DNA from: Candidatus Latescibacterota bacterium
Lineage (GTDB): Bacteria; Latescibacterota; UBA2968; UBA8231
DNA length: 64,000 nt
Reading direction: 5' to 3'
Assembly (NCBI GenBank): GCA_965204725.1
Contig: OZ242005.1
Location: 4,992,001 to 5,056,000 of the forward strand
In this document: positions 1-64,000 of the stretch, piece after piece
Layout: the number at the start of each line of letters is the position of its first letter
How positions within the stretch are numbered: position 1 is the first letter of the stretch
The notes under the pieces: model-generated
Seen by the model: only the letters and a program-made list of their open reading frames with translations
What the model was told of the DNA's origin: nothing
Database searches by the model: none
Program-made: the position numbers and the translations under genes

Positions 1-1014
1 CGACTCAGCATCGGCGTTGCCGGGCTTGGCCACGGCAGAACCTTGCTCGGTGCCAACCAGCCAGAAAACAGCACTTTGCCGATCCGCGTCACCGCCCTGT
101 GCGACACGCGGCCGGACCAGCTCGAAACACTGGGCCGCGAATTTGGCATCACCGCCCTGACCTCTGATTTTGACGAACTAGTTGCGCGCTGCGACCTCGA
201 CATCATCGGCATCTACACGCCCGGGCCCCTCCACGCCGAGCAAATCCTGACCGCGCTCGACGCGGGCAAGCACGTGATGGTCACCAAGTCGATGGTGTAC
301 ACGATGGAAGAGGTTGAACAGGTTGTGAAAGCCGTTGACAGAGCCGGCAAAGTGCTGCTCGTCACGCAGAGTCTGCGCGGCCGGTATGATTTCATCGAAG
401 CGAAGCGCGCCTGCGATGCTGGAGAAATCGGCGAACTCTTCATGGCCGAGGCCCACTACATCCACGACCTCCGGCCGGTTTATGACTATTCGCCTTGGCG
501 AGTCGAGATGCCGCAAGACCTGATCTTGGGCGGTGCCTGCCACCCAATTGACCTTCTGCGCTGGTTCATGGGTGACATTGACGAGGTCCACTGTTACGGG
601 CTACGCAGCGGCGTCGCCCCGGAGTATCCTCAAGAGGACAACTTCGTCATCAACGTGAAGTTTACCTCTGGGAAGATCGGGCGCATCGCGAACTTCCTCG
701 GCGTCGTACACCCGCCTGACACCCCGACGAATAGCCTGACCGTTTACGGGACCCGTGGCACCATTCTCAACGGAGTAAAGAGCCTCGATCCAACCGGCGA
801 TCTGCCTGCGCGCAAGATCGCCGCCGAATTTTCATCCATGCGGGGCCACGCTAGCGAGATGGTCGTCATGATGCAGCACATGGCCGATTGCGTCCTGAAC
901 GGCACAAAGCCTTGGGTTGGCGTCCGCGAGGGGGCTAGGGTGGTCGCCACAGGGCTTGCGTGTTGGGCCTCCCTGCGATCGGGGAGGCCGGAGAGCGTGC
1001 GGAACGATTTCTGA
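1..1014 (+). CDS. Gfo/Idh/MocA family oxidoreductase (5' end outside window)
   Basis: Frame is open from base 1 (RLSIGVAGLGHG, Rossmann GxGxxG); later motifs AGKHVMVTKSM and HPIDLLRW. Confidence 0.85.
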   Translation, partial: RLSIGVAGLGHGRTLLGANQPENSTLPIRVTALCDTRPDQLETLGREFGITALTSDFDELVARCDLDIIGIYTPGPLHAEQILTALDAGKHVMVTKSMVYTMEEVEQVVKAVDRAGKVLLVTQSLRGRYDFIEAKRACDAGEIGELFMAEAHYIHDLRPVYDYSPWRVEMPQDLILGGACHPIDLLRWFMGDIDEVHCYGLRSGVAPEYPQEDNFVINVKFTSGKIGRIANFLGVVHPPDTPTNSLTVYGTRGTILNGVKSLDPTGDLPARKIAAEFSSMRGHASEMVVMMQHMADCVLNGTKPWVGVREGARVVATGLACWASLRSGRPESVRNDF

Positions 1015-1020
1015 TCCCGC

Positions 1021-1821
1021 CTACTCGGGGGTGAAATCGTTAGGGTTGAGGGCGTACCAGTACACCGTACCGTTGTCGATCAGCGGCTGGATTTCGCGGA
1101 CGTTGCGGACGCTGGCAATGGCGGCGTGGGCTGAATGCCCGGTGAGCCGGGTGAGTATGGCGGCGTTGCGCTGGGCACGGCTCGTATCGCGTTGGTCAGC
1201 GGTGTAGGAAGCCTCGACCGCGATATAGTGGATAGCACCCGCTGAGTCCGTGACCTCAATGACCAGATCGGCGCGAAAAAAGCTGCGCCGGTCGTTTTGG
1301 GGAATGTCGGCGGTCTCGGCCGGCTTGCGTTGGAAGATCAATTGGCCGAGGTCCAGCCTTGTCAGGAGCCCCTTAAACTGGAATCCCATGCCGTCGCTGA
1401 TCTCTAGGAAGTGTACCCCGACCACATATCGGGCTACTTTGCCGCGCAGTTCGCCAATAGAAGTCTCCATTCGCTGGTTGAACTGCCGCTGCTCCTTATT
1501 AAACTGGCGCTGCTCCTCAAGCTTCTTGTCGATGCTGTCGAAACGCCGATTCACCCGCTCATTAAACTGCCGCTGCTCCTCGTTAAACTGGTGCTGCTCC
1601 TCAAGCTTCTTGTCGATGCTGTCGAAACGCCGATTCACCCGCTCATTAAACTGCCGCTGATCGGCAATAAAGCTCTCGACGCGAGTTTCGAACTTGGCAA
1701 GCCGCTCGGGTAGCTGAATCAGATCGTCGCTGAGAACGTGGCGGCGGACCGCTTGGCGGAATTCGTCGTTTTCGTTCAGCAGGTGGATCAGATCGTCGGT
1801 TGTGTGGATGACGGTCATCAT
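1021..1821 (-). CDS. Coiled-coil repeat protein with C-terminal PD-(D/E)XK-like domain
   Basis: GGAG RBS before ATG 1821; central QRQFNE heptad repeats; C-terminal ADLVIEV...YIAVEASYT. Confidence 0.65.
   Translation of the reverse strand: MMTVIHTTDDLIHLLNENDEFRQAVRRHVLSDDLIQLPERLAKFETRVESFIADQRQFNERVNRRFDSIDKKLEEQHQFNEEQRQFNERVNRRFDSIDKKLEEQRQFNKEQRQFNQRMETSIGELRGKVARYVVGVHFLEISDGMGFQFKGLLTRLDLGQLIFQRKPAETADIPQNDRRSFFRADLVIEVTDSAGAIHYIAVEASYTADQRDTSRAQRNAAILTRLTGHSAHAAIASVRNVREIQPLIDNGTVYWYALNPNDFTPE
1480..1659. repeat. Intragenic tandem repeat (84-bp unit x ~2, with 21-bp subunits)
   Basis: ctgctcctcaagcttcttgtcgatgctgtcgaaacgccgattcacccgctcattaaactgccgctg occurs twice, 84 bp apart. Confidence 0.9.
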
Positions 1822-1947
1822 GGTCTCCAAGGCGTGGGCTGCTCATGCCCTCGTTGCCTACATCTTAAAATCTCGAAATCGTCTGTGCGTTTGTCAACGA
1901 AACCGGAATGCACGGCCAACGGCGGGAACCTCCAGCGCGGGCCTTAT

Positions 1948-2613
1948 TTACCCTTCAAAAGCGAGTACGCGCAGCGGGATGGCGTCGGTAGCGGCGGCCG
2001 GCAGCGGCTGGGCGAAAAGGTAAACGCGCGGTTGTCGCAGGTCGCCCAAGCGGTCTAGGCTCTCGATGAGGGGAATGCCGTGTGCGAAGAGTAGGTGATG
2101 ATTGGGCAGGCTGCGGTCGCCCGGAATGTCTAAACCGGGGGAGTCGATGCCGACCAGCTTGACGCCGGCCTCGACGAGCCAGCGCAAGGCCGCGGTCGAA
2201 GGGTACGGTGGATAGGCTCCTGCGGTCGCCCGTTGATCCCAATCAAAGCGCAAGAGGGCGATGTCCCCCGGGCGGACGCCTCCACCCGGGTCGGCGGCCC
2301 GTTGGAATTGCGCTGGCGAAAGCGGCTCGCCCAGCGGCGCATTGCGAAAGTCGAAGACGATGGCCTCGCCGAAAAAGCACTCGACATCGAGATCGGCGAT
2401 GGCCGGGCCGCCTTGGACGGCGTGTAAAGGCCCCTCGACATGGGTGCCGGCGTGACCGCCCATTTCGAGGCTGGTGGTGATGTACCAGCGGTCGGTCGGC
2501 GGGTCGTCAACGGGAACGCGCTCCGTGCGGTAGTGGATGAGGCGACCTTCCGACGGAGCGATGATCCGCGAAAGATCGACCATGCGGCTGTAAGCAAACG
2601 AGGGGACCTTCAC
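1948..2613 (-). CDS. Cyclase family protein (kynurenine formamidase-like)
   Basis: HAGTHVEGPLH, VKLVGIDSPG and PLIESL motifs. Confidence 0.85.
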   Translation of the reverse strand: MKVPSFAYSRMVDLSRIIAPSEGRLIHYRTERVPVDDPPTDRWYITTSLEMGGHAGTHVEGPLHAVQGGPAIADLDVECFFGEAIVFDFRNAPLGEPLSPAQFQRAADPGGGVRPGDIALLRFDWDQRATAGAYPPYPSTAALRWLVEAGVKLVGIDSPGLDIPGDRSLPNHHLLFAHGIPLIESLDRLGDLRQPRVYLFAQPLPAAATDAIPLRVLAFEG

Positions 2614-3389
2614 GCGATGGCCCGCTTGAGGGCGATGGCGGTCTCGCGGTCGTCGGGGTATGCGGGCAGCGCCCCGCTCAGCGTTACGCGCCCGTCGTAG
2701 CCGGATGCGCGCAAAGTATGCAGAAAGAGCGCGTGGTCGGCCGGCGTGGTCTGCGGCCGGCCGCGCCCCGGCTCGGCAATGTGGGCGTGGATCAGATGCG
2801 GCCCGGCTTCTTTGAGCGCGTCGAAGGATTCGCCGTTGAGCTTAATATGGAAGAAGTCGGCCATCAGCTTGGCGTGGGAACGGTTGACATCCGCTATGAA
2901 CTCGGTCGCTTCGGAGACGGTATTGAGCAGGTTGGCGTCGTCGCGGTTGTACGGCTCGAGCGCGACCTTGACGCCCCTCGGCTCGCCGAGGTCCGCGCAC
3001 AGGTGCAAGAAGTCGGCGACCTGTTGGCGCGCTCTGTTGCGGTCAAACCCGTCGGGCACCCAGCGCGAACCACCGCTCCCATAGCCGATGACCTCAACCC
3101 CGGCCCGCTGCATGCGGTCGAAGACCTGCGTCACAAAAGTACGCAGCCGGTCCAAGCTCACGTCGGGACCGACGACCATCCGCCCGCGCCCCTGCGGATC
3201 GGCAATAAAGCCGCACATCGTCTTCATCTGCAACGGGTGCTTTGCCAAAAGCGCTAGACACGTGCGCTCGGTCTGGGGATCGTCGGCATCGACGCCGAGC
3301 AGACCGGGAAAGCCTTCGAGATAGTCAAAGTCCCAGTCGGCAGACTCTTCAAGCTCGCGAAAATTGGTGACTAAGAGGCCGATCTGCAC
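2610..3389 (-). CDS. Sugar phosphate isomerase/epimerase (xylose isomerase-like TIM barrel)
   Basis: VALEPYNR, LMADFFH, HAHIAE metal ligands; GTG start just after the upstream stop. Confidence 0.8.
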   Translation of the reverse strand: MQIGLLVTNFRELEESADWDFDYLEGFPGLLGVDADDPQTERTCLALLAKHPLQMKTMCGFIADPQGRGRMVVGPDVSLDRLRTFVTQVFDRMQRAGVEVIGYGSGGSRWVPDGFDRNRARQQVADFLHLCADLGEPRGVKVALEPYNRDDANLLNTVSEATEFIADVNRSHAKLMADFFHIKLNGESFDALKEAGPHLIHAHIAEPGRGRPQTTPADHALFLHTLRASGYDGRVTLSGALPAYPDDRETAIALKRAIA

Positions 3390-3391
3390 GA

Positions 3392-4480
3392 TTATTGGTC
3401 TCTGATCCAGCTCATGCCCTCGCCGCGCACCAGAAAGGAACGCTCGTCCCAAGGGCCGGGCCGGGTGACGGGCATCCGGCCCTCCTCAACGGCGACGTCG
3501 AGCGGGTTGTCTCGGGTTTGCAGCGGCAGAACCACGCGCTCGTGCAGCCGAGCCGACTCATAGACGCCCATCATGATCTCGGTGGCGGCCTTGCCGTGCT
3601 CGGCCTTGCCATAGTAATCGTCGAAATGGCCCTCGATCCAGCGGCAAATTCCATAAGCTTGATGGACGAAGGCATTGCCGTAGCCGCTGGCCTTATCGTC
3701 GGGCGCGAAGTCCTGCCAGCCGTCGGAACGGGCCGTCATATAGCGCAGGCTGTTGTCGCTGACGACCATCATGCCGTCTTCGCCGTAGATGGTAGCACCC
3801 ACCTGATAAATATCGTTCATCTCGTTTTCGATCACGCCCTTGACCCCTTCGGGATAGCCGATGATTCCCACGCAGCGGTCTTCGACCCGGTGCCCGAAGA
3901 CGAAGTGGTCCGTGTGGCGCTCAACCGCGCCCATGACCCACTCGGCCTGCGGGTCGCCGAGGGCGTAGAGCTGGAAGTCGATACAGTGGGTGCCGGTGTT
4001 CATCATCCCGGCTTTGACCGCCGACCACAGCCGTTGCGGTTTGCCGAGGGCTCCGTCGGCGATCATTCGCCGCGCCTCGCGCCAAGAAGAGTAAAAGCGG
4101 CGCTGGTGGCCGATGGCTAGCTTGACGTGGTTGCGCTCTGCGGCGATGACCATGGCCTCGGCCTCGCCCAAGGAGACGGCCATGGGCTTTTCGCAGAGTA
4201 CGGCTTTGGGCCGGTGGGAGCAGGCGGCGATGGACATTTCCGCATGCTGGGGATCCCAAGAGCAGACGCTGACGATGTCGAGGTTTTCCTCGTCGAGCAT
4301 CTCCCGGTAGTCGAGGTACTGTTTTGCGACGGCGAAATCCGCGGCGTAGCTGGCCAAGGCCTCGGGGTGCGAGTCGGCACAGGCGACGATTTCCGTGTGC
4401 TCGCACTCGGCCCAACCGCGACCGTGCTCGCGGGCAATGCGGCCCGAGGCGATGACGCCAACGCGGTATTTGGCAGGCAC
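3392..4480 (-). CDS. Gfo/Idh/MocA family oxidoreductase
   Basis: VGVIASGRIA, VLCEKPMA, GTHCID. Confidence 0.9.
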   Translation of the reverse strand: MPAKYRVGVIASGRIAREHGRGWAECEHTEIVACADSHPEALASYAADFAVAKQYLDYREMLDEENLDIVSVCSWDPQHAEMSIAACSHRPKAVLCEKPMAVSLGEAEAMVIAAERNHVKLAIGHQRRFYSSWREARRMIADGALGKPQRLWSAVKAGMMNTGTHCIDFQLYALGDPQAEWVMGAVERHTDHFVFGHRVEDRCVGIIGYPEGVKGVIENEMNDIYQVGATIYGEDGMMVVSDNSLRYMTARSDGWQDFAPDDKASGYGNAFVHQAYGICRWIEGHFDDYYGKAEHGKAATEIMMGVYESARLHERVVLPLQTRDNPLDVAVEEGRMPVTRPGPWDERSFLVRGEGMSWIRDQ

Positions 4481-4482
4481 GG

Positions 4483-5370
4483 CTACTTGGCGTCGCCTAG
4501 GTGCATCAGCGGCAGCGGTGCCGGGCTGGTGCCATCGATAAAATAGACCTTGGCGGCCGGGTCTTTAGAGATGGCTTCGAGAGACTTGAGCGCTTGGAGC
4601 TTGACGTAGTTGGGGTTGCGGCCGATGGCCTCGTTGATCTTGGTGATTTCGTAGGCTTGGGCGTCGGCGAGCAGGCGGCGCTTTTCGGCTTCGGCTTCGG
4701 CCGCGTCCTTTTCGGCTTTGGCAAGGGCGACCTTCTGCTTCTGCTCAGTGGTGAAGCGCTCCAGCTCGGCCTTTTGCTTTTCGACTTCCTGCTCGCGCTC
4801 TTTTTTGGCCTCAATGGCCTTGGTGATAAAGGGCGGCAGCGAGATGTCGCGGATCAACACGGCCTCTACATCAACCCCTTTGGGCAGGAGGTAATCCTTC
4901 AGCCCTTCGAGCAGGGCTATCTGCAACGTGGACTGGGTCGCTTCCAAAAAGAAGTCCTCGGCGCGCTTGATGGTCTTGCCTTGCTCGCGGATTAGCGAGC
5001 GCAACTTGGGCACGATGTGGACGGCGCGCACGTTTTCAATGCCGCCCGTCTCTTGTAAGATGCGCGGCGCGTCGGCGGACACGAGGCGGTACTGGACGCT
5101 GACGTCGATCTTGGTCTGCAGCTGGTCTTGGCTGGGGACGTTGGAGGTTTCGGAATGCGTCTTTTGGCGCACGTCGAAGAGGTGCCATTCGTAGAGGGGG
5201 TTGGTCGGGATGTGCAGGCCCTCGGAGAACGACTTGGACTGGACTTCGCCGAAGAGGGTCGCGACGCCCACGTGACCAGCCGGGACGCTTTGGTAGAAGC
5301 GCGGGCTGATGAGGAATAGGACGAAGATGGCGGCGATGATGCCGAGGATAGACTTAGGTAGCTGGATCAT
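4483..5370 (-). CDS. SPFH/prohibitin family membrane protein
   Basis: N-terminal TM, VPAGHVGV..LFG, VLIRDISLP, coiled-coil C-terminus; AAGGAGG RBS before ATG 5370 (alternative start 5397). Confidence 0.85.
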   Translation of the reverse strand: MIQLPKSILGIIAAIFVLFLISPRFYQSVPAGHVGVATLFGEVQSKSFSEGLHIPTNPLYEWHLFDVRQKTHSETSNVPSQDQLQTKIDVSVQYRLVSADAPRILQETGGIENVRAVHIVPKLRSLIREQGKTIKRAEDFFLEATQSTLQIALLEGLKDYLLPKGVDVEAVLIRDISLPPFITKAIEAKKEREQEVEKQKAELERFTTEQKQKVALAKAEKDAAEAEAEKRRLLADAQAYEITKINEAIGRNPNYVKLQALKSLEAISKDPAAKVYFIDGTSPAPLPLMHLGDAK

Positions 5371-5596
5371 GCGAGGCCTCCTTAGGGGCTGGGACATTCT
5401 TCCTGCCTTTGATTGGGATTGGGAAATTGATCACCTAGAAAGTAAATCCTCGGCCTGAAAATGTCCATTAAGGCCCCCAAACCCAAGCGGCGGCCCAGCG
5501 TCTTGAGTGGGGGCCGTGTAGGTTTGTGCCCATGCAGGATTCGATCTACTATACGGCGATACAGTTCGGAATCGAAGGACGAGAAAGGAGCAGCAG

Positions 5597-7060
5597 ATGC
5601 GCGTAGCAATCGGCGGCATTTCCCACGAGAGCAGTACCTTCACCAACGTAGCCACCACGTTGGACAGTTTCCGGGAGCGCAGCTATCTCCACGGAGCGGA
5701 AATTGTCGAGCGTTTTACCGGGGTCAATACGCCCATCGGCGGCTTTATCGAAGGGGCCGAGGCGCACGGCTTTGCAGTCGTGCCGACGATTTTGGCCGAA
5801 GCCCATCCCAGTGCTCCGACGCCTCGTCCTATTTTCAATAGGCTCGTAGGCGAGTTGCTCAACGGCATTGAGGCGGCGGGTGCGATCGACGGGGTTTTAT
5901 TGGAATTGCACGGGGCCATGGTGGCCGAGGGCATTGACGACGCCGACGGGCATATCCTAGCGGCCGTGCGCCGGTTGGTAGGCCCGGATATGCCCATTGT
6001 CGGGCAACTGGACATCCACTCCAATGTCTCTCGCGGCATGATCGAAGCCGCCGATGTCCTGATTGGGCGGGAGACCTATCCAGAGGTCGATATGGCGCCG
6101 AGGGGCCGCGAGTGCGCCGATGTGCTCGTGCGTATAGTGCGGGAGGGCCTGCGGCCGACCATGGCCTTGCACCAACTGCCCCTAGTCTGGGGCATGAACC
6201 AAGTGACGGCCCATCCGCCCATGCGCCAAGCCATCGAATACCTGCACCAGATTGAGGCGCGTCCCGGCGTCGTCTGCGGCTCCATAGCCACTTGCTTCCC
6301 ATTGGCCGACATTCCCGATATGGGTGCCTCCGTGTACGTGACCACCGACAACGACCCCGTCCTAGCCCAATCCTGCGCCGACGAGTTGGCCGCTTGGATC
6401 TGGGAGCGTCGGGCCGATTGGCAGGCGGCCATGCCCGCTACCGCAGAAGCACTGCAAGAGGCCGACAGGACGGGGCGTTACCCGGTGGTTTTGGCCGACC
6501 GCAACGACAATACCGGCGGCGGGTCGCCCGGCGACAGCACGGGACTGTTGCGGGCTTTTTTGGCGGCTGACCTGCAAGACGCCTGCGTCCTGTACATCGT
6601 CGATCCCGAAGCGATCGCCGCTTGCCACGAGGCGGGCGTTGGCGCGGTGCTCAATTTAGAGGTGGGCGGCAAGTCGTCCCCATTGCAAGGCGAGCCGTGC
6701 TCCATGCGGGCCGAGGTGGTGGCCTTGACCGACGGCCCCTTTCGCTACGACGGGCCTATGTACGCCGGCCTAGACGGCAACATGGGCCTTTCGTCCCACA
6801 TCCGCGCGGGCGGGGTACACGTGCTGTTGGTGAACAAGCGCGAGCAACCGTTTTGCACGGCGTTTTCCCGCACCTTGGGTTTGGACCCTAGGCAGATGCG
6901 CTATGTCGGCGTCAAGTCTGCGGCCCACTTCCGCGCTGGTTTTGAGCCGTGGGCTGGCCAGATTCAGGTGGTTTCCGAGCCGTCGGTCCACGCGCCGGCC
7001 GAGGGCAAGCTGGCCTTTAAGCGGCTGGGCCGCAAACTCTACCCCTTTGACGACATTTAG
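5597..7060 (+). CDS. M81 family metallopeptidase (MlrC-like)
   Basis: GGISHESSTF, LHGAM, LDIHSN, DNTGGG, VKSAAHFRAGF. Confidence 0.9.
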   Translation: MRVAIGGISHESSTFTNVATTLDSFRERSYLHGAEIVERFTGVNTPIGGFIEGAEAHGFAVVPTILAEAHPSAPTPRPIFNRLVGELLNGIEAAGAIDGVLLELHGAMVAEGIDDADGHILAAVRRLVGPDMPIVGQLDIHSNVSRGMIEAADVLIGRETYPEVDMAPRGRECADVLVRIVREGLRPTMALHQLPLVWGMNQVTAHPPMRQAIEYLHQIEARPGVVCGSIATCFPLADIPDMGASVYVTTDNDPVLAQSCADELAAWIWERRADWQAAMPATAEALQEADRTGRYPVVLADRNDNTGGGSPGDSTGLLRAFLAADLQDACVLYIVDPEAIAACHEAGVGAVLNLEVGGKSSPLQGEPCSMRAEVVALTDGPFRYDGPMYAGLDGNMGLSSHIRAGGVHVLLVNKREQPFCTAFSRTLGLDPRQMRYVGVKSAAHFRAGFEPWAGQIQVVSEPSVHAPAEGKLAFKRLGRKLYPFDDI

Positions 7061-7165
7061 CGATTTAGGCACTTGGGCTGCGGTGCAGGTGGAGCTCGCC
7101 CAGCACCGGCCCCACTTGGTCGCTTGGATGGAAGTGCCCCGGTGACGTCCAACCCATGTCCTAAG

Positions 7166-7741
7166 CTACGGGTAGGCGACCGGCCAATTCAGTTGCGCTA
7201 GGATCCGCTGCCAGCGTTCCTTGACGTCTTGACCGTCAGTCCAAGGTACGAACCCCAACTTCAGGTAGGATTTGAGTGCTGCCAATCTGAAGTCTTCGGT
7301 GTGGAGATGGATGAGACGGTACCCGGCATCGACAAATCGCCTCACCACCTGCGCCGAGACTGCCATTCCCAATCCGCGACCGGAGTGATCTGGGTCGGCG
7401 ACCAGCCATCCGAGTTCGCCCCAGAATGGATAAGTGCCCTTGTAGTTGTGCAGTGCCATAGCAGAGGCAACGATCACACCGCTCGCCTCGTGCAGCACCA
7501 TGAACCAGCCGTCTGGAAGAATCCGGTTCAGCGAGTACGAGAGCCGCTCGTCGTTCCATCCCTCCCAGCCGACCAGTTCCATCAACTGGTAAAAGCGAGA
7601 CTCATCGCCCGGCCGATAGGTGCGAATCGCGTAGCCGGTTGCCAGAGACCGCTCCGGCAGCGCATGGAGCCGAGACTCCGGCCACACCATGCGTAATTGC
7701 TTCACGTCGTTAGAATGCACTTGGTTGTCCTTTCTTCCCAC
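7166..7741 (-). CDS. GNAT family N-acetyltransferase (start uncertain)
   Basis: Acetyl-CoA motif A DPDHSGRGLG; YLKLGF. Confidence 0.8.
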   Translation of the reverse strand: MGRKDNQVHSNDVKQLRMVWPESRLHALPERSLATGYAIRTYRPGDESRFYQLMELVGWEGWNDERLSYSLNRILPDGWFMVLHEASGVIVASAMALHNYKGTYPFWGELGWLVADPDHSGRGLGMAVSAQVVRRFVDAGYRLIHLHTEDFRLAALKSYLKLGFVPWTDGQDVKERWQRILAQLNWPVAYP

Positions 7742-7837
7742 CGCGATCTGTACGTATAGGCGAAATAGCGGAGATGCTCAAGCCCTTGAGAGTTCCGAGG
7801 TTGACACGATCACCTTACGGCTCGTTTCTACAAGCCC

Positions 7838-9217
7838 ATGCTTCTGACGATTTCGACGACGCATCAACCCGCTACGAGCTTGGGCTATCTCCTGCACAAG
7901 CACCCAAGCCGCGCCCAAGCCTTTGAGTTGCCCTTTGGGACTGCGCACGTCTTCTATCCCGAAGCCTCGCCTGAGCGATGCACGGCCGCGTTGCTCCTCG
8001 ACGTCGATCCAACCGCACTCAAGCGGCGCGCGGCGTCCTCCGACTTTGCGCTGGCGTCTTATGTCAACGACCGCCCCTACGCGGCTTCCTCTTTTATCAG
8101 CGTAGCCATTGCCCGAGTGTTTACCTCGGCCTTGAACGGACAGTGCCGCGAACGGGCCGAGCTCGTAGAAAAGGCCCTGCCGCTGCGAGTGAGCGTTAGT
8201 GCCCTGCCCTGCCGGGGGGGCGAGGGCTTGCTGCGCGGCCTCTTTGAGCCGTTGGGCTATGCGGTGGAGGCTAGGGATTCCTTGCTCGACGAGCATTTTC
8301 CAGAATGGGGCAAAAGCCCCTATTACGAGGTCGAGCTACAGTGCGTCCGGCCATTAAAAGAAGTGCTGGCGCATCTATACGTGCTAATACCGGTGCTCGA
8401 CGACGGGAAGCACTACTACGTGAGCGAGGAGGAGATCGACAAGTTGATGAGGCGAGGCGGGCAGTGGCTGGCTGGCCACCCCCTGCGCGATGTCGTTGTC
8501 GAGCGCTACCTAAAGCACCAGCGAGGGCTCAAGCAGGCCGCGCTGTCGCGGCTTTTGGCCGAAGAAGTCGGGGAGGCCGAAAACCACGCCGGCGAAGAGG
8601 CTCTCGAAGTGGAGTTGAGCCTGAACCAGCAGCGGTTGGCCGCCGTGGTTGAGGAGTTCAAGGCGAGCGGTGCCCGGCGGGTGCTGGACCTCGGCTGTGG
8701 AGAGGGGCGACTGCTCGCGCTGCTGGCGGCGGAAGCGCAGTTTGCCGAAGTGGCGGGCATGGATGTATCGCCGCAAGCCCTAGCGCGTGCTCGTCAGCGG
8801 CTAGCAAGGCTGCCACGCGGCGAACAGGTCGCGGTTTTCCAAGGGTCGCTGACCTATCGCGACGCTCGGTTGAGCGGGTACGACGCCGCAGCACTGGTGG
8901 AGGTCGTCGAGCATTTGGATCCGCCCCAGTTGCGGGCCGGCGAGCGGGCCGTGTTCGAGTTCGCCCGGCCGGATACGGTCGTGATAACCACCCCCAACGC
9001 CGAATACAATGCCCATTGGGCCGCGCTGCCGGCCGGCGCCTTCCGCCATCCCGATCACCGCTTTGAGTGGCGGCGGGCGGAATTGGGGGCGTGGGCAGAG
9101 CAGGTGGGCAAACGCTATGGATATGCCGTGCGCGTCGCGCCCGTTGGCCCAGAGGACCCGGAGCTAGGCGCACCAACGCAGATGGCGATTTTCTCTGCGG
9201 AGGCCCGAAGTGGCTGA
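7838..9217 (+). CDS. hen1: 3'-terminal RNA ribose 2'-O-methyltransferase Hen1
   Basis: N-terminus MLLTISTTHQPATSLGYLLHKHP; SAM motif VLDLGCGEG; EVVEH; HPDHRFEW; overlaps pnkp. Confidence 0.95.
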   Translation: MLLTISTTHQPATSLGYLLHKHPSRAQAFELPFGTAHVFYPEASPERCTAALLLDVDPTALKRRAASSDFALASYVNDRPYAASSFISVAIARVFTSALNGQCRERAELVEKALPLRVSVSALPCRGGEGLLRGLFEPLGYAVEARDSLLDEHFPEWGKSPYYEVELQCVRPLKEVLAHLYVLIPVLDDGKHYYVSEEEIDKLMRRGGQWLAGHPLRDVVVERYLKHQRGLKQAALSRLLAEEVGEAENHAGEEALEVELSLNQQRLAAVVEEFKASGARRVLDLGCGEGRLLALLAAEAQFAEVAGMDVSPQALARARQRLARLPRGEQVAVFQGSLTYRDARLSGYDAAALVEVVEHLDPPQLRAGERAVFEFARPDTVVITTPNAEYNAHWAALPAGAFRHPDHRFEWRRAELGAWAEQVGKRYGYAVRVAPVGPEDPELGAPTQMAIFSAEARSG

Positions 9218-11735
9218 CGAGAAAATCCGCCTCTCCATACCCGACCTCTCGCTGGTCGTGCTAATCGGCGTCTCTAGCGCGGGCAAATCGACCTTTGCCC
9301 GCGCGCACTTCCCCCCGACCCAAGTGCTTTCCGCAGACTTTTTTCGCGGGCTGGTCTCAGACGACGAAAACAGCCTAGAGGCCACAGACGATGCGTTCGC
9401 CGCCCTGCACTTTGTCGCCGCCCGCCGCTTGGCGCGGGGCCTTTTGACCGTGATCGATGCGACCAACGTCCAGCCCGAGGCGCGCAAGCCGCTGGTAGAA
9501 CTGGCCAAGCGCTATCACGCCCAGCCGGTGGCCATCGTCTTCGACCTCCCCCGAGCACTCTGCGAGGAGCGTGCGGCCGAGCGCACAGACCGCGACCTGC
9601 CCCCCCACGTGATCCCGCGGCAACACCGCCAGTTGCGCCGCGGCCTCAAGGGCCTCAAGCGCGAGGGCTTTCGCCGCTCCTTTGCCCTGCGCTCGCCCGC
9701 AGACGTGGCGCGGGCCGAAGTGGTGCGGGAGAAGCTGTGGCCCGACCGCCGCGAGGAGCGCGGTCCGTTTGACATCATCGGCGATGTACACGGATGCTAC
9801 GCCGAGCTCAGAGCGTTGCTCGCCCGGCTGGGGTATCGCATCTCAGGGGAAAAGGTCGAGCCGCCGCCGGGGCGCAAGGCCGTCTTTGTCGGCGATTTGG
9901 TGGACCGAGGGCCTAATGCCCCCGGCGTCCTCGCGCTGGTCATGCGCATGGTAGCGTCGGGCGCAGCCCTGTGCGTCCCGGGCAACCACGATGCGCGTTT
10001 GGTCCGGGCCTTGCAAGGCCGAAAGGTCCAACGCACTCACGGCCTCGAAGAGACGCTGGCCCAACTCGCCGGCGAGCCGCCTGAGTTCAAGAAAAAAGTC
10101 GAGGCTTTTCTCGGCGGCCTAGTCAGCCACTATGTCCTCGACCAAGGGGCGCTGGTGGTCGCGCACGCCGGCATGAAGGAGGAGATGGCCGGTCGCGCCT
10201 CTGGGGCCGTGCGCTCCTTTGCCCTGTACGGGGACGCGACGGGCGAGCAGGACGAATTTGGTCTGCCGGTGCGCCGCGACTGGGCGGCCGAATATCGGGG
10301 CCGCGCCCGCGTCGTCTATGGACACACCCCGGTGGCGCGGCCGGAGTGGGTCAACAACGCGATCAACATCGACACCGGCTGTGTCTTTGGCGGCGAGCTA
10401 ACGGCGCTGCGCTATCCCGAGCTGGAGCTCGTATCCGTCCCGTCCGAAGCCCAGTACGCCGACCCGGTCCGCCCCTTGGCGGCGCAACAGACCCGCGACG
10501 ATGTGCTTGACTTAGCGGATGTAGCCGGAGGCCAGCGCGTGGAGACGCGGTTGATGGGCCGAGTTACCATCCATGCGGAGCGGGCGGCTGCGGCCCTAGA
10601 AGTGATGAGCCGCTTTGCCGTTGATCCCCGGTGGTTGGTCTATCTGCCGCCAACGATGGCCCCGCCCCAAACCAGTGCCCGCCCCGACTTGCTCGAACAC
10701 CCGGACGAGGTCTTGGCGTACTATCGCCGCAGCGGTGTGCGCGAGCTCGTGTGCGAGGAGAAGCAGATGGGGTCGCGGGCCGTGCTGGTCGTCTGCCGCA
10801 ACCCGGCGGCCGCGCAGCGGTGCTTTGGCATAGAGGACGGCCGCGCCGGCATCTGCTACACGCGCACGGGCCGCCGCTTCTTTGCGGACGCGGGTTTGGA
10901 AGCAAAGCTCTTGGACCACGTGCGCCGGGCCTTTGAGCGCAGCGAGCTGTGGAGTGCGCTGGCGACGGACTGGGCCATACTCGACGCCGAGATCATGCCT
11001 TGGTCGGCCAAGGCGCAACCGCTGCTCAAAGATCAGTACGCAGCCGTAGGCGCGGCCGCGCGGATGTCGCTGGCAGCGGCCGTGAGTGCGCTGGAGCAGG
11101 CGGCCGAGCGGGGCATGGCCGTAGGCGATCTATTGAGCCGGTGCCGCGCCCGGGCCGAATCCGTGGCCCACTACGCCGCGGCCTATCGCCCTTATTGTTG
11201 GCCCGTGCGCTCGCTCGAAGATCTCAAATTGGCTCCCTTTCATCTCTTGGCCACGGAGGGGCAAGTCCACGTCAACCAAACCCATGCATGGCACTTGGAG
11301 ACCTTGGACCAGCTCTGCGCGGCCGGGCCGGGTTTGCTGAGTGCGATAGATCGCCGGCGCGTGGTTTTAGACGATGGGCACAGCAGCAGCGAAGCCATCC
11401 GGTGGTGGGAGGAACGAACCGCCAGCGGCAGCGAGGGATTCGTCGCCAAGCCCTTGGACTTCGTTTGCACCGACGGGCGCGGCCTCGTCCAGCCGGCGCT
11501 CAAGTGCCGGGGCCGTGCGTACCTGCGGCTGATCTACGGCCCTGAGTACGCGGAGTGCCTAGAGCTTTTGCGCCACCGCAACCTCAAGGGCAAGCACGCA
11601 TTGGCATTGCGGGAATTCGCGCTGGGGGTGGAGGGCTTGGAGCGGTTTGTCGCCGGGCAGCCCTTGCGTCGAGTCCACGAATGCGTCTTTGGGGTCTTGG
11701 CGTTGGAAAGTGAGCCGGTTGATCCGCGGCTGTGA
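9210..11735 (+). CDS. pnkp: Polynucleotide kinase-phosphatase-ligase Pnkp
   Basis: Kinase P-loop GVSSAGKST; metallophosphoesterase IGDVHG/GDLVDRG/GNHD; ligase CEEKQMGSR; ends ESEPVDPRL. Confidence 0.95.
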   Translation: MADEKIRLSIPDLSLVVLIGVSSAGKSTFARAHFPPTQVLSADFFRGLVSDDENSLEATDDAFAALHFVAARRLARGLLTVIDATNVQPEARKPLVELAKRYHAQPVAIVFDLPRALCEERAAERTDRDLPPHVIPRQHRQLRRGLKGLKREGFRRSFALRSPADVARAEVVREKLWPDRREERGPFDIIGDVHGCYAELRALLARLGYRISGEKVEPPPGRKAVFVGDLVDRGPNAPGVLALVMRMVASGAALCVPGNHDARLVRALQGRKVQRTHGLEETLAQLAGEPPEFKKKVEAFLGGLVSHYVLDQGALVVAHAGMKEEMAGRASGAVRSFALYGDATGEQDEFGLPVRRDWAAEYRGRARVVYGHTPVARPEWVNNAINIDTGCVFGGELTALRYPELELVSVPSEAQYADPVRPLAAQQTRDDVLDLADVAGGQRVETRLMGRVTIHAERAAAALEVMSRFAVDPRWLVYLPPTMAPPQTSARPDLLEHPDEVLAYYRRSGVRELVCEEKQMGSRAVLVVCRNPAAAQRCFGIEDGRAGICYTRTGRRFFADAGLEAKLLDHVRRAFERSELWSALATDWAILDAEIMPWSAKAQPLLKDQYAAVGAAARMSLAAAVSALEQAAERGMAVGDLLSRCRARAESVAHYAAAYRPYCWPVRSLEDLKLAPFHLLATEGQVHVNQTHAWHLETLDQLCAAGPGLLSAIDRRRVVLDDGHSSSEAIRWWEERTASGSEGFVAKPLDFVCTDGRGLVQPALKCRGRAYLRLIYGPEYAECLELLRHRNLKGKHALALREFALGVEGLERFVAGQPLRRVHECVFGVLALESEPVDPRL

Positions 11736-11813
11736 CTGGCCCAAAACCACCCGATTGGCCCGGCTGTAACCATCGCCCAACCAGCAACTTGACGCTCTGG
11801 GGATGCCTCATAC

Positions 11814-11898
11814 CTTACTACACGACACCAGCCGCTATCCTTACCAAGGATCGAGGGCATCTTGCCCTCGTCGAGGGCGGGACGCCCTCGATCCCGGA
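11814..11898 (+). repeat. REP-like double-hairpin element, copy A
   Basis: CGAGGGC-ATCTT-GCCCTCG followed by CGAGGGC-GGGAC-GCCCTCG; inverted copies at 34395 and 39797. Confidence 0.85.
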
Positions 11899-11968
11899 TT
11901 CATCGGGAGCACCAGAAAATGCGGACGTAAAGCAGGTGTCGTGTACTCACCTCGCCGGAGGGCATAAC

Positions 11969-12538
11969 GTGCTTACCATTACCCAAGCAGCAGAAGAGAA
12001 AATTGCCAACCTAGTCGCCGAGAGCGAAAAGCCCGTCAAGGGCTTGCGTATCGGCGCCCGCCTCGATCCCGCCAAGCAGGTTGACTACAAGCTAGCCTTC
12101 ATATCCGACCAGCAGATAGGCGGCGACGATCAGGTCGTTCACTTCGCGGGCTTTGACGTGTACATAGACCCCGAAAGCGCCGATCTGTTGGCGGAGGCCA
12201 AGGTGGATTACGTCGATGGCCTCATGGGTTCGGGGTTCAAAATTGAGCGGCCCCGCAAGATGCCCGCGCACCTGAGCGGCCCGGTGGCCGAGGCCGTCCA
12301 TCGCGTCATCGAAACGCAAATCAACCCGGGCGTGGCCGCGCACGGGGGCGTGGTGACCTTGGTGGACATCAAGGGCAACACGGTCTTCGTGCAGATGGGT
12401 GGGGGCTGTCAGGGCTGTGGCCAAGCGGATGTGACGCTCAAACAGGGCATCATTCGCATGATCAAGGAAGCGGTGCCCGAGGTGGAAGCCGTAGTCGATG
12501 CGACGGACCACGCCTCGGGCGAAAACCCTTACTATTAG
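11969..12538 (+). CDS. nfuA: Fe-S cluster biogenesis protein NfuA-like (degenerate A-type domain plus NifU-C)
   Basis: GTG start after GGAG; LTITQAAEEK N-terminus; INPGVAAHGG and MGGGCQGC. Confidence 0.85.
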   Translation: MLTITQAAEEKIANLVAESEKPVKGLRIGARLDPAKQVDYKLAFISDQQIGGDDQVVHFAGFDVYIDPESADLLAEAKVDYVDGLMGSGFKIERPRKMPAHLSGPVAEAVHRVIETQINPGVAAHGGVVTLVDIKGNTVFVQMGGGCQGCGQADVTLKQGIIRMIKEAVPEVEAVVDATDHASGENPYY

Positions 12539-12555
12539 GCCCGAGGAGAGGCTCT

Positions 12556-13359
12556 ATGGCAACGGCGTTGCCGCTGGTGGCGCGGCCCCATCTCGAGGGC
12601 TACGTGCAGGCGATGAAGGAAGACGGGTACGCCTATTTTCCCGCAGTGCTCAACGAGCGCGAGATCGCCGATTTGCGCCGAGCCATGGACGAGTTGACCG
12701 CGCTGGAGGAAAGCTACGACCGCCACACCGACCCGGCCACGCACGGCTTCCTCAACAAGAGCATCAACAACGCGTTCAACCGCGCACCCATCTTCGCCCA
12801 GTACTTGGACCGGCCCGAAATCATCGACCTAGTTGAAGCGATACACGGCGACGATTGCCACTGCATCGGCATGACGGCTTGGCTGACCGGCCCGGGCCGC
12901 CCGGACCAAACCCTACACGCCGACTGGCAGCCGCTGACCCTGCCCGAAGAAGTCATGGCCGACCCAGCGGTAGAGATTCCAATTTTTATCACCACCGCCC
13001 ATTACTATCTCGACGATCTGACCGAGGAGTTGGGGCCGACTCACTTTGTGCCGGGCAGTCACCGCGCAGGTCGGCGGCCCCGCGCCAGCGAGACCGGCTT
13101 TAAGGGCGTTGAGGAGCAGAGCATCTTGTGCAAGGCCGGCGACTGCGTGTTGTTCCGCTGCGAGGTTTGGCATCGGGGCACGGCGAATAAGAGCAACCAG
13201 ACGCGCTATCTGCTCCAAGTACACTACGCCCAGCGCATTATCACCCAGAAGTACCCCCCCTATCTAAACAAATTTCAATTCGACGCGACCCTGTTGGCGC
13301 AGGCCACGCCCCGGCAGCGGCGGCTTTTGGGCGACCACGTACCGAGCAACTACGACTAA
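12556..13359 (+). CDS. Phytanoyl-CoA dioxygenase (PhyH) family protein
   Basis: DGYAYFPAVL, LHAD (HxD), VPGSH, WHRGTAN. Confidence 0.85.
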   Translation: MATALPLVARPHLEGYVQAMKEDGYAYFPAVLNEREIADLRRAMDELTALEESYDRHTDPATHGFLNKSINNAFNRAPIFAQYLDRPEIIDLVEAIHGDDCHCIGMTAWLTGPGRPDQTLHADWQPLTLPEEVMADPAVEIPIFITTAHYYLDDLTEELGPTHFVPGSHRAGRRPRASETGFKGVEEQSILCKAGDCVLFRCEVWHRGTANKSNQTRYLLQVHYAQRIITQKYPPYLNKFQFDATLLAQATPRQRRLLGDHVPSNYD

Positions 13360-13381
13360 ATGAATGGATGAACGGTGCGCT

Positions 13382-13753
13382 ATGTCCGATTCCCCCATAT
13401 CCGTCCTGCTCGTTGAGGACAACCCCATTCACGCTCGCCTGTTACAGGGCTTGCTAAAACCGGAATTTGCCGTAGAAGCGGTCGATCACTTAGCGGCCGG
13501 CTTGGCGCGGCTAGCGGCCGGCGGCATCGACGCGATCCTCCTCGACCTAGTACTGCCCGACAGCCAAGAGCTAGCCACCTTCGAGCGCGTCAAAGCAACC
13601 GTCCCGCATATTCCCGTCCTAGTCCTGACCGGCCTCGATGACGAAGTGCTCGCCGAAGAGGCCGTAGCGGCCGGTGCCCGCGATTACCTAATCAAAACGC
13701 AGATCAACGGCGAGAGCTTGGCGCGGTCTATTCGGGCGGCCATAGCGGGTTAG
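13382..13753 (+). CDS. Single-domain response regulator
   Basis: [26 protein letters not shown]. Confidence 0.9.
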
Positions 13754-13754
13754 C

Positions 13755-16643
13755 ATGGGGGGCGATCCTCGCTTCCTGCGTTGGACCTGCTGGCTGGCGC
13801 GCTTGGCCGCCTGCGCGACCGTGCTCTCGGGCGCGCTCGTGCTGTGGGGCTGGAACGCCGACGACGAATACCTCAAGAGCTTCATGCACATCAGTTGGGT
13901 GGCGACGCACCCCCTCGTGGCGGTGGAGTTTATCTTGGCCGGTACAGCCCTTTTGTTGTTGCAGGCCGAGCCGTTGAGCCGCTGGCGGCGGGATGCGGGT
14001 ATGGTGCTGGGAGCGATCGTAGTGCTGATCGCCGTGCTCAAGTTAATCGGCTACCAGTACAACTGGGAACGCGGCGTCGATACCTACCTGTTTTATTTCA
14101 AGCTGGGCGTCTCGCGGATGTCGCCCAATGCGGCTTTTTCCTTTTTGCTGATCGGCTTGGCTTTGGTGCTGATGGACGTGCGTGTGCGGGGCCATGCCTA
14201 TCTGCCGCAGCTCTGCATCCTCGCGGCGACGGTCGTCGGACTTTTGTCGATGAGCAGCTACTTCCACAATGTGCTGCTGCTCTACGGGGTAGCCGGGTTC
14301 GTTCCGGTCGTCCCGGACACGGCGACCGAATTCCTCATCCTCTGCTCTGGCCTGCTATGCGCTCGCCCGCACCGCGAGCCAATCGCCACCATAATCAGCA
14401 CTACGGAGGGCGGCTCAGTGGCTCGCCGCCTCTTGCCGGCCGCCTTTGCCATCCCCCTCGTGTTCGACTGGATTCGCACCCAAGGAGAGGGCGTCTATGG
14501 GTACGAGTTTGGCCTCTCGCTCTTTACGCTGCTCAACATTTTGGCCTTTGCCCTGCTAATATGGTGGAATGCTGCGTCCCTGTCGCGGGTTGATGCGGAA
14601 AGGCGACGCTCAGAAGAGCAGCTACAAGAGCAATACCGCCTAACCGCGGCGACCGCGCACTCCGAGCACGAGGCTCTGCTCGCCCTCGAAGAGTCGCAGG
14701 AGGCCCTGCGCGACGCCAAGGAGCAGGCCGAAGCGGCCAACCAAGCCAAGAGCGCGTTCTTGGCCAATATGAGCCACGAGATTCGCACCCCAATGAACGG
14801 CATCATCGGCATGACCGAGCTCTTGGGGCGCACCCAACTCGAATCTCAGCAGCGCAGTTACCTGACCTTGATGCAGCGGTCGGCCGAGGCCCTGCTGTCC
14901 CTGCTCAACGACATCCTCGACTTCTCCAGAGTTGAAGCAGGCCGCTTAGTCTTGGAGCGAATAGGGTTCGGCCTGCGCGACGAGGTGGGCAACGCCGTGC
15001 AGACGCTGGCCATGTCTGCGGCGAGCAAAAACATAGAGCTGACGTGCCATATCCCCGCCGATGTGCCCGACCGCTTGGTCGGCGACCCGCGCCGCTTGCG
15101 CCAAGTGGTCATCAACTTGGTGGGCAATGCCGTCAAGTTTACAGAGGAGGGCGAAGTGGAAGTGGGTATGGCCGTGGAAGAGGCTTGGCCGGACGCCGTG
15201 TGCCTGCGCCTGTGGGTGCGCGACACCGGGATAGGCATCGCACCGGAGAAACAAGCGCGGATATTCGATTCGTTCAGCCAAGTCGATAGCTCGACCTCGC
15301 GGCGTTTTGGCGGCTCCGGCTTGGGCTTGGCCATTTCGCAGCAGCTAATCGAACTGATGGGGGGCCGTATATGGGTCGAGAGCGAGGAGGGCCAAGGCAG
15401 CACCTTTTACTGTACGGTCCGCTTGGGGCTGGGGACGCCGGAGACCGAGCGCGCCGATCAGGTCGCGCTGGAGGGGCTAAGGGTGTTAGTCGCCGACGAT
15501 CATGCGACCAATCGGCGGATCCTCGAAGAGATCCTGAAAAGCTGGGCGATGGAGGTCGAGCTCGTGGAGAGCGGCTCGGCTGCGATCTCGGCCTTGGAGT
15601 CGGCTGAGCGACCCTTTGACTTGGTGCTGATGGACTTGATGATGCCGGGGATGGACGGCCTAGAAACGGTGGCGAGGATGCGCGAGAACCCAGCGTTTGC
15701 CCAAGTGCCGGTGCTGCTGCTTTCCTCGGCCGACCGAGCCGAGTACAGCGCACGGGCGAGTTCCTTGGGCATTGCCCGCAGCCTCATCAAGCCGGTCAAG
15801 CAATCCGACCTGCTAGAGGCCATCGGCGCGGCCCTCGAAGCCGCTCCTCCTCGTGCGCCAAGGCGCGATGAAGTGCCCGAGGACGAGCCGGTAGCGGTCG
15901 CGAGCCTTCGCATCCTCTTGGCCGAGGATGGAGTGATCAACCAGCAGGTGGCCGTGCGGCTGTTGGAGGAGCGCGGCCACTCCGTTGAGGTCGTGAACAA
16001 TGGTCGCACGGCCGTGGAGCAGGTGGAGGCCGAGCCGTTTGACGTGGTGCTGATGGATGTGCAAATGCCGGACATGGACGGCCTAGAGGCCACGGCCGCC
16101 ATTCGCCGCGCCGAGACCCTGACCGGCGAGCACATCCCCATCGTCGCGATGACCGCCCACGCCATGCAAGGCGACCGCGACCGCTTCTTGGCCGCGGGCA
16201 TGGACGGTTACGTCGCCAAGCCCGTGCGGCCGCACGAGCTGTACGCGGCCGTAGAGGAATTCGGTCCCCATGCTGAGGCCGGACTGCTCGCGCCGGCAGA
16301 TGTGCCCTTTGCGTGGGACGCTGCACTCGAAAGCGTCGGTGGCGACGAGGCCATGCTGCGCGAGCTCGCGGAGATGTTTTTTGCCGAGTGCCCCAAGCTG
16401 ATGCAGCAAATCCGAGAGCACATCGCCGGCGCGGACGGCCCCGAGTTGCGGCGAGCCGCGCATACGCTCAAGGGGTCGGCGCACGTTTTCGGGGCTGAAG
16501 AAGCGGCCGAGGCCGCGCATCGGCTGGAGGAAATCGGGCGCGAGGAAGCGTTTGCCGACGCGGCGAAGGCACTGGCGTTGCTGGAGGACGAAGTGGCGCG
16601 GTTGCTGCCGGCTCTGCAGAAGCGGATTGCGACTGGTGCTTAA
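13755..16643 (+). CDS. Multi-TM hybrid sensor histidine kinase (HisKA, HATPase, 2x REC, HPt)
   Basis: [38 protein letters not shown], two receiver domains, AHTLKGSA. Confidence 0.95.
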
Positions 16644-16702
16644 CGACGCAGGAGAAAGCAGACGATGGAACGAGTGTACATCACGCAATTTGTAGGCTAA
16701 AT

Positions 16703-17326
16703 ATGTCTATCTCAAAAAGAGCACAGAGAACGCTAGTGACATTTGAAAACGGGGTCTTCCGTATTGGTGTTAAAGAAAGTTTACATCTGTATATTCTTGG
16801 TCCGCGCTCGGCAGGTAAATCTGCACTGAGCGAATATATTAGCAAAAAGCTAGGGATTAAATGTTACGACATGGATAGCGAGCTTGAAAAGAAACTGCGG
16901 GTCGATGGCGGCGGTGGATTAAGCAATGCAATCAAGCTGAAAGCATGGCAAAAAATTAGCATGGCACTACAGGAATCGCTGTGTGATCTACTAGCACTCG
17001 ACTTTTCTTATATCGCATCGATTCCTACTGGTATCTTTGCCTACGAGCAATCGGCTCTACTGCTGGAAAGAGTTGTGATCCTAGGCATATTGCCCGGAAA
17101 GACCGAAGAAGAAACACTAGAGCTCCTTATAGAGCGCGAAAGAGAAAGGATTCACTTTCGGGAAAGAGTAAAGGAGAATTCTCAAGACGAACAGGGAGTA
17201 GTGAGAGAGTACCGGCGCGGATTGTCGAAAGCCATCACTCTTACACAAATTCAATCAGATGCCTGCTACTTTTATGGAAATGAGACTCCCGGTACGATAG
17301 TGCGAAAATGCTTTGGTATTCCATAA
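16703..17326 (+). CDS. Shikimate-kinase-like P-loop kinase, AT-richer than flanks
   Basis: LGPRSAGKSAL...LGIKCYDMD. Confidence 0.6.
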   Translation: MSISKRAQRTLVTFENGVFRIGVKESLHLYILGPRSAGKSALSEYISKKLGIKCYDMDSELEKKLRVDGGGGLSNAIKLKAWQKISMALQESLCDLLALDFSYIASIPTGIFAYEQSALLLERVVILGILPGKTEEETLELLIERERERIHFRERVKENSQDEQGVVREYRRGLSKAITLTQIQSDACYFYGNETPGTIVRKCFGIP

Positions 17327-17366
17327 TTTACCATGGACCACAAACTTACTAACGGAGGAGTAACTA

Positions 17367-17696
17367 ATGGAGCGAGTGTACACCACCCAAGACTTGGCCT
17401 TGCTCAGTCACCTCAAAAACGCGCTGGCCGCGCAGGGCATTGAATGCGTTTTGCGCGGTCAGCATTTGCTCGGCGGCGTGGGCGAATTGCCCCCGATAGA
17501 GTGCTGGCCGGAGTTGTGGGTCTTGGACGACCAACAGGCCGCAGCCGCAAAGTCGCACATCGAAACGCTGTTTGCGACGGCTGCGAAAGACGAGGAACCG
17601 TGGCCCTGCGCCGCGTGTGGGGAGGAGTGTCCGGGGGCGTTTACGGATTGTTGGAGTTGTGGGGTGGCGCGGGCCGAAAAGAGCGGAACGCCCTGA
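17367..17696 (+). CDS. DUF2007-domain protein with C-terminal CxxC..CxxC zinc ribbon
   Basis: LKNALAAQGIEC, GELPPIECWPELWV, WPCAACGE...FTDCWSCG; GGAGG RBS. Confidence 0.8.
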   Translation: MERVYTTQDLALLSHLKNALAAQGIECVLRGQHLLGGVGELPPIECWPELWVLDDQQAAAAKSHIETLFATAAKDEEPWPCAACGEECPGAFTDCWSCGVARAEKSGTP

Positions 17697-17755
17697 TCGC
17701 TGACGCCTTTTCTTTTTCCGAGGAACTAAACCCGGAGTTTTGGGACCACTTCTCA

Positions 17756-18684
17756 GAGGCTGTCTGAAAACTCCATTTTCTATTTGATTCTTTTGAGTAA
17801 CAGGTGGATCATAGCAATCTGGATCAAGGCTTCGCTATGGCGGGTCAACACCTCATAATCTCGGGCATGACGGCGCGAGTTCATCACCCATGCCAAGGTA
17901 CGCTCGACGACCCAACGGCGTTTGAGTACGGTAAATCCGGGGCCTTGTTTGGCGACGACTTCCAAGTCAATCTTGTGCGTCTTTTTTAGGTTGGCCACCC
18001 ATGTTCGGATCGCCTCGCCTCGATAGCCGCCATCGCCCCACAGTTTGCGTAACCGGGCTACGCCGGACGTCCCCAAGCGGGTCAACACCTGCTGCAAGCC
18101 GTCTCGATCGGATACATCGGCGGCGGTGACCACCACCTGTCGAAGCAAGCCTGAGGCGTCGACCAGCAGATGCCGTTTTCGGCCTTGAACCTTCTTGCCC
18201 GCGTCGTAACCGGTTGTTTTACCATGGGTTGCCGTTTTGATGGTCTGACTATCGATACAGCCCGCCGAGGGCGTGGCCGGCCGGCCGTTGCGGCGGCGTT
18301 CCTGCTGGGTGAGCCGTTCCAACACCCGCGGCCAGACCCCGTGCCGGCTCCAGCGACGGAAGTAATCATACACCGTTTTCCACGGGCCAAAACAAGCCGG
18401 TAACAACGCCCAAGGACACCCCGTCTTGTTCAGATACAAAAGCCCGTTGACGATCGGACGCCGATCCCGCGGCGGCCGACCCGGACCGTTGGGGCGCCAC
18501 CGCGGAGCCGGCAGCAACGGTTCGATCTGCTGCCATTGCACATCGGTTACATCGGTTGCATATTGGCCACTGGGCGTACTCATCATACGAGCCTTTCTGT
18601 TCAGATTTTGTGGTGAAACCTGAATATGGCCTGATGAGTACGCCGATTCAAATACGACTACATAATGGGTTTTCAGACAGCCTC
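17756..18684 (-). mobile_element. IS5 family insertion sequence
   Basis: Perfect 16-bp TIRs GAGGCTGTCTGAAAAC (17756-17771) and GTTTTCAGACAGCCTC (18669-18684) around a transposase. Confidence 0.9.
17780..18586 (-). CDS. IS5 family transposase
   Basis: YATDVTDVQW, TGCPWALLP, CIDSQT, GKKVQGRKRH, WGDGGY, RRWVVERT. Confidence 0.92.
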   Translation of the reverse strand: MMSTPSGQYATDVTDVQWQQIEPLLPAPRWRPNGPGRPPRDRRPIVNGLLYLNKTGCPWALLPACFGPWKTVYDYFRRWSRHGVWPRVLERLTQQERRRNGRPATPSAGCIDSQTIKTATHGKTTGYDAGKKVQGRKRHLLVDASGLLRQVVVTAADVSDRDGLQQVLTRLGTSGVARLRKLWGDGGYRGEAIRTWVANLKKTHKIDLEVVAKQGPGFTVLKRRWVVERTLAWVMNSRRHARDYEVLTRHSEALIQIAMIHLLLKRIK

Positions 18685-18784
18685 TAACAACAATCACTTG
18701 TAGGAGATGCACCGCGTTCTCCGATAAGATGGCGTCAGTATTGCTGAATTTTTACTCTTGCTAATTCGGGCGAGGAGACCGGCT

Positions 18785-18889
18785 ATGCGTTTTTTTAACA
18801 CGACAGGGCCAGTGGTAGCGGCCGATCACTACTGCATTCCACCGTTGGATCGGCTCAATCTCAATAAAGAGGTTGCGATAAAGACATGA
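18785..18889 (+). pseudogene. 5' remnant of an AAA-like ATP-binding protein gene
   Basis: GAGGAG RBS, then MRFFNTTGPVVAADHYCIPPLDRL, which I recognise as the N-terminus of a family of AAA-like ATPases; stops after 34 codons. Confidence 0.6.
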
Positions 18890-19395
18890 CGAGATTGGTG
18901 ATTGCGTACCTGCTAAAAGGGAAGGCAGCGAATACAGTTAATGGTTTACGCCAAAAATATGACGTTAAGACTGCCACAGCGATAGCTGGACATCTGACAA
19001 TAGCTGGGCCTTGTAACACGGAAACTCCTCTCTCTCAAATACAAGGCGTAGTGGCCCGTCTTGCTGCTACACTACAACCGATCACACTTACGATCAGTGG
19101 AGTGGAAACATTTCTGCCGATCTCGGCAACATGCTATCTAGGGATAAATCCCAAAGAACCTCTCAAGGCCCTCCATGATGCTCTTGTATCGCAATTAAAC
19201 TGGATGGAAACCTATCCATACCATCCTCACGTGACCATCACTGAGTATCTTACACGTGCAAGAACGGAAGAAGCCGCAGATCAACTTCAAAACTTAAACA
19301 TTTACGAAACCGATACGCTAGATTCTTTAACATTACTCAAGAAGGATTTTAGAGGTACATGGTGCGAGATTGATAAGGAAGCGAGACAGATATGA
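18886..19395 (+). CDS. 2H phosphoesterase (2'-5' RNA ligase family)
   Basis: Two HxT motifs, GHLTI and PHVTI. Confidence 0.85.
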   Translation: MTRLVIAYLLKGKAANTVNGLRQKYDVKTATAIAGHLTIAGPCNTETPLSQIQGVVARLAATLQPITLTISGVETFLPISATCYLGINPKEPLKALHDALVSQLNWMETYPYHPHVTITEYLTRARTEEAADQLQNLNIYETDTLDSLTLLKKDFRGTWCEIDKEARQI

Positions 19396-19614
19396 ACGCA
19401 ACTACCCAAGTGCTTGGCCACGACGATCCGGGTCATGCGAGGGCGCGGGGAGCCATGGTGGAGCGGATGATGGATTGGTATGGAAAGTCGGAGCGTTGTG
19501 TATTTACTTGGATGGGCGCGTATATTTTAGAGAAAAGACGCGCAGATAGCCGGATGCGCTTGCGGAAAATCAAACTCAAAAGAAAACAATCTGTGCCAGC
19601 GAAAGGAGTACACT

Positions 19615-19986
19615 GTGAACATACACGTGGGTAATTTGGCAAAGACTACTAAAAAAGAGGCACTGGTCCAGCTTTTCCAGTCGTACGGGAAGGTCGTGAC
19701 CGCGACCATCGCCCGGGACAAGAAAAGCGGTGCCTCGCGCGGCTTCGGCTACGTGGAGATGGCGACCCGGCACGAGGGCGAAGAGGCCATTGCCCATCTC
19801 AACGACAAGGAGTTTGAAGGGCAGAAGCTGCATCTCAGCGAGGCGCATGAGCGCAAGGAGAAGGCCGGGCGCGGGTCGGGCAAGGGCGACAACCGATTTG
19901 ACTCGCAGCGCAGCAGTTTTTTCTCCCCTCGCGGCGGCCAGCGCAACGCGGGCAACATGCGGCGCAGTGGACGACGGGGTTCCTAG
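19615..19986 (+). CDS. RRM (RNP-1) RNA-binding protein with Gly/Arg-rich tail
   Basis: IHVGNL (RNP2), SRGFGYVEM (RNP1); AAGGAG RBS. Confidence 0.92.
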   Translation: MNIHVGNLAKTTKKEALVQLFQSYGKVVTATIARDKKSGASRGFGYVEMATRHEGEEAIAHLNDKEFEGQKLHLSEAHERKEKAGRGSGKGDNRFDSQRSSFFSPRGGQRNAGNMRRSGRRGS

Positions 19987-19988
19987 TG

Positions 19989-20579
19989 CTAGCACACCAG
20001 CGCGAGCAGCTCGGCGTGGCTTTGGACGCGGAAGTCGGCTTCGGCAGTCCAGAGGTCCTGACCAGCAGCGTCGTAATAGAGGGTGGTGACCCCGGCGCGG
20101 CGACCAGCTTCGAGGTCGTAGCGGAAGTCGCCGACCATCACGGCGGTTGCTGGCGCAGCACCCCAAGCGGCGAGCAGCTTGCGGATGCCATCGGGGTCGG
20201 GCTTGGGAGCGGCTTCGTCGCGGCCTAAGACGTGGGCGGGGTCAAAGAATTTGGCGAGGTCGCAGACAGCCAGCGTCTGCAAAGCATTGGCGTGGCTGTT
20301 GCGGGTGAGGATGCCGAGCCGGGCACTGCGCTCGACCAGTGAGGTCAGCAGCGCGTGGGCACCGGGTAGGGGGCGGGCGTGGAGCGCGTATTCGCGTTCG
20401 ATCTCGGCAAGGCGGCGTCTGAGCACGGTCGCTTCGGCGGTGGGGCGGGTGCTGATCGCGGCGAGGATATCTTGGTCCAAAGGCAGGCCCAACTGCTGGC
20501 GCATAGCGTTGAAGTCAATGGCACTGTCGGCGAGGGTGTTGTCGAGATCGAAAATCCAGTGGGTGAAGTTCACGAGCAT
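19989..20579 (-). CDS. HAD family hydrolase
   Basis: FDLDNTL, LTRN, KPDPDG, MVGDFRYD. Confidence 0.9.
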   Translation of the reverse strand: MLVNFTHWIFDLDNTLADSAIDFNAMRQQLGLPLDQDILAAISTRPTAEATVLRRRLAEIEREYALHARPLPGAHALLTSLVERSARLGILTRNSHANALQTLAVCDLAKFFDPAHVLGRDEAAPKPDPDGIRKLLAAWGAAPATAVMVGDFRYDLEAGRRAGVTTLYYDAAGQDLWTAEADFRVQSHAELLALVC

Positions 20580-20677
20580 TTTCTGCAAGTTTTGTGTCGT
20601 TTTGGCGAGATTTGGTGAAAGGGGCTACTTTGCCAGCACTTCGCTAAAGATTCGTTGTTTTGGGGCCTTGTGTTTTT

Positions 20678-20705
20678 CTGGATTCCCGCGTTCGCGGGAA
20701 TGACG
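20678..20705. repeat. ATTCCC-N8-GGGAAT palindromic repeat (dRS3/RPE-like); may act as terminator
   Basis: CTGGATTCCCGCGTTCGCGGGAATGACG; second copy at 63356-63383. Confidence 0.8.
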
Positions 20706-20740
20706 ATTAGTGGGCACGACGGTTGTGTTGGAATGACGGG

Positions 20741-21745
20741 TTACAGCGTCCCGCGCTCGGCAAAAGGAGTCCAGCCTCGGCCGGGTTTGTGGACGGGGGT
20801 GCGCTCGTAGCGGGTGCGGATTTCCTTGAATTCGGCGATGTTGGTGACTTCGCGCTCTGGGTTTTGCATGTCTTTGATGACAAAATCTCCTTCTGTAGGT
20901 AAGCAGGCCATGGTGACTGGGTCGCGTTCCGGGCGAAAGTCTTTGGGGTCTTCGTCAATGTTGTTGGGGACCTCGGCGTCTTGGTAGCGCAGATCGACGC
21001 TCCAGCGCACGACGTCGGTGTTGTTCTCAAAGGAGGCGTGGGGGGTGAGGTTGGTCATAAAGAGCACCGATCCGGCGCGCATTGGGCAGGCCACAGGCTC
21101 GGGGGTCGGCAAGTCTTCGCCGGCGATTTCGAGATACCCGCCTTGCCCGCCGGTGTAGTGGCGATAGACGCCGCTACGGTGCGCTCTGGGGATGACGTAC
21201 AGGCAGCCGTTTTCAATGGTCGCATCGACGAGGGGAATCCAACAGGTCACGATCAAGCTCTGGTCGCAGTGAGGCATGAAATACCCCGAATCTTGGTGCC
21301 ACGGCACGGCCCCGCGCGAGTAGCCGGGGGCCTTGGGGCGGATGCGATATACGGACGAGCCAATGATGTTGGGGCCGACGAGGCTTTCGATACAGGACAC
21401 GAGCGGCGGGTGGCGCAAAAACCCGAGAATGGCCTGTTCTTTGAAGCCGCCGCCACCGCGCCCCATGATCGCTTGCGTCACGCGCTCGCCGACTGCGACG
21501 TTGGCTTTGAAGAGGGTACCGAGGCGGGTTGCAAAGGGTTCGGCGGCAAAGGTTTCCGCGCCGAGCAGCCCTTCTTCTTGCAGGGCGGCACACGTCTGGT
21601 CAATGACGGCGGTGAGGCCGTCCTTGAGAGGTTGCAGATCGGCTGGGGCGTAGAGGTCTTCCTTGACTACGTAGCCGAGGTCGTGGAATTGCTGGCGTTT
21701 GGCAGGGGTTAGGCCCATGACATGCTCCGGGAGAAAGGTCGCCAA
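20741..21745 (-). CDS. Phytanoyl-CoA dioxygenase (PhyH) family protein
   Basis: WHQDSGY, CWIPLVDATIENGCL, TPHASFEN, RWSVDLRY. Confidence 0.88.
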   Translation of the reverse strand: MATFLPEHVMGLTPAKRQQFHDLGYVVKEDLYAPADLQPLKDGLTAVIDQTCAALQEEGLLGAETFAAEPFATRLGTLFKANVAVGERVTQAIMGRGGGGFKEQAILGFLRHPPLVSCIESLVGPNIIGSSVYRIRPKAPGYSRGAVPWHQDSGYFMPHCDQSLIVTCWIPLVDATIENGCLYVIPRAHRSGVYRHYTGGQGGYLEIAGEDLPTPEPVACPMRAGSVLFMTNLTPHASFENNTDVVRWSVDLRYQDAEVPNNIDEDPKDFRPERDPVTMACLPTEGDFVIKDMQNPEREVTNIAEFKEIRTRYERTPVHKPGRGWTPFAERGTL

Positions 21746-21766
21746 AGGGTATCCCCCCGGTCCGTT

Positions 21767-22975
21767 CTAGTCAATGGCATCCCTCAGCAGTATGCTTCTC
21801 GCGGCCTCAGTCTCAGACGCGAACATAAGCGCTGCGGCACTATCCGCCCGCCCGGCGGCCGCTGCTTGCTGGCGAAGCTGGTATAGCGCGATGGGCAGCC
21901 GCAGGTCTGCTGCGCTATACGAAAAAGTCCTTCCGGCTTGCTTTTTGCGGTAGCTCTGTATCGCTTCGAGATAGCGATAGCCGAACTCCGCGGTCGGCTC
22001 GATTATGGTGCCCTCGCCGTAATCGTTCCAAGTGACAATCTGGATCAGCGACGCGCTTTCCCCAGCGCGTTCTAGCGTCTCGGCAAAAACCGCGCCCTCT
22101 TGGTCGTCGAGATAACCATAGCTTTCGCGCACACCAGCCTCTGAGTAGATGTCGTGGAACTTGGGAAACGCCGTGCCAATGCCGCCCTTTTCGTAGAGCT
22201 GGCTCAGGTAAGCGCGCCAAGCGGCCGGAGGCACGACGCGGCCGTCGTGTACTGGCGGCCAGCCGAATACCCCGTCGGCTCCTTCTTGGAGCGAGTTCAG
22301 GGTGTAGAAGTACGGAGGTTGCGGCAAGCCCGAAAACAGCTCCTTCCACGACGCCCCCTTGAAGTACTGCGGACCGAATACGAGAAGCAGGGGGCGGCCC
22401 GCGATCTTGGCGTATTCGTCGGCGACGAACCAGTGGTCCTGCATCCAGCGCAAGACATCTTGGCCGTGGCTAAGGGCTTGGCTCTCGCGGAGAACCCCAT
22501 CGTTGACGAGGTGCTTTACCGTTTGGTCTTCGTAACATATTGCAAAGCTCAATCCGGCCTTCTTGATATATGCGATTAGGTGGTTTGTGTTGCGGTGGAT
22601 CGCGGCGTAATCGCGGTGATCTTCGATGCCGTACCAGTCGATGATCGCGCCGTCGATACCTGCGAACTTCATAAGCAGGACGTGACATTCCAAGACGTGG
22701 GGGTCGTTTGAATCATACGGCCCGATCAATGGGTAGTAATGAGAGGCTATTTCGCGGCGACCGTCGTCGGTGATGGTGTTGGGATCAAAGTGATTCATCG
22801 TCCAGTGCCAACCCCACTCGCCGCTGGCCGGTTTCGCCGCATACCAAGGCATGTAGTGAACCATTATTTGGGGGCTTACCGTAGATAGCGGCTGAATGCC
22901 CGGGCTGACGAGGCTTTCGACGCAGGACAGGGACACACAGCACAGGGCGATGGGCAGGAGGCGTTTCATTATCAA
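21767..22975 (-). CDS. Glycoside hydrolase family 71/99-like lipoprotein
   Basis: Lipoprotein-like signal; VHYMPWY, SHYYPLIGPYDSND, TWNDYGEGTIIEP. Confidence 0.8.
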   Translation of the reverse strand: MIMKRLLPIALCCVSLSCVESLVSPGIQPLSTVSPQIMVHYMPWYAAKPASGEWGWHWTMNHFDPNTITDDGRREIASHYYPLIGPYDSNDPHVLECHVLLMKFAGIDGAIIDWYGIEDHRDYAAIHRNTNHLIAYIKKAGLSFAICYEDQTVKHLVNDGVLRESQALSHGQDVLRWMQDHWFVADEYAKIAGRPLLLVFGPQYFKGASWKELFSGLPQPPYFYTLNSLQEGADGVFGWPPVHDGRVVPPAAWRAYLSQLYEKGGIGTAFPKFHDIYSEAGVRESYGYLDDQEGAVFAETLERAGESASLIQIVTWNDYGEGTIIEPTAEFGYRYLEAIQSYRKKQAGRTFSYSAADLRLPIALYQLRQQAAAAGRADSAAALMFASETEAARSILLRDAID

Positions 22976-22984
22976 GGGTTTGGG

Positions 22985-23045
22985 AGCGGTCTAAAAACCC
23001 ACCTTGGGGCGTGTTGAACAAGCCGTAGAGACGGTCGCCGTCATT
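22985..23045 (-). repeat. Partial copy of the MITE at 63304-63440
   Basis: agcggtctaaaaacccaccttggggcgtgttgaacaagccgtagagacgg...ccgtcatt is the near reverse complement of 63377-63437. Confidence 0.8.
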
Positions 23046-23244
23046 ATGTATGTTGCGTATTCCTTTCGGATTGGCCACTCTGAAAGGCAAGCGTGAGGGG
23101 CGCGTCGTCCGTCATTGGGTGAGCCGGCACGTCCGTGTCGCCGGCACCGTGCGGGAGTAAGACAGCCCTCACGCTTGGTTGTCGCTCCGAACCGATATAA
23201 GGGCACAAGGCCCGTATTACCAAGTGTAGAGGACAGCACCATGA

Positions 23245-23540
23245 TAACTATAATGGTGCTAGTAGTTGACCGTGGCCTAGGTAGTTCCTACGCTGAGGTG
23301 TCCCCGTAAAACATGGAGCGAGCGGATGGTCCTTGAGACGGTCTTTTCCATGCTCACCCGAATCAGCCGATTTAAGCAGCAGACCCATCGAGCCTGGGCG
23401 TATTTCACCGCTCATCTCAGCTTGGCCATGGCCGCCTTCAATCTGCTGGCGCAGTGGCAGGGAGTACAGCCGGATAAAAACGGATGCGTCGCGTTGTCTA
23501 TCGCGGAGTTCGGATTATAAAACACTAGCACCATTGGTTA
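23245..23540 (+). mobile_element. Internally deleted IS (IS982-like ends) retaining the 3' end of a DDE transposase
   Basis: Inverted ends AATGGTGCTAG (23252) and CTAGCACCATT (23525); ORF fragment 23326-23520 (RMVLETVFSML...LSIAEFGL). Confidence 0.6.
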
Positions 23541-23544
23541 TATC

Positions 23545-24732
23545 ATGCCTTGGTACAGACCCTCTCTACTCCTGCTGGCGATTGCCGGCTGTGGACAAGC
23601 ACCCGAGCCAACCCCCGAAGTACAGGGCGACCGCTCGATGCGCGCTGGCTACTACGGAGAAGCGGCCGGCCACTACCTGCACGCCGTTGACCAGCACACC
23701 AAATCGCCGGTGCTCTACCGCAAGCTAGCCGAGGCGCATGCGAAAAACGAGGACCTGTCGTCCGCTGTCCGCGCATACGAGCAGGCCATTGCCCTCGCGC
23801 CGAGCCACGCCAAGACGCGGACCGAATTGGCCATTCTGTTTACGCGCCTCAATCGCTACGAGGACGCCTTCGCCTTGCTCGAACAGACGGTGCGCGAGCA
23901 GCCCGAGCGCGCCCGGGCGAACATGGTGCTGGGGTTGCTGCACGCCCGCGAGGGACGCTACCCAGCCGCGATTGCCGCCTATCAGCGCGCCCTTGCCGCC
24001 GTGCCCAACTACGGGGAGGCGTGGTTCAACCTCGGCGAAGCCTATCTCAAGCAAAACGACTACGCGGCCGCCGAGCAAGCCTTTGGCCGCGCCGTGGCCG
24101 CCGATACGACCTCGGCCCGATTTCGCAATGGCTTGGGGCGCAGCTTGTACCTCCGGAGAGACTACGCCGCGGCCGCGGCCGAATGTAGCCGCGCCGTGCG
24201 GCTAGACTCGCTTTTTGCCCGAGCACACTTCAACCTCGGCAACGCCTTGCTGCGCTCCGGGCAGCAGGACGAGGGACGACGCCATCTAGCGCTCTACAAA
24301 CGGCTCGAAGAAGAGGAAGATCGGATCGCCATGCTAAAAAACACCCTAGCAACGCACCCCGACGCCGCCGGGGCTTACCACGACTTGGCCGTTGTGTACG
24401 GGCAGCGCGGCCAATACCAAGAAGCGCGCCTCCGCTATCTCCAAGCCCTCGACCGCGACCCTGCTTTCGCGCCCGCTCACCACAACCTCGGCAACATCCA
24501 CTTCCGCCGGGGGGCCATCGCGGCGGCCGAGCAGCGGTTTCGCCAAGCCTTGCAGGCCGATTCCACGTATGTCCTCTCGCACTTGGGATTGGGCAATGTC
24601 TATATGCTGCGCAAGCAATACGAGCGCGCCATGGCCTCCTTCCGCCGGGGCCTGCGCCACCAGCCCAACCACCCCAAGCTCCGCCGCAATCTCGCCGCGG
24701 CCGAGCAAATCGCCGCGCAGGTTGGCCGATGA
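23545..24732 (+). CDS. TPR-repeat lipoprotein
   Basis: Lipobox IAGC; multiple TPRs (AWFNLG, AHFNLG, AHHNLG). Confidence 0.88.
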   Translation: MPWYRPSLLLLAIAGCGQAPEPTPEVQGDRSMRAGYYGEAAGHYLHAVDQHTKSPVLYRKLAEAHAKNEDLSSAVRAYEQAIALAPSHAKTRTELAILFTRLNRYEDAFALLEQTVREQPERARANMVLGLLHAREGRYPAAIAAYQRALAAVPNYGEAWFNLGEAYLKQNDYAAAEQAFGRAVAADTTSARFRNGLGRSLYLRRDYAAAAAECSRAVRLDSLFARAHFNLGNALLRSGQQDEGRRHLALYKRLEEEEDRIAMLKNTLATHPDAAGAYHDLAVVYGQRGQYQEARLRYLQALDRDPAFAPAHHNLGNIHFRRGAIAAAEQRFRQALQADSTYVLSHLGLGNVYMLRKQYERAMASFRRGLRHQPNHPKLRRNLAAAEQIAAQVGR

Positions 24733-26369
24733 TGCCGCGCACCTTGCCGCTGTGGGCTAGCGTAGTATGCGCCGCCGTCGCCGCGGCCGGGCCGGCCCCG
24801 CAATTTGTGGAGATCACCGCGGAAGCGGGCCTAGATTTTCGCTATGTCAACGGGGCTAGCGGCCACAAGTACATGGTGGAAGCTGTCGGCTCGGGCGCGG
24901 CCTTTTTCGATGGCGACGGCGACGGGTGGCTCGACCTGTACATCGTCAATGGCGCCCCCCTGCCCGGGTATCGCGGCCCGGCCCGGCCCAACGCGCACTA
25001 TCGCAACCAACGAGACGGAACCTTTGCCGATGTCACGACCGCGGCGGGTACGGGCGACGCCGGCTTCGGCATGGGCGCGGCCGTCGGCGACTACGACAAC
25101 GACGGCCATGCGGATCTATATGTGACCAATTACGGAGCGAATGTGTTGTACCGGAACGAAGGGGCCGGCGTTTTCGCCGACGTCACGGCTGAGACTGCGG
25201 TCGGAGATTTAGGGTGGGGAACGCATGCGGCTTTTGTCGATTACGACCGCGATGGCGATTTGGATCTATACGCGGCCAATTACATGGAATTCGACCCGGC
25301 CCACAACGAGGAGTGTTTTGCCGGCACGGCGCGCATTTACTGCGGCCCCAATACGTACCCTGGGCAGGCGGGTGTGCTCTACCGCAACGACGGGGGTAGC
25401 CGCTTTGCCGACGTGACCGCTTCCGCCGGCCTGCGCCTCGATTCGGGGCGGCAGCTCGCCGCGGTATTCGGCGATTTTGACAACGACGGCGACTCCGATT
25501 TGTTCGTCGCCAACGACAAGCGACCCAACTTTCTCTTCCGCAACAACGGGGATGGAACCTTTAGCGAAAACGGCGCGGAGGCCGGGGTGGCGTACAACGA
25601 AGAAGGGTTGGCCGAGTCGGCCATGGGGGCCGATTGGGGCGACTACGACAACGACGGGTTCCTCGACATTATTGTCGCGACCTTTCAGTGGCTGCCCAAC
25701 ACGCTCTACCGCAACGAGGGCGATGGATTTTTCACCGATGTCACGTTTGCGGCCAACCTCGGCGTACCCAGCGTGCCGTATTTAGGCATGACGTCCGCCT
25801 TTCTCGACTACGACAACGACGGGTTCCTCGATGTGTTCGTCAGCAATGGGCACCTCGACGAGAATGTGGAAGAATACGACCCAGCCACCACGTATCCCCA
25901 GCGCAACCAACTCTTCCGCAACCGGGGCGACGGCTCGTTTGCCGAAGTGACTGAGCTAAGCGGCCCGGGGCTGTTGGTCGAGCGCGTCAGCCACGGCGCG
26001 GTGTTTGGCGACTGCGACAACGATGGCGACGTAGATATATTCGTCTCGGACTCGGCCGCCCCGCATTGCACTCTGCTGCGCAACGACGGCGGCAATGCCA
26101 ACCACTTTCTGACGATTGAGGCCATTGGCACCGCGAGCAATCGCGATGGCTTGGGCGCGCGCGTCCGCGCCGTGGCCGGCGACTTGGTACAGACGCGGGA
26201 AATCCGCCGCAGCTACGGCTACATGGGCTCCAACGATGTGCGCCTGACCCTTGGCTTGGGCCACCGCCCGCAGGTAGATACGCTGCAAGTCCATTGGCCC
26301 AGCGGCGCGGTGCAAACGCTGGTGGGCGTAAAGGCCGATCAGCACCTCGTGGTGCGGGAGGCTCGTTGA
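24729..26369 (+). CDS. CRTAC1 family protein (FG-GAP/VCBS repeats plus ASPIC/UnbV)
   Basis: Repeated DYDNDG..D motifs; SNRDGLGARV; LQVHWPSG. Confidence 0.92.
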   Translation: MMPRTLPLWASVVCAAVAAAGPAPQFVEITAEAGLDFRYVNGASGHKYMVEAVGSGAAFFDGDGDGWLDLYIVNGAPLPGYRGPARPNAHYRNQRDGTFADVTTAAGTGDAGFGMGAAVGDYDNDGHADLYVTNYGANVLYRNEGAGVFADVTAETAVGDLGWGTHAAFVDYDRDGDLDLYAANYMEFDPAHNEECFAGTARIYCGPNTYPGQAGVLYRNDGGSRFADVTASAGLRLDSGRQLAAVFGDFDNDGDSDLFVANDKRPNFLFRNNGDGTFSENGAEAGVAYNEEGLAESAMGADWGDYDNDGFLDIIVATFQWLPNTLYRNEGDGFFTDVTFAANLGVPSVPYLGMTSAFLDYDNDGFLDVFVSNGHLDENVEEYDPATTYPQRNQLFRNRGDGSFAEVTELSGPGLLVERVSHGAVFGDCDNDGDVDIFVSDSAAPHCTLLRNDGGNANHFLTIEAIGTASNRDGLGARVRAVAGDLVQTREIRRSYGYMGSNDVRLTLGLGHRPQVDTLQVHWPSGAVQTLVGVKADQHLVVREAR

Positions 26370-26461
26370 GGAGGTTGGGGCGTTTTGACGCTAGCGGACT
26401 GTTGGGCGATAATTTGGGCCTGATAAGCGGTCGCACTACGGACAAAAAAAGGAAAAAGGCC

Positions 26462-26758
26462 ATGCACTTCATAGTATCGTGGGATATAAATGCCGAAGGC
26501 GAGGAGTGGGATGTGCTCAACGCTCAGCTAAAAGAGTGCATAGAAAACTATTCTTGGGCGCGCCCACTTAGCACTTTTTACGTCGTTAGAGTATCTGCTC
26601 CGCAAGAATGGCAAGAAATTACGAAAGACCTGATAAAAGTAGCCGAGGGTTCTCCAATTAGGATACATCTCGTCATTGGCCCTTTAATGTCTGGAGGTCA
26701 ATACGATGGCTATCTTCCCAAAGACTTTTGGCCAGAACTAGAAAAGAGAATAGCCTAA
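26462..26758 (+). CDS. Small Cas2/SinR-like ferredoxin-fold protein
   Basis: MHFIVSWDI N-terminal strand, WARPLSTFYVV; AT-richer. Confidence 0.55.
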   Translation: MHFIVSWDINAEGEEWDVLNAQLKECIENYSWARPLSTFYVVRVSAPQEWQEITKDLIKVAEGSPIRIHLVIGPLMSGGQYDGYLPKDFWPELEKRIA

Positions 26759-27093
26759 TGGGAGAACCCGCAAAGCACGTTGAGGCTGACTTCGACTCGC
26801 CTACGCCACTTGCCAGAACAACCGTAGTGGTTTCCGTGCCGCAGACCCTTGAAATAGAGTTGGTGGACTCGTCTGTCCTCAAGGACTATGAGATTTGGTC
26901 TATTCAATCTGCTACACTTCTCAGTATCCTCGTAGGCATCGCCATGGCAATGATACAATCTGGCAGGTCTTCTGCATTGGACGTTTTTGGCTTCGTATTC
27001 CTCGTTTGGTTTGGGTTCAGTTTGGCATACGCCATTAAGAAGCGAAACCAATTGAAGCGCAATGTGACAAGCATACCGTTTGTCCCCAAGTAG
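26758..27093 (+). CDS. Small two-TM membrane protein
   Basis: TAATG translational coupling to the upstream gene; two hydrophobic segments and a basic C-tail. Confidence 0.6.
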   Translation: MGEPAKHVEADFDSPTPLARTTVVVSVPQTLEIELVDSSVLKDYEIWSIQSATLLSILVGIAMAMIQSGRSSALDVFGFVFLVWFGFSLAYAIKKRNQLKRNVTSIPFVPK

Positions 27094-27149
27094 CACCTTA
27101 TGGTGCGGGAGGCTCGTTAATTTGGGCCTGAGCAGTGGAATAGTCGCAA

Positions 27150-29525
27150 ATGACAGGCGCAGTCATCTTGGGTGTGCAGAAGCGGACCTTCCGCGATCAG
27201 GACCCGGTCAACATCGCAGCGTCCGAGCGCGTCGGCCATCTCCACGATGCACTGGCGGCCTCCGGCTACACCGGCCACGACCTCCAGCAGTTCCTCGTCC
27301 GCATGGTCTTTTGCTTCTTTGCCGACGACACCGGCATCTTTGAGCCGCGCGACATTTTCCTCGACTTGTTGGAAAACCGGACGCGGGACGACGGCTCCGA
27401 CCTCGGCGGTTGGCTGGCGCAGCTATTTCAAGTCCTCAATACCCCGGACGACTGCCGCTCCAAGAACCTCGACGACGACTTCGCTCGCTTTCCCTACGTC
27501 AACGGCGACTTGTTCCGCGATCCCCTGCTCATTCCCTCGTTCAACCCCGACATGCGCCAGCGGCTGATTGACGCTTGTAGCTTCAATTGGTCCGACATTT
27601 CCCCGGCGATTTTTGGCTCGCTCTTTCAGGCGGTGATGGACAAAGACCAGCGCCGCGCTCAAGGTGCTCATTACACCACGGAAAAGAACATACTCAAGGT
27701 CATTGAGCCGCTTTTTCTCGACGAACTGCGCGGCGAGTTTCGCCGTCTGCAAGCTCGCCGCGACAGCCGCCGCATTCCCGAATTGATCGCCTTTCAGCAG
27801 CGGCTCGGCCAGTTGCGCTTTTTTGATCCGGCGTGTGGGTGCGGCAACTTTCTCATCATCGCCTACCGCGAATTGCGGGCCTTGGAAATCGAGATGCTCA
27901 AGGAGATTCGGCCGTACCGCCAGATCGATGCTTTTGCGGCGTTGTTATCGGCGGTCGATGTCGATCAGTTCTACGGCATTGAGTTGGGGGAGTTTCCGGC
28001 GCACATTGCCGAGGTCGCCTTGTGGATGATGGATCACATTATGAACAACCGGCTGAGTTTGGAGTTCGGCCAAACGTACACGCGCATTCCGCTGGCGAAG
28101 TCGCCGCACATTCGGCACGGCGACGCGCTGGAGATCGACTGGGGGGAAGTGTTGCCGCCAGCGGAGTGTTCCTACGTTTTGGGCAATCCGCCGTTTGTGG
28201 GGGCGAAATTCCAATCAACCGAACAGCGCGAACAGGTGCGGCGCATCGCCGCGCTGGGCAAGAGCGGCGGCACTCTCGACTATGTTACCGCGTGGTTTAT
28301 CAAGGCTGGCGAATACGCCAAGCAGGGCACCGTGCCCATCGGCTTTGTCGCGACCAATTCCATCACGCAGGGCGAACAGGTGGCGCAACTGTGGCCAATT
28401 TTGTTCGACCGTTGCGCGTTGGAAATCGCCTTTGCCCATCGCACGTTTGCATGGGGGTCGGACGCTCGCGGCATGGCGCATGTTCACGTCGTCATCGTCG
28501 GGTTGGCCAAGCGCAGCAACGTGCCAAAGGCGAAACGGCTGTTTTCCTACGACGACCCCAAAGGCGAGCCGAGCGAGAGCCAACACGCGGCCCTGTCGCC
28601 CTATCTATTCGACGCGGGGGGACTGGCCGACCCGCGCATTGTCGTAAAGGAAGCGGCCCAGCCTCTGAACGAATTGCCTAAGATGATTATGGGATCCCAG
28701 CCTATTGAGGGGGGATACTACATTTTTAACGCTGACCAACGCGCCGCCTTTTTGGACGAAGAACCGGGGGCCGAGCCGTATCTGCGGCCCTTTGTGGGGA
28801 GTCGCGAGTTTTTGCAGGGCGGCGAACGCTGGATACTGCGCTTAGCCGAGGTGCCGCCGCAAGTGCTCAGGACGCTGCCCAAAGTCCGCGAGCGCATCGC
28901 CGCTGTCCGCGCCTATCGGTTGGCGAGCAAGAGAAAATCGACCCGCGAACTCGCCGCGACGCCGATGCTCTACCAAGCTAACATCGTGCCGGACGCGCCG
29001 TTTCTGGTGGTGCCAGAAGTCAGTTCCGAGCGGCGGGATTACATCCCGATTGCATGGCTGGAGCCGCCGGTGATTCCGAGCAACAAGGTACGCATCCTGC
29101 CCAACGCCGAGCTTTGGCAGTTTGGCCTCCTTACATCTACAATGCACATGGCGTGGGTCAGAATTATCGGTGGGCGGTTGGAGAGCCGTTATTCCTACGG
29201 CATCGGCGTCATCTACAACACCTTCCCCCTGCCGCCCGTGCCCGCGAATCGCCTGCAACGCCTCGCGCCTTACGCCGACGCCATCCTCGCCGCCCGCGCC
29301 GCCCATCCCGACGCCACCCTGTCCGACCTCTACGACCCCGACCTCATGCCCGCCGACCTCCGCAAAGCACACCAAGCCCTCGACCGCGCCGTCGATAGGC
29401 TCTACCGCCGCACCGCCTTCCCCACCGACCGCGAGCGCGTCGAACACCTACTCGGCCTGTACGAAAAAATGCTGGTGCCGCTGACGGCCAAGCCCAAGCG
29501 GAGACGACGGCGATCACAGGGCTGA
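27150..29525 (+). CDS. MmeI/YeeA-type N6-adenine DNA methyltransferase, apparently lacking the N-terminal endonuclease domain
   Basis: GAHYTTEKNI, DPACGCGNFL, GNPPF, C-terminal TRD and LYDPDLMP; the ORF starts at the internal QKRTFRDQDPVN segment. Confidence 0.85.
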   Translation: MTGAVILGVQKRTFRDQDPVNIAASERVGHLHDALAASGYTGHDLQQFLVRMVFCFFADDTGIFEPRDIFLDLLENRTRDDGSDLGGWLAQLFQVLNTPDDCRSKNLDDDFARFPYVNGDLFRDPLLIPSFNPDMRQRLIDACSFNWSDISPAIFGSLFQAVMDKDQRRAQGAHYTTEKNILKVIEPLFLDELRGEFRRLQARRDSRRIPELIAFQQRLGQLRFFDPACGCGNFLIIAYRELRALEIEMLKEIRPYRQIDAFAALLSAVDVDQFYGIELGEFPAHIAEVALWMMDHIMNNRLSLEFGQTYTRIPLAKSPHIRHGDALEIDWGEVLPPAECSYVLGNPPFVGAKFQSTEQREQVRRIAALGKSGGTLDYVTAWFIKAGEYAKQGTVPIGFVATNSITQGEQVAQLWPILFDRCALEIAFAHRTFAWGSDARGMAHVHVVIVGLAKRSNVPKAKRLFSYDDPKGEPSESQHAALSPYLFDAGGLADPRIVVKEAAQPLNELPKMIMGSQPIEGGYYIFNADQRAAFLDEEPGAEPYLRPFVGSREFLQGGERWILRLAEVPPQVLRTLPKVRERIAAVRAYRLASKRKSTRELAATPMLYQANIVPDAPFLVVPEVSSERRDYIPIAWLEPPVIPSNKVRILPNAELWQFGLLTSTMHMAWVRIIGGRLESRYSYGIGVIYNTFPLPPVPANRLQRLAPYADAILAARAAHPDATLSDLYDPDLMPADLRKAHQALDRAVDRLYRRTAFPTDRERVEHLLGLYEKMLVPLTAKPKRRRRRSQG

Positions 29526-29590
29526 GACTATATTAGGGTTATATCCGATGCCTGATGAATGTCATACAATACTTTCACTGAAAGGGCTAT

Positions 29591-30694
29591 ATGATGGCTG
29601 AACAACGCGACAGCACTACCGAGGAAATCGAGGGTCTTGGCAATAAGGAAGACTCGGCGTGGACAGACTATCCAATAGACACGTTACTGATCCGAAACGA
29701 GAGTCGTACCGTCTTTGATGTTTTGCGAAGAATTAACCAGAACAACTACATCATGGACCCGGAGTTCCAACGAGATTTTATCTGGCCGGAAGATACGCAG
29801 AGCAAACTCATTGAGTCCGTGCTGATGCGCATTCCTCTGCCAGTTTTCTATTTAGCAGAGGACGACCAAGGGCGAATGGTGGTTGTAGATGGATTGCAGC
29901 GCCTTTCGACGTTCAAGCGTTTTGTCGATGACAAGTTGTGCTTGTCGCTTCCGGGTCAAGATAAACTACACAAAAAGCGGTTCACCGACCTATCGCCCAA
30001 GCTCCAAAATCGCATTGAAGATTGCAACTTGATCTTCTACATCATTGACGCCAAAGTCCCGGATCGGGCTCGATTAGACATATTTGAGCGCGTGAATAGC
30101 GGGGAACCTCTCTCCCGACAGCAGATGCGCAACAGCTTGTACATGGGCAAGGCGACCCGTTTTCTCAAGGATGAATCGCGTACCGATATTTTTTCAGATG
30201 CGACAGGACGCAGCCTAAACAAAGATACGATGCGCGATCGCGAATTTGTCAACCGATTTTGCGCCTTCCAACTTCTCTCTCTTGATGAATACAAGGGAAA
30301 TATGGACGATTTTTTAGCACAAGTACTGAGAAAGATGAACAATCTAGAGCCGGAAGACCTATCGCGCTTATCGGCGGAATTTCGGAGAGGTCTCGCAAAC
30401 AATCACAAAGTCTTCGGCATCCATGCTTTCAGAAAACACAGCCGGGGACAGGAAAAACGAGGAGTCCTCAATGCTTCGCTTTGGGATGTGATGTCCACTG
30501 GGTTGTCGCGTTACCCAGAAAAATTGGTTGATGCCCATACAGAGGTCCTCAAGAGTAAGTTTTATACCCAGATGAATGACGAAGAGTTTGTACTATCTAT
30601 CACTCGAGGACCAAGTGATGTGCGAAAAGTTCGGCATCGGTTTCGCGTTGCCGACGCGATGTTCAAGGAGGTGCTCGGTGCTCACACAACTTGA
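29591..30694 (+). CDS. DUF262 (ParB/GmrS-like) domain protein, Menshen NsnA-like
   Basis: PEFQRDFIW, SKLIES, VVDGLQRL, IFERVNSG. Confidence 0.85.
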   Translation: MMAEQRDSTTEEIEGLGNKEDSAWTDYPIDTLLIRNESRTVFDVLRRINQNNYIMDPEFQRDFIWPEDTQSKLIESVLMRIPLPVFYLAEDDQGRMVVVDGLQRLSTFKRFVDDKLCLSLPGQDKLHKKRFTDLSPKLQNRIEDCNLIFYIIDAKVPDRARLDIFERVNSGEPLSRQQMRNSLYMGKATRFLKDESRTDIFSDATGRSLNKDTMRDREFVNRFCAFQLLSLDEYKGNMDDFLAQVLRKMNNLEPEDLSRLSAEFRRGLANNHKVFGIHAFRKHSRGQEKRGVLNASLWDVMSTGLSRYPEKLVDAHTEVLKSKFYTQMNDEEFVLSITRGPSDVRKVRHRFRVADAMFKEVLGAHTT

Positions 30695-30923
30695 TTTGCG
30701 GCATTTTAAGTGCTTTGAGCTACTTCACCTCCCGTTGTGCCCGCTGACGTTATTGGCGGGGACCAATGCCTCGGGGAAATCCTCGGCACTTCAGGCCCTT
30801 GTCTTGCTACATCAGATAATGCGCGAACACGAATGGTCACTTCGCCTCATGCTTAACGGCGAGTCCGTTCAACTGGGTACTGTATCCGATGTCGTGGATA
30901 AAGTATATAGCGATCCGAAATGA
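30678..30923 (+). pseudogene. AAA/OLD-type ATPase (DUF3696-like, NsnB-like) truncated by IS630
   Basis: LRHFKCF, LTLLAGTNASGKSS Walker A; frame runs into the IS end at about 30907. Confidence 0.8.
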
Positions 30924-32041
30924 CTTGAAAGATTTAGGTCTGCTTTTTATTTTGTCGTCTGGTTTTCTATCGTCCTCTTTTTTCGGCGTGTTTTGGTATG
31001 GATTCGGATTCGTCCTTAGCCGCGTTTATCGCCAGCAACCCCGACGCCCATGAACTCAAACGTGCGTTAGCGGTTCAGATGACCTTGTTGGGCTTCAAAC
31101 AACGTAGGATTCAAGCGGTTCTCGGCGTTCAGTCGGGTTTCATCAGTACGTGGAAAAAGCGCTATGTATCCGAGGGGGTCGCCTGCTTTCGTTTGGGCTA
31201 TAAAGGCTCGCAACCCTATTTGTCGGCCGATCAGCGCGCCCAACTCACAGTGGTTGGCGAGCCAATCGCAGCCTTCGGTGGCGTCGTTAGCCTCCTATAT
31301 CCAAAGGCCGTTTGGCGTGGTCTTTCGCTCCTCGCAGAGTTATTACGATCTGCTTTCGCAGGCGGGCTATCGTTGGAAAAAGACCCAAGCTCGTTCGCCC
31401 AAAGCCGACCCCCAAGCGGGGATCGCACGGCGCGCCGAGATAAAAAAAACTAGCCGCGCATAAGGAGGACCTCCAAGCGGGTCGTCTCCGTGCCTTTTTT
31501 GTCGACGAGTCGCACCTACACTGGGGCGATGCCTGTGGGTATGCTTGGGGACGGTCGGGTCAACGGCGTACGGTGTGCATTGAAAATGAACGGCAACGGC
31601 AAACCTATTATGGGGCCTTGGATGGGGTTAAGGGCCCCTTCCTCATGCAAAGCTACCCGAAGGCGAATTCACAGCATACGGTGGACTTTATACGCTATAT
31701 ACAACAGCGTCGTCCCGGTCCGCAGGTGTTGATCTTTTGGGATGGGGCGTCCTACCATTATCAACAGGCCATGCGGGCTTTTCTCAAAACAATCCAAGCA
31801 CACCGACCGACCGATGAATGGAAGGTACGCTGTATGCGATTAGCCCCTTATACACCACAAGAAAATCCCATCGAAGATATTTGGTTAAAAGGGAAAACCT
31901 TTGTGCGTACTCATGCGTTGTGGACCACAAGCTTTGAACAGATCAAAGACCTATTTGTCGAGGGCATTCGACAGAAAAAATACTTCCATTTTCCTAAGTT
32001 ACAGCAATATATAACATCTCTTAAATGATGTAGAATTGCTA
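30908..32041 (+). mobile_element. IS630 family element
   Basis: TA-flanked imperfect TIRs TATAGCGATCC and GAATTGCTATA; HTH and DDE transposase segments inside. Confidence 0.85.
30998..32028 (+). pseudogene. IS630 transposase, frameshifted
   Basis: HTH part shifts frame near 31248; A7 run at 31442-31448; DDE part FVDESH...WDGASYH...NPIEDIW. Confidence 0.8.
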
Positions 32042-34315
32042 TAGGCGTATGTATTCGTCTTTGATGCCATAGTCTTGAATGTGTTTTTTTACAAAACTTA
32101 TTTTGCCATCTCTACTCTCTCTGAATTTGTATTTCTCTTTTAGACTTGTTTCCTCAAGAAAATCGAAATCATGCAGCACTTTGTACAAGTCTTCTCTTAA
32201 AAAATGGAAAGCAATTTTATCTCTTTTGCTTATTATACCCGAGTTGCTCTGCATAAAAATATCCGTTAGAAGCCAACCCTGTTCGTATTCCTGCCACAAT
32301 GCCTCGTCCTGCGGAATAAAAAGATAAGCGGGCGCGGACGGTTTCAGTTTTGTCCATTCCATGTCGTCCTTTTTGCTTGCCAACAGGGTTTTGTATTTTT
32401 CGTGCCGCCTTCCCCATAAATCGGCGTGATACACGGCCCGCCGCAGCCCTTGCTTTTTTATCATCAGCGAGACCGCCACGCCTTGCTCGATGTCGAATAT
32501 GTTCTCGTCTTTCGCCCCCACTGGGGGTTGCTCTTTTTTTCGCGTATTGCCGTGCAGGTCGAGAAGGTATATCTGATTAAAGGTTTGCAGTAAGGAGTGC
32601 CGCATCCCCCGAAAAGTGGGATTGTCCAAAAAGGAATGATTGGTGATAATCGCGACGACGCCTTCTTCCACTTGCTCCATTTTCCACTGGGCGAAGCGGA
32701 TAAATTTCACGTAATCGTCTTGCAGCCACTTGACGTTTTTTTCGCCTAGCGGTTTGCCAGCCACTTTTTTGTACGTGTCAATTTCCTTTGTGATCCAAGT
32801 GCCAGTGTTCTTGGAATGTCCCGAATAGGGTGGGTTGCCAGTAATGACCAAAATGGGCCGGTCCTTGATGGCCTGTGCAGCCCGTACTTCGAGCGTCAGG
32901 GCTGGCAACAGCCAATTCGCCTGCGGCTCTATGGGCTCTAACGTGTTGGTTAGGTAAATGTTCAGCCGCTCGTCGTCCTGCATGGCGTAGCCTTTGTCTT
33001 GCAGAAATTGCGACAGCTTGAGATGAGCAACCGTGTACGGAGCGATGAGGAACTCAAAGCCGTACAGGTTTTTCAGGATGTGCTCCTTTACAATTCGTCG
33101 GTGCAAGCCCTTGGATGTCCCCGCGAATATCCGCTGCAACACTTCGAGCAGAAAAGTGCCCGTGCCGGTGGCAAAGTCCAGCACGGTGACGCGCTTGTGG
33201 TCGGCCAGTCCTCGGCGAATGCCAAAGGTCCGCTTGAGAATATCCTCTGCGGCTTGGACGATGAAGCTGACCACCGGCGGCGGAGTGTAGTACACGCCGC
33301 GCCCTTTTCGCGTCTCCTTGTCGTACGCACTCAGAAAATCCTCGTAGAAATACACATAAGGGTCTTTGTCGAACAGCAACCGCTCTTCCTCGGTGGAGTG
33401 CCGCGTCCCCTTGGCAAAGGCGAGGTCGGCGTGAATGGCCGCCAAATCGAGCGCGTTCATAATGCCGAGGATTTCTTCTAACAGCCACTTGATGTCTTGG
33501 TACTCGGGCCGCTCCAACTCGTCTAGGAAGCCCACCAATTCGCGGATGAGCGCGAAATTAGCGGGAATGTGGTTCTTGGCGTTTTGGAGGGTCACCGCGT
33601 CTGCTTCGGCGTTCAGCTTTGCCAAGAACAGGCCGTAGCCCAGCGTCTGGGCGAACGCATTGGCAAACTCGTCGAGAGACAGTTCGTAAAACACGGCCTC
33701 CGTAAAAAACTCGTATAGACCATAGAGCCGCCCCGGCGGCGGCTCCCGTTCCTGCCGCTCCAGTTCTTCGCGCAGGAAATCGCGCAGATCGTGGCAGCGC
33801 ATGGCGAGGGCCTCGGCTAGCTTCTTGGCGTCCGCCAATTTTTGCGGCACCGCCGACAAAAAGCTACCGATCAGCCCGGCCACTTTTTCGGCCTTGTCGG
33901 GATCTAGCCGTGCCCGGCGGTTGCCAACATCGCTGCGATAACAGAGCGTCTCCCGCTTGGCAATGTGGCCGTCTTGCAACCACACCCATTCGAGGTAGTT
34001 GGTCACAACGATGTTGTTGGAGAGCTGCTTGTACTTGGCGATTTGCGTGGATTGCAGAACGGAGTCTAAGGATTCGTCGATCTTCTTGTTTTCCAAATAG
34101 CCGAGAATCGCCTCGTGGACCTTGAACTTAAAGTCCGGCGCACCGAGTCGGTTCGCATCCCGCTTAGGCTCGTGAATGACGGCGATGGTTGAGTCAGCGC
34201 GAGCCGCCAAAGACTTGAGCAGGTTTTCCAGCGGACCGCGCAAGGTGTGCTCTGTGGCCTCGGAAACATCCAGTTCTTTAATGGCCTCAAAATACGGCGC
34301 AAAGAGGTCGCTCAT
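32039..34315 (-). pseudogene. Type ISP/IIG restriction-modification enzyme (N-6 methylase), 3'-truncated by IS630
   Basis: PDF...GYLENK nuclease motif; GVYYTP, LDFATGTGTF, GNPPY; ORF ends at the IS boundary early in the C-terminal specificity domain. Confidence 0.82.
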
Positions 34316-34394
34316 TGTGTATTCTTCCTCGATAACCAACGGCATACTATTCGGCCTCTAATGATTTAGCTTAGTACGCGACCCTTTCGCTGCG

Positions 34395-34478
34395 TCCGGG
34401 ATCGAGGGCGTCCCGCCCTCGACGAGGGCAAGATGCCCTCGATCCTGGGGAGGTTGGCCGCTGGTGTCGTGTAGTAAG
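34395..34478 (-). repeat. REP-like double-hairpin element, copy B
   Basis: Reverse complement of 11814-11898, hairpin core identical. Confidence 0.85.
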
Positions 34479-34536
34479 TGATTTAGGATTGCTACACCAC
34501 CAGCGCAAGGGAAAAACGCAAACCATGTTATGCCGT

Positions 34537-36348
34537 TCACTGCTCTCGATCCAAGAATTGTCGCGCCTCCGCGTGGTTGGGATCGTGCTGCAAGACGCGG
34601 GCCAAGGTGCGCTGGGCTGCGTCCGCTGAACCGTGGCGCGCCAACAGCAAGCCCTGCCGATACAGGGCTTCCGCGTCGCCGGGATCGAGCTCAATACACG
34701 CCTGAAAGCTGCGCCAAGCCTTGCGCGGCTGTCCCAATTGCAGGTGCGCCAATCCGAGCAAATAGTGGCTGTCGCGGTGATCGGGGTCGATAGTCAAGGC
34801 GCGTTGGCTGGCAATCGCCACGGCCTGCGGATCGCCGGCTTGGTACGCCACCTTGGCCGAGCCGTAATGCGCCCGCACCGAAGTAGAATCCACGTCGAGT
34901 GCTCGGTTAAAGAAATGACGAGCAGAGTCCGGCTGGTCGCTAGCGGCATACGCTTCGCCCAACAGGCAGTGAACCTCCACGTGGTCCGGGGCCAGCGCGA
35001 GGGCGCGTTGGAGGACTGAGATGCCCCGCGCCGGTGCGTCTTGATACAGATAGACCATGCCCAAGCGAATGCGCGCCCGCAGGTGGGAGGAATCGGCCTC
35101 CACAGCGCGGGTCAGCAGCGCTGCGGCGCGATCCCAAGAGCCGCGATTGGCATTGCGTAGCCCCGCCTTGTAGTGGCGGTCGACCGCGCTCAGCCGCTGG
35201 AACTCGGCTGCGGCGGCCGCCGCTTGGTCGGGTTGCCCGGCCTGTGCGTATGCCAAGCTCAGCCGGTAATAGACGCTGTAATCGGCCGGATTTAACTGGA
35301 GCGCACGTTCCAAAGTAGCGACCGCGGCCGGATGACGCTGCTTGGTATAGACGCCGGCCAAATCGACGAGGGCGGCCGCGTTTTCCGGGGCCAAGGTCAA
35401 GACCTTTTTAAGCATGGCGGCCGCGGCAACCAAATCGCCGCTGCGGGCCAGCAAGTCGCTGCGTCGGTGCAGGGCTTGGACGTGGTCCGGTTGCAAGGCG
35501 AGTACCGAGTCGTACGCGGCCAACGCCCCTTCAAAATCCGCCAAAGATCGCCGCGCTTCCCCGAGGCGAAAGTGATAGTGCGGTTGGTCCGCGCTTTGTG
35601 CAATAGCCCGCTGAAAACAAGCGGCCGCGCCCTCGTACTGATGCTGCATTTGCAAGGTGGTGCCCAGTGCGTAGTGCAAGTCGGCCTGTTCCGGCGCGAG
35701 GGCTATGGCGCGTTCAAACGCGGGTGTGGCCTGCTCGTTTTCGTTCAAGCGGGCGTGTGCCAAACCCATGTAGAAATGCGTCTGCGCGAGGCCGGGCGCA
35801 TGCGCGGCGGCTCGCTTTAGCACGGCGAGTGCCCGGCGGTGGCGGCCCTGTTTGAGCAACGCCTCGCCGCGCTGGCTCAACAGCGCACCCCACTGCTGGG
35901 CTTTGCGGGCCAGCAGCGAATCCGGCAAGGCCCGTTCTAGCGGCTCGGGATAGACGCGCACCTCGTGCCCGCGCTGTTGGCGCACCCTCGCCAACAAGGC
36001 CCCGGGCGTGCCTTCCTTCAGAGCGGCTGGGTACGGGTCTTGGTAATAAGCGCGGATCTCTGCGGCGGCTAGCTGGGTGCTATCCAAGCCTTGGGCACGG
36101 GCCGCCGACTGCAACAAATAGCGATCGATGATTAGCTGGAGATACTGGCGTCGAACCGCCGCGGCGTCTTGGGGCCGGGCTGCGTCCAACAGGCCGAGGT
36201 CGGCGGCGGGAAGCTGCTCGACGTAAGCGCGTAGGGCGTCGGCATCAATGCGATGAGGGCCAATCGCTGCGACCACCGGGGCGTCGGCCGGCGCACACGC
36301 TGGCAGCACCCAAACGACCCACCCCAGCGCCCCTCTTCCCCAGCGCAT
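34537..36348 (-). CDS. Lipoprotein with SurA/PrsA-like N-terminal segment fused to TPR repeats
   Basis: Lipobox LPAC; VVAAIGPHRI...YLQLIIDRYLL; more than 10 TPRs. Confidence 0.8.
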   Translation of the reverse strand: MRWGRGALGWVVWVLPACAPADAPVVAAIGPHRIDADALRAYVEQLPAADLGLLDAARPQDAAAVRRQYLQLIIDRYLLQSAARAQGLDSTQLAAAEIRAYYQDPYPAALKEGTPGALLARVRQQRGHEVRVYPEPLERALPDSLLARKAQQWGALLSQRGEALLKQGRHRRALAVLKRAAAHAPGLAQTHFYMGLAHARLNENEQATPAFERAIALAPEQADLHYALGTTLQMQHQYEGAAACFQRAIAQSADQPHYHFRLGEARRSLADFEGALAAYDSVLALQPDHVQALHRRSDLLARSGDLVAAAAMLKKVLTLAPENAAALVDLAGVYTKQRHPAAVATLERALQLNPADYSVYYRLSLAYAQAGQPDQAAAAAAEFQRLSAVDRHYKAGLRNANRGSWDRAAALLTRAVEADSSHLRARIRLGMVYLYQDAPARGISVLQRALALAPDHVEVHCLLGEAYAASDQPDSARHFFNRALDVDSTSVRAHYGSAKVAYQAGDPQAVAIASQRALTIDPDHRDSHYLLGLAHLQLGQPRKAWRSFQACIELDPGDAEALYRQGLLLARHGSADAAQRTLARVLQHDPNHAEARQFLDREQ

Positions 36349-36353
36349 CTGAA

Positions 36354-38486
36354 TCAATAGACGAGCGAGATCGTGCCGACCCGGCTCGCGGTCTCGGCGT
36401 CCGTGTCTAGGGAGATGCGGTAGATATAGTGCCCCGGCGGCACCGGCTGGCCGGCGTCGTCGCGCCCATCCCACACCGGCACGGCGGCGCCGCGGTCGAA
36501 CAAGCCGCGCACCGCGTTTAGCTGCTTTAACTGCCGCACCCGCCGGCCCGCCAGATCGTAGATGCCCACGGTGAGCGTGCGCTGCACTGACACGTCGTGG
36601 AGCTGAAAGCGGAACTCGGCCGCGTCGTTGAGGCCGTCGCCATTGGGGGTGAATGGATTGGGCGCGACGCGAACTCGCGCCAGCGGATTCGCGCCCAACT
36701 CGTCGGTGCGTACGCCGAGGGAATTGCCCGGAAAGTCAATGGAGGCGTCCCCGGGATCAATGAGTTGTTTGACGCCGTCGCTCTCGCTATCGAAGACCCA
36801 GCCTTGGAACTGGGTTCCATAGCGCACCACGTGGGCGGCGAACTCCACCTCGATGAGCTTGAAGGTGTCGCTCGCGCCCGCCAGCTTGGGCAGGGCCACG
36901 ACGATGCGGTCGTCGAGGATTTCGACCGGAAAGTCGCGGCCCAAAACCACGCCATCCACGCGCACGGCATGCACGGCCTCGGCGCGAGTCAGGGTGAAAA
37001 TTTCCAGCCGATCAAAGCCCGTGTCGCCGGTCGCAAAGGTCGGCCGCACGCTATAGGTGAAGTCCGTGCTCTCGTTGCGCGCGACATCCTGCGGCCAAAT
37101 CTCCCCAACGACCTCTAACGCGGCCGGCGGCGCGAACTGAATTTCTAGGGTGCGCAACGCACCGGCTTGGTGCAAGCTGGACAGGAAAATTACTTGGATT
37201 TGCAAATAGCGCTCGGGGCCGGGCGAGAGGATGGGGGTGCCATCGGCCCACGCGGCCGCTGCTAAGGTCGAATCGCGCTGACCGGCCATCAGCGCGTAGG
37301 GTGCCGACCAGAAGCTCCAGTTCTCTTCGTCGAGCGTCGTAAAGCGCACGGACAAATCGGCGCGTTCAAACTCCTTGCGGATTAACTGCGTTGGCTCGCC
37401 TTCTATGTTGCTCGGCACCCAGTACAAATTCGGGTCTGGGTCGCGGCCCGAGCGCGTGCGAATAATCACGCTAGACCCCTCTGCAAACGCGCCATCCCAG
37501 CGAATTTTGCCCCACGCCATGGGCGCACCAAAGTCGAGCACGGCCGTGGTGTACACGGCGCGTTCGACAAAGCCCTCGCCAAAAATCTCAAATTCGGCGA
37601 TCTCCCAGTTTTCAATCGGGTTGAGTGGACGCACGGCTACCCACTGGAACTGCTGGGTAGGGAAGCGAATATCGACGATGGGGTCCAAGTTTTCGGTTTC
37701 CTTGCTCAGGGTAATCAGGCGCGAGTCGTTGGGCGCATCTACGCGGGTGCTGCTTATCCGCGTGAACCAGCGGTTTTCAGCGGTGCTCAAATAGCAATGG
37801 GAGGCAAATTTGTTGGAGCTGTTGGCCGCTGAGACCTCGTACCACGGCAGAAAATTTTCGGCAAAATCCTCCTCGGCCAAGTCTTCTTTGGCCAGTCGCG
37901 GCTCGCCCATCAGCGCGAGCAACTCGTCGATTTTGGGGTTGGCAGTGCCCAGCCGCGGGTAAAAGCGGATCCGATTGATCGGGTAGTTGATGCCCAACTC
38001 GACGATTGAGTTTTGGACGTACAATCGAGTCTGGATGCCGCTGTTCTCGCTGGTGCTGACGTTGAAAAACGCCGCCGTGTTGGGGTCGCCGTCGAACATG
38101 GGGGCCACCTGTACCAGTTGGGTGGAGATGTCGCTGCAACTCCCGCTGGTGGTGATGTTGTTGGAAATGCCGCGGGCAATGCGGGTGCGGGCCTCGGGGT
38201 GCGCCAAGTTCAAATCCGGCGGCACGAAAAACGGCCGCATCCACGGCCCATCGGCCGCATCCACGATCTCGTTGAGCGTGTCTTCCCACGTGGCATAGGC
38301 GATATTGGAAGCCACTGGGCGCATCTCAAGCGGCGCGCCCGCAGAATCGAGCACCGCGTAGTGCCCCGGCTCAAACGACAGGGGTGCCGTCCAAGCATTG
38401 CCGTCCTCGCCGCCAAGTTTGTACGCGTTGAAAGCGAGGGCCGGCAAGGCACTCAACGCGCCGAGCAAAAGACCAATAAAGAGCAT
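36354..38486 (-). CDS. Secreted protein with C-terminal gliding-motility/FlgD-Ig domain (paralog 1)
   Basis: Signal peptide; PNPFTPNGDGLND, IYDLAGRRV, WDGRDDAGQPVPPGHY. Confidence 0.85.
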   Translation of the reverse strand: MLFIGLLLGALSALPALAFNAYKLGGEDGNAWTAPLSFEPGHYAVLDSAGAPLEMRPVASNIAYATWEDTLNEIVDAADGPWMRPFFVPPDLNLAHPEARTRIARGISNNITTSGSCSDISTQLVQVAPMFDGDPNTAAFFNVSTSENSGIQTRLYVQNSIVELGINYPINRIRFYPRLGTANPKIDELLALMGEPRLAKEDLAEEDFAENFLPWYEVSAANSSNKFASHCYLSTAENRWFTRISSTRVDAPNDSRLITLSKETENLDPIVDIRFPTQQFQWVAVRPLNPIENWEIAEFEIFGEGFVERAVYTTAVLDFGAPMAWGKIRWDGAFAEGSSVIIRTRSGRDPDPNLYWVPSNIEGEPTQLIRKEFERADLSVRFTTLDEENWSFWSAPYALMAGQRDSTLAAAAWADGTPILSPGPERYLQIQVIFLSSLHQAGALRTLEIQFAPPAALEVVGEIWPQDVARNESTDFTYSVRPTFATGDTGFDRLEIFTLTRAEAVHAVRVDGVVLGRDFPVEILDDRIVVALPKLAGASDTFKLIEVEFAAHVVRYGTQFQGWVFDSESDGVKQLIDPGDASIDFPGNSLGVRTDELGANPLARVRVAPNPFTPNGDGLNDAAEFRFQLHDVSVQRTLTVGIYDLAGRRVRQLKQLNAVRGLFDRGAAVPVWDGRDDAGQPVPPGHYIYRISLDTDAETASRVGTISLVY

Positions 38487-38667
38487 ATCCCGACCTCGGC
38501 TTTTAAGGGATGGAGGGCGTGGATGCAACACAAGCCGACGGTACGCAGTTTACCGGAAAATGCTTCATGTTTCAAGTAAATTGCAAGATCAAGATATAGA
38601 GTAGCAAAAGGGGACCTCTTTCAAAAGTGAGACCCCATTTCGCGAACTCGCCCCTTTAGCCCTCGCA

Positions 38668-39726
38668 CTACCAAGGAATGGCGTCGTATAGAAAGGCCGC
38701 GGCCTCGGCGTGTGCCCGACTGTTGGGATGCAAATCCGTCGGGTGAACCCAATAGTCCCGGGCGTCCTTGCCAGCGAATAGCGGGAGCAGGTCCACGTGG
38801 TGGATCCCCTCTTGCCGCGCCACGGCCTCAATGATTTCGTGGACCTCTGTTAGGGGGTAGGCGTCCAGTTGGTGGAATACAGGCCAGACGACCAAAGAGA
38901 AGGCAATCCCCTTCGCCGAGCAGTACGTCTTCATCCGGCGGAGCACCTGCCGGGTCTGGGGCCAATGGGGGTTGTTGGTGTAGAGTTGTCGATACCACTC
39001 AATGGTTTCGCCAGCGATCTGCTGCCGGTGCAAGCGCCGGGCAAACCAACGCAGGGTATAGCTGGCCCGTCCCGCCAAGTTAGATTCCCCTTCCTTCTTC
39101 AAAGGAGGTCCTTTACCTTTATTAATTGGATCATTTAGGACAAACAAATACACGACGCGATCAACCCGAGCAAGGAACTTGGCGTAGCGCTCCATTTTCT
39201 GGGCGATCCGATCGATATCCCAGCCCGGCTTACAGCCATTGAAGAGCCGATAATGCTCGGCTGGGTACTCCCGATTCAATCGGGCCTCCAAGACATTTGA
39301 AAAGCGATCCACCACCCGCACCCCGTAACCAAAGCAAAAGGAGTCGCCGACCAACAAGACGATTTTGTCCCGCTCCGCATCGAACGCAGCCATGGGCCGC
39401 TCGCGCAGTCTCTCTTCGTTGCGGCGTATCTCAATGGCATTGGGCACTTTACGCGGCGATAGATTGGCGAAAGCGGGATCTTTGCTGACATTCCACTGAT
39501 AGGTCAACTCCCCAAACGGGTGTGCCCGCCGCAGATCCCAGTCGGGCGTACCCGCAAAGTGGTCGTCGTAGCACACTAGATCAAGGCTTGGATCGTCTGT
39601 CTTGTAATAGACCATGGGATAGATCGGCTCGGCCTGAGCGAGGAGCCAAAAAGAGACTTCAACCACGAGCGCACTAACGGCCAAACTGGCAACGACCAAC
39701 AGCAACTTACCGCCGATCTTGCTCAT
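38668..39726 (-). CDS. Membrane-anchored SGNH/GDSL hydrolase
   Basis: N-terminal TM; VGDSFCFG, FVLND, DLHPN. Confidence 0.82.
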   Translation of the reverse strand: MSKIGGKLLLVVASLAVSALVVEVSFWLLAQAEPIYPMVYYKTDDPSLDLVCYDDHFAGTPDWDLRRAHPFGELTYQWNVSKDPAFANLSPRKVPNAIEIRRNEERLRERPMAAFDAERDKIVLLVGDSFCFGYGVRVVDRFSNVLEARLNREYPAEHYRLFNGCKPGWDIDRIAQKMERYAKFLARVDRVVYLFVLNDPINKGKGPPLKKEGESNLAGRASYTLRWFARRLHRQQIAGETIEWYRQLYTNNPHWPQTRQVLRRMKTYCSAKGIAFSLVVWPVFHQLDAYPLTEVHEIIEAVARQEGIHHVDLLPLFAGKDARDYWVHPTDLHPNSRAHAEAAAFLYDAIPW

Positions 39727-39796
39727 AAGGCGGCCGGCTCCTGCTGCCCACAGGCGACGAGCACCGCCATGCCCCGTGCGCTCCACATCGACAAAT

Positions 39797-39849
39797 GGGC
39801 AAGAGGCCCTCGATCCTTAGAAGGCTGGAGGCTGGTGTCGTGTAGCAAG
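39797..39849 (-). repeat. REP-like element, partial degenerate copy C
   Basis: gggcaagaggccctcgatcct...gctggtgtcgtgtagcaag matches copy B. Confidence 0.7.
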
Positions 39850-40384
39850 TGGAGCACTAAAAGAGGCGTGGCTAGCCCTAGGCCGCACTCGGCGTACAGA
39901 CGAAGGCCGCATGGCACTGCGAGGGCCTTGGAGCCGTGCAGCAAGCCCCTCGCTACGCCAAACGACCTCGCACGATCGGTAGGCCGATGATGAGAAGCAG
40001 AGAATTTCGTGCTTAGTGATCGAGAAGAATTGGGGGGTAATTTCTTGTCTTTCAACGACTTACAGCATTTATTGAAGGTGAAATCTTGGCACTGGTAGTA
40101 CGAGGGAGTCGGCGTGGCGGGTTGGGCCAGCAACAACGGCATCGCCAATGGGAGGTAGTTTCTCATCTTCCGGTCCGTCCGACGGGCGGAACAGTGCGCT
40201 CCGCTTCAGGGCTACAAGCATAAGAAAACGCCAAAGAGGGGCGTGTCAAGAACGCATCGAAGGAGGGCGAAAGGCGATTTTCACCGATTCGGGTATTTAT
40301 TAGATAGCTTCACGAAAAAACTCGTTATGCACTCTTTTGGCTGGGTTCTATATTAGCACATCCATTTCTAACAGGCAGGCTCTT

Positions 40385-43060
40385 ATGGCTCATCGGCTCG
40401 CGTTGGGCATGTTCTTGGGGGTGCTGGTGCTCGGCACTGACCTGCGGGCACTCGATACCCTGCGGGTGGGCAACAACGGCAACGTCTCTTGGGCTGGGCA
40501 GACCTTTGGCGCAGCCGTGCAGCCGCTCCCCGCCGAATACAAGGTCAGCCGGTTTTTCACCGAGGTCGGCAATGTCCCGGGCAACGTCATTGACTTGTCG
40601 AACCTAGCGGGGGTAAGCCCCCAAGTGCTGGTCAAGACCCTCATCCAAGCACCGCCCGACCTGCTCGCCGGCGAAGTGGCCTTGGCCGAAGAAAAGCTGC
40701 TAGACGCGCTCGCGTCCCTGCCGGGGATCACGGCGATCGCGCCTTCCCAGCGCGAGGGGCTCTCCCTGATTCGCATTGATCTTGCCGACGATGTTTCCCT
40801 TGACGAGACCGTGGCGCGAATCGTCGCGGCACTAGAGCCGGTGCGCTCGGCCGGCGTTGACCCGCTCATCCTGCCGGTCTTGTTAAGCCCGGATCACGTC
40901 GTCCGCGGCGAAAACGTGGCCCTGCGCGCCCTCGGGTGGGGCGGCGGCATTACGGCGCCGGCCATTAAGGATGTGCCCGCATCGCTGCTGGAGACGACCC
41001 TGCTGGAGCTCATCGAGCCGGGCGGGGCCGAAGACGCGTTTGCCCGCAAGGGAACCTTTGGGGCCTTGGGCACCTTTATCGTCCTCGACCTCGGCAGCCC
41101 CATTGGCATCAACCGCATCCGCTTCTATCCGCGCAACACCGTGCAGAGTGCTCCCCAATACCCCTTTCAGACGGATTTTATCCGCCAGTTTGAGTTGCTC
41201 GCGCACGACGGGCAAAACCTCGTCTTAGACGGCACGGGACGCCTCGTGCCCCAGCTCGACGACTTTGAGATGCTGCTCAAGACCTCAAACAACGAAGAAT
41301 CGGTCGTGGAAGTGGTGATTGACCCGGCCCAGACCGCGCGCTTTGTGCGCCTCAAATCCACGTCCTCCTTTCCCTATGAGCTCGACGAATTTGAGGTCTT
41401 TGGCGAGGGCTTTATCGGCACGAGCCGCTACATCTCCCCCGTGTACGACTTGGGCGCACCGGCCACTTGGGGGAACATAAGTTGGCGCGAAAGAACCGTG
41501 GATTTGCGCTCCCGCAGCAATCCAACCGACCCCGCGCCCCAAGTCAGTACCTGCCGCGTCGAATCTGCCGTGTTCACCACCCCGGACGCTGTCCCCAGCG
41601 ACTACGGCGACTGCGCCCCAACAGCGCGTTTTACCGCCGCCGGCTATACCAACGTATATGAGTGCTTCCAGACCCACTGCGGCGCGACCGTGCGGCCGGG
41701 CCGCCAGCAAAGCGCGGAGCCAACGGCCGGCGAATCCGCGCCCTCGCGAGGGAGTACCAGCGGCCTCTCCGAGATCATCGTCCGCACCCGCACCGGCACG
41801 GATCCGACCCCGGTGCTCTACAAGCGCGGCAACGTGCAGCGCGTGTCAGACGACCAGCTTTTCTCCTCCATAGACCGCCCCGGCGAACAACTCGGGCGCG
41901 ACGAATATCTCGATCTCGTGCCCGATCTCGAAGCCGTGCCCCCGCAGGTTTGGGGCAAGGGAGAAATCGAAGAGGACCTGCAAAATTGGAGTCCTTGGTC
42001 GTCGCCCCACCAAGGGGGAGAATGGGAGGGCGGGACGCCGGTTTTGTCGCCGGGGCCGCGGCGCTACATCCAGTTTTCGGTCGATTTTCTCAACCGCGAA
42101 ATCAACGCGACGAAGGCGTTGGAACAGCTAGCCATCGAATACCTGCTGCCGCCCATTGCCGAGGAACTCGTGGCCGAGATCTTCCCGCGGGAGGTGGAAG
42201 TCTTTGAGCCGGTGGATTTTACCTATGCCGTGCGCGCTAAAATGGAGTTCGCCGGGGTCAAGGGGTTCGACACCTTTGAGTTGCTCACCTCGAACCGAGT
42301 GCTGGGCATCGACAAGATCGAGATATGGGAACTGCCCGACCGCCTCGTGGCCGAGCAGGCCCTGAACGCCGACATCGTGACCGCGGCCAACGGCCAAGCC
42401 GCCGTGCAGACGCCCGACGGCACCCAACACGCCTTGCCCTATACCGTAGAGGCGGCCGACGGCGGCTCGTTTGTCATCCAAGCGGTAACTGAGCGCAACG
42501 CGATCGTGCGCTTTCCCCAAATCACTCGCCCCCCCGACGGCGGCCAGATGCTGCTAAAGATCAAGTTCCGCGGGCGCGTGTTGCTGTATAGCACCTTGTT
42601 CCGCGGGCAGGCCGTACTCTCGTCGCAGGCCGGTAGCATCCAGCGCATCTCCGCGGGCAACGCCGACTTCTTAGGGGAATCCGACCTGCCCACGGACTCT
42701 GGCATCACCGTGTTGAGCCCAGACATCAACGAGGGCGATCTGTTCGGCTCTTTTGCCATTGAGCCGAGCGTGTTCACCCCCAATGGCGACGACGTCAACG
42801 ACGCCGCGACCATTGGCTACGACATCCTCGCCGTGACCCGCCCCACCGCCGTAGAAGTGCATGTCTTCGACCTGTCCGGCCGTCTCGTAAGGCCGCTCTA
42901 CGCAGGCGCGGCCCTGAGCGGTCACTACGACCACCTGTCGTGGGACGGGCGCGATGCCAACGGCAATCGGGTGCCGCCGGGACTGTACTTGGTATCGCTC
43001 TCAGTCAATGGCGATGCGCGTCAGACGCACCGGGTGCGCTCGGTAGGCGTGGCGTATTGA
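40385..43060 (+). CDS. Secreted protein with C-terminal gliding-motility/FlgD-Ig domain (paralog 2)
   Basis: Signal peptide; INRIRFYPR, SPGPRRYIQ, VFTPNGDDVND, WDGRDANGNRVPPGLY. Confidence 0.85.
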   Translation: MAHRLALGMFLGVLVLGTDLRALDTLRVGNNGNVSWAGQTFGAAVQPLPAEYKVSRFFTEVGNVPGNVIDLSNLAGVSPQVLVKTLIQAPPDLLAGEVALAEEKLLDALASLPGITAIAPSQREGLSLIRIDLADDVSLDETVARIVAALEPVRSAGVDPLILPVLLSPDHVVRGENVALRALGWGGGITAPAIKDVPASLLETTLLELIEPGGAEDAFARKGTFGALGTFIVLDLGSPIGINRIRFYPRNTVQSAPQYPFQTDFIRQFELLAHDGQNLVLDGTGRLVPQLDDFEMLLKTSNNEESVVEVVIDPAQTARFVRLKSTSSFPYELDEFEVFGEGFIGTSRYISPVYDLGAPATWGNISWRERTVDLRSRSNPTDPAPQVSTCRVESAVFTTPDAVPSDYGDCAPTARFTAAGYTNVYECFQTHCGATVRPGRQQSAEPTAGESAPSRGSTSGLSEIIVRTRTGTDPTPVLYKRGNVQRVSDDQLFSSIDRPGEQLGRDEYLDLVPDLEAVPPQVWGKGEIEEDLQNWSPWSSPHQGGEWEGGTPVLSPGPRRYIQFSVDFLNREINATKALEQLAIEYLLPPIAEELVAEIFPREVEVFEPVDFTYAVRAKMEFAGVKGFDTFELLTSNRVLGIDKIEIWELPDRLVAEQALNADIVTAANGQAAVQTPDGTQHALPYTVEAADGGSFVIQAVTERNAIVRFPQITRPPDGGQMLLKIKFRGRVLLYSTLFRGQAVLSSQAGSIQRISAGNADFLGESDLPTDSGITVLSPDINEGDLFGSFAIEPSVFTPNGDDVNDAATIGYDILAVTRPTAVEVHVFDLSGRLVRPLYAGAALSGHYDHLSWDGRDANGNRVPPGLYLVSLSVNGDARQTHRVRSVGVAY

Positions 43061-43066
43061 GGAAAT

Positions 43067-43303
43067 ATGCCTACGGTACTGAGGGAAGGTCCCTATCGCT
43101 TTTACTTTTTATCCGGAGATCGAGACGAACCACCGCACGTTCATGTGCAGCGAGATAATGGCTTTGCCAAGTTTTGGCTGAATCCCGTACAATTGCAAAA
43201 AAGCGACAACTTTACCGCAAGGGAACGTCGCATCATTCACAGGATGGTTGAACAGAATCAAGCAGCATTTCTGGAGGCTTGGTATGACTACTTCGATGAT
43301 TGA
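43067..43303 (+). CDS. DUF4160 domain protein (putative toxin)
   Basis: MPTVLREGPYRFYF, EPPHVHV, AKFWL. Confidence 0.88.
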   Translation: MPTVLREGPYRFYFLSGDRDEPPHVHVQRDNGFAKFWLNPVQLQKSDNFTARERRIIHRMVEQNQAAFLEAWYDYFDD

Positions 43304-43625
43304 ATTAGAAGTGCCCGGTGCGAAGAACATCGCGGTTACAGAAGCTACGCTTACTGTCGAGCTCGCGGACGGCCGCATGATCTCCGTTCCGCTCGCTTGG
43401 TATCCGCGGCTCGTCCACGCAACACCGGCCGAACGCAACAATTGGGAACTGTGCGCTGCGAATCGCCACATTCACTGGGAAGATTTGGACGAGGACATTA
43501 GCGTGGAAGGGCTGTTGGCGGGGCGTCGATCCGGGGAGAGCGAGGCGTCGTTCAAACGCTGGCTCGAAGCGAAGCGAGCGGGACGGGACATCGCGCTCTA
43601 TAAACTCGGGCGCGACAAACGCTAG
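43284..43625 (+). CDS. DUF2442 domain protein (putative antitoxin)
   Basis: LADGRMISVPLAWYPRL, IHWEDLDEDISVEGLL; overlaps the DUF4160 gene. Confidence 0.88.
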   Translation: MTTSMIELEVPGAKNIAVTEATLTVELADGRMISVPLAWYPRLVHATPAERNNWELCAANRHIHWEDLDEDISVEGLLAGRRSGESEASFKRWLEAKRAGRDIALYKLGRDKR

Positions 43626-45823
43626 CGAATCCCCCCTTGCAACTGCTCCTCCCACTGCTTTCTAAGCCGCTCAAAAATCTCGGCCGAGCGTCCCTCTCGA
43701 TAGTACTCGGTAAACTGCTCTAAGTGCTTCACGCCTTGGGTCGTGTCCCCTAAAACCATGTACAAATGGCCGGCCAAGCGGTTGCCCTGATAGTGCGTTG
43801 GCTGAATCGCCAAAATGGCCTGCACCTGCTCCATGGCGGCCGCCGCACGGTGCTCGACGATGTACTGGGTGGCCAATAGCAAGCGGGCATTGACCGCGGC
43901 TGGGTCGTAGGCAATCGCTTGCTGCAAGTGGGCTTTGGCTTTCTCGGGTTGGTCGGCGAAGAAGAGCAAGCGAGCCAAGCGGTAGCGCGCGGCCGCGTGT
44001 AGCGAATCGGCCGCTAGGATCTGCCGGTATTCGGCGCGGGCTGCGGCCAAGCGGCCTAGCCGCTCGTATAGCTCGCCCAACTGAAAGCGCGCCTGTAGCG
44101 AATCCGGCTTGGCCGCGACTAGCGCGCTATACGCGACCGCGGCTTGCTGCAATTGCCCCAACTGAGCGTGTGCATAGCCGAGACGCCCGTAGAGGTCGGC
44201 AGTGTCCGCATCCTCGGCGCTCAACAAGCCCTTGTATGTTGCGATTGCCTCGGTGTAGCGGCCGGTCCGCAAATAGACATTGCCCAGCGCCAGCCGCGCT
44301 CGCGCAACTTCGGGAAAGCGACCAATGAATTCGCTGTATGCCGCAATGGCCCGGTCGTATTCGCCGCTTCGGGCGTACAGAGAAGCGAGGTTGAAACGCG
44401 CCCACTTGAGGCCCGGGTCGAGCGTCAGTGCTCTCTCGTAAACGGCTGTGGCATTGATCGGTAGCCCCTTTTTCTCATGCACATAGCCCAAGCGATAGTG
44501 CGTGTGGGCGTCGCCCTCCATGTTCATCGCCCCTACTTGGAAGTTGCACGCGACCGCCAACAAAAATGCGGCCCCGCAGCCGACGATCAGGTCGCGGTAC
44601 GCCCCTCGTCGATACAGCAGGTAAAGCTCCCGGCCACCGTAGGCGGCAAATATCAGCAGGATGGGCACTACGGGCAGGCGATAGCGGGCACTGACGAAAA
44701 AAGCCACCACCGTTAGCATGTACGCGCCGGCGAACAACGCCAGCAACAAGGGTTCGGGGCGGCGCAGCAAGCCGTTCCGATAGCTCAGCCCCAATCCCAC
44801 TAGCGAGAGCGGTGCCAGCAACCCAAAGGGGAATGCCACGCCGTACTTCCAAAGCAAGACTTGCAACAACGGCGCGTACTGGCGGGCAAAGTAGAGGTCT
44901 TGATTGCGGCCAATCTCATCGCCGTGCCAAAACAGATACAACTTGTACAGCAGCAGCTTTAGGTAGGCAACGGGCTGCTCGCGCATGAAATCCCAAGCCT
45001 CGGCAAAGAAAAAACGGGATTGGGCCGAAGGCTGGGTCGCGCCGGCCTCCACGCGCGGCCGAGCGGTTAGTTCTCCCCACGCCGGTCCCGGCTGAATCGC
45101 CACAGTCTCGTCGTACTGGGCGTTGTTGCCAATGTAAAAGTTGAGCCCCGCGTTGGAAGAAATGAGCACCCAATCGCCGCCCACGTAGTAGTTGCGTAAG
45201 GTGACCGGCGCGATGGCCAAAGCGGTTCCCAACAACAACACCGCCGCTCCGGCGAACTGGCCGCGTCGCACCCATACCAACCACAGCGCCGCCACCGGCA
45301 CAAACGCCAGCATATTAGCCACGCACAGCGCGGAAAGGCCGAAGAGGAACCCGGGCAACAGCAACCGCCGTTGCCGCCCCTCGACCGCCCACAACAACGC
45401 CCACAGCGCGAGCAGGTTTAAGGGCAGCGCGAGGGCTGGCGGCAGCAACTCGCCCTCGAAGAAAATGAAAGGCCCGTAGCAAGCGGCTAGCCCGGCCGCC
45501 CAATAGCCTACGGCCGGCGAAAAGACGCGCCCCAAGCGGAAAATCAGCAGGCACAGCGTGGCCCCCAGCGCGGCTTGGACCAAGCGCGGCAGGGTAAAAC
45601 TCGGCTCAAAAAGCGCGTAAAGCGCGCCGAGGAAATGCGGATAGAGCGGAGGTTGCCAAAAGGGCTGATCGCCGAAGTGGCCGAGGGCCATGGCCGCGGC
45701 CGCTTGGGTGTAAGTCTTGGCATCAACGAGGGGAAAATCGTAGAACGGGCTGCGCTGGCTCTGAAAGATGTACAACAGCCGCAGCGCGAAGGCCGCGCCC
45801 CAGACGAGCGCGAGTTTTGCCAC
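43622..45823 (-). CDS. GT-C (GT39/PMT-like) glycosyltransferase fused to C-terminal TPRs
   Basis: LVDAKTY, QPPLYP, many TMs, NFYIGNN, RYRLP; TPR tail. Confidence 0.82.
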   Translation of the reverse strand: MAKLALVWGAAFALRLLYIFQSQRSPFYDFPLVDAKTYTQAAAAMALGHFGDQPFWQPPLYPHFLGALYALFEPSFTLPRLVQAALGATLCLLIFRLGRVFSPAVGYWAAGLAACYGPFIFFEGELLPPALALPLNLLALWALLWAVEGRQRRLLLPGFLFGLSALCVANMLAFVPVAALWLVWVRRGQFAGAAVLLLGTALAIAPVTLRNYYVGGDWVLISSNAGLNFYIGNNAQYDETVAIQPGPAWGELTARPRVEAGATQPSAQSRFFFAEAWDFMREQPVAYLKLLLYKLYLFWHGDEIGRNQDLYFARQYAPLLQVLLWKYGVAFPFGLLAPLSLVGLGLSYRNGLLRRPEPLLLALFAGAYMLTVVAFFVSARYRLPVVPILLIFAAYGGRELYLLYRRGAYRDLIVGCGAAFLLAVACNFQVGAMNMEGDAHTHYRLGYVHEKKGLPINATAVYERALTLDPGLKWARFNLASLYARSGEYDRAIAAYSEFIGRFPEVARARLALGNVYLRTGRYTEAIATYKGLLSAEDADTADLYGRLGYAHAQLGQLQQAAVAYSALVAAKPDSLQARFQLGELYERLGRLAAARAEYRQILAADSLHAAARYRLARLLFFADQPEKAKAHLQQAIAYDPAAVNARLLLATQYIVEHRAAAAMEQVQAILAIQPTHYQGNRLAGHLYMVLGDTTQGVKHLEQFTEYYREGRSAEIFERLRKQWEEQLQGGIR

Positions 45824-45827
45824 TGCT

Positions 45828-48536
45828 CTATATACCCAAGCCAGCGTACACTGTGATAAAGCCCTCGGTCACGGTGCGGGTTTTGATGTCTGGGTCTTCA
45901 AAGTCGCGGGCGTCGAACTTGAGGCCGACCTGCGTGGTCAGCACGTAGCCTTGGTATTCGGCCACATTGGTTACTTGGCCGGCTGTGATGAAGGACTGGA
46001 AGTTGTTGATCTCGGCCTCCAGATCCCGAAACAGCACGTATTCGACGCCGGTCGCAAGGGTCGTGCGACGCATCAGGGGCAGTTCTACGACCACGCCCAG
46101 TATCTCGGTCAGTTCGGTGCGATTGGCTTGGGTAAACAGGTCGTAGGTCTGGCGGCGGTATTCGCTTTTCCAGCGCGGCAACACCCGCAGCCGCGACAAC
46201 TCGACGAGGTAGTCGGCCTTGTTGATGACGCCTAAGAAAAACTCGTCGTCGTCCAAGCCGAACTGGGTGCGCGCCGCTTGGCCGAGGCGCTGGTGCCACA
46301 GGTCGTATTTGAGCGAATTTTTGATCGTCAAATCCGCGAGCGGCGCGTACGTGTGGCCGATGTACAGGGAATTGTTGAGCGCGTCGCGGGCCAACAGCGG
46401 GTCTAGCACCTCCACGTTGCGGGAGTCGCGCAACGTGTTGCGGTTGTCCCACTGGATTAGGTCGTCGGGAATGTCGTCCGCTACGCTTTTGAGCACTTCC
46501 ATGACCTTGAGCCGCCCCCAATTCGGGTGATCTAAATCGACGGTCAGCACGCCGTAGGTGGCGCGGTTGCGCTGGTCGGAGGTAATCCGCTCCTCGCGCA
46601 AATGCCCGATGGTGGCGCGGATTTCCGGGGTGATGTTGGCGCCGGCATACACGTTGAAACCGCGGCGGTCGCGCTTGTAGGGAAAGTCTGGCTCGTTGTC
46701 GTTTTCAAAGCGATCGACCCAGCCGTTGTTGTTGGCGTCAATGCCGTAGAGAAATTCGGGCCGATCGACGTGTTGGCGGAGAAAAGGCTCCTCGTAGTCT
46801 GGAATCAGATTGATGACGCGACCGTTGTCGTTTTGGTTGAAGTCGGGAATGAAATCGTTGTTTTCGTCCCACCCCGGAAAGACGGCGCGGTCGACCGACA
46901 GGGCGTCGTTGCGGCCCCAATCTGGGATGCGGTCTTGATCGTCGTTATCCTCGACGAATTCGACCAAGAACCGCTCGTTGCTGCCCGGGTTGTGGTCGGC
47001 AAAATAGCCGGAATTGTAGTCGATGAAGCCGTCCTGCTCGCTGATGTACGTGGAGGTGGCGTAATCCGGGTCCATGCGGAATGCCTCGGCAAAAAAGAAA
47101 TACGGCTCGGCGCGCTTCCACAGGTTGAACATGAAGGCGTCGGCCGAGGGCTTGGCGGACGTACCCGACGAGGTGCTGTGATCGGTATTGCCTTGGTCGG
47201 CACTCGGATAGGGATACTTGCGATACGTGCGGCTGTTGTCCCATTCGCCGTACAAGTGAAAGCCCTTGACGTCTTCCAACGCGAGCGTGAACCCAAATAT
47301 CTGCGTCGCGGTGGGCAGGCCGTACTCAAACGAAACGACCCGCAGATTGGTGTTGTCCTTGACGTTGCCCGGGGCGCGGGTGACCATCAGGAAGATGGGG
47401 TCGTTGCTGCGGCCGGTTTGGCGGTTGGATGTGGCCTGCACTTTGTAGTCGTTGCCCAGCACCAAGTCGAACTGGACCTTGCGAATCTGCGATTTGTCCT
47501 GCGACGCGACCAACAAAAAATCCGCGCTGTTGAAGTCGTAGCGCAGGCGGATTTGCTCGTTGCCGTCGGCCGAGATAAACCCCTCCTGCGGGAAGCCGCC
47601 TTCGACGACCGGTTCAAACCCAATTTCTCGGCCGCGGTCCACGCTGCCGTCCAAGTAGGTGATGATGATGTCCGAGCCCGCGCGGAAAAACGCCGCGCCG
47701 CCCTCGCCATCGGCCGGCGAGTCGTCGCTGAGCAAAATTTCGATCCAAGCGATGGCTTCGTTCTTTTGATCTACGGTCAGTTCGCCGGCGAGGGGATTGC
47801 CGCCGAAGCCGTCGGTGAGGGTATTCGATTGGTGGGCGTTGACAAAATTGAACCCCAACGTGGTGAAATCGCCCACCTGAACGGTGGTGCGCCCCCCCAT
47901 TAGCGTGGTGTTGTTGGTGCGGTTGATGCCCTCGACGTTGGTGCCCGAGCCGCCCGATTCGCTCAGCCGCGAATACAGGAAGGTGAGCAAGTATTTGTCC
48001 GTGGCAAAGTCGAACTGGACCCCGTCGAAATCGGGCTTGGAAAAGGTCATGGGCGTCAGGGTGGTGCGGATGCCGTTGCCAATGGTGAGGGCGTAGTGGT
48101 ACTCGCCGATGGAGTCTGAAGCGATGAGCAGGCTGTTGAACCAAGTGCCAAAGCGGTCGTCCTTGAACAGCTCGTTGCCGCGCTGCAAAGGCTGGCTCTG
48201 GCTGTTGTTGAAGATGAGCCAGCCGCGATTGACGAAATTGCCAAAGAAGTCGTAGAAATAGCTGCCCTCCAATGCCACATCGACGTAGCGCTGGTAGGGC
48301 GTGCGGGCGTAGTTGGAGTACTCCCATTGCCGCCAGCGGTACTCGTTGAAGAGCTCCTGCGGGATGTACCACTTTTTTATGGCCGGGTCTATTGCATCAA
48401 AAAGAACGCCCGAACCTTGTGGCTCAAACGTGGTCCGGCCACCGCGCTGGACGCCCAGCCGACGACCGTAGTCTTGGGCTAGGGCCGCGCTAGCTAAAAG
48501 ACAAAACAAAAGCGCGATAAAAAAAGACGTTTTCAT
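45828..48536 (-). CDS. Large secreted, probable outer-membrane protein of unknown function
   Basis: Signal peptide; amphipathic strand-like segments; Asp/Asn-rich Dx(D/N)xD-type loops; ends ITVYAGLGI. Confidence 0.7.
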   Translation of the reverse strand: MKTSFFIALLFCLLASAALAQDYGRRLGVQRGGRTTFEPQGSGVLFDAIDPAIKKWYIPQELFNEYRWRQWEYSNYARTPYQRYVDVALEGSYFYDFFGNFVNRGWLIFNNSQSQPLQRGNELFKDDRFGTWFNSLLIASDSIGEYHYALTIGNGIRTTLTPMTFSKPDFDGVQFDFATDKYLLTFLYSRLSESGGSGTNVEGINRTNNTTLMGGRTTVQVGDFTTLGFNFVNAHQSNTLTDGFGGNPLAGELTVDQKNEAIAWIEILLSDDSPADGEGGAAFFRAGSDIIITYLDGSVDRGREIGFEPVVEGGFPQEGFISADGNEQIRLRYDFNSADFLLVASQDKSQIRKVQFDLVLGNDYKVQATSNRQTGRSNDPIFLMVTRAPGNVKDNTNLRVVSFEYGLPTATQIFGFTLALEDVKGFHLYGEWDNSRTYRKYPYPSADQGNTDHSTSSGTSAKPSADAFMFNLWKRAEPYFFFAEAFRMDPDYATSTYISEQDGFIDYNSGYFADHNPGSNERFLVEFVEDNDDQDRIPDWGRNDALSVDRAVFPGWDENNDFIPDFNQNDNGRVINLIPDYEEPFLRQHVDRPEFLYGIDANNNGWVDRFENDNEPDFPYKRDRRGFNVYAGANITPEIRATIGHLREERITSDQRNRATYGVLTVDLDHPNWGRLKVMEVLKSVADDIPDDLIQWDNRNTLRDSRNVEVLDPLLARDALNNSLYIGHTYAPLADLTIKNSLKYDLWHQRLGQAARTQFGLDDDEFFLGVINKADYLVELSRLRVLPRWKSEYRRQTYDLFTQANRTELTEILGVVVELPLMRRTTLATGVEYVLFRDLEAEINNFQSFITAGQVTNVAEYQGYVLTTQVGLKFDARDFEDPDIKTRTVTEGFITVYAGLGI

Positions 48537-48559
48537 ACCGGGCTCCTTGAAAGCATTTT

Positions 48560-48730
48560 TTATATTTGCGAATCTGTAAGCTGAGGAGTTTGGGAGAAGT
48601 CAACAACCTTAAACCCATGCTCCTGCTCTTTCTGTCGCAACGCTGTTGCCAAGCGATCAAGATCATATTCAAATTCCCGAGCCAGTTCGTCTTTTGCTTT
48701 CCATACGTCTTCGATTATTTCGTTTTTCAT
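48560..48730 (-). CDS. Small hypothetical protein
   Basis: MKNEIIEDVWKAKDELAREFEYDL; resembles a short family often found next to PIN genes; AT-richer. Confidence 0.55.
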   Translation of the reverse strand: MKNEIIEDVWKAKDELAREFEYDLDRLATALRQKEQEHGFKVVDFSQTPQLTDSQI

Positions 48731-48821
48731 CTCAGCCACTTTTCTAAAAAAATAAGGCGATGAGCTAGCCAAGCCCATCGCCTGTACATCTAAACCGAAT
48801 GCCGAGTCGAGCCAGCAGGGC

Positions 48822-49733
48822 CTAGTGGTTGAACTCGGTTTTGATGCGGCCCCAAGTGCTCGATTCAACGGACGTGGTGGGGGCGGCGCCCCAGTCGATG
48901 TCGTCGTCGAGCTCGTTCATCACCATGTCGTTGTCGGCGCGGCAGCAGCCATTGGGCGAAATCGACCAGAAGCCCTGATAGTCTTCGAGGGCGGCCCCGC
49001 CGGGAATGTCGAAGTCGCCGAAGGTCCAGCTAATAGCGATGATCTGGCCTTCTTCGAGGTCGGTCTCTTCGGCCGCCTCGCGGTCGCCATCGTCGGGAAT
49101 GAAGTCGAAGGGACGAATCCACGCCTCGTAGAAATACGTGCTCTCGCCGAACTCTTCTCCCTCAAACGTGTACGCAAACTTCCAAGCGTCGTTGTTGTCG
49201 GGGTCGAGGACCCAGTCAAACGGGGGATTGTACCCGCCCCACGCGCCAGCCGTCGGCGGCATGGACCAGTTGTACCCTATCTTGAGGATGCCGCCTTCTT
49301 GCCCAGGGGCGTGGCCACCGCCGCCTTCTACCTCGGGGTGGGTCGGCGACACATAGACTTCCCAAGCGTCGTCGGACCACCAAGCATTTGGCTCTTCGGC
49401 GTCGCGGGTGTGGACGTTGTCGAAGACCTCGGCCATGAAATAGAGCAGGTTGGTGTTGTCGTTCCAGCCGACAATCTGCCGCACGCTCAGGTCGCTTACG
49501 TCGATCTCGCCGCGCGCCTTGCTGTACACCGAATCCGAATACCTGTCGTTGCCGACTTCGTACGGGATTTGGGGCACGGCGGCCCAATCGGCGTGATTGC
49601 CGTCGATGACCGGGATGTTTTCGTCTGGGAACTGTACGGCGAACAGGAGCTCGCCGGGCGGAAAGTGAGCCAGAGCCGGTAGCGAAACCACCGCGGCGAG
49701 TAGGGCACTTACTAGCGTTTTGCGCATCGCCAT
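48822..49733 (-). CDS. Secreted acidic CBM9-like protein with C-terminal VESSTWGRIK motif
   Basis: Signal peptide; PVIDGNHADW, WNDNTNLLYF, DAWEVYV; AAGGAG RBS. Confidence 0.72.
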   Translation of the reverse strand: MAMRKTLVSALLAAVVSLPALAHFPPGELLFAVQFPDENIPVIDGNHADWAAVPQIPYEVGNDRYSDSVYSKARGEIDVSDLSVRQIVGWNDNTNLLYFMAEVFDNVHTRDAEEPNAWWSDDAWEVYVSPTHPEVEGGGGHAPGQEGGILKIGYNWSMPPTAGAWGGYNPPFDWVLDPDNNDAWKFAYTFEGEEFGESTYFYEAWIRPFDFIPDDGDREAAEETDLEEGQIIAISWTFGDFDIPGGAALEDYQGFWSISPNGCCRADNDMVMNELDDDIDWGAAPTTSVESSTWGRIKTEFNH

Positions 49734-49878
49734 CTCCTTGTGAATTGGCGTGAATAGAAGTGCTTATGTCGCGCCTCAAGGTACTCCCAACAACATGCAA
49801 AGTCAAGCATCTTTTTCTCCGTACCGCCGCGCTCGTAACCGCCGTTGGCTAAGAGGTAATTCCTTGTTATCAAAGGCT

Positions 49879-51600
49879 TTACCTACTCTCGGCCAAGGCC
49901 CGCCGAATGCGCGCGGCCTCGCGGTGCGCCGGGTCGAGGCGCAGCAAGGTCGTCCAAGCCGCGGCCATTTCCGCCCAGCGTTGCTGGCCGCGGTACAGCT
50001 CGCCCAAGCGGTAGTGCGCCTTAGCGGCCTGAGCGTCTAGTGCCACGAGCGCGGTGTATTGCCGGATGGCGTCCGCTGGGCGGCCGACGCGCTCGTAGGC
50101 GCGGCCCAAATTGTAGTAGGCCCTCAAGTGGTGCGGGGCCAGCCGCAACGCCGTGCGGTAGTGTTCGATGGCCGCTTCGTAGCGACCGGCTTTCTGGTAA
50201 GTCAGGCCGAGATTGAAATGCGCTTCAACATGCGTGGGATGCAGGGCCAGCGCGGTCTTAAAGGACGCGATGGCCGCTTCGTAGCGCCGCGCCGCCCGGT
50301 GTAGTACTCCGAGGTTGAAGTGCGCTCGCAGTCGGGTCGGCTGAATGGCCACCGCTCGCTGGTAGTGATGGAGTGCGCGGGCGTATTGCCCCGATTGATA
50401 GTACGTAAACGCGAGGTTGTCGTGGGCGCGGGCGTTGTCTGGATAGTGCGCCAAGACAGCGGCAAACAAGCGAGCGTCGCTGTGCCAGTCGCGGTTGCGG
50501 ACGATGGTGCGCACCCCGCCCAGCAGGACCGCACCTAGTGCCACTGCCCAAATTAGACGCCGCGGTCCCGGGCTTTTCCGCAGCACCCACCCCCAAGTCA
50601 GGGCCACCGGAATCATGGCGAAGTGCAAGTAACGCTCGGCCATGCCGCTGGGCGCGAGGAAAAGCACATTGGCTACCGGCAAGAGGCACGCGCCAAAGAA
50701 CGCGCTGGCAAAGACCAGAAAGCGCGAGCGCACCACCCAAGGCAGCGCGATCAACGCGACGCACAAGCCTGAGCCAACGATAAACCACAGGTCGAAAGGC
50801 GACGTCACCGGCGGGATTGACGCATGCGAATAATCCGCCGACAGGTGTAGCGGTGCGGCGATCAGCAGCAAATAGCGCGGCAGAATGGCCACCGCCGTGC
50901 CGAGCCGCTGCCACGGGCCGAGGTCGGCCAAAAAATTGGTGGAAACCGGCCCGGCCGGGGCGTCGGCCAACGCCAGCCAACGCAAGGCCAAGACGCCGAG
51001 CAGGACCGCCCCGTAGCCCCAATGTCGCTTGCACCAAGCCGCTACGCCCTCCCGCGAGTCCGCCAACAACAGCGCGACCGGCAACACCATCGCCGTCTCT
51101 TTCGACAGGCAGGCCCCCGCGTACAGCAAATAGGCGAGGACGCGCCGCTGCCGATGCGCGATAAACGCACTCAGGGACAACGAGCTGGCGAGCAAGTCAC
51201 CCCGCGCCGACACCCACGCTACCACTTCGGTCTGGAGGGGATGACTCGCGTACAGCAAGGCGGCCCACAGCGCGGCGCGCCCTTCGCCGAGCAGGTCGCG
51301 GGCCAATGCGTACAGGAGCAGACTATTGACCGCATGCAATAGGACGTTGGTTAGGTGATAGCCCCAAGGCGCTTCCCCAAAGAGTTGGAAATCGACCCCC
51401 AGCGAGAGCAAGGTCAGCGGCCGGTACCACGCCAGCCCCATCCAACTCGTGCCAAAAAGCTCGCCTAGGGCCAGCGAGCGCACCGCATCGCTGGCGAGGT
51501 ACGCCGAGTCGTCAAAAACAAAGCCGTTGCCCAGCGTATTGGCGTAACACGCTAGGGCCAGTGCCGCTATGTAGCTGAGGTGCGAGGCTGGGAGCCGCAT
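49879..51600 (-). CDS. TMTC-like GT-C/TPR protein (protein O-mannosyltransferase-like)
   Basis: GFVFDD, YRPL, YHLTNVLLH, HPLQTEVVAWVSAR, SKE, AERYLHF, RNRDW; TPRs. Confidence 0.88.
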   Translation of the reverse strand: MRLPASHLSYIAALALACYANTLGNGFVFDDSAYLASDAVRSLALGELFGTSWMGLAWYRPLTLLSLGVDFQLFGEAPWGYHLTNVLLHAVNSLLLYALARDLLGEGRAALWAALLYASHPLQTEVVAWVSARGDLLASSLSLSAFIAHRQRRVLAYLLYAGACLSKETAMVLPVALLLADSREGVAAWCKRHWGYGAVLLGVLALRWLALADAPAGPVSTNFLADLGPWQRLGTAVAILPRYLLLIAAPLHLSADYSHASIPPVTSPFDLWFIVGSGLCVALIALPWVVRSRFLVFASAFFGACLLPVANVLFLAPSGMAERYLHFAMIPVALTWGWVLRKSPGPRRLIWAVALGAVLLGGVRTIVRNRDWHSDARLFAAVLAHYPDNARAHDNLAFTYYQSGQYARALHHYQRAVAIQPTRLRAHFNLGVLHRAARRYEAAIASFKTALALHPTHVEAHFNLGLTYQKAGRYEAAIEHYRTALRLAPHHLRAYYNLGRAYERVGRPADAIRQYTALVALDAQAAKAHYRLGELYRGQQRWAEMAAAWTTLLRLDPAHREAARIRRALAESR

Positions 51601-51654
51601 GACGACATTTCTTGAGAAAACAATAAGTTATGGGCTTGACTGAACGTATTATCG

Positions 51655-51903
51655 GGCACGATCTTTCAGAAAACCCGTGTTCCCTTACAAAAATGGTTTC
51701 TCGCCATCGGCTTGCAAGTCAATGCCAAAAAGAGCTTATCGATCCACCAGCTTGCCCGCGATCTGCAAGGTACATGCAGCAACGCTTCGAGCGGCTATGG
51801 CGACCGACGAAGAGGGTTTGATTTATGGTATTGTCGAGGTTGGATGAAGGGGATACATTGACAGACGCATAAGCCGATAATTTATCATTCCGGGTATATG
51901 CGC
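51655..51903 (+). pseudogene. Degraded IS1595-family transposase fragment
   Basis: Across frameshifts reads GTIFQKTRVPLQKWFLAIGL..NAKKSLSIHQLARDL..YMQQR..RAAMATDEEGLIYGIVE. Confidence 0.7.
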
Positions 51904-51926
51904 TCAATAGAACAAAACGGAGACAG

Positions 51927-54152
51927 GTGACACAAATGGACAGCATCCAAACGGCACTCAAAGACAGCAACTATCGTCTCGACCTGTTCAAGGACGATGA
52001 AATTAAAAATCTGCGTGCTAGGGTTTTCCGCAAAACCGGCCGAGAGCATCTGAAGTGCATCGTCCGGGATAAGGATATTCAGCTAAAGCCCGAAGAAATC
52101 GTCCGCCAACTCTATGCGGCTCGGCTTATCGATCAGTATGGCTATTCCAAAAACCGCTTGACCTTTGAACACCCGGTCAGCTTTGGAAGAGAAAAGAAAA
52201 AGGCCGACATTGTCATTTTTGACAAAGACCGTTTTGATACGGCCTATATCATCGTGGAGGTCAAAAAGCCCAAGCTCAAGGATGGAAAAGACCAGCTTCG
52301 ATCCTATTGCAACGCCACCGGCGCGCCGATTGGCGTGTGGACCAATGGCGAGCAAATTTCCCATTACCACCGCAAAGCCCCCAACTATTTTGAGGACATC
52401 ACCGATATTCCAAACAGTGCTCAAAGCCTTAAAGACATACTCCGCGAACGCTTTACCTTGAAAGACCTGATCATCAAAGACAAGGTCGCCAATGAGCGCA
52501 AATCCCTGAAGGACATCATTTTGGAAATGGAAGACGAAGTGCTGGCCAATGCCGGGGTGGACGTATTCGAGGAGGTTTTTAAGCTCATATTCACCAAGCT
52601 ATACGACGAATTTCTCAGCCAAAGAAACAAGGAAGCCATCAACTATGTCGTGCGAGAAATGACAGGAACGGTTGTCAGTGATCGAAGTTCGTCGGATTAT
52701 TTTTACGGACAGAATTATGAAGGGCTCAAAAAAGCGGTCAGCGCGGTTGACGACGAGGGCTTTCGAGCTATGGAATTCAGAAATACCGGGCAGACCGATG
52801 CGGGACTCAAGAAAAAAATTCAAACCCTGTTCGATCAGGCAAAGGACAAATGGTCGGGGGTGTTTCCCGAAGGCGCGACTTTTGAACTCTCCGACAGCCA
52901 CTTGTCCGTTTGCGTGTCTAGCTTGCAAGATGTGAAATTGTTCAACTCCAATTTGCTGGTGGTGGATGAAGCCTTTGAGTATCTGGTCAGCAAATCCGCC
53001 AAAGGCGAAAAGGGGCAATACTTCACGCCGCGCCATGTCATTGATATGTGTGTGCAGATGCTGAACCCCCAACCCGGCGAATACATGATCGACACTGCTT
53101 CCGGCAGTTGTGGTTTTCCAGTGCATACCATTTTTAAGCTCACGGGGCATTTGTTCAGCAACGTGGAGATCAAGCCGGAGGAAAAAGAGAATGTCCTAAA
53201 AGTGTTCGGCATTGACTTTGACGAAAAGACCGTCCGCGTCGCCCGCACGTTGAACTTGATTGCCGGCGATGGCGAGACCAATGTGCTGCATTTGAACACA
53301 CTGGATTTTGAACGCTGGAGCGACCGGGTAGAGAAAGACAGGCAGTGGATCAGAACGTATGGCGATGGCTTTGAACGGCTGGAAAAACTGCGAGCCGAAA
53401 AAGGTCAAAATAAGCGGTTTAACTTCGATATTCTGATGGCCAATCCGCCCTTTGCCGGCGACATCAAGGAAAGCCGCCTGCTACATCAATACGACCTCGG
53501 GTTTAAGGCCAACGGCAAGGCGCAAAGCAAAGTCGGGCGCGACATTCTGTTTATTGAGCGCAATCTGGACTTTCTAAAGCCCGGCGGGCGTATGGCGATT
53601 GTGCTACCGCAGGGCCGATTTAACAACACAACCGACAAGTATATCAGGGAATTTATCACCGAGCGCGGGCGCATCCTCGCCGTAGTTGGGCTACACGGCA
53701 ATACGTTCAAACCGCATACAGGAACCAAAACTAGCGTGTTGTTTGTGCAGAAATGGGACGATGAACTCTGCTCCAAAGTAGATGACTACCCCATCTTTTT
53801 TGCCGTGAGCGAAAAGGGGGGCAAGGATAACTCCGGCGATTACGTCTATGTCAAAAGCGAGAACGGGCAGGACAAGCTAGACAGAAACGGCCATTTGATC
53901 GTCGACCACGATTTGCACAACCACGATGGCGAACTGCCCGACGGCATTGCCGAAGCCTTCATTGAGTGGGCGAAGGGCGAAGGGTTGAGTTTTTGGGAAA
54001 ATGAAGAAGATGGGTTGAGAACCGACCGACGCCAAGCATGGCGGGACTTTATTAGCAACAATCGCCAAAGGCGAATATACGTCGATAGCGATATAGATAT
54101 TTCGCGTCTAGGTGATAAAATAAACGACATGGAAGTGGAGCTTGAAAAGTGA
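51927..54152 (+). CDS. N-6 DNA methylase with N-terminal HsdR_N-type nuclease domain (type I/IIB-like RM large subunit)
   Basis: KPEEIVRQ, ADIVIF...IIVEVKK; GQYFTPR, DTASGSCGF, ANPPF. Confidence 0.9.
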   Translation: MTQMDSIQTALKDSNYRLDLFKDDEIKNLRARVFRKTGREHLKCIVRDKDIQLKPEEIVRQLYAARLIDQYGYSKNRLTFEHPVSFGREKKKADIVIFDKDRFDTAYIIVEVKKPKLKDGKDQLRSYCNATGAPIGVWTNGEQISHYHRKAPNYFEDITDIPNSAQSLKDILRERFTLKDLIIKDKVANERKSLKDIILEMEDEVLANAGVDVFEEVFKLIFTKLYDEFLSQRNKEAINYVVREMTGTVVSDRSSSDYFYGQNYEGLKKAVSAVDDEGFRAMEFRNTGQTDAGLKKKIQTLFDQAKDKWSGVFPEGATFELSDSHLSVCVSSLQDVKLFNSNLLVVDEAFEYLVSKSAKGEKGQYFTPRHVIDMCVQMLNPQPGEYMIDTASGSCGFPVHTIFKLTGHLFSNVEIKPEEKENVLKVFGIDFDEKTVRVARTLNLIAGDGETNVLHLNTLDFERWSDRVEKDRQWIRTYGDGFERLEKLRAEKGQNKRFNFDILMANPPFAGDIKESRLLHQYDLGFKANGKAQSKVGRDILFIERNLDFLKPGGRMAIVLPQGRFNNTTDKYIREFITERGRILAVVGLHGNTFKPHTGTKTSVLFVQKWDDELCSKVDDYPIFFAVSEKGGKDNSGDYVYVKSENGQDKLDRNGHLIVDHDLHNHDGELPDGIAEAFIEWAKGEGLSFWENEEDGLRTDRRQAWRDFISNNRQRRIYVDSDIDISRLGDKINDMEVELEK

Positions 54153-54553
54153 TCTATATTGACACAGATGTTTTGGTACATGCTTATGTCGTTCAGGATA
54201 GAGAAAAGAATAGGAGGGCCAATGAAGTTATCGAGCAAGTGAATGAAGGTAATAGCGCAGCCATATCAACGCTTAGTGTTCAAGAAATGCTGTTTGTTCT
54301 GGAAAAATTACGTATTGACAGCCAAGCTATTGACACGGCTTACAATGAAGTTATGCAACTGCAACCTCTTGCTTATGACATAGAAATTTTACGGCGAGCG
54401 GTTGATATAGCCAAGCAGGTTGGTTTTAGAAACATCAATGACTGTATTCATACAGCGATTGCCGAATCACACTGCACGGAGTTGATTACCTACAATAAGG
54501 GCGATTTCAGAAAAATAAGGGAGTTTGCAAAGGTTAAGGTGACGATACTGTGA
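54149..54553 (+). CDS. PIN-domain (VapC-like) ribonuclease
   Basis: IYIDTDVL, SVQE, NDCIHTAIA, LITYNKGDF; GTGA overlap with the methylase stop. Confidence 0.88.
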   Translation: MIYIDTDVLVHAYVVQDREKNRRANEVIEQVNEGNSAAISTLSVQEMLFVLEKLRIDSQAIDTAYNEVMQLQPLAYDIEILRRAVDIAKQVGFRNINDCIHTAIAESHCTELITYNKGDFRKIREFAKVKVTIL

Positions 54554-54597
54554 CGTAGCAACCATTAAAACGCTGTCGTTTGAAAGATGAGGGAAGG

Positions 54598-55989
54598 ATG
54601 AGATATAAAATCAGATATTTATCAAGCGTGTCTCTGCATCCAGACCACCGTTGGGATGGCGAATACCTGTGTTTTGAGCCATACAAAAACGAGAACCTTG
54701 ACTATGTACCAATAGGTGACGTGCTTTCTTCTTCTCAATATGGCGTTTCCATAGAGATGAATGAAGAGAGAATCGGAACAAAAATTTACAGGATGAATGA
54801 GATTAGCAATATGTTGTGTGACCGCACCATCTTAAAGTACGCAAAATTAAGTGCTGATGAGGTTGCATTATACAAACTCAAAGACAGAGATGTTCTGTTT
54901 AACCGCACAAACTCGCAAGCGTTCGTAGGCAGAACGGGTATATTTAGAAAATTCTCAGATGAAGCCGTTGTTTTTGCGTCTTACCTTGTACGCATAAATC
55001 CAAATCCTAAAATCGTTACTCCTGAATACTTAACAGCATTTTTGAATACCAAATACGGTGTTCAGGATGTCAAAAGACGGGCAAGAATTTCAATCAACCA
55101 ATCAAATGTCAATGCGGAGGAATTAAAGAGGATCAAGATACCACTGTTATGTGATGAACTACAAACAAAGATAACATTATTGTTTGATAAAGCCTTTGAT
55201 TTCATTCAAGCATCAGAGGCCATATATCGTCAAGCCGAAACCCTCCTTATCTCTGAACTCGGCCTTGCCAACTGGCAGCCCAAACACCAACTCGCCTTTG
55301 TCAAAAACTACTCCGATACTCAGCGATTTGAGCGCATTGACGCCGAGTATTTTCAGCCGCAATATGAGGAGATAGTCAATGTCATCAAAAGCTATTCGGG
55401 TGGATGGGATACACTGGATAATTTGGCTCACTTAAAAGACAAAAATTTCAGACCAAAAAATAAGACAGAATACAGATACATTGAACTTGCCAATATCGCA
55501 GACAACGGAGAAATAACCGACTGTACAACAACACAAGGTCAAGATTTGCCAAGCAGAGCAAAACGCAAAGTGTCAATGGGAGATGTGATTGTTTCATCTA
55601 TAGAGGGTTCACTCGATAGCATCGCCTTGATAGATGCGAAATATGATGAGGCCCTTTGTTCTACGGGTTTCCATCTGCTTAACTCAAAGATGTTTAATTC
55701 CGAAACGCTACTTGTACTGATGAAAAGCATAATTGGACAGTTGCAACTCAAGAAGAGATGTAGTGGAACCATTTTGACTGCTATCAAAAAAGACGAACTT
55801 GCTCAGATTATTTTACCAATAATTGAGAAAGAAAAACAGGCGCGAATCCAGCAAAAAGTGACCGAGTCCTTTGACTTGCGAGAGCAGTCTAAACACCTAC
55901 TAGAATGCGCCAAACTAGCGGTAGAAATGGCTATTGAACAGGACGAACAGACGGCCATTGAGTGGATGGAAGGGGCACTTGCCTGTTAG
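54598..55989 (+). CDS. RM specificity (S) subunit with two TRDs
   Basis: RWDGEY and RIDAEYFQP repeats; DVLFNRTNS, FASYLVRI, STGF; AT-rich. Confidence 0.88.
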   Translation: MRYKIRYLSSVSLHPDHRWDGEYLCFEPYKNENLDYVPIGDVLSSSQYGVSIEMNEERIGTKIYRMNEISNMLCDRTILKYAKLSADEVALYKLKDRDVLFNRTNSQAFVGRTGIFRKFSDEAVVFASYLVRINPNPKIVTPEYLTAFLNTKYGVQDVKRRARISINQSNVNAEELKRIKIPLLCDELQTKITLLFDKAFDFIQASEAIYRQAETLLISELGLANWQPKHQLAFVKNYSDTQRFERIDAEYFQPQYEEIVNVIKSYSGGWDTLDNLAHLKDKNFRPKNKTEYRYIELANIADNGEITDCTTTQGQDLPSRAKRKVSMGDVIVSSIEGSLDSIALIDAKYDEALCSTGFHLLNSKMFNSETLLVLMKSIIGQLQLKKRCSGTILTAIKKDELAQIILPIIEKEKQARIQQKVTESFDLREQSKHLLECAKLAVEMAIEQDEQTAIEWMEGALAC

Positions 55990-55996
55990 GTATAAT

Positions 55997-57667
55997 ATGG
56001 ACGCGCTAAGAGACGTCAGACTCGCACAAACCCGTTGGGCGATCCTTGTGGCGGCACTGGTCTTATCGCTGGCGTGTAGTCGGCCAGACGCGCCGGCGGT
56101 AGCACGGGTCGGCGACGTGCCCATCACGGGCGCGGAGTTGCGCCGGTTTGCCGCAAACGTGTTGCCCGGGCTGCGCCCACCCGATCCAACAGGGCCAGCG
56201 GCGCGTGAGTCCTACTTGCAGACCTTGATCGACCGCCAACTCATGCTGCGCCAAGCCCGCGAAACGGGCCTAGACCGCGAGCCGGCCGTGCGGGTTGCGC
56301 GGCTGCTCCAGCGGCGCACCTATCTGGCGAACTTGTACCGGAAGCGCGACCTGCATCCCCAAGCGCGCATTACGGACGCGGATGTCGCCCGCTTTTTTGC
56401 CGAGCAGGGCCTCGGGCGCGAGCGCCTCATGACGGCCATTTTGGTCCAGACCGAGGCCGAAGCCCAAGCGATCGCACGCCAACTCGCAACCGGGGCTTCC
56501 TTTGCCGAACTCTCGGCCCAACACACGCTCGACCCCCGCGCGGCTGCCCAGCGCGGGCGAATCGGCTTTGTCAATCGCGCCATGGCCAGCCGCCTCGGGG
56601 TGCCAGAGGTCGTATTCGATCACCAGCCGACCGGCGTCGTATCCGAGCCGTTGCCCTTGGGCCGGCGGTTTCACTTGGTGCGCTTTGTCGAGGAGCGCCA
56701 AGTAGAAGTCGATAGCCAGCGGGAGTTGCTCGCCCGCGAGCTGGCCAAAGCCAAAAGGCGGGAGGTTGAGCGGCAGCAGGTCGAGCTCCTCGCCTATAAA
56801 CTCGGCTGGCGTTTGACCGCGCCGGGCCTAGCCGCCCTGCCAGCAAAAGCGAACGCGCCCTTGTTTACCTACGATGGCGGCGAGGTCTCCACCGAAGAAT
56901 ACCTAGAAATCCTGCACAAGCATCGGGTGACGCGCCCAGCGGCGTTGCAAGACAGCGCGACCATTGCGGCCTTTGCGCGCCGCGCCATCTTGCCGGAGCT
57001 CGTGTTGGCCGCTGCAGCCGAAAAGGCCGGCTACCACCAAAAGGCAGAGGCCGCCGCGCACTTGGCCAAAGCCGACGAAGAATTGCTGCTCAAAGCCGCG
57101 TACCAACGCCACGTAAGCGACTCGGTCGCCGTCGCCGCGGCCGAGGTCGAGGGCTATATCGCCGCGCATCCCGAGCGATTCACCACCCCGGAGTCTATCT
57201 GCTTTGACGAGCTGATCGCGCCCAGCCGGCAAGAGGCCCAGCAACTCAAAGACGCTTTGACCGGCCAAGAGGACTTGGCCGCCTTGGCCAAGGCGCGCGG
57301 TTTCCCGTTGCGACCGCGGCGCGCCGATGGCCTCGTCTGCATGCACCGCTACAACAGCGTCCCGTATCCCCAGCTCTGGCGTGCCCTGCAATCGGCCGAG
57401 AGCGGCGTCCTAAACGGCCCGGTGCAAACCCGCGAGGGATTTGCCTTGTTCGTGGTGGTCCGCACCGAGCCGGCCCAGCCCGAGCCGGCCCCGCAGGCGC
57501 GACAACGGGCGCGAGCGGCCCTCGTGCAGCAGGCCGAACAAACGCGCTTTGACCATTGGATTGCGTCGTTGCGAGAAAAGTACCGCGACGAAATTGACAT
57601 CTCGGCCGAGCAACTCGCCGCCGCGCTGCCCGATTCGCTGCTCGCCAGCCTCGGACCGCGCGAGTGA
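55997..57667 (+). CDS. Peptidylprolyl isomerase (SurA/PpiC-type) lipoprotein
   Basis: Lipobox LAC; ILVQTEAEA..GASFAELSAQHTLD..GRIG; second parvulin-like domain. Confidence 0.82.
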   Translation: MDALRDVRLAQTRWAILVAALVLSLACSRPDAPAVARVGDVPITGAELRRFAANVLPGLRPPDPTGPAARESYLQTLIDRQLMLRQARETGLDREPAVRVARLLQRRTYLANLYRKRDLHPQARITDADVARFFAEQGLGRERLMTAILVQTEAEAQAIARQLATGASFAELSAQHTLDPRAAAQRGRIGFVNRAMASRLGVPEVVFDHQPTGVVSEPLPLGRRFHLVRFVEERQVEVDSQRELLARELAKAKRREVERQQVELLAYKLGWRLTAPGLAALPAKANAPLFTYDGGEVSTEEYLEILHKHRVTRPAALQDSATIAAFARRAILPELVLAAAAEKAGYHQKAEAAAHLAKADEELLLKAAYQRHVSDSVAVAAAEVEGYIAAHPERFTTPESICFDELIAPSRQEAQQLKDALTGQEDLAALAKARGFPLRPRRADGLVCMHRYNSVPYPQLWRALQSAESGVLNGPVQTREGFALFVVVRTEPAQPEPAPQARQRARAALVQQAEQTRFDHWIASLREKYRDEIDISAEQLAAALPDSLLASLGPRE

Positions 57668-57682
57668 AACCTTGGAGCGAAT

Positions 57683-60600
57683 ATGACCAGCCAACGCATC
57701 CCCTTACGCTGGAGCCTGTGGTTGCTCCTTTTCTTATTCCTAAACCAAGCGGAAGCACAGGAGGGTTTTGAGCTAACCGCCGATGGCGTCACCATCAATC
57801 GCGCCGCGCAATGGGAACACTGGACGCGGCCCAAACACGCCATCCACATCGATCGCCAAACCCACACCCTCACTCCGCGCCGCATCGGCCAAGCGACCGA
57901 CGCCATCCGCGACCTCGATCGCTTCCAAACCTTGATCGGCAATCAGAGCGCGTACGACAAGTTGGTTAAGGAATTAAACCGCGCCGACCGCCCCATCCCC
58001 CTCAACATCCGCCCGGCCGAGGCCACGGTGGCCGGGGTGCCGATCGTCTATCTAAAGGCCAACAAGAAGAAAAACATTGAGGTCGGCGATCCAATTATCT
58101 GGTACTACTATCACGGCGGCATCCGCCACGCCGGCACCCGCGTCGAAACGGCCGCGGCCATTCTCGACGGGGACCCAACGACCTACTGGGAACCGAGCAC
58201 CGTGGTTTCTCGCGCCGAGTACGACGATCTCGCGCCGGCCGCCCAAGGGCCTATCTACTTTATCGCCCGCGGCGACGACAGCGCAGAGCGGCGGGTCGAT
58301 GAGGCCACCTATAACGCTGCGGCCCGGGGGGATCGCCGCGTGGAATACCACAGTCACTCGCTCGAAAACTGGACGGTCGATATCGACTTGGGCCGACTGG
58401 TGCCGGTCGCCAAGGTGGTGCTGCGTTTCCTAGACCCCAGCGCGGGCGAGCCGTTCCGCCAAGTGCGCTTGCTCGGGACGGCTTCGGACGCCCGGGGTGC
58501 GGATTTGTCGCTCATAGACCGCACCATTGCCCCGGTCGAAAACCAAACCTCGGTGGAGTTCGACCTCGACCCAGACGACGAAGGCGTGTACCAGCAGCTC
58601 CACATCCTCCGCATCGCGGTTACGGACAGCAAGCTCGACAAGTTCGCGGTCGTGTCGGAAGCCGAGTTCGCGGCCCTGCCGCTCGACGAGCAAGGCGGCA
58701 TCGACTACCACATCGTCAACGCGGCCGGCACGGAGACGAAGGTGGCCCGCAGCATATACGAGGACGTCGATCCCCAGCGCCGCGGTCGCCTCATTCACTA
58801 CCGGCGCGAGCGGCCCCGCCTAGCCGCCATAGAGGTTTGGACCCAAGGCGACAACATCGCCCTCGACGTCATCGATGGCGGCGGCAGCGTCGAGCTGACC
58901 GGCACCTTCGGCGGCCTGCCCGGGTTCGATGGCCGCTACGAGAGCAACTTCCTCCAATTCGTCTGGTCGCCCGACCCGCGCTTTGAAGACCGCGGCATTA
59001 TGACCCTCGACTTGGGGGCGCGCTTCTGGATCAACTACTTCCGCATGGTCGGCGACATCAGCGGCGTAGATGAAATGATCGTCCGCATCTCCGACGGCAC
59101 CCGGGATTCCAACGGCAGTCTAAAGTGGCGCGAGATGCACCGCCAAACCGGCGGCACTGTGGAGAGCGAGTTTGAACAGCTCGAACCCGTGCGCTACCTC
59201 ACCAGCCAGATATACACCAGCCAAGCGGGCCGCGCTGGCGGGTACAACACCGGCGACCGCATCCGCGAGGTGCAGCTATTCGGCGAGGGCTATCCCTCGG
59301 AGGTCACGCTCACGTCGCCGATGATCGAGCTGCCCGGCTCGGTCATTCTCGGCCGCATCGAATGGGAAGCCGACTTGCCGGACTCCGAACAGGTCGATGT
59401 GCAGATCCGCACGCGCACCGGCGACCGCCTCGTGGAGGTCGTCGAGTACTACGGCAACGGCGGCGACCGCAAGACCGAAACCGATTATACAAACCTGCCG
59501 ACCAGCTTTAAGGGGCCGGTCGTCAATCGGCTGCAACCCGGCGGCGGCTGGAATAGCTGGAGCCAGCGCTATACCCGCTCGGGCCAGTTCGTAACCTCTC
59601 CCAGCCCGCGCCGCTTCTTGCAAATTCAAGCGCGGCTGCTTTCCACCTCGCCTGACGTAGCGGCCAGCCTGCGCTCCATTGCGGTAGAATTCCTGCCCCC
59701 AGTGGCCCACCGGACGGTCGCCGAGATCTGGCCCAATACGGTCGAGCCGCGAGCAAGGAGCGAGTTCGCGCTCTACATCAAACCGACCTTTGTGGAGCAC
59801 CAGCCCGGCGGACCACCCAGCCGGCGCTTTGACGAGATTTTGCTCGACGCCGCCCCCATAGAGGAGATCGCCATCGCCGAGGTGGCCCTCGGCCGGGAGG
59901 ACGATTTGGACCGCGGCCAACCCCGCCGCCTTTTTTCCGCGGCCGGCGCGGGCGTGCTCATCGACGCGGCCACGGGCGATTCCCTACAGATCTTCCCGGC
60001 CGCCACCGGCACCGCCCTGCGGTTGCTCCTCCCGGAAAAGGTGGCCTTGCAAGCGGCCGAGGACGACACCCGCACCTATTACCGGGTCGTGACGGAAGAA
60101 GGCGAACAGGTGCCGGTTGACGGCGACGGTCGCATCCTCAACGAGCTAACCTATCTCGGCCTGCCGGTCGAGGAGCAAGGCGACATCCTCTACTTCGCCC
60201 GGCGCGGTCGCGGCGCGGAAGCCGTAGAGGAATTTGCCTATCGGAGCTTGCCCGATTCGCTCCAAGGCGAGATTCGCTACTTTCGTCGGCTGATCGGCAA
60301 GGGCGGAGAATTCCCGTTTGACCGCGAGGGGAACGCCCTGACCCAAGCCGCGTATAACGCCCTGCCCCGGACCCAGCAAGGGTCCATCGCGGCGGTCGGC
60401 GAGCTGGTGCGGGTGCGCTTTCACGCTTCGGTGCTGCTCAACGGCACCACCGTAGATGCTGCAATCCGCGATTCGGCCTTTCCCGACACCTATCAACAAG
60501 TCGATCCGGGCGACGCCACGCTTTTGACCCCCGGCACCGCCCTGAGCATCTCCGTGCCCCTGTCGAACCGGGTCGTGCAGGGCGTTGCCATCGCGCCGAA

Positions 60601-60892
60601 CCCGTTTACCCCCAATGGCGACGGCACCAACGATCAAACCCACATCCGCTTCGCGCTCGGCAACCTCAACGCCGAGCGCACGATATGGGTGCGCGTCTTC
60701 GACTTGGCCGGGCACCCGGTGTGGAGCGGGCGTCGGCAGGGCTTTGGGGAACAGGTCTTTACGTGGGATGGACGCGGCGACGACGGGCGACTGGTGCCGC
60801 CGGGGGCGTACCTTTGCAAGATAGACGCCGATGTAGATGCCGCTTCTGCGTCCCACACTAGCGAGACGCGCCTAATCGGGGTGGCGTACTGA
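57683..60892 (+). CDS. Secreted protein with C-terminal gliding-motility/FlgD-Ig domain (paralog 3)
   Basis: Signal peptide; SPSPRRFLQ, EIWP, PNPFTPNGDGTND, WDGRGDDGRLVPPGAY. Confidence 0.85.
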   Translation: MTSQRIPLRWSLWLLLFLFLNQAEAQEGFELTADGVTINRAAQWEHWTRPKHAIHIDRQTHTLTPRRIGQATDAIRDLDRFQTLIGNQSAYDKLVKELNRADRPIPLNIRPAEATVAGVPIVYLKANKKKNIEVGDPIIWYYYHGGIRHAGTRVETAAAILDGDPTTYWEPSTVVSRAEYDDLAPAAQGPIYFIARGDDSAERRVDEATYNAAARGDRRVEYHSHSLENWTVDIDLGRLVPVAKVVLRFLDPSAGEPFRQVRLLGTASDARGADLSLIDRTIAPVENQTSVEFDLDPDDEGVYQQLHILRIAVTDSKLDKFAVVSEAEFAALPLDEQGGIDYHIVNAAGTETKVARSIYEDVDPQRRGRLIHYRRERPRLAAIEVWTQGDNIALDVIDGGGSVELTGTFGGLPGFDGRYESNFLQFVWSPDPRFEDRGIMTLDLGARFWINYFRMVGDISGVDEMIVRISDGTRDSNGSLKWREMHRQTGGTVESEFEQLEPVRYLTSQIYTSQAGRAGGYNTGDRIREVQLFGEGYPSEVTLTSPMIELPGSVILGRIEWEADLPDSEQVDVQIRTRTGDRLVEVVEYYGNGGDRKTETDYTNLPTSFKGPVVNRLQPGGGWNSWSQRYTRSGQFVTSPSPRRFLQIQARLLSTSPDVAASLRSIAVEFLPPVAHRTVAEIWPNTVEPRARSEFALYIKPTFVEHQPGGPPSRRFDEILLDAAPIEEIAIAEVALGREDDLDRGQPRRLFSAAGAGVLIDAATGDSLQIFPAATGTALRLLLPEKVALQAAEDDTRTYYRVVTEEGEQVPVDGDGRILNELTYLGLPVEEQGDILYFARRGRGAEAVEEFAYRSLPDSLQGEIRYFRRLIGKGGEFPFDREGNALTQAAYNALPRTQQGSIAAVGELVRVRFHASVLLNGTTVDAAIRDSAFPDTYQQVDPGDATLLTPGTALSISVPLSNRVVQGVAIAPNPFTPNGDGTNDQTHIRFALGNLNAERTIWVRVFDLAGHPVWSGRRQGFGEQVFTWDGRGDDGRLVPPGAYLCKIDADVDAASASHTSETRLIGVAY

Positions 60893-60906
60893 GCTTCGCC
60901 CCCTGT

Positions 60907-62862
60907 ATGCCGCCCCCTCCCCTCCCCACTTCGCAGCGGCTCGGCCTCCGCGCCCTCCTCGTCGGCGCGGCCGGTGCTTGGGCCATTGGCGCCGGCGTCC
61001 CGTATTGCAACATGGTGCTGCACGGCTCCCGCATCGCCTCGTACTTCAACACGCCCGCTGCCATCATCCTCTTCTTCCTCCTCGTCTTTGTCGTCAACAC
61101 CCTGCTGGGCCTAACGCGCCGCACTTGGATGTTGAGCCGGGCCGAGCTGGCCCTGATTTACATCATGTGGATCGTCGCCACCGCCATCCCCGAGTGGGGG
61201 CTTACCGCCTTCCTGTTGCCCGATATTACCAGCGTCATCTACTATGCCACGCCCGAAAACAACTGGGCCGAGCTGCTCCATCCGCTCGTCCCCGACTGGC
61301 TCATCCCCCATCGCGACTTCGACCAAATCAAGAACTTCTATGAGGGCGCGCCCCGAGGCACGGGCATCCCTTGGGAATTGTGGCTGCCCCCGCTCGCCTT
61401 TTGGCTGCCCTTCGTGCTGGCCCTCTATCTGGCGATGATTTCCCTGATGGTCGTGCTGCGCAAGCAGTGGATTGAAAACGAGCGCTTGGTGTTTCCGCTG
61501 GTCCAGCTACCGATTGCCATGCTGCAAGAAGACGACGCCCGCCCGGGGGTGCTCAACGCCTTTTTTAAGAATCCGCTGCTGTGGATCGGCTTTGCCATAC
61601 CCGCCATTGTCCAGAGCGCCAACGGGCTGCATCACTACTTTCCGTACTTCCCCCGCGTCAGCCTCGATCACTCGATCCCGCTCTTCCGCGACACCATCCA
61701 CATCCCGCTCCGCCTGAGCTTTCAGATGCTCGGCTTTTCCTACTTCGTCAACCGCGACATCGCCTTTGGATTGTGCTTCTTCTACCTGCTCAACACCGTC
61801 CAACAGGGCATTTTCAACATCTTCGGGGTCCAGAAAATCGACCCCGTGCTCGGCGCGTATAGCACGTACACTGGATCCATCATCGTCCACCAAGGGTTTG
61901 GCGCGGTCATCGCCTTGGTGCTCTTCGGCCTGTGGACGGCCCGCCGCCACCTGCGCGACGTAGTACACAAGGCCATTTTTGCCGCGCCGCACATCGACGA
62001 CTCCAGAGAAATTCTCTCCTACCGCGCCGCGTTGTTGGTGCTGGCTGGCAGCCTCGCCTTTATGGGCGTCTGGTTGTGGCAGTCGGGCCTGCCGGCTTGG
62101 GTCACTCCCATCTATCTCTTTTTCGCCTTTGTGCTCTTCATCGGGATCACCCGCGTCGTTGCCGAAGGGGGGCTGGCCTTCATCTTCGCGCCCATGATCG
62201 CCTCGGACTTTGTTGCGGCCGGCCTCGGCACCCGCACCATCGGCGCGTCGGGCGTCACCGCCCTCGCCTTTACCTATATCTGGGCCAGCGACATCCTGAC
62301 CTTTGTCATGGCCTCCTGCGCCAACGGCCTCAAGCTGGCTGAGGAAACCATAAAAAAGGGGCGTCGCCTCGTGTTCTGGGCCATGCTCCTCGCCATTTTC
62401 GTCGCCCTCGGCAGCTCGATCTGGGCGATCCTCGATTTGGGCTACCGCTACGGTGGGATCAATACCGACCCGTTCTTCTTCGGCAGCGCGGCGCGCTATC
62501 CCTTTGACAATGCGGCCGCCCGCCTGCAAGCCCTCGATGGGCCGCATTGGGAAAACTGGCTCTACACCGCCCTCGGTGCCGGGGTCATGGGGCTTTTGCT
62601 CGCGGCGCGGCAACACCTGTTCTGGTGGCCCTTCCATCCGTTGGGTTTTCCTATCAGCGCGGTTTTCGGCACCATGTTTTTCAGCGTCTTTCTCGCTTGG
62701 CTCTGCAAGGGCCTCGTCCTCCGCTACGGCGGCCCGGGCCTCTACTTGAGAACTCGGCCCTTTTTCATGGGTCTAATCCTCGGCCAGTTCGTCACCGCCG
62801 GCCTCTGGTATGCCATTGACTACTGGGCTGGCGAGAGCGGCAACGCGGTGATGATCTGGTAG
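60907..62862 (+). CDS. DUF6785/DUF6784 family polytopic membrane protein (putative transporter)
   Basis: QWIENERLVFPLVQLP, WWPFHPLGF, RYGG...RPFFMGLILG; many TMs. Confidence 0.82.
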   Translation: MPPPPLPTSQRLGLRALLVGAAGAWAIGAGVPYCNMVLHGSRIASYFNTPAAIILFFLLVFVVNTLLGLTRRTWMLSRAELALIYIMWIVATAIPEWGLTAFLLPDITSVIYYATPENNWAELLHPLVPDWLIPHRDFDQIKNFYEGAPRGTGIPWELWLPPLAFWLPFVLALYLAMISLMVVLRKQWIENERLVFPLVQLPIAMLQEDDARPGVLNAFFKNPLLWIGFAIPAIVQSANGLHHYFPYFPRVSLDHSIPLFRDTIHIPLRLSFQMLGFSYFVNRDIAFGLCFFYLLNTVQQGIFNIFGVQKIDPVLGAYSTYTGSIIVHQGFGAVIALVLFGLWTARRHLRDVVHKAIFAAPHIDDSREILSYRAALLVLAGSLAFMGVWLWQSGLPAWVTPIYLFFAFVLFIGITRVVAEGGLAFIFAPMIASDFVAAGLGTRTIGASGVTALAFTYIWASDILTFVMASCANGLKLAEETIKKGRRLVFWAMLLAIFVALGSSIWAILDLGYRYGGINTDPFFFGSAARYPFDNAAARLQALDGPHWENWLYTALGAGVMGLLLAARQHLFWWPFHPLGFPISAVFGTMFFSVFLAWLCKGLVLRYGGPGLYLRTRPFFMGLILGQFVTAGLWYAIDYWAGESGNAVMIW

Positions 62863-62938
62863 CGGCTGCTGTTGACTTGCGTAGAGTGGTCTTGGACATT
62901 CTACCGAACCGAGACCAGCCCCAAAGAAAGGAACGAAC

Positions 62939-63451
62939 ATGGGAGCAACGCACGTCACCGTCACGATTCGCAATCCGGCCGCACCGGACCGCACTTGGGA
63001 AGGGCTTTTTCTGGTGGATACCGGCGCGACCGATTGTCTCGTCCCTCGGCCGCATCTCGAAGCCATTGGTCTCGAGCCGCAAGGCCAGCGGACGTACGAA
63101 TTGGCCGATGGCACGGAACTCAAGCTCGACATCGCGGTCGGACAAATCGAATTCATGGGAGAATTTGTCGGCGGCACGATAATCTTCGGCAACGCCGGGG
63201 CCGAGCCGCTGCTCGGCCTCACGGCCTTAGAATCGGTCGGCATTGAAGTCGATCCGAGCAACCAGCGGCTGCAAAGGCTCCCCGCTGTTCGTCTCAAACC
63301 GTTAGAAGCGGCTGAAAACTCAGGTTGTCGTCCCTTGCGTCTAAACGATACTAGGCTGGATTCCCGCTTTCGCGGGAATGACGGAGGCCGTCTCTACGGC
63401 TTGTTCAACACGCCCCCAAGTGGGTTTTCAGACCGCTTCTTGAGTCCGTAA
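62939..63451 (+). CDS. Clan AA (retropepsin-like) aspartic protease; C-terminus extended by read-through into a MITE
   Basis: LVDTGAT, ELADG, LLGLTALE; recognisable domain ends at RLPAVRLK (about 63298). Confidence 0.85.
   Translation: MGATHVTVTIRNPAAPDRTWEGLFLVDTGATDCLVPRPHLEAIGLEPQGQRTYELADGTELKLDIAVGQIEFMGEFVGGTIIFGNAGAEPLLGLTALESVGIEVDPSNQRLQRLPAVRLKPLEAAENSGCRPLRLNDTRLDSRFRGNDGGRLYGLFNTPPSGFSDRFLSP
63304..63440. mobile_element. MITE with IS5-like terminal inverted repeats
   Basis: AGAAGCGG-CTGAAAACTC ... GGGTTTTCAGACCGCTTCT; resembles the IS5 end AGAGGCTGTCTGAAAACTC at 17755. Confidence 0.7.
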
Positions 63452-63456
63452 TTCCG

Positions 63457-64000
63457 ATGAACTCCGACCCACTCCGACCCCTGCTCGCCCCCCTAGCCGC
63501 CCTCCGTCGCCGCGCCCTCGCCCTCGCGCTCGGCTCCGGGATCGCCCTCGCCCTCGCCATCGGGCTGGGCCTCGGCCTGCTGTGGGTGTTGCTCGAAGCC
63601 CTGTTCTTCCTGTCGCCGCCTTGGCGCGTGGGCTTGGGTCTGTTGGCCCTGTTGAGTACCGGGGTGCTGCTGGCGGTTGACCTCAAGCGGCGCTTGCCCG
63701 TTCTCCTCTCGCTGCACCGCTTTGCCCTCTTCGTCGAAAGGCATTGCCCCCCGCTCCAGCAGCGGCTAATCAGCGCCCTAGAGCTATCCGATACCGATCC
63801 GGCCCTGCACTCCCCGGCCCTGCTTGCGGCCGCGCGGGAACGAGCCGCCGCGCTTTTGCGCGCTGCCCATTCGTCCCAAATCCTCGATTATCGACCGCTC
63901 TACCGCCACCTGCGCCTGCTCGGAGGGGTAGCTGGCGTCGTGCTCCTGTGCGGCGCGCTGTGGGGCGATGGCCTCGCGGCCGCGGCCCAGCGCTGCGCCC
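63457..64000 (+). CDS. Membrane protein, DUF4175-like N-terminus (runs off the window)
   Basis: Open frame to the window end; two TMs, then VERHCPPLQQRLISALEL. Confidence 0.6.
   Translation, partial: MNSDPLRPLLAPLAALRRRALALALGSGIALALAIGLGLGLLWVLLEALFFLSPPWRVGLGLLALLSTGVLLAVDLKRRLPVLLSLHRFALFVERHCPPLQQRLISALELSDTDPALHSPALLAAARERAAALLRAAHSSQILDYRPLYRHLRLLGGVAGVVLLCGALWGDGLAAAAQRCA

Follow-up and report, generated by a model that had tools for sequence, protein, structure and literature searches.

The locus studied here raises a simple question: what could hold a VapC-like RNase in check when its gene is embedded in a restriction-modification (RM) operon that displays no separate antitoxin gene? 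The window, i.e., the whole 64,000-nucleotide stretch of Candidatus Latescibacterota DNA that was analysed, harbours this operon within a low-GC island (40-53% GC vs 63-68% GC in the chromosome, according to the composition profile), in which the following features were delineated.

51600..56000, no strand: low-GC island defined by composition, about 4.4 kb, with three genes only (methylase, PIN, and S)
51927..54152, + strand: fused nuclease-methyltransferase of 741 aa with a C-terminal tail, Type IIB-like/Type I M family (Pfam, PADLOC)
52089..52412, + strand: N-terminal nuclease-like domain of PD-(D/E)xK type, residues 55-162 (Pfam PF13588 HSDR_N_2, E 4.6e-27)
52962..53780, + strand: N6-adenine methyltransferase domain, residues 346-618 (Pfam PF02384 N6_Mtase, E 5.2e-33)
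53997..54149, + strand: putative antitoxin-derived tail of 51 residues (691-741), past the end of the family profile, conserved, with an hhalign match and predicted PIN binding
54137..54140, + strand: GGAG Shine-Dalgarno-like element within the last tail codons, 8 bases 5' of the PIN start
54149..54553, + strand: VapC-like PIN-domain protein of 134 aa, predicted RNase (Pfam PIN, E 7.2e-16)
54580..55989, + strand: specificity (S) subunit of 469 aa with two target-recognition regions (Pfam Methylase_S, 2 stretches; PADLOC Specificity_I)

The likely answer is that the antitoxin has become part of the RM enzyme. The 51-residue tail is probably the captured C-terminus of a VapB-like antitoxin with the PIN gene coupled to it, and the RM subunit would thus act as the antitoxin. 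The gene order first annotated, an R-M fusion (51927-54152) followed by PIN with a GTGA overlap and by S, is borne out by the open reading frames, by Pfam, and by direct reading of the sequence. The methylase and PIN genes overlap by these four bases (GTG 54149-51 and TGA 54150-52), and the coding sequence of the tail ends one base inside the PIN start codon. No ORF that could encode a separate antitoxin lies between methylase and PIN, again as annotated. An antisense ORF over the junction (53846-54238) was rejected as a gene, since its frame is not kept open in other loci.

Further downstream, the true start of the S gene is probably ATG 54598 and not 54580; the alignment with its relatives begins at residue 7 of the 469-aa ORF, and a GAGGGAAGG run is located upstream of ATG 54598. 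Scanning the island for promoters and terminators yielded counts equal to the shuffle expectation, and the DNA 5' of the methylase is unconserved between loci except for about 44 bases at the start codon. Positions 51630-51870 had been considered a fragment of an IS1595-type transposase based on likeness, a candidate that was dropped as Pfam gave no match. The island methylase was detected in 1 of 30 other genomes of the same genus and in 7 of 168 genomes of the phylum.

The 741-aa protein is a nuclease-methylase fusion, since HSDR_N_2 and N6_Mtase are found in a single ORF. Residues E81, D94, E111, and K113 of the nuclease-like domain, which we take to be the catalytic ones, are invariant among 58 long-form homologs. 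Type IIB enzymes (BsaXI, BcgI) share with it the nuclease-like N-terminal domain and gamma-type N6-adenine methylase in one chain (here HSDR_N_2 plus N6_Mtase), as well as a separate S subunit with two target-recognition domains (here two Methylase_S stretches). It differs from them in that RM.BsaXI (8w0p), the closest solved relative by sequence (E 1.9e-21), matches residues 488-613 only, in its PADLOC class, which is Type I methyltransferase (MTase_I PDLC03034, E 4.8e-288), and in the added tail and PIN. The ORFs and Pfam matches of the 4.4-kb island include no HsdR-type motor gene, and within this scope the locus lacks the separate HsdR that marks a classical Type I RM operon. Nor does it qualify as a MADS system: NCBIfam scores were 286.6 bits for MAD2 (cut-off 720) and 103.2 for MAD5 (cut-off 400), and the other MAD genes are absent from the island.

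The usual C-terminus of this methylase family is ...GLSFW, and the window protein runs 51 residues further. The PDLC03034 profile (672 positions) stops at residue 691 of the window methylase, 33 of the 120 best methylase homologs end no more than 7 residues from ...LSFW, and the alignment of two plasmid homologs reaches only residues 689-691. The initial annotation had placed the usual end correctly and had described an extension of about 50 residues, which also stands (51, residues 691-741). Its start of the tail at 53995 was two bases early, inside the W codon (53997).

Far from being peculiar to this genome, the tail is present in 81 of the 120 best methylase homologs (protein clusters), with the core motif ..AW..F..NNR.RR.YVD.DIDIS.L.DE.N. 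and no conserved Met column that could mark a separate start (alignment A3). Median pairwise dN/dS was 0.22 for the tail, 0.13 for the PIN, and 0.06 for the methylase core, all with saturated dS (>1); at about 0.22, the tail is apparently under purifying selection. Cut or frameshifted tails occur in a few database proteins (P0073, P0074, P0078, P0081, P0094, and P0112). No known family was matched by the tail alone or the last 117 residues in Pfam (E up to 10), or by the tail alone in NCBIfam and PADLOC (E up to 0.1). A phmmer search of the tail against 1.84 billion representatives retrieved just 13 proteins, all short (57-87 aa, E <= 1e-3) and mostly visible remnants of methylase C-termini and no independent family. 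The long-form methylases themselves were missing from the phmmer list, presumably because their 50% clusters are represented by other members. Querying a phage collection with the methylase retrieved an unannotated record of 6.5 kb as well as partial methylases of Streptococcus phages, which were not used.

The association of tail and PIN recurs as well. Sixteen full-length loci with the tail, drawn from four or more phyla (the window, L001, L003, L004, L007, L008, L009, L011, L012, L014, L016, L018, L019, L020, L021, and L045), a small and mutually related set, comprised 11 with an intact PIN directly after the tail, 2 with a broken PIN, and 3 with none. The 11 with an intact PIN have the same 4-base overlap as the window, and an NTGA overlap was found at all 13 junctions that have a PIN start; as in VapBC, the partner is directly upstream and co-translated. 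GGAG occurs within 30 bases 5' of the PIN start at 9 of the 13 junctions compared. The annotation had proposed to look for the order of tailed M, PIN, and S in other genomes; a tail followed by an intact PIN does recur, in 11 of the 16 loci.

Conversely, none of the seven tail-less methylase loci with a downstream flank (L049, L050, and L055-L059) had a PIN of the window family. These derive from 2 plasmids and 5 viral contigs, as sampling 401 Chloroflexota genomes for tail-less methylases had yielded only 2 matches; their methylases are 54-68% identical to that of the window and are not close sisters of it. Left out of the counts were L054 (51% identical, alignment to residue 706), L047 (a methylase interrupted by two stops), L060 (a flank of 276 bases), and L061 (cut). 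Pairing protein clusters by the length of their longest contig linked 22 of 81 long-form methylase clusters to a PIN cluster, vs 1 of 38 others (P0073, with a cut tail), which, with 120 of the 238 PIN clusters listed, is a crude lower bound that shows direction only.

One locus separates the tail from the methylase. In L020, the methylase ends in ...GLSFWGGEE and the tail forms the C-terminal end of the 514-aa S protein, where a PIN gene overlaps it again; therefore, the tail travels with the PIN and not with the methylase. All 11 intact PINs observed in the window family have a tail upstream, and tails without a PIN do exist, an asymmetry as expected for a toxin and its antitoxin. Tails in homologs lacking a PIN neighbour, which the annotation had counted against itself should they prove common, are few: they amount to 3 of the 16 loci and, in addition, the fused protein P0027.

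The PIN protein itself resembles VapC. D5, E46, D98, and D119 are invariant and N116 is at least 90% conserved among 46 sequences of its family, so that it displays the conserved acidic residues of the PIN toxins of VapBC systems. Its structure model had a pLDDT of 90.7, and the top matches in a fold search were VapC toxins (e.g., 6a7v, TM 0.81), the best being VapC chains of M. tuberculosis VapBC11, FitAB, and Rickettsia VapBC2. By sequence, it scored under the cut-off of the NCBIfam VapC models (24.7 vs 73.6 bits), its profile had 0 matches to PDB sequences, PADLOC gave no match, and a scan of viral contigs revealed no relatives.

Distant relatives of this PIN (33-44% identity) provided free-standing counterparts of the tail. 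They occur in two-gene pairs at 16 loci from Sphingobacteriales-type contigs (L022-L037), each preceded by a gene of about 80 aa (intact in 15, cut short in L030) that stops 2-5 bases 5' of the PIN start or overlaps it by one base. Aligning profiles with hhalign, residues 18-46 of the tail matched residues 53-81 of the free-standing protein with a probability of 90.5% and E 1.4e-6. A standalone gene with a tail-like C-terminus, of the kind that the annotation had suggested to search for, is thus present upstream of these PIN genes. When searched against the whole 755-column profile of the long-form methylases, the free-standing profile had its sole match at the tail (E 1.3e-4), compared to E 0.31 in the control with tail-less methylases; this homology covers 29-39 aligned columns. 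Unlike the tail, the upstream protein of these pairs is free-standing, has an extra N-terminal domain of about 40 residues (model pLDDT 87-92 over residues 1-30), and has no RM genes beside it in the available flank. It belongs to no Pfam family, is named 'hypothetical' in nearly all sources that name it, and is presumed to be an antitoxin; its model (pTM 0.37) was too weak for a fold search.

Structure prediction is consistent with a toxin-antitoxin pair. Three models of the PIN-tail complex had ipSAE values of 0.74, 0.79, and 0.78 (median 0.78), and the best of 3 controls had 0.00. The ipSAE mark is attained by 58 of 80 solved complexes and by 2 of 110 mismatched pairs; ipSAE is a measure of model confidence, our own alignments were supplied, and the solved structures include many VapBC complexes. 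The runs share at least 89% of their contacts, with partner pLDDT of at least 63. The predicted interface is composed of PIN residues 6-7, 46, 97, 114-116, and 119 and tail residues 7-39, so that the tail is predicted to cover the active site of the PIN, around its conserved acidic pocket. In the model, W15, F18/I19, and N22 of the tail contact PIN residues 12-13, 25, 28-29, and 71, and tail residues 31-39 lie at the acidic pocket. The antitoxin-like nature that the annotation ascribed to the tail is thus supported by four independent lines, namely its recurrence with PIN genes, the profile homology, the move to S in L020, and a complex model that passed its controls.

These features make the locus reminiscent of VapBC modules, which likewise have a PIN toxin of about 134 aa with an acidic pocket, a neutralising element directly upstream with overlapping stop and start, and an antitoxin whose C-terminal peptide lies over the active site, the latter being predicted only from the model in our case. 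It differs from them in that the antitoxin would form the C-terminal 51 residues of the 741-aa RM enzyme (in L020, the end of S) in place of a separate small protein with an N-terminal domain for DNA binding or dimerisation, and in that PIN and tail match no solved chain or named antitoxin family by sequence. With neither a gene nor such a domain of its own, the fused antitoxin would have no VapB-like autoregulation. Judging from its 741-aa RM context, it would also not easily be a short-lived protein. A full-text literature search found no published antitoxin peptide fused to an RM subunit, which does not prove absence.

Based on these findings, we propose the following scenario. A VapB-like antitoxin would have lost its own N-terminal domain, its toxin-binding C-terminal segment now being translated as the end of an RM subunit. 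The PIN gene would be translationally coupled to the tail through the 4-base stop/start overlap and the Shine-Dalgarno-like run in the last tail codons, and therefore one PIN molecule would be made with each RM subunit. Lying over the PIN active site, the tail would keep the RNase silent, which would make the RM complex the antitoxin. Removing, truncating, degrading, or pulling away the methylase-tail would free the RNase; such events could include disappearance of the island, a nonsense or frameshift mutation at any point of the 2.2-kb RM frame, proteolysis, and possibly an anti-restriction protein. The most likely role would be to tie the toxin to an intact RM enzyme, in the sense of addiction or of protection against decay of the RM gene, and a possible second role is that of a back-up killer.

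The reading that best survives beside this one has the same anatomy and adds a specific trigger and role: the tail would keep the PIN latent on the RM complex until it is displaced by a phage anti-restriction factor (a DNA mimic or an Stp-like peptide) or through damage to that complex, whereupon the RNase would be set free and the infected cell would abort. PrrC, an anticodon nuclease of the ABC-ATPase type, is the precedent; EcoprrI has a separate HsdR, and the trigger is T4 Stp. The protein embedded here is a single 134-aa PIN without the ABC-ATPase N-domain and anticodon-nuclease C-domain of PrrC, and we know of no antitoxin-derived peptide in EcoprrI. The shared traits are the location of a toxic RNase gene inside an RM operon, as described for prrC within EcoprrI (bioRxiv 10.1101/2024.01.29.577857), the lack of a separate antitoxin gene, and an RM protein as the proposed inhibitor, which in our case is predicted from the complex model. 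Since the tail-PIN pair can be attached to M or, in L020, to S, selection may have favoured its tethering to the RM complex and not to one particular protein. Against such a guard, five of the 16 loci have lost the PIN or carry a broken copy with the RM genes retained, indicating that it is dispensable to the RM system, and the free-standing relatives presumably work as plain two-gene modules. The release of the RNase upon RM inactivation, as first annotated, may be a reasonable extension of the tethered antitoxin, and we hold a dedicated phage-responsive guard to be possible, if on the unlikely side.

A bolder version, which we regard as rather doubtful, has the VapC-type RNase wired to the RM enzyme by a grafted peptide that makes the enzyme sensor and antitoxin at once, in the form of a portable 'guard cassette' docking in frame on M or S and moving across phyla, with the orphan tails of Poribacteria serving as anti-addiction antidotes to incoming copies. 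If true, phage anti-restriction attack or truncation of the 2.2-kb RM frame would unleash the RNase, and the system would be an independently evolved and mechanistically transparent counterpart of PrrC/EcoprrI.

Tails without a PIN call for a different explanation to be weighed, namely that the tail is an intrinsic element of the RM enzyme (for assembly, regulation, or as a linker) and the PIN an unrelated passenger regulated elsewhere. Such tails occur in L011, L016, L045, and P0027, the latter a methylase-tail-S fusion in a single ORF, and no PIN of the window family is encoded anywhere in the L011 and L016 genomes. At one syntenic site in Poribacteria, short relic ORFs composed of the tail only look constrained (dN/dS 0.23) in a genome where the window-family PIN is absent, and hence the tail may also serve a function apart from this PIN. 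The gap between M and S generally accommodates other genes as well, namely a DUF4145 gene and, judging by likeness, an IS200-like transposase. Nevertheless, we consider this explanation improbable: 33 of 120 close homologs and the relatives from plasmids and viral contigs are tail-less with S still directly downstream, the partner protein of free-standing PINs can be aligned with the tail and not with tail-less methylases, in L020 it is off M yet still beside the PIN, and the complex model would place it at the PIN active site.

The PIN might instead supply the cleavage or effector function that the RM system lacks, working together with M and S and not as an antitoxin-controlled toxin. The island has no HsdR-type motor gene, and a possible restriction role for PINs in R-less HsdM/HsdS operons is raised by Matelska et al. 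2017 (PMC5499597). This is very improbable, given that the methylase already has an N-terminal nuclease-like domain, tail-less relatives consist of M and S only, the nearest folds are VapC RNase toxins, and the relatives of the PIN occur in pairs of two genes, the available flank of which contains no RM genes.

Finally, an error of assembly or sequencing, or a single read-through event joining a small antitoxin gene to the methylase in the window genome only, has practically no chance and is refuted by the recurrence of the in-frame fusion in 81 of 120 protein clusters and 15 other full-length loci from independent assemblies, along with the apparent purifying selection on the tail and the lack of a conserved Met column. 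Because the fusion recurs across independent assemblies, a stop or frameshift separating methylase and tail, a worry of the initial annotation, is excluded too. The accidental fusion that it had offered as its alternative is likewise rejected for the window genome, as the fusion is old, spans at least four phyla, and appears to be under purifying selection. Its origin would nevertheless be a toxin-antitoxin (TA) module whose antitoxin lost the N-terminal domain.

A tethered antitoxin also bears on an older observation. Matelska et al. 2017 (PMC5499597) describe PIN-like nucleases whose transcription is coupled to that of type I RM subunits, some with 'antitoxin elements missing', and report three PIN + HsdM + HsdS operons without an R candidate; they propose 'a different mechanism of regulation' but do not identify it. 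The fused tail would be the missing antitoxin of such operons. For these antitoxin-less PINs in RM operons, noted in 2017 without an explanation, a fused peptide is a concrete and testable answer.

These findings have implications for the annotation of RM systems, since roughly two thirds of the nearest homologs of this methylase end in an unannotated and putatively functional module. If true, the tethered antitoxin would clearly exemplify how an RM enzyme and a TA toxin can be physically coupled and would serve as a simple model for the interlocking of defence systems, and the recurrent fusion to M or S provides natural variants for comparison. Should a trigger exist, the PrrC principle would have a second, unrelated representative; if there is none, the locus would show how a TA module can police the reading frame of a costly defence gene.

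The island at ~51600-56000 (4.4 kb) stands out in the composition profile, with a GC content of 40-53% against 63-68% in the surrounding chromosome. It contains three genes in one orientation, encoding a nuclease-methylase fusion (hereafter methylase), a VapC-like protein (PIN) and a specificity subunit (S):

51927-54152, + strand: methylase, 741 aa, with an HSDR_N_2 nuclease-like N-terminal domain (E 4.6e-27) and an N6-adenine methylase domain (E 5.2e-33)
54149-54553, + strand: PIN, 134 aa, whose GTG start overlaps the methylase stop as GTGA
54580-55989, + strand: two-part S subunit, listed from TTG 54580

The ORFs and overlap described in the initial annotation were re-derived and hold, as does the tail sequence quoted there. 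Since relatives of S align from residue 7, its true start is more likely ATG 54598, preceded by GAGGGAAGG, than TTG 54580. PADLOC classes the methylase as MTase_I PDLC03034 (E 4.8e-288), and among solved structures its closest relative by sequence is RM.BsaXI, a Type IIB enzyme, with a match limited to residues 488-613 (E 1.9e-21). No HsdR gene is present among the island genes. Given these matches, the domain content and the lack of HsdR in the island, the RM part is either of the BcgI/BsaXI kind (RM-fusion plus S) or a Type I-like M/S pair to which a nuclease domain has been fused. Elsewhere in the window, a small ORF at 48560-48868 (- strand) ends in ~60 charged, helical-looking residues (MKNEIIEDVWKAKDELAREF...) of antitoxin-like character; a Pfam search at E <= 0.01 gave no match for it.

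The last 51 residues of the methylase (691-741) form a tail beyond the usual end of this family. That end, as given in the initial annotation, is borne out by the 672-position PDLC03034 profile, which stops at residue 691, and by 33 of the 120 best database matches to the C-terminal part of the methylase, which stop within 7 residues of ...LSFW. A homologous tail of ~50 residues is found in 81 of these 120 (consensus ..RRKAW.NF..NNR.RR.YVDPDIDISRL.DEMNDME..), and five have cut or frameshifted tails. The one other match, P0027 (1225 aa), reads methylase-tail-S in a single ORF without PIN. No column of the tail alignment holds a conserved Met usable as a separate start. Median pairwise dN/dS, rough because dS exceeds 1, was 0.22 for the tail, 0.13 for PIN and 0.06 for the preceding 200 methylase codons. 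The tail is a recurrent, conserved module.

Scanning with the tail alignment, one genome per species, yielded 20 loci from MAGs of Poribacteria, Latescibacterota, Caldilineaceae and Dehalococcoidia, to which loci from a PIN scan of metagenomes and from the window's own phylum were added. This gave 16 distinct full-length tail carriers (the window, L001, L003, L004, L007, L008, L009, L011, L012, L014, L016, L018, L019, L020, L021 and L045). The tail/PIN order recurs, as the initial annotation had proposed to check: an intact PIN, 59-83% identical to that of the window, directly follows the tail in 11 of the 16, PIN is broken in two (split in two in L014, cut after 16 codons in L003) and it is missing in L011, L016 and L045. 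All 13 junctions having a PIN start share the same 4-base overlap (GTGA in eight, ATGA in two, TTGA in three), and nine of them carry GGAG within 30 bases 5' of that start. The PIN family forms a compact group (238 clusters within E <= 1e-3, with identity of at least 64% among the matches listed), and a tail lies upstream of all 11 intact members with readable context. In the window's own genome, the tail and this PIN family each occur once. Seven methylase loci without a tail had sufficient flank for comparison: two on plasmids and five on viral contigs, at 54-68% identity. None has a PIN of this family, in a comparison where the tail/PIN loci are few and related and the tail-less set are not close sisters. 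In six of the seven, S comes after the methylase or forms one protein with it; in the other, L055, it was undetected.

Several of these loci showed further peculiarities. Between PIN and S we found a DUF4145 protein (L021:4572-5417, E 5.4e-12), an IS200-like Y1 transposase relative with a 255-aa ORF (L007:7659-8984; the transposase call rests on likeness to L006:7289-7861, itself matching PF01797), a 167-aa ORF (L008, 7632-8135) and, on the opposite strand, a 496-aa ORF (L009, 7647-9137(-)). One genome carries the methylase C-terminus, tail and first 16 PIN codons twice, 7.5 kb apart (L003:7150-7197 and L002:7150-7197), with PIN cut at the identical point and unrelated ORFs between the copies. 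The tail-less relative on plasmid pAQ6 of Picosynechococcus sp. PCC 7002 (L049, 3983-8122) is annotated as a 1179-aa 'N-6 DNA methylase' with methylase and S fused; downstream come a small gene of hypothetical product and one for a RelE/ParE toxin, another TA module adjoining this RM family, here unfused. The window's genome also has a second, distant PIN gene outside the window (G000:C1:4499258-4499638, E 1.6e-9 to the PIN-family profile).

A Dehalococcoidia locus (L020, 5597-7542) offers what seems to be the decisive natural variant. There the order is tail-less methylase, S with tail, and PIN: the methylase ends ...GLSFWGGEE, the 514-aa S bears the tail at its C-terminus, ending ...RRASWQNFVDDNRERRLCVDDSIDISSLCDEMN..., and PIN overlaps the tail by TTGA. 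The tail therefore keeps its place before PIN while its carrier changes.

Distant PIN relatives (33-44% identical) at 16 metagenomic loci, L022-L037, provided a likely source of the tail. A free-standing gene of ~80 aa, presumably an antitoxin gene, precedes each, ending 2-5 bases before the PIN start or overlapping it by one base; it is intact in 15 of the 16 and cut short in L030. PIN is frameshifted or split in L030 and in L034-L037, and in the latter four the upstream gene is intact. The C-terminus of its product (...DNRSNAPVISPDIDIRxLIDE...) resembles the tail core (...NNRKRRIYVDPDIDISRLxDE...), and profile-profile comparison aligned tail residues 18-46 with free-standing residues 53-81 of 82, C-terminus to C-terminus (probability 90.5%, E 1.4e-6). 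With deeper alignments and the whole 755-column tail-bearing methylase as target, the tail was the sole match (E 1.3e-4, 39 columns), against E 0.31 for the same query on tail-less methylases. The free-standing family (212 clusters) has no Pfam domain found and is called 'hypothetical' by nearly all sources naming it. In its model, two helices come after a small N-terminal domain predicted with confidence, and the counterpart of the tail is limited to the helical C-terminal part; the probable homology rests on a short segment.

The PIN model (pLDDT 90.7) is closest in fold to VapC toxins of solved VapBC/FitAB complexes (6a7v, TM 0.81; 2h1c; 3zvk) and to the PIN protein PcrIIC1 (8wmm). By sequence, no PDB chain matches the family. 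Four residues (D5, E46, D98 and D119) are invariant and a fifth, N116, almost so; these are taken to be the catalytic positions, as in VapC. Modelling of the PIN-tail complex, suggested by the initial annotation, gave ipSAE values of 0.74, 0.79 and 0.78 (median 0.78), with 0.00 as the highest value among three controls; the score is the model's own confidence, obtained with our alignments supplied and for a kind of complex, VapBC, familiar to such models. Of solved complexes, 58 of 80 attained this mark; of mismatched pairs, 2 of 110 did. The runs share at least 89% of contacts, with partner pLDDT of at least 63. Tail residues 7-39 are predicted to contact PIN residues 6-7, 46, 97, 114-116 and 119, among others, which places the modelled tail across the acidic pocket, where the C-termini of VapB lie in VapBC.

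Most likely, an antitoxin peptide has become part of an RM subunit and holds a putative PIN toxin inactive. A two-gene antitoxin/PIN module would have landed between the methylase and S genes, and its antitoxin, having lost the N-terminal domain, would have become the in-frame end of the methylase. Translation of PIN would be coupled to that of the RM gene on the same message, and the tail would keep PIN inactive. The antidote would be the very last piece of a 2.2-kb frame. We favour a role in tying the putative toxin to an RM enzyme that is both intact and present, because truncation anywhere in the RM gene would remove the antidote while PIN retains its own ribosome-binding run. Decay products fit this role: tail-only short ORFs, loci with PIN lost or broken and the tail remaining, and P0126, in which the first ~20 methylase residues are joined in frame to the tail, i.e., an in-frame deletion keeping it. 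No intact PIN of this family was seen without a tail among the contexts read. In P0129 the tail is joined to the C-terminal end of S; P0126, P0129 and P0027 look like rearrangement products.

The initial annotation had gone further, proposing a PrrC-like guard in which the RM complex holds PIN latent until a trigger. This is compatible with all evidence behind the tail-antitoxin mechanism but requires a trigger, which lies beyond what sequence can show, and we regard it as possible, if doubtful. A portable tail-PIN guard cassette, through which the RM complex would become both sensor and antitoxin, strikes us as rather unlikely. The well-preserved tails without PIN, in three of the 16 loci and in P0027, count against the tail-antitoxin reading. 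The whole genomes of L011, L016 and L005 lack a PIN of the window's family. Moreover, ORFs of 55-79 aa, made of the last methylase-core residues and the tail, occupy one syntenic spot in five Poribacteria genomes, and a like ORF in L011 has another setting, just 5' of its own full RM system:

L004:1290-1457, tail-only ORF, syntenic spot
L005:6947-7144, tail-only ORF, syntenic spot
L006:6917-7156, tail-only ORF, syntenic spot
L010:6908-7138, tail-only ORF, syntenic spot
L013:6935-7156, tail-only ORF, syntenic spot
L011:6959-7153, tail-only ORF, 5' of RM system

The syntenic ORF directly follows a conserved 289-aa gene, with a 571-aa recN-like gene within ~2 kb in L005, L006, L010 and L013. As the six tail-only ORFs give a median dN/dS of ~0.23 (at dS 0.46), including in genomes without the PIN family, the tail may serve a further purpose or act as an orphan antidote. 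The Poribacterial ORF itself may be such an antidote or else a relic.

We rate the tail-PIN-RM arrangement as a variation on already known kinds. The proposed tail-antitoxin mechanism works like VapBC, yet the tail is not a separate DNA-binding antitoxin, by which VapB is defined; the logic is that of PrrC/EcoprrI, but the protein families differ; and the RM part is Type IIB-like. MADS was rejected as the identity of the island, with scores far below curated cut-offs. Neither the literature retrieved by full-text search nor the passages on embedded defence genes described an RM subunit with a fused antitoxin peptide. Matelska et al. 2017 (PMC5499597) noted PIN genes in HsdM/HsdS operons with a 'missing antitoxin'. 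Under the mechanism proposed here, the fused tail would explain the missing antitoxin of such PIN genes.
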